From: an uncultured bacterium
Lineage (GTDB): Bacteria > Cyanobacteriota > Cyanobacteriia > Cyanobacteriales > Coleofasciculaceae
DNA: 8,177 bases
Direction: 5' to 3'
Assembly: GCA_965364435.1 (NCBI GenBank)
Contig: CBDTXL010000188.1
Span: 1-8,177 of the forward strand
Part shown: positions 1 to 8,177 of the stretch, in pieces
Position numbering within the stretch: position 1 is the first letter of the stretch
How the letters are laid out: each line of letters starts with the position of its first letter
The notes under the pieces: model-generated
What the model saw: only the letters and a program-made list of their open reading frames with translations
Databases searched by the model: none
Told to the model about the DNA's origin: nothing
Made by a program: the position numbers and the translations under genes

Positions 1-1523
1 CGATTATCATTCGCAACAGTCGGTTTGAGAGCAATCGTGCGGCCGGAAATGGGGGAGGGCTGTTTCTGCTGACTTATCCTGAGGACAACACGCTCATTGC
101 AGATACCACGATTATCAATAATGAGGTAATTAAGGACAACAGACCAGAAGCCAAAGGCGGCGGGGTCTTTGCTGGCTTGGGGGAGTTGACAATCAAAAAC
201 ACCACCTTTGCCAACAATAAGGCTCATGAGCAGGGCGGTGGCTTATACGTTGATGGACCATCGCCGATCAAGATTACTAACAGTACCTTTTCTGGCAACA
301 AGGCGCAGGACAGTAGTAACAATGGTAAGGGCGGAGGGATTGCTATCAAGCATTGGACTTGGGAAACCGATGCAAAGATCGTCAACACGACCTTTGCCAA
401 TAATTACGCTGCTAGTGAGGCTGGGGCGATTCAGGCGGGCAATCTGCACGTCAAGGTCAAAAATTCGATTTTTTACAAGAACACAGCGGGGAATTCACAG
501 CAGATTAAGCAACAGACTAACAAGCAATTAACCGACGAAGGGAACAATCTCCAATATCCGAATAAACTCACCAATAACTCCAGCGACGGGAATGTCACGG
601 CGACGATCACTATCGCTGACCCTAGGCTGGGTCCCTTACAAGATCATGGTGGCTCCACCTTAACTCATGCCCTGCTTGCGGGTAGCCCTGCCATTAATGC
701 AGGCACCTCCACAGGTGCCCCAACCACTGACGAGCGGGGCTACAACCGGGACTCCCGCCCTGACATCGGTGCTTATGAATATGGGGCGACAGGCCCGCTC
801 AGAGCTTCTGTAGTCGGGGCGCTAAGCCTGAGCAGCAATGAGCCATCCCTAGCAGCGGCAGAGCAGCAACCAGTCGCTAATGAGCCAGCCTCGCCATCGA
901 CAGGACAGCAAGGGGAGCAGCAACCAGTCGCTAATGAGCCAGCCTCGCCATCGACAGGACAGCAAGGGGAGCAGCAACAAGTCGCTAATGAGCCAGCCCC
1001 GGCAGCGACAGGACAGCAAGGGGAGCAGCAACAAGTCGCTAATGAGCCAGCCCCGGCAGCGATAGAGCAGCCAGAAAAGGGGGAATTCCTCGATTTGAGA
1101 GACTTCACCGGTCAGGTGCAAGCTGAGTTTGTGGTTAATCGGGATGCGGCGTATGCTAATACCTTTGGTTTTTATGCAGTTGATGATGCTACAGGTCGTA
1201 TTGACAATCTCAATCCCGGTGACTCAGGTTATGCAGAAGCTGCTATCCGTGAACGGGTAGATTTAAGCACAGGTTACCTGCCAGGTGGTAACCTGTTGGC
1301 TCCGTTTCTAGTTGCTGATGCCACCCCAGAGGAATTCTTGGCTAAGAATCCTGATAATCAGACGGGTAAAGGCCCGTTCGCCTACTTTGCTTTCTTGGGA
1401 GCTAACCCCGATGGAGCTGATCACGTCAACTTGTCGGGGGACAAAACGTTTGGCTTTGAGGATGTGTTCGGTGGCGGAGACCTCGACCATAACGATTTAG
1501 TTGTACAAGTTAAGTTGACCTAG
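1..1523 (+). CDS. 5'-partial surface or secreted right-handed parallel beta-helix repeat protein, with a Pro/Gln/Glu-rich 18-aa tandem-repeat linker and a C-terminal DUF4114-like domain
   Basis: Frame +3 is open from nt 3 to the TAG at 1521-1523. The tracked start (TTG 177) is internal: the upstream translation (IIIRNSRFESNRAAGNGGGLFLLTYPEDNTLIADTTIINNEV...) continues the same ~22-25 aa unit 'I.N(S/T).F..N.A...GGG(L/I)' typical of parallel beta-helix proteins. 'RLGPLQDHGGSTLTHALLAGSPAINAG..TDERGYNR..RPDIGAYEY' resembles the conserved C-terminal cap of choice-of-anchor-Q / CSLREA-type beta-helix proteins. The C-terminal ~140 aa, ending 'FGFEDVFGGGDLDHNDLVVQVKL', fits the DUF4114 signature as I remember it. 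Not searched. Confidence 0.85.
   Translation, partial: IIIRNSRFESNRAAGNGGGLFLLTYPEDNTLIADTTIINNEVIKDNRPEAKGGGVFAGLGELTIKNTTFANNKAHEQGGGLYVDGPSPIKITNSTFSGNKAQDSSNNGKGGGIAIKHWTWETDAKIVNTTFANNYAASEAGAIQAGNLHVKVKNSIFYKNTAGNSQQIKQQTNKQLTDEGNNLQYPNKLTNNSSDGNVTATITIADPRLGPLQDHGGSTLTHALLAGSPAINAGTSTGAPTTDERGYNRDSRPDIGAYEYGATGPLRASVVGALSLSSNEPSLAAAEQQPVANEPASPSTGQQGEQQPVANEPASPSTGQQGEQQQVANEPAPAATGQQGEQQQVANEPAPAAIEQPEKGEFLDLRDFTGQVQAEFVVNRDAAYANTFGFYAVDDATGRIDNLNPGDSGYAEAAIRERVDLSTGYLPGGNLLAPFLVADATPEEFLAKNPDNQTGKGPFAYFAFLGANPDGADHVNLSGDKTFGFEDVFGGGDLDHNDLVVQVKLT
861..1076 (+). repeat. 54-bp (18-aa) in-frame tandem repeat, about 4 copies, encoding EQQ(P/Q)VANEPA(SPS/PAA)TGQQG
   Basis: Copies 861-914 and 915-968 are identical. 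Copy 969-1022 differs from them at a few positions (caacCag->caacAag; tcgccatcg->ccggcagcg). Copy 1023-1076 matches copy 3 for ~41 nt and then degenerates. This gives an AABB' pattern. The repeat also explains the three shadow ORFs at 773-1121. Confidence 0.95.
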
Positions 1524-1590
1524 AGCGCCAGTCCATTACTTGGTGTTGACAAAAGCGACAGAGTGGGGATACCTATAAGCCCCTCGCTTA

Positions 1591-1657
1591 GGGCGAAGCA
1601 TTCGGGGAGCAATTTATCGCGATCGCCTTCAATTTTCTGCTCCGTTTGCTTCGTCCC
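1591..1657. terminator. Long imperfect stem-loop between convergent genes; possibly a bidirectional terminator or a small structured or repeat element
   Basis: GGGCGAAGCATTCGGGGAGC (1591-1610) is an imperfect reverse complement of GCTCCGTTTGCTTCGTCCC (1639-1657). The outer part pairs GGG + CGAAGCA with TGCTTCG + CCC (10 bp, one bulged T). The inner part pairs GGAGC with GCTCC. The 28-nt loop contains a HIP1 site (1619-1626). On the plus strand a U-rich tract (ATATTTTGCCTCTTTTGTC) follows, but only after ~10 nt. No U-run follows on the minus strand. Terminator function is therefore uncertain. Confidence 0.25.
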
Positions 1658-1712
1658 TACATACTGCATATTTTGCCTCTTTTGTCAAAAAAAATTACTC
1701 GAAGCAACAGAG

Positions 1713-2633
1713 CTACCAATTCAGGTATACAGATGAACCCAGATTTTCATCATCTGAACCTACAATCACACCGCCAGTTTGCCCTGGTACAAGTTCAATT
1801 GCCTCGACTTTGTGGTATTTGAAGCGATACAGAGGAACAAGTTGGGAATTTTGCCGGAATGTTATCTGCTGATCACGAATCTCAAACGCACCTGCAACAT
1901 ACACAGCAGATTCAAATGGGCCGTCATCCCCGTTGTCAGTTGCTGAAGTGATGAAAAGAATCCCTGCTGGGTCTACTTTAAGATCTGAAATGTGGCGAAC
2001 AGCTGAAACAGGCCAGGGCACTTCTAGTCTGGCGGAACCAATTTGAGTGATTTGGTAAGTGTTCAGGTCAAGCCGTCCCCAGTAAACTATAGCTGGCTGT
2101 TTGTCTTCCCCCCGGTGTGCCCAAACTGCCAGTAACTGACCGTTGATTTTTTGCAAGGCAAATCCTTCAAAATTACTTTCCTGGGGGATATTAGGTAAAT
2201 CAAATACCTTGAGAATTGAGATGTTGTGGTTTGTTGCCCCTAGGCGAAAGTGATAGACTTTTCCCCCACTGGTGGCAGCCATGAAAGCTGGTTCAGATGA
2301 TTCTGGGACGGCTGTTAGGGACTCTAGATCAAGGGGCAAAGCGGTGCCACTAGGCCAGTTCACTGGGAAATATTGAGGTGACTGTTCACCCTTGATGGTG
2401 ACGATTGCCAGACGCCCCTGACCTTTTCCTTTATTGTCATGAACAATCAGAAAAGAATGGGAACCGCTTGGCTGCTCAAGCAGAGCCATGCCACTGATTC
2501 CGAACTGTATGCCACCCCGCACGGGACGCCACTGTTGCGAAAGAACAGACTGGGGCATCAGAAAAAATGCTGCCCAAGCGACTAGTGAAGCTCGACAAAG
2601 GTTTTTCAGCAGTTTGCTTAGCGTAGTAGGCAT
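1713..2633 (-). CDS. Exported hypothetical protein with a Sec-type signal peptide; possibly a beta-propeller-like fold distantly resembling the phytase-like / SdiA-regulated families
   Basis: Long ORF ending at TAG (1713-1715). The tracked start at 2657 is TTG. The first ATG (2633-2631) gives MPTTLSKLLKNLCRASLVAWAAFFLMPQSVLS|QQW, with a basic n-region, a hydrophobic core and a small-residue cleavage region. Beta-rich composition. The motifs 'SNFEGFAL' and 'GGVIVGSDDENLG' recall propeller families carrying an 'N.GFEGLA' motif. The fold assignment is weak and from memory only. Confidence 0.7.
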   Translation of the reverse strand: MPTTLSKLLKNLCRASLVAWAAFFLMPQSVLSQQWRPVRGGIQFGISGMALLEQPSGSHSFLIVHDNKGKGQGRLAIVTIKGEQSPQYFPVNWPSGTALPLDLESLTAVPESSEPAFMAATSGGKVYHFRLGATNHNISILKVFDLPNIPQESNFEGFALQKINGQLLAVWAHRGEDKQPAIVYWGRLDLNTYQITQIGSARLEVPWPVSAVRHISDLKVDPAGILFITSATDNGDDGPFESAVYVAGAFEIRDQQITFRQNSQLVPLYRFKYHKVEAIELVPGQTGGVIVGSDDENLGSSVYLNW

Positions 2634-2698
2634 CCGGAGTATAACTTGGCGGCTCAACTCATTGGCAGAATGAGGTTAGTTGAGCAACGTCAGGAAGT

Positions 2699-3697
2699 CT
2701 AAGTCCAAGCACGGAAGAAGGTGTTATCTTGCCAGCTGGCAGCTGTGCGTTGCTCAATCTGTGCTAAGGATGCCTCATTAAGTGGCTGGAATGCTCGTGC
2801 TACTTCCACATTGGACTCTAACTGAGCGACGCTTTCAGCAGCAATGATGCAACAATGCACTCCAGGCTGGGAGAGAGTATATCCCATTGCTTGGTGCATC
2901 CCATCCAGAACTCCTGGTTTGAACAAACGCCCATAGGCTGGGACTTTCATGGCTATGACGCCGACTCCCTTCTGACGTGCTACTGGCAGCACGGTGGGAA
3001 TGAAGGGACGCGGATGATGTTTGTCTGCGGCGTTGATGCAAATGAGGGTGGTGTCGAAGGGATATCGACGCAACCCTTCTGCGATAATATCTGGCTCGTG
3101 ATGACCGCTAATGCCAGCAAAGCGAATGAGTTTCTGTGCTTTGGCTTCTTCTAAAGCTTTTGCGGCTCCGTCTTTACTAAAGATTTTGTCCAGTTCTTCC
3201 TTAAAGGAGACGTGGTGAAGTTGCCAGAGATCGAGGTAGTCGGTGTTGAGGCGTTTTAGCGATCGCTCCAACTCCTTCCATACTCCATCGCGATCGCGTT
3301 CTGCTGTCTTACTTGCCAAAAATACCTTCTCTCGGTGCGATGGCAGTACTTTCCCCAAATAATCTTCACTTGGTCCATAACTAGATGCTGTATCAAAGTA
3401 GCGGATACCCAATTCCAAAGCACGTTGGATAATCGCTACGGCATCCCGTTCGCGGTTCTCCCAGGATAACGGCGTTTGCCCTGCACCCCCTAAACCGAAG
3501 ATTGGCACACGGACACCAGTGTTGCCTAACTCTCGTTCTGGCATGGCTGTTGTGCTTGGCGGCTGGTTTGTTGTTACTGATGGTTGGTCTTTTGAAGCAG
3601 AGGTGAGATTTTGTGTCAACGCTGCACCTCCGATAATTCCACCAGCAACAGCAACACTCGTCGTCAAAAAAGTGCGTCTTGTTGTTTTTCGATTCAT
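2699..3697 (-). CDS. Aldo/keto reductase family oxidoreductase with an N-terminal twin-arginine (Tat) signal peptide
   Basis: ATG at 3697. A GGAG on the coding strand (complement of 3707-3710) lies 9 nt upstream. The N-terminus MNRKTTRRTFLTTSVAVAGGIIGGAALT has the T-R-R-x-F-L Tat motif plus a hydrophobic region. It is followed by a Ser/Thr/Pro/Gln linker and then a canonical AKR core: 'LGNTGVRVPIFGLGG', 'RYFDTASSYG' (catalytic Asp/Tyr), 'VFLASK' (Lys) and 'DYLDLWQLHH' (His). Confidence 0.9.
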   Translation of the reverse strand: MNRKTTRRTFLTTSVAVAGGIIGGAALTQNLTSASKDQPSVTTNQPPSTTAMPERELGNTGVRVPIFGLGGAGQTPLSWENRERDAVAIIQRALELGIRYFDTASSYGPSEDYLGKVLPSHREKVFLASKTAERDRDGVWKELERSLKRLNTDYLDLWQLHHVSFKEELDKIFSKDGAAKALEEAKAQKLIRFAGISGHHEPDIIAEGLRRYPFDTTLICINAADKHHPRPFIPTVLPVARQKGVGVIAMKVPAYGRLFKPGVLDGMHQAMGYTLSQPGVHCCIIAAESVAQLESNVEVARAFQPLNEASLAQIEQRTAASWQDNTFFRAWT

Positions 3698-3935
3698 ATG
3701 CTACTGCTCCGCTTCTTCTTTCATTTTGCTTACAGAATTAAAAAAAGAAAGCCCACCCGGAAATTAATTCCGCGCTAATCAATTAAGTCCATTAAAATGG
3801 AATGAAATTCATGTATAGTCAGCATTTAGTTCTCTTGAAAGGACTTTAGCTATTAGCCTTTGGATTTGAATCCCTAGCGGGTAATTACGCCAGTCTAAGA
3901 TGTCAGATTGACAAGTTCATCTCCATAGCGACGTA

Positions 3936-3965
3936 TTGAGTCCGTATGTTATTCGTTGATATATC
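3936..3965 (+). promoter_or_regulatory. Candidate sigma70-type promoter with an extended -10 element for the 4000.. gene
   Basis: TTGAGT (3936-3941), an 18-nt spacer, then TG-a-TATATC (TG 3957-3958, hexamer 3960-3965). This would place the TSS near 3972, about 27 nt upstream of the ATG at 4000. It is a motif match only. The perfect TTGACA at 3908-3913 has no acceptable -10 at 16-19 nt. Confidence 0.25.
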
Positions 3966-3999
3966 GTTGTAAAAATCAGCGACTTCCCCGGATTATTTT

Positions 4000-4440
4000 A
4001 TGGACCCTGCAACATTGTCTGCGGCAGCGATCGCTACTTTGGTCATCACAAAAGCGTTTGAGAAGACTGGTGAAGTGCTTGGGGAAAAGGCACTGGAGCA
4101 AGGCGGAAAGTTGGTAAGATTGCTGAAAGAGCGATTTCCCAAGGCAGATTCGGCACTTGCGCGGGTGGAGGAGAAACCGGAAGATTGGGGAGAAGCGGTT
4201 CTGGAAGTTGAAGCGGCGGCTAAGGCAGATCCTGAAGTGGCAGAAGCGGTTCAGGAGGTAGCGACGGCGGCGAAGGAAAACGCGAATGCCGAGATTGTGC
4301 AAAAACTCCAAGCGATAGAAGATGCAATAAAGGCTCAACAACCCACCACTAAACAGGAATTTGGTAAAGTGGCAGAGGTAGTTGAAAAAGCCGTTTTTGG
4401 CAATACCTTCCGGGATTTTAGTGGTGGCGTTCACTTTTGA
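4000..4440 (+). CDS. 146-aa all-helical, Glu/Ala/Lys-rich protein with a hydrophobic N-terminal helix. It reads as the detached N-terminal (putative effector or adaptor) domain of the downstream NB-ARC/TPR protein
   Basis: ATG 4000 is the first start after the in-frame TAA at 3970-3972. MDPATLSAAAIATLVIT is an uncharged hydrophobic segment. It is followed by amphipathic, acidic helical sequence (KAFEKTGEVLGEKALEQGGKLVRLLKERF ... DPEVAEAVQEVATAAKENANAEIVQKLQAIEDAIKAQ). The protein ends FGNTFRDFSGGVHF-TGA (4438-4440). It shares the frame and the G-ending codon style of the NB-ARC region downstream. The antisense 152-aa ORF is Arg/Cys/Phe/Leu-rich and looks like a shadow ORF. Confidence 0.7.
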   Translation: MDPATLSAAAIATLVITKAFEKTGEVLGEKALEQGGKLVRLLKERFPKADSALARVEEKPEDWGEAVLEVEAAAKADPEVAEAVQEVATAAKENANAEIVQKLQAIEDAIKAQQPTTKQEFGKVAEVVEKAVFGNTFRDFSGGVHF

Positions 4441-4554
4441 CTGAACTCGCCCGAACCGGAACGGGTAAAGTTAAATCCACCACAAAATCTTCCCCGTAGC
4501 GGTGTTGTTAAGTTTGTCGGACGGGAAGAGATACTCGATACTTTACACCAGCAG

Positions 4555-6450
4555 TTGCAGCAAAACGAGCGTATTGCCATTTCTGCGATCGCGGGAATGG
4601 GGGGTGTTGGGAAAACGGAATTGGCGCTGCAATATGCTGGCGAACAGTGGAAGCAGGGGAGGTATCCCGGTGGGGTTTGCTGGTTGCAGGCGCGGGGAGT
4701 AGATTTGAGGATTCAAATTGTAGCGTTTGCTAGGGCGCATTTGCCGTTGCGTATCCCGGAGGATTTGGAGTTGTCGCTTCAGGTAGCGTACTGCTGGCGG
4801 AATTGGTTGCCGGGGGAGGTGCTGATAGTACTGGATGATGTGACCGATTATAAGCAAGTGAGGGAGTACCTGCCGTCAGATGCGCCTCGATTTAAGGTGC
4901 TAATTACAACTCGGTTGCAGTTGGGTGCATCGATTGAGCATTTGTCGCTGGATGTCCTCAAACCTAGAGCAGCACTGGTTTTATTGGAGTCGCTGGTTGA
5001 TCGGGAACGACTGAAAAAAGAGCCGTGGGTGGCGCGAAAACTCTGTCGGTGGCTGGGATATTTGCCGTTGGGTTTGGAGTTGGTGGGGCGATATCTGAGG
5101 CGGAAACCGGATTTGTCTCTGGCGGAAATACTGTCTCGCTTGCAGGCAAAACGGTTAGAACAGTTAGCGCTGAAAAAGCCCAAGTCAGAGAATGATATGA
5201 CAGCTCAGTTAGGGGTGCAAGATGCTTTTGAGTTGAGTTGGCAAGAATTGGATGAGTCAGCGCAGAAGTTGGGGTTATGCTTGAGTTTATTTGCCCTTGC
5301 TCCGATTCCGTGGCAGTTGGTGGAACGATGCTTGCCGGATAGTGACCCAGAGGAACTCGAAGAGATTAGAGACTATAGTCTGGTCAATCTGCATCTGGTT
5401 GGGCGAAAAGGAGACAACACCTACCAGTTGCACCAACTGATTCGAGAATTCTTTTGTGCGAAGCTGAAACAGTCAGCAGAAGCCGACGACCTGAAGCGGG
5501 GATTTTGTCAGGTAATGGTGGCTGTGGCAAAGGAAATTCCTTATGAACCTAGCTGTGAGTTAATTGCTGCTCTCGCGCCTGCAATTCCTCATCTAGTAGA
5601 GGTCGCTGATCATCTGACCACCTATCTTAGCGACGAAAATTGTGCAGTACCTTTTTCACGTTTGGGTAGGTTCTATGAAGGTCAAGAGTTTTATGTTCAG
5701 GCAGAATGCTGGTATAAGCAGTGCTTAGAAGCTAGCAAAAAGCGCTTGGGTGATGAACATCAGACCGTAACAACCAGTCTTAATGATCTGGCTTACATCT
5801 ACAAATCTCAAGGTCGTTACTTGGAAGCAGAGCCGTTATATATAAAAGCACTAGCCCTAAGGAAACGCTTACTTGGAGGAGAACACACCAATGTGGCACA
5901 AAGTCTCAACAACTTAGCAGGACTTTACCGTAAGCAAGGTCGCTACTCAGAAGCAGAACCGTTTTTGCTTGAAGCGCTAGCACTAAGAAAACGCTTACTT
6001 GGAGAAGAACACACCAATGTGGGACAAAGCCTTAACCATTTGGCGTATCTTTACTATGAGCAAGGTCGTTACTTAGAAGCAGAGTCGTTTTACCTGCAAG
6101 CTTTATCGCTATACAAAGACCTTCTGAAGGAGAATCATCCTCATACAGCAACTAGCCTTAATAATCTGGCACTACTATACGAAGCTCAGGGGCGTTACTT
6201 GGAAGCTGAACCTTTGTATCTTCAAGCGTTGAAATTAAGACAAAGATTGATAGGAAAAGAACATCCGCGTTCAGTAATTAGTCTTACTAATCTGGCTAAG
6301 TTATACCATACTCAAGGACGCTACACTGAAGCCGAACTCCTGTATGTGGAAGCGTTGGAGATTGCGGAACGAACTTTAGGGGTAAATCATCCCAACACTG
6401 TCACCATCCGTGAGAATCTTCAAAAACTGCGCGATAAGCACGCTGCCTGA
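4555..6450 (+). CDS. NB-ARC (AP-ATPase/STAND, NLR-like) NTPase fused to six kinesin-light-chain-type TPR units. The called TTG start is probably artificial, because homology extends upstream to 4441
   Basis: NB-ARC hallmarks: Walker A GMGGVGKT (4594-4617); Walker B VLIVLDDV (4819-4842); 'KVLITTR' sensor-I-like motif; 'GYLPLGLELVG' (GLPL motif); winged-helix end 'YQLHQLIREF' (MHD-equivalent). These are followed by six repeats of 'SLNNLA.LY..QGRY.EAEPLY..AL.L...LLG.EH'. The pre-P-loop segment NLPRSGVVKFVGREEILDTLHQQ is encoded at 4486-4554, upstream of the called start. Stop TGA at 6448-6450. Confidence 0.9.
   Translation: MQQNERIAISAIAGMGGVGKTELALQYAGEQWKQGRYPGGVCWLQARGVDLRIQIVAFARAHLPLRIPEDLELSLQVAYCWRNWLPGEVLIVLDDVTDYKQVREYLPSDAPRFKVLITTRLQLGASIEHLSLDVLKPRAALVLLESLVDRERLKKEPWVARKLCRWLGYLPLGLELVGRYLRRKPDLSLAEILSRLQAKRLEQLALKKPKSENDMTAQLGVQDAFELSWQELDESAQKLGLCLSLFALAPIPWQLVERCLPDSDPEELEEIRDYSLVNLHLVGRKGDNTYQLHQLIREFFCAKLKQSAEADDLKRGFCQVMVAVAKEIPYEPSCELIAALAPAIPHLVEVADHLTTYLSDENCAVPFSRLGRFYEGQEFYVQAECWYKQCLEASKKRLGDEHQTVTTSLNDLAYIYKSQGRYLEAEPLYIKALALRKRLLGGEHTNVAQSLNNLAGLYRKQGRYSEAEPFLLEALALRKRLLGEEHTNVGQSLNHLAYLYYEQGRYLEAESFYLQALSLYKDLLKENHPHTATSLNNLALLYEAQGRYLEAEPLYLQALKLRQRLIGKEHPRSVISLTNLAKLYHTQGRYTEAELLYVEALEIAERTLGVNHPNTVTIRENLQKLRDKHAA
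5653..6405 (+). repeat. Array of six 126-nt (42-aa; the first unit is 41 aa) TPR units inside the NLR-like CDS
   Basis: The repeat unit SLN.LA.LY..QGRY.EAE..Y..AL.L...L.G..H..... occurs at an exact 126-nt period. For example, 5848-5901 and 5974-6027 differ at only 5 of 54 nt. Confidence 0.9.
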
Positions 6451-6476
6451 AGCCGATAAGCCTGACGGGATGCTAT

Positions 6477-6577
6477 GCGATCGCGCTTTTCCTTCTCAAG
6501 TGCGATCGCTGACAAGGTGAGGCTTCATTGTGGAGGCGATCGCGCTTGTTAACTAAGAAAAGGGAAAGTGCGATCGC
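6477..6577. repeat. Two tandem hairpins whose 12-bp stems are each built from a pair of HIP1 octamers
   Basis: Hairpin 1: GCGATCGCGCTT (6477-6488), 9-nt loop ttccttctc, AAGTGCGATCGC (6498-6509). Hairpin 2: GCGATCGCGCTT (6536-6547), 18-nt loop, AAGTGCGATCGC (6566-6577). Each stem has 11 Watson-Crick pairs plus one G.T. Four HIP1 sites fall within 101 bp, starting 27 nt after the NLR-like stop codon. Confidence 0.6.
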
Positions 6578-6640
6578 CATTCAGACAAGCTTCGCCAAAG
6601 CTGATAATTAAAATTGATAAGGTGAATCAGGCAGATAGTG

Positions 6641-6961
6641 ATGACATCCCTAACGAATACCCCCCATAAGTATGTGCAACTTGATGAGCGCAATGTGCCA
6701 ATCATTGCCGGAACTACCATGAAAGTCGTCGAATTGGTCATGGCTCAGATAGCGTATGGTTGGAGTCCTGAAGAGTTGCAATTTCAACATCCCTATTTGA
6801 CAATGAGCCAGATTCATTCGGCATTGGCTTATTACTGGGATAACAAAGAGGAACTTGATGCAGATATCAAGCGACGAGAGGAGTATTCCGAAAAGTTACG
6901 CAGGGAAGCAGGTGAATCTCCTTTTGTTGCTAGACTACGGGCACAGGGGCTATTGAAGTGA
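6641..6961 (+). CDS. DUF433 domain protein, putative antitoxin of a type II TA pair
   Basis: 'NVPIIAGTTMKVVELVMAQIAYGWSPEELQFQHPYLTMSQIHSALAYYWDNKEE' matches the DUF433/COG2442 pattern (I.GTR..V..+......G.S.EEI....P.L....I..AL.YY). The start is either ATG 6641 or the adjacent GTG 6638. The stop TGA (6959-6961) overlaps the next gene's start. Confidence 0.85.
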   Translation: MTSLTNTPHKYVQLDERNVPIIAGTTMKVVELVMAQIAYGWSPEELQFQHPYLTMSQIHSALAYYWDNKEELDADIKRREEYSEKLRREAGESPFVARLRAQGLLK

Positions 6962-7305
6962 GTCTAGCCTTCTACATGGATGAACACATACACCGAGCAG
7001 TTACGGCTGGGCTGCGTCTACGAGGTGTAGATGTTCTAACCGTTCAGGAAGATGAACGCACTAGCTTCCCTGACCCGATAATACTTGACCGTGCCACTGA
7101 ACTTCAGCGACTTTTGTTTACACAAGACGAAGATTTTCTAGCTGAAGCTAATCGCCGTCAGGAGCTGGGCATGAATTTCACCGGTATCATCTACGCCTAT
7201 CAATTGCTTGTCTCTGTTGGCGATTGTGTGCGTGACCTGGAAATCATTGCTAAAGCTGGCAAACCTGAAGAGTTTGCCAACCGAGTCCAATATCTGCCCT
7301 TGTAG
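6958..7305 (+). CDS. DUF5615 / Mut7-C-type PIN-like protein, putative toxin of a type II TA pair
   Basis: 'LAFYMDEHIHRAVTAGLRLRGVDVLTVQE......DPIILDRATELQRLLFTQDEDFL' fits the DUF5615/COG4634 pattern (F..DE.....+...L...G.DV......G....D..+...A..E.R+L+T.D.DF). GTG 6958 overlaps the upstream TGA as GTGA, which suggests translational coupling. An alternative ATG at 6976 would remove the first beta-strand. Confidence 0.85.
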   Translation: MSLAFYMDEHIHRAVTAGLRLRGVDVLTVQEDERTSFPDPIILDRATELQRLLFTQDEDFLAEANRRQELGMNFTGIIYAYQLLVSVGDCVRDLEIIAKAGKPEEFANRVQYLPL

Positions 7306-7370
7306 TTTTCAACGGCTAGCAATGCTGTGCCCCTTTGAAAGCGCATAGATAATTAACTTCCTGAAGTGCC

Positions 7371-8177
7371 TTATTGCAATTTCAGAAACTTCTCCAAGGC
7401 AGCAACCATCACTGGCGGCCAACGGCGGACAGTTTTCACCCACTCCAAATCTTTGTAGCGCCTATCCAGACCAACAACTGCCGCCCAATTACTCTCAGCT
7501 TCACCCTGTTTTCCCGCTGACCACAACGCCGCCGTCAGTGCAGCCCGTACATCGGGAAATTGTGGGTATTTTCGGATAATATTACGCATCGTGCGAATCG
7601 CTTCCTCTGTCTGCCCCGTCTGATAGAGGGCGAGGGCGTAATTAGCACGAGCAAAAGCAAAATTAGGGGCTAACTCAGTCGCCTTCTGGTAGTCCGCGAT
7701 CGCTTCTTCCCATCGTCCCTGTCCAGCTTTCGCATTACCGAGGTTGTTGTAAGCCATCGCGTCGTTGGGTTCTAGTTCCAGCACCCGCTTGTAGTCGCTA
7801 ATGGCATCCTCCCACCGACCTTGCCCTTCAAACGCCGTGCCGCGATTCAAATAGGGGTCAGCTGCATTTGGAGCCAACTCAATGGATTTATTGTAGTCAG
7901 CGATCGCCTCTTTTAACTTATTCTGACTAACCCTGGAATTCCCCCGGTTACTCCAGCCCACTGGATTTTCTGGCAAAAGCTCAATCAGCTGTGTCCAGTA
8001 ACCTTCGGCAGTTGGGAAGTCACCTTTATCCGTAGCAGCAAAAGCCTTCTGCCTTAGCTCATTAAATTGCTGCAATTGAGCCTCAGTCAAGTCCGGTGTC
8101 TGCGCCTGCGCCATCACTGGCCCAGCTGAACAAAAAACTAGTAGTACACAAAGTAAAGTCAGAATCCAGCGAATCAT
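7371..8177 (-). CDS. Exported TPR-repeat protein with a Sec signal peptide
   Basis: Complete ORF: the ATG is the reverse complement of 8175-8177, at the window edge, and the stop is TAA at 7371-7373. The signal peptide is MIRWILTLLCVLLVFCSAGPVMA|QAQ. There are several 34-aa TPR units with the 'W..A+.DY.+A+EL.PN.A.AY.N+G' pattern. The conserved-looking C-terminus is 'RRYKDLEWVKTVRRWPPVMVAALEKFLKL'. Confidence 0.9.
   Translation of the reverse strand: MIRWILTLLCVLLVFCSAGPVMAQAQTPDLTEAQLQQFNELRQKAFAATDKGDFPTAEGYWTQLIELLPENPVGWSNRGNSRVSQNKLKEAIADYNKSIELAPNAADPYLNRGTAFEGQGRWEDAISDYKRVLELEPNDAMAYNNLGNAKAGQGRWEEAIADYQKATELAPNFAFARANYALALYQTGQTEEAIRTMRNIIRKYPQFPDVRAALTAALWSAGKQGEAESNWAAVVGLDRRYKDLEWVKTVRRWPPVMVAALEKFLKLQ

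What the first reader, a model, noticed from the sequence alone, without database searches (positions are those of the whole stretch)
4000..6450. A single in-frame TGA splits an NLR-like gene into a free N-terminal domain ORF and an NB-ARC/TPR body with no start codon
ORF 4000-4440 and ORF 4555-6450 are in the same frame. The 114-nt gap between them (4441-4554) stays open in that frame and translates to LNSPEPERVKLNPPQNLPRSGVVKFVGREEILDTLHQQ. That is the segment ('..FVGRE.E+..L...L', then GMGGVGKT) that normally precedes the P-loop inside NB-ARC/AP-ATPase proteins, so coding sequence lies in what looks like intergenic DNA.

No ATG, GTG or TTG occurs in-frame between the TGA and the TTG at 4555. 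That TTG lies only 13 codons before Walker A, and no SD-like purine run sits 5-12 nt upstream of it. Codon style is the same on both sides of the TGA (TTG/CTG for Leu, GCG for Ala, G-ending codons). The simplest ancestral state is therefore one protein of about 815 aa.

The 2 kb downstream of the stop has no further lesion. The stop is UGA followed by C, a tetranucleotide known as a weak terminator in E. coli. I see three possible explanations: (a) a very recent nonsense mutation, making this a pseudogene; (b) a sequencing or assembly error; (c) leaky or programmed readthrough that makes both a free N-domain and a small amount of full-length sensor. Explanation (c) would be an unusual way to set effector-to-sensor stoichiometry in a bacterial NLR-like system. 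I cannot tell these apart from sequence alone.
Basis: partly seen in the sequence, partly recalled or inferred. Interest (0 to 1): 0.8.

Follow-up and report, generated by a model that had tools for sequence, protein, structure and literature searches.

The report
Conserved stop-codon readthrough cassette in cyanobacterial NLRs
The TGA that seems to split this cyanobacterial immune-sensor gene is not damage: the same stop, followed by the same folded RNA signal, is kept in many related genes, so ribosomes probably make a short cell-death protein most of the time and occasionally read on to make the full sensor.

Summary
ORF 4000-4440 ends in TGA-C, and the same frame stays open to 6450. NB-ARC homology begins at about nt 4525, upstream of the first possible start codon (TTG 4555).

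The stop is neither an assembly error nor a recent mutation.
- It occurs in five independent metagenome assemblies that differ by about 5% in DNA sequence.
- In 64 of 80 related loci from many cyanobacterial genera, the homologous N-terminal ORF also ends in TGA-C and continues in frame into a STAND NTPase or another body.

Downstream of the stop lies a conserved RNA element: an 8-nt spacer, then a 5-bp stem with compensatory changes, then a second helix that closes an H-type pseudoknot. A motif-only scan of metagenomes found 61 distinct cassettes, and every one had a stop at that codon (TGA; TAG in one family). The two continuous homologues that carry the linker have TGG there. The linker upstream of any start codon is under purifying selection (dN/dS about 0.1-0.2).

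Best reading: programmed UGA readthrough produces a free Bell-like effector and a rarer Bell-NB-ARC-TPR fusion. Relatives that lack the cassette are classical two-gene Bell/NLR pairs with a duplicated amyloid-type motif. I found no published description. Readthrough itself has not been tested experimentally.

The parts
3792..3819 (+). Promoter-like -35/-10 pair upstream of the N-domain ORF. This is a weak consensus match only.
   Evidence: TTAAAA-16-TATAGT, 9/12 matches. No + strand promoter-like or terminator-like site lies between 4440 and 4555.
4000..4437 (+). Coding sequence of the short (termination) product: a 146-aa Bell-like helical domain. It has an N-terminal hydrophobic helix (MDPATLSAAAIATLVITKAFEKTGE) and no Pfam family.
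   Evidence: In one search the homologues are almost all called as 104-161 aa proteins; alignment A1. AF2 model with pLDDT 85.6 and 7 helices; dN/dS 0.07-0.10; published Bell features (short proteins of 120-140 aa next to NLRs, an acidic residue at position 2-3, the MEP(IS) motif).
4360..4437 (+). C-terminal tail FGKVAEVVEKAVFGNTFRDFSGGVHF. In two-gene relatives the homologous motif is duplicated at the N-terminus of the adjacent NLR, so this is a candidate amyloid-type (BASS-like) signalling motif.
   Evidence: alignment A4; identities are low, 17-38%. In the AF2 model residues 138-146 are disordered and 119-136 are helical. The assignment is an inference.
4438..4441 (+). Recoded stop UGA plus the +4 C.
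   Evidence: 64 of 81 junctions are TGAC; ordinary stops in the same loci are TGA-C in only 10 of 167 cases; the two continuous homologues that carry the linker have TGG here.
4441..4448 (+). 8-nt spacer between the stop and the RNA structure (CUGAACUC; family consensus CUACAGUC).
4449..4466 (+). Pseudoknot stem 1: 5' arm GCCCG (4449-4453), 8-nt loop AACCGGAA (4454-4461), 3' arm CGGGU (4462-4466).
   Evidence: 99.6% of cells paired, and 3 of 5 pairs show compensatory changes. One search, on the independent metagenome set: 100% paired, with pair 19:34 as UA 32 / CG 28 / UG 1 and no C-A.
4458..4478 (+). Pseudoknot stem 2: loop bases GGA (4458-4460) pair with UCC (4476-4478) across the A-rich loop 3, AAAGUUAAA (4467-4475). 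The window has only 3 bp here; most relatives have 4-5 bp.
   Evidence: helix 2 is 80.8% paired, and pair 27:47 is GC 40 / AU 5 / GU 4 with no mismatch; 88.9% paired, although the 3' arm lay outside the search pattern, against 27-67% when the partner is slid.
4441..4554 (+). Linker that contains no start codon but is protein-coding. It includes the FVGRE helix that precedes the P-loop.
   Evidence: dN/dS for codons 17-38 is 0.186 against L006 (dS 1.14) and 0.112 against L023, the same level as the NB-ARC domain.
4525..5184 (+). NB-ARC (STAND) NTPase domain, with Walker A GMGGVGKT at 4594-4617.
   Evidence: PF00931, E = 1.6e-16, residues 29-248 of the translation that begins after the stop.
5638..6375 (+). 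TPR sensor repeats (TPR_12/TPR_10).
   Evidence: TPR_12, E = 1.4e-83.
4000..6450 (+). Full readthrough unit: 146 aa + the recoded codon + 669 aa = 816 aa, ending at the ordinary stop TGA-A at 6448-6450.

Best explanation
Region 4000-6450 is one gene that is decoded in two ways.

Most ribosomes stop at UGA 4438-4440 and release a 146-aa Bell-like protein. Bell domains belong to a family of helical, membrane-targeting cell-death effector domains. This one carries a short C-terminal motif.

A minority of ribosomes read through the stop. Three features would promote this: the weak UGA-C context, an 8-nt spacer, and an H-type RNA pseudoknot (stem 1 4449-4453/4462-4466; stem 2 4458-4460/4476-4478). 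The inserted residue is most likely Trp, supplied by near-cognate tRNA-Trp. Reading through yields an 816-aa Bell-linker-NB-ARC-TPR protein.

The stop-plus-pseudoknot cassette is a conserved module. In many cyanobacteria it joins N-terminal effector modules to NLR-like bodies. The effector modules are several Bell-like subfamilies and an alpha/beta-hydrolase.

Inferred function: the long form is the sensor. When its TPR domain detects a trigger, NB-ARC oligomerisation clusters the N-terminal Bell-plus-motif modules. These then nucleate or recruit the abundant free short form, which executes membrane damage and abortive infection. In this model readthrough does with one gene what related two-gene Bell/NLR pairs do by duplicating an amyloid-type motif, and it fixes a high effector-to-sensor ratio.

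Shown here: conservation of the stop, its frame and its context; the covarying RNA structure; coding constraint on the linker that lacks a start codon; TGG in the continuous homologues; and the two-gene relatives with shared motifs.

Inferred, not shown: that ribosomes actually read through, at what rate, which residue is inserted, and the nucleation model.
For: 1. The stop is real and old. It is present in five independent assemblies, four of which differ from the window by about 5% of nucleotides, with synonymous changes in the codons on either side of it.
2. In 64 of 80 genome loci found with the N-domain profile, the ORF ends in TGA-C and frame 0 continues for hundreds of codons. The loci come from Coleofasciculus, Nostoc, Komarekiella, Scytonema, Tolypothrix, Brasilonema, Aerosakkonema, Waterburya, Microcystaceae and others. 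Among ordinary stops in the same loci, TGA-C accounts for 10 of 167.
3. In the exhaustive HMM search, about 9 of the top 150 cluster representatives exceed 190 aa; two of these nine carry the linker.
4. No ATG/GTG/TTG occurs in the first 16 codons after the stop in any cassette locus. The first possible start varies from codon 17 to codon 54. In L006 and L050 it is the ATG inside GMGGVGKT, which could not give a functional NTPase.
5. The window's linker upstream of TTG 4555 has dN/dS 0.11-0.19, the same as NB-ARC.
6. Third codon positions from +5 to +38 are much more conserved than those on either side.
7. The pseudoknot is supported by covariation: 90.2% of cells pair, against 23-51% when the partner is slid. 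There are 33 both-sided changes against 6.0 +/- 2.1 in shuffles, and 0 of 500 shuffles reach the observed value. An independent metagenome set confirms it.
8. A covariance model built without the stop codon hit 58 sites in 632 kb. Every hit starts exactly one base after the junction codon, and there are no hits elsewhere.
9. A motif-only scan of metagenomes that left the junction codon free gave TGA 63, TAG 6, and 3 sense codons in unrelated sequences that look like chance matches.
10. The two continuous homologues that carry the linker both have TGG at the site.
11. Loci without the cassette either have a start codon directly after the stop (L009) or in another frame further downstream (L007), or are two-gene Bell/NLR pairs in assorted frames whose NLR N-terminus repeats the Bell C-terminal motif. 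That arrangement is the one published by Dyrka et al. 2020.
12. Bell-type domains act at membranes in abortive infection (bioRxiv 10.1101/2024.11.07.622273).
13. From general knowledge: a stop followed by an ~8-nt spacer and an H-type pseudoknot is the architecture of the MuLV gag-pol readthrough signal. UGA-C is the weakest terminator tetranucleotide in E. coli. UGA is commonly misread by tRNA-Trp, as in phage Qbeta A1.
Against: - There is no ribosome profiling, proteomic or reporter evidence, so readthrough is inferred only from comparative sequence analysis.
- In the window, stem 2 has only 3 bp. The single-sequence MFE fold prefers a different register plus an outer helix that pairs UGACU with AGUUA, and the single-sequence z-scores are weak, from -1.8 to +0.8.
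- RNAalifold returned no consensus structure on the ungapped block.
- Many of the loci are paralogues or close relatives, so the counts are not independent events.
- Conservation of the first ~13 codons after the stop could reflect RNA constraint alone.
- Pseudoknot-stimulated readthrough has not, to my knowledge, been demonstrated on bacterial ribosomes.
- The amyloid or nucleation role of the tail rests on a low-identity alignment, and AF2 models part of the tail as a helix.
- For the hydrolase-type effectors, a free enzyme raises the unanswered question of how it is kept inactive.
Confidence: 0.8

Rival explanations
1. These are two separate genes. The N-domain ORF terminates normally, and the NB-ARC-TPR protein is translated independently, either by internal initiation at TTG 4555 or a non-canonical codon, or by termination-reinitiation. 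On this view the conserved downstream structure is a post-stop 'ribosome termination structure' or a coupling or insulating element.
For: Gene callers and public annotation treat the locus as two genes. Bell and NLR are genuinely separate genes in the cassette-less relatives. Stable structures immediately after stop codons that influence reinitiation have been described in bacteria (PMC7518266, listed). Cyanobacterial genes often lack SD sequences, so the absence of one is a weak argument.
Against: All 64 cassette junctions continue in frame 0, whereas true two-gene relatives use frames 0, 1 and 2. No start codon lies within 16 codons of the stop. The first possible start varies in position, and in L006 and L050 it lies inside the Walker A motif. 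The linker upstream of the first start is under protein-level purifying selection and contains the conserved FVGRE segment that the NB-ARC HMM covers. The codon after the stop is CUA in 44 of 64 cases, and CUA is not an initiator. Some homologues have TGG at the site with the same linker. Where the cassette is absent, L009 has GTG directly after the stop, and L007 has ATG there but only a 99-codon frame, its long downstream ORF starting 346 nt on in another frame.
Confidence: 0.1
2. Pseudogene: a nonsense mutation (TGG to TGA) has inactivated a formerly continuous Bell-NB-ARC-TPR gene.
For: TGA is one transition away from the TGG seen in two continuous homologues. Individual loci do decay: L069 has a premature TAA, L087 has a downstream frameshift and L010 is truncated.
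Against: The same stop is conserved across strains, paralogues and several cyanobacterial orders. The 669 codons after it contain no further lesion. dN/dS is 0.07-0.19 on both sides of the stop. A dedicated covarying RNA structure follows the stop.
Confidence: 0.02
3. Sequencing or assembly error at positions 4438-4440.
For: None, apart from the fact that the window appears to be metagenomic (it is identical to ENA scaffold L005).
Against: The TGA is present in JGI, ENA and Logan assemblies from different samples, with different flanking synonymous sites, and in many isolate genomes.
Confidence: 0.01
4. The UGA encodes selenocysteine, and the downstream hairpin is a bacterial SECIS element.
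For: A UGA followed within about 11 nt by a conserved stem-loop inside the coding sequence is the bacterial SECIS layout. The loop is G-rich.
Against: One family uses TAG with the same cassette. Continuous homologues have Trp (TGG) rather than Cys at the site. The site lies in a disordered linker between domains, not in a redox centre. The element is a pseudoknot and gives no Rfam match. [quoted passage not shown]
Confidence: 0.02
5. Another recoding event passes the stop: a ribosomal hop over the stop, a frameshift, or transcriptional slippage.
For: Hops over stop codons are known from synthetic constructs in E. coli (review PMC5009743). The window has a TTTT run just before the GA of the stop.
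Against: The downstream domain is in frame 0 starting from the first codon after the stop. The codon before the stop varies (UUC, UUU, AAC, AUU, AUA, ACU and others) and has no matching landing codon. Most relatives read TTC TGA and so lack the homopolymer run.
Confidence: 0.03

Closest known systems
Murine leukaemia virus gag-pol readthrough signal (UAG, 8-nt spacer, H-type pseudoknot)
   Same: An in-frame stop separates an abundant short product from a rare extended fusion. A spacer of about 8 nt is followed by a compact H-type pseudoknot. The ratio of the two products is set during translation.
   Different: That system is a eukaryotic virus translated on 80S ribosomes and uses UAG. Here the signal sits in chromosomal bacterial genes, uses UGA-C (and TAG in one family), has a shorter pseudoknot (5 bp + about 4 bp, with a 9-nt A-rich loop 3), and is present in dozens of paralogous immune-type genes. 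Its activity has not been tested.
Phage Qbeta coat / A1 readthrough protein (UGA read as Trp in E. coli)
   Same: Bacterial ribosomes read a leaky UGA a few percent of the time using near-cognate tRNA-Trp. The extended minor protein co-assembles with the major short one.
   Different: In Qbeta no dedicated downstream pseudoknot is known to be required, and it is a phage gene, not a family of cellular genes.
Bell / NLR gene pairs with bacterial amyloid signalling sequences (BASS; Dyrka et al. 2020, bioRxiv 10.1101/2020.01.06.895854), and the Bab/Agp system (bioRxiv 10.1101/2024.11.07.622273)
   Same: The same kind of short Bell-type protein sits next to an NB-ARC/TPR protein in multicellular cyanobacteria: a hydrophobic N-terminal helix after M-E/D-P, about 120-150 aa. 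The window's tail aligns with a motif that relatives share between the Bell C-terminus and the NLR N-terminus.
   Different: In the published pairs the NLR has its own start codon and its own copy of the motif. Here there is no second copy and no start codon. Instead a conserved stop plus pseudoknot joins the two reading frames. These papers do not mention stop codons or readthrough.
Fungal HET-S / NWD2 and other effector/NLR prion-like signalling pairs
   Same: An NLR nucleates the conversion of a separate membrane-targeting helical effector.
   Different: That system has two genes, is eukaryotic and involves no recoding. Any analogy with the present locus is inferred.
Bacterial SECIS elements
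   Same: UGA followed closely by a conserved structure embedded in the coding sequence.
   Different: The present cassette has TAG variants, Trp rather than Cys in the homologues without a stop, pseudoknot topology, and a linker rather than an active-site position.
Effector-associated domain (EAD) adaptors of cyanobacterial STAND NTPases (Kaur et al. 2020, PMC7159879)
   Same: Close NB-ARC paralogues of this gene carry Pfam EAD families (PF19954, PF19959, PF19955, PF19960) at the N-terminus. In the EAD concept the same module occurs on a free effector and on the NTPase, and the two copies interact homotypically.
   Different: In EAD systems two genes each encode a copy of the module. Here one gene would supply both forms. 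The paper does not mention stop codons or readthrough.

Membership tests
STAND / NB-ARC NLR-like NTPase with TPR sensor | NB-ARC domain match above the curated threshold, with a Walker A P-loop | tested here: met
   PF00931 scores 60.7 bits against a cutoff of 23.5. GMGGVGKT lies at 4594-4617.
STAND / NB-ARC NLR-like NTPase with TPR sensor | C-terminal repeat sensor domain | tested here: met
   TPR_12 scores 275 bits in 6 stretches; TPR_10 scores 225 bits.
Bell domain (Hell/HeLo-related membrane-targeting domain) | Short protein of about 100-140 aa with a helical bundle, an N-terminal hydrophobic helix and an acidic residue at position 2-3 (the MEP... motif) | tested here: met
   The window starts MDPATLSAAAIATLV; the family consensus is MEPxTLTAAAIATLVITKAFEKTGE. 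The AF2 model is an all-helical bundle with helix 1 at residues 3-16.
Bell domain (Hell/HeLo-related membrane-targeting domain) | Significant match to a Bell profile, or to a solved Bell/Babybell structure | tested here: inconclusive
   Pfam, NCBIfam and PADLOC give no hit. Foldseek against the PDB finds nothing with E < 1. No Bell HMM is available in the libraries at hand.
Bell domain (Hell/HeLo-related membrane-targeting domain) | Membrane targeting or cell-death activity | not testable with these tools
   This requires expression and toxicity assays.
BASS-type amyloid signalling pair | The same ~20-aa motif at the effector C-terminus and at the NLR N-terminus | tested here: not met
   In the window nothing after the stop resembles the tail, and the NLR part has no N-terminus of its own. 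Relatives L011, L025, L064, L074, L084 and L085 do meet this criterion. Only the read-through product of the window would carry the motif.
BASS-type amyloid signalling pair | Amyloid formation and cross-seeding by the motif | not testable with these tools
   This requires ThT, EM or ssNMR experiments, or in vivo foci assays.
Programmed stop-codon readthrough (recoding) signal | An in-frame stop conserved across homologues, with a coding-type continuation of the same frame | tested here: met
Programmed stop-codon readthrough (recoding) signal | A conserved 3' stimulatory context or structure at a fixed distance from the stop, supported by covariation | tested here: met
   +4 C in 97% of cases, an 8-nt spacer, compensatory pairs in stem 1, and stem 2 confirmed in an independent data set.
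Programmed stop-codon readthrough (recoding) signal | Demonstrated synthesis of the extended product, dependent on the signal | not testable with these tools
   This requires reporter assays, Ribo-seq or mass spectrometry.
Bacterial selenoprotein gene (UGA + SECIS) | UGA only; Cys in the homologues without Sec; a SECIS hairpin; Sec machinery in the genome | tested here: not met
   A TAG variant exists. TGG/Trp is present in the continuous homologues. There is no Rfam match. The presence of Sec machinery in these genomes was not tested.

The most novel reading that the evidence does not exclude
This would be the first family-wide, structure-stimulated programmed stop-codon readthrough in cellular bacterial genes. 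A portable cassette of UGA-C, an 8-nt spacer and an H-type pseudoknot lets cyanobacterial NLR-like immune genes encode two products in one frame: an abundant free death effector (Bell-like or lipase-like) and a rare effector-NLR fusion. The fusion would sense the trigger and then seed or recruit the free pool. Because termination efficiency depends on RF2 and on tRNA state, readthrough could itself respond to infection or stress.
Probability: 0.55. Interest if true: 0.92.

Novelty: new variant of a known kind. Interest (0 to 1): 0.88.

Why it matters
Programmed readthrough driven by a downstream pseudoknot is textbook biology for retroviruses and some plant viruses. As far as I know and could find, it has not been described as a conserved device in bacterial chromosomal genes. 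Seven full-text searches and seven directly relevant papers turned up no mention.

If it is real, four things follow.
1. Recoding research gains a natural bacterial model with dozens of sequence variants that already provide a covariation 'mutagenesis' series.
2. It would explain why Bell-type proteins look like orphan small genes next to NLR genes that appear to lack a start codon.
3. Hundreds of cyanobacterial annotations would need correcting. Gene callers currently start the NLR at an ATG inside the Walker A motif, and one source labels the short ORF 'cysteinyl-tRNA synthetase'.
4. It would suggest a simple translational way to set effector-to-sensor stoichiometry and to give the sensor a built-in copy of the effector's assembly module. 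That makes the nucleation model of bacterial NLR signalling directly testable, by comparing TGA-to-TGG and TGA-to-TAATAA alleles.

Tried and rejected
- RNAalifold on ungapped blocks around the stop returned no consensus structure. The structure was instead found by eye and then tested with explicit pair counts.
- Single-sequence folding is uninformative: z-scores range from -1.8 to +0.8, and the window prefers an alternative register.
- An outer helix pairing the stop codon itself (UGACU) with AGUYA in loop 3 is 96% pairable but sits in invariant columns, so covariation neither supports nor refutes it.
- Rfam gave no match at either the gathering or the permissive threshold.
- The N-domain has no Pfam, NCBIfam or PADLOC family and no PDB fold match with E < 1. 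The weak Mcl-1, BAK and Rx-CC rows in that search are not significant and were not used.
- dN/dS between the window and its closest relatives (L001, L004) has too few substitutions in the linker to be informative, so the more distant L006 and L023 were used.
- Literature searches for readthrough, pseudoknot or in-frame stop combined with cyanobacteria, NLR or NB-ARC found nothing specific.
- Belinky et al. 2021, on in-frame stops in prokaryotes, does not mention cyanobacteria or RNA structures.
- Selenocysteine, hopping or frameshifting, pseudogene and assembly error were each considered and rejected, as set out under the rival explanations.

Full report
OBSERVATION. The window contains an ATG ORF at 4000-4440 (146 aa) that ends in TGA at 4438-4440, in the context TTT TGA CTG. 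The same frame remains open for another 669 codons, to TGA 6448-6450. The first in-frame ATG/GTG/TTG after the stop is TTG 4555, 13 codons before Walker A (GMGGVGKT, 4594-4617), and no SD-like run precedes it. On the 4441-6447 translation, the Pfam NB-ARC alignment starts at residue 29 (nt 4525), and AAA_16 and NCBIfam FxSxx_TPR start at residue 24. All three start upstream of TTG 4555. The C-terminal half is TPR_12/TPR_10 repeats. The 146-aa N-terminal product matches no Pfam, NCBIfam or PADLOC family.

NOT AN ERROR, NOT A RECENT MUTATION. The two pieces are called as separate genes in five independent assemblies: JGI 3300018894, ENA ERZ27286126, Logan SRR5855414, ENA ERZ27286106, and ENA ERZ23498675, the last of which is identical to the window. 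Gene callers start the downstream gene at the ATG inside GMGGVGKT. Four of these contigs differ from the window at 29-34 of 621 positions around the junction. The differences include synonymous changes in the codons on either side of the stop (TTT to TTC, CTG to CTA). All four keep the TGA and have no other lesion. TGA also serves as an ordinary stop elsewhere in the window (6448 and 6959), so the genetic code has not been reassigned.

THE STOP IS A FAMILY-WIDE FEATURE. A search with the 146-aa product found 169 relatives. Nearly all were called as free-standing proteins of 104-161 aa, from Coleofasciculus, Nostoc, Calothrix, Scytonema, Fischerella, Tolypothrix and others. Many of these proteins end in ...F (alignment A1). 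An exhaustive HMM search found 501 clusters, and only about 9 of the top 150 representatives are longer than 190 aa.

Using the A1 profile I fetched 80 loci from GTDB species genomes; 325 loci matched in total. In 64 of the 80, the ORF ends in TGA followed by C and frame 0 continues for at least 90, and usually 500-1200, codons. The continuation reads L-[QKHNY]-S-P-E-x-E-R-V-K-x-N-P ... PQNLPLSGVxxFVGRE ... GMGG[VL]GKT. It leads into NB-ARC, into other P-loop NTPases, or into bodies that contain transmembrane segments. For comparison, ordinary stops of long ORFs in the same loci are TAA 79, TAG 54 and TGA 34, with TGA-C in only 10 of 167.

THE DOWNSTREAM PART HAS NO START OF ITS OWN. No cassette locus has ATG/GTG/TTG within the first 16 codons after the stop. 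The first candidate start wanders between codons 17 and 54. In L006 (the closest genome relative, a Coleofasciculus) and in L050 it is the ATG inside the Walker A motif.

The window's linker codons 17-38 lie after the RNA element and before TTG 4555. Their dN/dS is 0.186 against L006 (dS 1.14) and 0.112 against L023. That is indistinguishable from the NB-ARC domain (0.18) and close to the N-domain (0.07). This segment is therefore translated.

The two loci with TGA-A or TGA-G lack the conserved linker. In L009 a GTG directly after the stop opens a 455-codon ORF in the same frame. In L007 an ATG follows the stop but that frame closes after 99 codons, and the long downstream ORF starts 346 nt further on in another frame.

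A CONSERVED RNA STRUCTURE FOLLOWS THE STOP. The nucleotide consensus is TTC TGA CTA CAG TCG CCT GAA GGG GAA CGG GTA AAG TTA AAT CC. Third codon positions from +5 to +38 carry about 1.15 bits on average. The corresponding values are about 0.57 upstream of the stop and about 0.45 beyond +42. The third base of the Ser codon TCG is G in 97% of sequences.

The pattern resolves into an H-type pseudoknot with these parts:
- an 8-nt spacer;
- stem 1, G-C-C-Y-G pairing with C-R-G-G-Y;
- an 8-nt loop whose G-run pairs with UCCC downstream (stem 2);
- a 9-nt A-rich loop 3, AAAGUUAAA.

On a 51-sequence ungapped alignment (A2), stem 1 is 99.6% paired and 3 of its 5 pairs show compensatory changes: CG/UA at 19:34; CG/UG/UA at 21:32; GC/CG at 22:31. 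Stem 2 is 80.8% paired, and pair 27:47 is GC 40 / AU 5 / GU 4 with no mismatch. Overall 90.2% of cells pair, against 23-51% when the partners are slid. There are 33 both-sided changes against 6.0 +/- 2.1 in shuffles, and 0 of 500 shuffles reach the observed value. Some of these pairs link a synonymous site to a non-synonymous one (Pro CCU/CCC with Gln CAG/Arg CGG), which protein-level selection alone does not explain.

In the window, stem 1 is 4449-4453/4462-4466 and stem 2 is only 3 bp (4458-4460/4476-4478).

There are caveats. RNAalifold gave no structure. Single-sequence folds are not exceptional, and the window prefers another register. A possible outer helix that pairs the stop itself with AGUYA cannot be judged, because its columns are invariant. 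Rfam has no match.

INDEPENDENT TESTS. First, a covariance model built from positions +3 to +44 only, with the stop excluded, found 58 hits in 632 kb of window plus loci on both strands. Every hit begins exactly one base after the junction codon and there are no hits elsewhere. The hits include loci that were not used to build the model.

Second, I scanned metagenome contigs with a pattern that fixed only the cassette and left the junction codon free (YNNNCTRNANYCGYCYGNNNNNNAACRGRYAAAG). The junction codon was TGA 63 times, TAG 6 times (one family), and a sense codon 3 times; the three sense cases are unrelated sequences that look like chance matches. Among the 61 distinct stop-containing cassettes, stem 1 is 100% paired. 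Pair 19:34 is UA 32 / CG 28 / UG 1 with no C-A, although the pattern allowed one. Stem 2, whose 3' arm lay outside the search pattern, is 88.9% paired, against 27-67% when slid.

Third, the same cassette follows other N-terminal modules. These include divergent 'MEP...' Bell-like domains and 200-300-aa alpha/beta-hydrolases (DUF676/PGAP1-like). It is therefore a portable linker module and not a peculiarity of one gene.

WHAT IS INSERTED. The two continuous homologues that keep the linker both have TGG at the junction. They are P0048/L086 (...NQEF-W-LYSPERERVK...) and P0379/L087 (...VTFN-W-LESP...). L086 retains an intact pseudoknot. L087 has a weakened stem and a frameshift downstream. This fits near-cognate decoding of UGA by tRNA-Trp. 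The TAG family shows that the stop type is not essential, and this, together with Trp rather than Cys, argues against selenocysteine. Early surveys found selD/ybbB in cyanobacteria but no Sec decoding; I did not check this for the genomes studied here.

WHAT THE PROTEIN PARTS ARE. The N-domain is predicted with confidence as an all-helical bundle (pLDDT 85.6), with a hydrophobic first helix and a disordered last 9 residues. It has no significant PDB neighbour. Its hallmarks match the published Bell domain of multicellular bacteria: M-D/E-P followed by a hydrophobic helix, a length of about 125-150 aa, and a position next to NLR genes in filamentous cyanobacteria. Bell is a relative of fungal HeLo/Hell and of the MLKL 4HB domain. 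[quoted passage not shown] They carry a conserved 'MEPIS' N-terminal motif and have a role in membrane-associated abortive infection.

The loci in my set that lack the cassette are the published two-gene arrangement. The NLR there has its own start codon, sits in any of the three frames, and repeats the Bell C-terminal motif at its N-terminus. Examples are L011 (GKLAEKIGMVIQGGTVNI / GKLTEKIGIYGKDSQFII), L025, L064, L074, L084 and L085. The window's tail, FGKVAEVVEKAVFGNTFRDFSGGVHF, aligns with that motif, though at low identity.

MECHANISM PROPOSED. Termination at UGA-C gives the free Bell-plus-motif protein. Pseudoknot-stimulated readthrough gives a small amount of Bell-motif-linker-NB-ARC-TPR. 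When the sensor oligomerises, it would cluster its N-terminal modules and seed or recruit the free pool, which would lead to membrane damage. In this model readthrough replaces the motif duplication used by the two-gene relatives and sets the effector-to-sensor ratio during translation. The comparative facts above are shown. The act of readthrough, its rate, the inserted residue and the nucleation step are inferred.

COMPARISON AND NOVELTY. The signal architecture (a stop, an ~8-nt spacer and an H-type pseudoknot) is that of MuLV gag-pol. The logic of 'abundant short form plus rare extension through UGA read as Trp' is that of phage Qbeta A1. Both statements rest on my general knowledge; the MuLV case is also mentioned in PMC5009743. 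The protein system is a variant of the Bell/NLR amyloid-signalling pairs.

Seven full-text searches and seven directly relevant papers contained no description of this stop, readthrough or pseudoknot in cyanobacterial NLR-like genes. The papers were Dyrka 2020, the Bab/Agp preprint, Kaur 2020, Kaur 2021, the 2026 STAND survey, Belinky 2021 and the Atkins 2016 recoding review. The held library is incomplete, so prior description cannot be fully excluded. I rate the finding as a new variant of a known kind, with high interest.

SURROUNDINGS. Upstream, on the opposite strand, lies an aldo/keto reductase (2699-3697). Further upstream is a DUF4114/PMP-repeat protein (177-1523). Downstream lie a DUF433/DUF5615 (PIN-like) pair that overlaps by 4 nt (6638-7305) and a TPR protein on the minus strand (7371-8177). 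This synteny is shared with L001, L004 and L005. Between 4440 and 4555 there is no promoter-like or terminator-like site on the + strand.

Noticed in passing
window 6638-7305: A DUF433 ORF (6638-6961) and a DUF5615/Mut7-C PIN-like ORF (6958-7305) overlap by 4 nt (ATGA) directly downstream of the NLR gene. The layout resembles a toxin-antitoxin pair. The same pair follows the NLR gene in L001, L004 and L005.
   Followed up: partly
L004 2053-4032 versus window 4597-6450: A strain variant (P0002, 659 aa) is about 99% identical to the window through the NB-ARC region. From the helical/TPR region onward it is strongly divergent and 42 aa longer. This looks like sensor-domain replacement by recombination between strains that share the same N-terminal half and the same TGA cassette.
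   Followed up: partly
L091, L093, L099, L101, L145, L146 (metagenome loci): One family carries the same linker and pseudoknot after TAG rather than TGA. Its upstream 148-aa MEP-type domain ends ...NHNHYYPSDTNKEH, and the downstream body is a GGYGKS-type NTPase. So the cassette does not depend on the type of stop codon.
   Followed up: partly
L098, L120, L133, L139, L148 (metagenome loci): The stop-plus-pseudoknot cassette also follows alpha/beta-hydrolase effectors of 200-300 aa (GHSxGG and STPHxGS motifs; DUF676/PGAP1-like). The cassette therefore couples at least two unrelated effector classes to NLR-like bodies.
   Followed up: partly
A2 columns 7-11 with 38-42; window 4438-4442 with 4469-4473: The stop codon and the next two bases (UGACU) can pair with AGUUA in loop 3. 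This pairing is possible in 96% of sequences and also in the TAG variant, but the columns are invariant, so covariation cannot test it. It could be an alternative conformation that hides the stop.
   Followed up: yes
L085 (Coleofasciculaceae MAG), NLR N-terminus: In this two-gene relative the NLR starts MTTENWNGINIKGGNPVINISQSERAKLNPP.... It repeats the Bell tail motif and then keeps a remnant of the cassette's linker peptide (SQSERAKLNPP), but it gives no covariance-model hit. This suggests evolutionary interconversion between the two-gene design and the readthrough design.
   Followed up: partly
L069 4001-4255; L087 213-2022; L010; L028: Some copies have decayed or are odd. L069 has a premature TAA inside the Bell domain while its cassette is intact. 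L087 (the TGG version) has a frameshift before its NACHT-like body. L010 is truncated. L028 has TGA-C followed by only 6 codons, and then a second Bell-like ORF 441 nt downstream.
   Followed up: no
public annotation of P0001, P0002, P0121-P0130: Gene callers begin the NLR at the ATG inside GMGGVGKT, which truncates the P-loop strand. JGI labels several copies of the 146-aa ORF 'cysteinyl-tRNA synthetase', and labels other family members MnmG, YciM and so on. These names appear to be spurious.
   Followed up: no
one search hit list (P0004, P0005, P0015, P0021 and others): The closest continuous NB-ARC paralogues carry other N-terminal modules (Pfam EAD families PF19954, PF19959, PF19955, PF19960; trypsin-like PF13365; TIR PF13676). 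They join these to the PQNLP...FVGRE segment without the SPERERVK linker. The linker peptide therefore tracks with the RNA cassette.
   Followed up: partly

Follow-up and report, generated by a model that had tools for sequence, protein, structure and literature searches.

A conserved in-frame UGA with a 3' RNA structure lies between a Bell-type domain and an NLR sensor in Cyanobacteria: a candidate read-through junction

In a window of 8,177 nucleotides from an uncultured cyanobacterium of the Coleofasciculaceae (contig CBDTXL010000188.1, positions 1 to 8,177 of the forward strand), an open reading frame at 4000..4440 (+) starts with ATG, encodes 146 aa and stops at a TGA, and the same frame then runs for another 669 codons into NB-ARC and TPR modules. 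What kind of protein is encoded by the short frame, and why does a stop codon stand between it and the sensor? The features on which our answer is based are collected in Table 1.

Table 1. Features of the locus, in positions of the window.
Feature	Position	Strand	Evidence or remark
Bell-type helical domain with C-terminal amyloid-type motif (putative)	4000..4437	+	146 aa, 15.6 kDa
Conserved Bell core, residues 1-103	4000..4308	+	aligns with BAZ70468.1
N-terminal hydrophobic helix, residues 3-19, PATLSAAAIATLVITKA, after M-D-P	4006..4056	+	AlphaFold2, hydrophobicity, family consensus
N/G/F-rich motif AVFGNTFRDFSGGVHF, putative amyloid signalling sequence	4390..4437	+	AlphaFold2 disorder, composition, BASS2 likeness
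In-frame TGA with C next to it (TGA-CTG), where programmed read-through is proposed	4438..4440	+	conservation across family loci
Conserved RNA element	4438..4479	+	synonymous suppression, covariation, MFE
Outer stem, takes in the stop codon	4438-4442 / 4469-4473	+	
Inner stem, 8-nt loop at 4454-4461	4449-4453 / 4462-4466	+	
Possible pseudoknot pairing	4458-4460 with 4476-4478	+	
Linker LNSPEPERVKLNPPQNLPRSGVVK, no start codon	4441..4512	+	translation requires passage of the TGA
NB-ARC NTPase module, from FVGRE on	4513..5184	+	PF00931, 1.6e-16, residues 29-248 of the 4441 frame
P-loop GMGGVGKT	4594-4617	+	
TPR sensor repeats, six TPR_12/TPR_10 units	5581..6375	+	profile matches
Final stop TAA of the long frame	6448..6450	+	read-through product would be 816 aa, 92.1 kDa

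The product of the short ORF is probably the main translation product of the locus. AlphaFold2 modelled it with moderate confidence (pLDDT 74.5, pTM 0.66) as seven helices (residues 3-19, 29-45, 47-58, 60-76, 78-94, 97-113 and 118-131) followed by a disordered tail (residues 135-146), and its Kyte-Doolittle maximum was found in the 15 residues from residue 6 (mean 1.77). An earlier note on this DNA had called the first segment hydrophobic and uncharged; the segment is indeed hydrophobic, but residue 2 is Asp, so that it is not uncharged, and such an acidic residue near the N-terminus is a hallmark of the Bell family. Likewise, the helices described there as strongly acidic are acidic, but moderately so (pI 4.81; 26 D+E versus 18 K+R). 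Scans of the 146 aa with Pfam, NCBIfam and PADLOC gave nothing above sub-threshold noise (Hs1pro-1_C, VSG_B and JetC).

Homology searching provided the identity of the domain. BLASTP aligned the 146-aa protein with BAZ70468.1 (= P0098) at 3e-30, with 50% identity across residues 1-103 (103 aa), and P0098 appears in Table S2 of Dyrka 2020 (bioRxiv 10.1101/2020.01.06.895854) as the Bell member of a BASS5 pair. The domain is thus no orphan, and Bell was the correct choice among the types suggested in the earlier note. The M-[DE]-P signature of Bell followed by a hydrophobic helix is present at the N-terminus, where the family consensus reads MEPxTLTAAAIATLVITKAFEKTGE; in Bell, Hell and Bab domains the corresponding part is the 'MEPIS'-type region (Dyrka 2020; Ibarlosa et al. 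2024). Bell domains are defined as all-helical domains of about 120-140 aa that begin with a hydrophobic helix and in which residue 2 or 3 is acidic (Dyrka 2020; Ibarlosa et al. 2024), and the protein studied here has 146 aa, MDPATLSAAAIATLVIT, helix 3-19 and six more helices in the AlphaFold2 model. One database yielded 169 homologues at E<=1e-3, and a second one 518 cluster representatives; given these numbers, the feature is far beyond chance. Judged by its sequence, the protein is a new member of the known Bell family, with a tail of putative amyloid type.

The further resemblance to HeLo, HELL, RPW8, CC and MLKL domains, which had been proposed from composition and architecture, found no counterpart in sequence or fold. 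None of the Pfam families HeLo, HELL, RPW8, Rx_N and MLKL 4HB was detected at E<=1 in the 146 aa. Foldseek of the AlphaFold model against the PDB gave a best match of only E=2 with TM<0.35, HeLo-, MLKL- and CC-like folds being absent, and therefore no fold-level link to HeLo, MLKL, ZAR1 or Bab can be drawn. A profile search of the PDB returned designed coiled coils, consensus TPRs and OGT TPRs only, and these matches were rejected as compositional. Similarity between these domain families has been described as 'exceedingly low' in both sequence and structure (Ibarlosa et al. 2024). That the Bell domain attacks membranes is suggested only by analogy with Bab/Agp of the same family.

The Gly/Phe-rich stretch at the end of the domain had been noticed before without being recognised as what it putatively is, namely an amyloid signalling motif of BASS type. 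The segment RDFSGGVHF in this tail resembles ARDVSGGIHF of BASS2 (BASS2 rows, Dyrka 2020, Table S2). Across the family, the last 20 aa contain 17% N, 14% G and 9% F, versus 2%, 5% and 2% in the core, and tails of the BASS5, BASS7 and BASS10 types occur among the family loci. Table S2 of Dyrka 2020 does not include the FQGNT-type tails that were found at TGA loci.

Comparison across the family showed that the stop codon is not peculiar to this window. The Bell ORF ends in TGA in 69/81 family loci, and in 65/81 the frame continues past the TGA for 100-1228 codons (continuations counted at >=100 codons). The nucleotide directly 3' of the TGA is C in 62/64 distinct contexts, about two thirds of the loci have CTA as the codon that follows the stop, and most family loci read TTC-TGA. 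Where the Bell ORF ends in TAA or TAG, or in a TGA that the frame does not continue past, the locus is a pair of genes, and the N-terminus of the next ORF repeats the Bell tail. In these classical relatives Bell and NLR have the tail motif of about 20 aa alone in common, with no globular domain; they are Bell-BASS plus BASS-NLR gene pairs. An adjacent, separately translated NLR with the same N-terminal motif is present in L006, L021, L059, L068 and L074, which are examples of the classical type, and absent in the window. Sense-codon fusions of Bell and NB-ARC were found neither among the 169 homologues nor among the 150 best cluster representatives; the four long proteins among the latter contain HEAT repeats, a dynamin-like GTPase or unknown regions. 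Direct fusions of the Bell domain are rare, and none is to enzymes of a second locus.

Immediately after the TGA, the reading frame is constrained at the RNA level as well. The first 13 codons after the TGA show next to no synonymous variation, with a synonymous codon entropy of 0.31 bits versus 0.86 later. The inner hairpin, with a stem of 5 bp and a loop of 8 nt, begins 8 nt past the stop. The stop codon itself is paired within the outer stem, which would have to be opened as the ribosome arrives, and this counts against read-through. Pairing of the element holds in 85.6% of cells across the family loci, versus at most 45.7% in slid controls. Compensatory changes were observed in the stem (covariation 12/27 and 14/25; Fisher 5.5e-31 and 1.2e-12, values that ignore phylogeny and include many Nostoc paralogues), and the element in the window has an MFE of -11.4 kcal/mol (z -2.42). 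The RNA pattern matched 45 times in 612 kb of family loci, each time at a Bell stop. A pseudoknot between the hairpin loop and a downstream CCC is possible: the complementarity is always present, while its covariation is weak (own 4.24 bp vs permuted 4.13 ± 0.05), the observed value being reached in 30/1000 permutations.

The same pattern was then sufficient to find the junction elsewhere. A metagenome scan by RNA pattern alone gave 94 loci, practically all at effector|STAND junctions, with Bell as the effector at 76/95 and TIR and alpha/beta-hydrolase domains at others; the junction is reused with other sensors as well. Loci with the TGA junction come from several cyanobacterial orders, and their 3' context is conserved. 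What stands at this position is not a lesion but a conserved, structured signal of recoding type, a point that the earlier note had missed. Its statement that the short protein would be made on its own was sound, and in the Bell family this is the rule and no accident.

The NLR part of the frame has no evident start of its own in the window. The first ATG, GTG or TTG after the TGA is the TTG at 4555, 13 codons before the P-loop and already past the conserved FVGRE motif, and the NLR start assigned by the gene caller is a Met inside the P-loop. No second motif copy exists between the TGA and NB-ARC. Because there is neither a start codon nor a second motif before NB-ARC, the window was filed as a variant and not as a classical pair. 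On the + strand no promoter-like or terminator-like sites were found between 4000 and 6450, which supports co-transcription of this whole region.

The junction carries two features that characterise programmed stop-codon read-through: a conserved, leaky UGA-C ahead of an in-frame, coding downstream ORF without its own start, and an RNA structure about 8 nt 3' of the stop with covariation and suppressed synonymous change. In viruses, proven read-through signals have as their signature UGA-CUA, an 8-nt spacer, a stem and synonymous-site conservation (Firth et al. 2011, PMC3159437). We favour, with a probability of about 0.6, the reading that a Bell effector with a BASS-type motif is produced in abundance and that UGA read-through gives a rare Bell-motif-NLR sensor. 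Because the conserved TGA and the hairpin join both parts in frame, one gene probably makes both the killer and the killer-sensor fusion. The gene would be a single reading frame of Bell, motif, UGA, linker, NB-ARC and TPR. Most ribosomes would terminate at the UGA and release the free 15.6-kDa effector, while a small fraction would decode it, most likely as Trp, to give a 92-kDa Bell-motif-NLR protein; in E. coli, TGA is read mainly as Trp (PMC11126739). Read-through would be aided by the leaky UGA-C context and by the hairpin, possibly a pseudoknot, 8 nt past the stop. A trigger sensed by TPR/NB-ARC would then cause oligomerisation, and the clustered motifs would nucleate an amyloid fold. 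This fold would template the free effector, whose N-terminal hydrophobic helix would be released to attack the membrane and kill the infected cell, as abortive infection or regulated cell death. A single motif copy would thereby serve both sensor and effector, and read-through efficiency would set their ratio.

A wider proposal seems to us slightly better than an even bet. The structured UGA read-through signal (UGA-CUR, 8-nt spacer, 5-bp stem, G-rich 8-nt loop, possible pseudoknot) may be a portable junction used across cyanobacterial orders, joining amyloid-motif effectors (Bell, TIR, alpha/beta-hydrolase) to STAND/NLR sensors (NB-ARC-TPR, NACHT, nSTAND1-WD40) and even to TM/PsbP-like modules, so that one ORF would yield a free effector and, at a low ratio, a fusion that seeds it.

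Two separate proteins could also be made without any read-through, with termination at the UGA and coupled re-initiation of the NLR at a GTG or TTG or at a non-canonical codon. The hairpin would then serve translational coupling, mRNA processing or stability, and the NLR, without effector and without motif, would signal to the Bell protein in another way. A GTG or TTG does stand 2-8 codons before FVGR in 40/54 NB-ARC-type loci, and therefore separate initiation is possible at those loci; gene callers call a separate NLR, and the classical relatives are two-gene systems. However, the other 14/54 loci, the window and L001 among them, have no ATG, GTG or TTG between the TGA and FVGR, and in the window the first canonical start lies 13 codons before the P-loop and the called start inside it. 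Upstream of the candidate GTGs, the protein segment PQNLPLSG is conserved while its codons vary. Coupling does not need zero spacing and frame identity, yet 65 loci have both, and an NLR started downstream would miss the N-terminal motif that all classical relatives carry. Initiation at the CTG or CTA after the stop is improbable since CTA, no known initiator, predominates. We rejected frameshifting on the grounds that the downstream ORF lies in frame 0 and that TTC-TGA is found at most loci. We consider the two-protein explanation unlikely.

The other explanations fare worse. The UGA might encode selenocysteine or another programmed amino acid, with the hairpin as a bacterial SECIS-like element, and the geometry is suggestive: the UGA lies within the lower stem, and the upper stem begins 11 nt from its U, like in SECIS. 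Against this, no Rfam family, SECIS included, was matched around the TGA at E<=10, the site falls in a poorly conserved linker with no redox centre, Cys or any other sense codon occupies the UGA position in no homologue (169 homologues; cluster representatives), and the Sec-decoding trait is not reported in Cyanobacteria; the hairpin loop also lacks what we take to be the G-U features of SelB-binding loops. Selenocysteine is thus only a slim prospect. Scarcely more credit is due to the adaptor alternative of the earlier note, in which the 146-aa domain would be EAD-like and recruit a separately encoded effector by homotypic interaction instead of acting as executioner. Small, all-helical and N-terminal to a STAND NTPase, it does look like an EAD, but it is homologous to Bell proteins, the classical NLRs have the short tail motif and not a globular domain in common with Bell, no other effector gene is linked within the window, and at the same junction Bell is swapped with TIR and alpha/beta-hydrolase domains, which are effectors. 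Finally, a single window taken alone would leave room for a nonsense mutation or sequencing error in a Bell-NB-ARC-TPR fusion gene, the locus being a pseudogene. This reading is refuted by the conservation of the TGA at the same position in the 65 genome loci and the 94 metagenome loci from several orders, with the 3' context conserved and a sense-codon version not found.

The Bell assignment itself is ordinary, and the unexpected part is the TGA junction. If UGA read-through is true, hundreds of cyanobacterial NLR genes are mis-annotated as truncated or effector-less proteins. Sensor and effector motifs would stay identical because only one copy exists, and recoding efficiency would fix the sensor:effector ratio. 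Bacteria would be shown to employ a structured read-through signal resembling those of eukaryotic viruses. Among cellular bacterial genes, in which structured stimulators are to our knowledge not established, this would be the first programmed read-through that is family-wide and has an RNA stimulator. In the literature searched, no description of read-through or recoding at NLR, Bell, BASS or cyanobacterial genes was found. Besides 'two genes' and 'all-in-one', a third architecture of amyloid/NLR signalling would be added. The idea is directly testable by the junction peptide, a reporter assay and compensatory stem mutants.

Among known systems, the closest are the published Bell/BASS pairs (Dyrka 2020, bioRxiv 10.1101/2020.01.06.895854), which involve the same protein family, BAZ70468.1 being a member. 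The proteins are alike in their 120-150 aa, N-terminal acidic residue and hydrophobic helix, and C-terminal N/G/Q-rich motif, and the pairs also agree in partner types (NB-ARC/TPR, NACHT, WD40) and taxa (filamentous bacteria). In those pairs, however, the NLR has a separate ORF, complete with a start and a motif copy of its own, whereas here and in about 80% of family loci it follows in frame after a TGA, behind a conserved RNA structure, without own start or motif; stop codons or read-through are not mentioned in Dyrka 2020. Bab/Agp of E. coli ECOR25 is a Bell-type, amyloid-controlled abortive-infection system, and experiments have proven that this pair kills the cell when phage infects it (Ibarlosa et al. 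2024, bioRxiv 10.1101/2024.11.07.622273). [quoted passage not shown] Bab differs in being shorter (Babybell, about 80 aa) and in its two-gene layout with a TPR-GreA/B-PIN sensor and no NLR, and no sequence or structure match between Bab and the 146-aa protein was obtained.

In the fungal HET-S/NWD2 and 'all-in-one' HeLo-NLR systems, an NLR-nucleated amyloid fold activates a helical membrane-targeting domain, which is the logic proposed here, and split and fused architectures both exist. These are two genes or one fusion, with no single ORF whose leaky stop gives both, and Pfam and Foldseek detected no similarity of HET-S/HeLo proteins to the 146-aa protein in sequence or fold. For the stop codon itself, a bacterial precedent is the A1 (read-through coat) protein of phage Qbeta, in which the bacterial ribosome reads through a UGA and the minor extended product is needed for function; it is a phage gene unrelated to immunity, and we know of no conserved 3' structure there. 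The viral read-through signals of alphavirus, tobravirus and coltivirus (UGA-CUA/CGG, about 8-nt spacer, stem-loop) and the MuLV pseudoknot act on eukaryotic ribosomes with longer stems (12+ bp) and elements of 100-150 nt (PMC3159437), in contrast to the candidate element here, with its 5-bp stem, 8-nt loop, outer stem containing the stop codon and bacterial host. Common to both kinds of signal are a UGA with CUR after it, a spacer of 8 nt before a stem that shows compensatory changes, and a strong suppression of synonymous variation 3' of the stop. The viral signals give a short major and a long minor product, and the same outcome is proposed for the Bell-NLR junction.

By homology, the 146-aa product of ORF 4000-4440 is a Bell-domain protein, because it matches BAZ70468.1 of Fischerella NIES-4106 (homologue P0098; 3e-30, 50% identical across residues 1-103), the Bell partner in a BASS5 Bell/NLR pair (Dyrka et al. 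2020), and carries the published Bell/Hell/Bab signature of an acidic N-terminal residue plus a hydrophobic helix. The Bell option of the earlier note was thus borne out. No family in Pfam, NCBIfam or PADLOC matched the 146 residues. The AlphaFold2 model (78 homologues; pLDDT 74.5, pTM 0.66) contains seven helices, of which helix 1 is the hydrophobic segment 3-19; the tail at 135-146 is disordered. The pI is 4.81. The earlier description of the domain was accurate overall, except that the first segment is not uncharged, since residue 2 is Asp. Links to HeLo, HELL, RPW8/CC and MLKL were sought by sequence and fold and none was made; the proposed likeness to HeLo, RPW8/CC and MLKL is thus not upheld.

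A search of 5.8 billion proteins yielded 169 homologues. Each comes from a filamentous or colonial cyanobacterium, and each is short (104-161 aa) bar one of 248 aa. The latter (P0093) has a ~120-aa N-terminal extension with an N/G/Y-rich opening (NIGGGNYNECIQGNYIQGDYYN) that may be a second motif of amyloid type. When 1.84 billion cluster representatives were searched with a profile, 518 matched, and the best 150 of these included no Bell-NB-ARC fusion and four long proteins only. The family core reads MEPxTLTAAAIATLVITKAFEKTGExLGEK...QPLDYGxAVLEVEAAAKxDPE, while the tail is variable, N/G/F/Q-rich and mostly ends in F. The JGI names of the protein and its relatives (cysteinyl-tRNA synthetase, YciM, MinD-like ATPase etc.) look spurious. 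Bell domains, BASS motifs and their NLR link are already published, so the domain adds a new member to a known family.

The Bell ORF ended in TGA in 69 of 81 loci (the window and 80 genome loci), and in 65 of the 69 the same frame ran on for 100-1228 codons (669 in the window). In most loci the module past the TGA was NB-ARC-TPR; the others were nSTAND1-WD40 (L010), NACHT (L030, L044, L053), NB-ARC/APAF1_C (L033) and the non-NTPase modules listed in the table. Several genomes contained two or three TGA-junction loci with different sensors.

Features of the window and of selected family loci
Feature	Locus	Position	Strand	Remarks
ORF (448 aa or more), open at window start	window	177-1523	+	Chlamydia-PMP-type repeats, C-terminal DUF4114
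314-aa ORF adjoining aldo/keto reductase	window	1713-2657	-	signal-peptide-like start; no Pfam match
Aldo/keto reductase	window	2699-3697	-	twin-arginine-like N-terminus (MNRKTTRRTFLTT...)
Bell ORF	window	4000-4440	+	ATG start, 146 codons, TGA end
RNA element	window	4438-4480		fold -11.4 kcal/mol, z = -2.4
NB-ARC NTPase	window	past TGA, same frame	+	PF00931, 1.6e-16
Six TPR repeats	window	past TGA, same frame	+	TPR_12/TPR_10 (Pfam)
DUF433 (107 aa)	window	6638-6961	+	directly 3' of NLR
DUF5615/Mut7-C-like (115 aa)	window	6958-7305	+	4-nt overlap with DUF433 gene
TM + PsbP-like module past TGA	L003	4436-5155		predicted membrane span; no NTPase
TM + PsbP-like module past TGA	L042	4439-5098		predicted membrane span; no NTPase
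PPC module past TGA	L051	4430-5386		no NTPase; locus without RNA element
TIR domain before element	L114	ORF 210-869	+	TIR_2 3.8e-16; tail ...GWQVNVSGGTVNL...
Alpha/beta-hydrolase before element	L091	411-1274	+	DUF676/PGAP1 type
Alpha/beta-hydrolase before element	L131	707-1609	+	DUF676/PGAP1 type
Alpha/beta-hydrolase before element	L139	509-1474	+	DUF676/PGAP1 type

A conserved RNA structure lies on the junction. Of 64 distinct contexts, 62 had C directly after the TGA; the bases 3' of the stop read CTR-NAN-TCG-CCY-GAA-NGG-GAA-CRG-GTA-AAG-TYA-AAT-CCC. Synonymous variation was near nil in these first 13 codons (TCG 47/47, GAA 45/45, CGG 29/29, GTA 37/38, AAG 48/48, TTA 27/27, AAT 42/42), with a mean synonymous entropy of 0.31 bits vs 0.86 bits further on. 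The amino acids of the P-loop are more conserved than those of this stretch, yet the P-loop codons vary freely. The outer stem (UGACU/AGUYA) includes the stop codon; the 5-bp inner stem (GCCCG/CGGGU) begins 8 nt past it and closes an 8-nt G-rich loop. Among 58 distinct genome sequences, 85.6% of cells were paired vs at most 45.7% with slid partners, and double changes occurred at four of the five inner-stem pairs. Covariation was counted in 118 distinct elements, whose collecting pattern left the pairing of 12/27 and 14/25 free (U of UGA = 0). Pair 12/27 was C-G in 69, U-A in 47, U-G in 2 and C-A in 0 (Fisher p 5.5e-31, phylogeny ignored); for pair 14/25 the counts were 70, 25, 23 and 0 (p 1.2e-12, likewise ignoring phylogeny). 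Position 34 alternates between U and C, either of which pairs with G1, and the codon between Leu and Ser. A pseudoknot of the loop with the downstream CCC is possible, with weak support.

The pattern TGACTRNANYCGYCYGN8CRGRYAAAG had 45 matches in the 612 kb of family loci, each exactly on the Bell stop codon. Scanning metagenome contigs with no protein information gave 95 sites in 94 loci. At practically all of them an ORF stops on that TGA and the frame then continues, and in most the P-loop lay ~48-55 codons 3'. The upstream frame matched the Bell profile at 76 sites, and most of the rest were cut by contig ends. Some were other effectors with BASS-like tails, namely the TIR and alpha/beta-hydrolase proteins of the table; some hydrolase tails (...FQTQIEGGTAYI...) are BASS9-like (GGTAYI), and all four loci continue in frame into a STAND/NLR. 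The element is specific and portable. One 9.8-kb contig (L083) holds tandem Bell-NLR units with junctions at 4004 and 9648, ~5.6 kb apart; at the second, the frame is shut 25 codons on.

The window Bell tail AVFGNTFRDFSGGVHF resembles BASS2 (ARDVSGGIHF, HVVQGRDFSG), so far listed for actinobacteria only (Dyrka et al. 2020); elsewhere in the family, tails of BASS5, BASS7 or BASS10 type occur. Roughly a dozen genome loci out of the 80 have a Bell ORF closed by TAA/TAG, or by a TGA without in-frame continuation; in them, the next ORF, 20-70 nt 3' and with its own Met, repeats the Bell tail at its start: GKLAEKIGMVIQGGTVNITNFNV vs MPEDSGKLTEKIGIYGK... (L006), KLAEKIGIVVQGGTVNI vs MAEKIGVVNYGKTNIG... 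(L021), KLAEKIGQVVVGGTGSIQNQSF vs MPEDTGKFAEKIGVVAHNSTVNIHNQNIG... (L068 and L074) and STFKQVGKIQANEVNF vs SQVNQVGQINADTVNF (L059). Past the motif, these classical NLRs show the same ...IPxNLPLSGVVEFVGRE... linker as TGA-type loci. At L079 (4393-6354), the partner sharing the motif of a TAG-ended Bell-BASS gene is a 653-aa non-NLR protein (IIGFDLGDGESC...), which by sequence looks like an Hsp70/actin-like ATPase. At L024, the Bell ORF (4001-4435) ends TGA-CTA-GAG-TCT with the frame shut 6 codons on, and the next ORF (4877-7240, 787 aa) opens with a second Bell-like core; the junction may be decayed or rearranged.

Separate initiation or coupling of the NLR is a rather unlikely alternative to read-through. 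It may apply at loci with a GTG 5' of FVGR, and where NB-ARC-type loci have candidate starts these are mostly GTG, 2-3 codons 5' of FVGR. However, it fails at 14 of 54 such loci, where no canonical start lies between TGA and FVGR, the NLR would be left without the motif, and strict frame identity would be unexplained. PQNLPLSG, upstream of the candidate starts, is conserved as protein with variable codons (Leu 5, Gly 4, Pro 3-4), the signature of a translated sequence. In the window, no ATG, GTG or TTG was found from the TGA to TTG 4555, which lies past FVGRE, the conserved opening of the NB-ARC module, and 13 codons 5' of the P-loop. The metagenome gene caller truncated the NLR, taking the Met within the P-loop GMGGVGKT as its start (window 4597, 617 aa; gene 4697-6550 in L175).

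An EAD-type adaptor, the other option of the earlier note, is very improbable, because classical partners share a 20-aa motif and no domain; moreover, TIR and alpha/beta-hydrolase effectors occupy the same junction. A selenocysteine codon is likewise very improbable: the junction element had no match in Rfam, Cys homologues appeared neither among the 169 homologues nor in the cluster-representative profile search, and the Sec trait is reportedly absent in Cyanobacteria. A pseudogene is refuted by the conserved junction.

Among the neighbouring genes, the DUF433 and DUF5615/Mut7-C-like pair is reminiscent of a toxin-antitoxin module. The product of ORF 177-1523 (notably ~880-1065), which also has tandem GQQGEQQ(P/Q)VANEPA(S/P) repeats, is probably secreted or surface-exposed.

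Beyond the conserved signal, we infer every step of the read-through mechanism. Most ribosomes would stop at the UGA and yield a 15.6-kDa Bell-BASS effector, while a minority would pass it and produce a 92.1-kDa Bell-BASS-NB-ARC-TPR protein. Every classical relative bears the amyloid motif at the N-terminus of its NLR, and in the TGA variant read-through is the NLR's only route to it. By analogy with HET-S/NWD2 and Bab/Agp, the oligomerising sensor would seed the amyloid fold, which would template the free effector, so that helix 1 is freed and damages the membrane.

The read-through-type junction is widespread, specific and directly testable. Dyrka 2020, Ibarlosa 2024 and two Aravind-lab surveys make no mention of it, nor was it found in the literature searched, whose incomplete coverage makes an earlier description possible. 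The classical loci (L006, L021, L059, L068, L074) have the published amyloid-signalling layout. The junction of the window family, in turn, has the same feature set as the read-through signals proven for alphaviruses, tobraviruses, coltiviruses and a number of Drosophila genes: UGA-C with CUR, a spacer of 8 nt, a stem showing compensatory changes, and a suppression of synonymous variation (PMC3159437). In E. coli, TGA is decoded mainly as Trp (PMC11126739). On these two grounds, read-through is proposed for the cyanobacterial junction.
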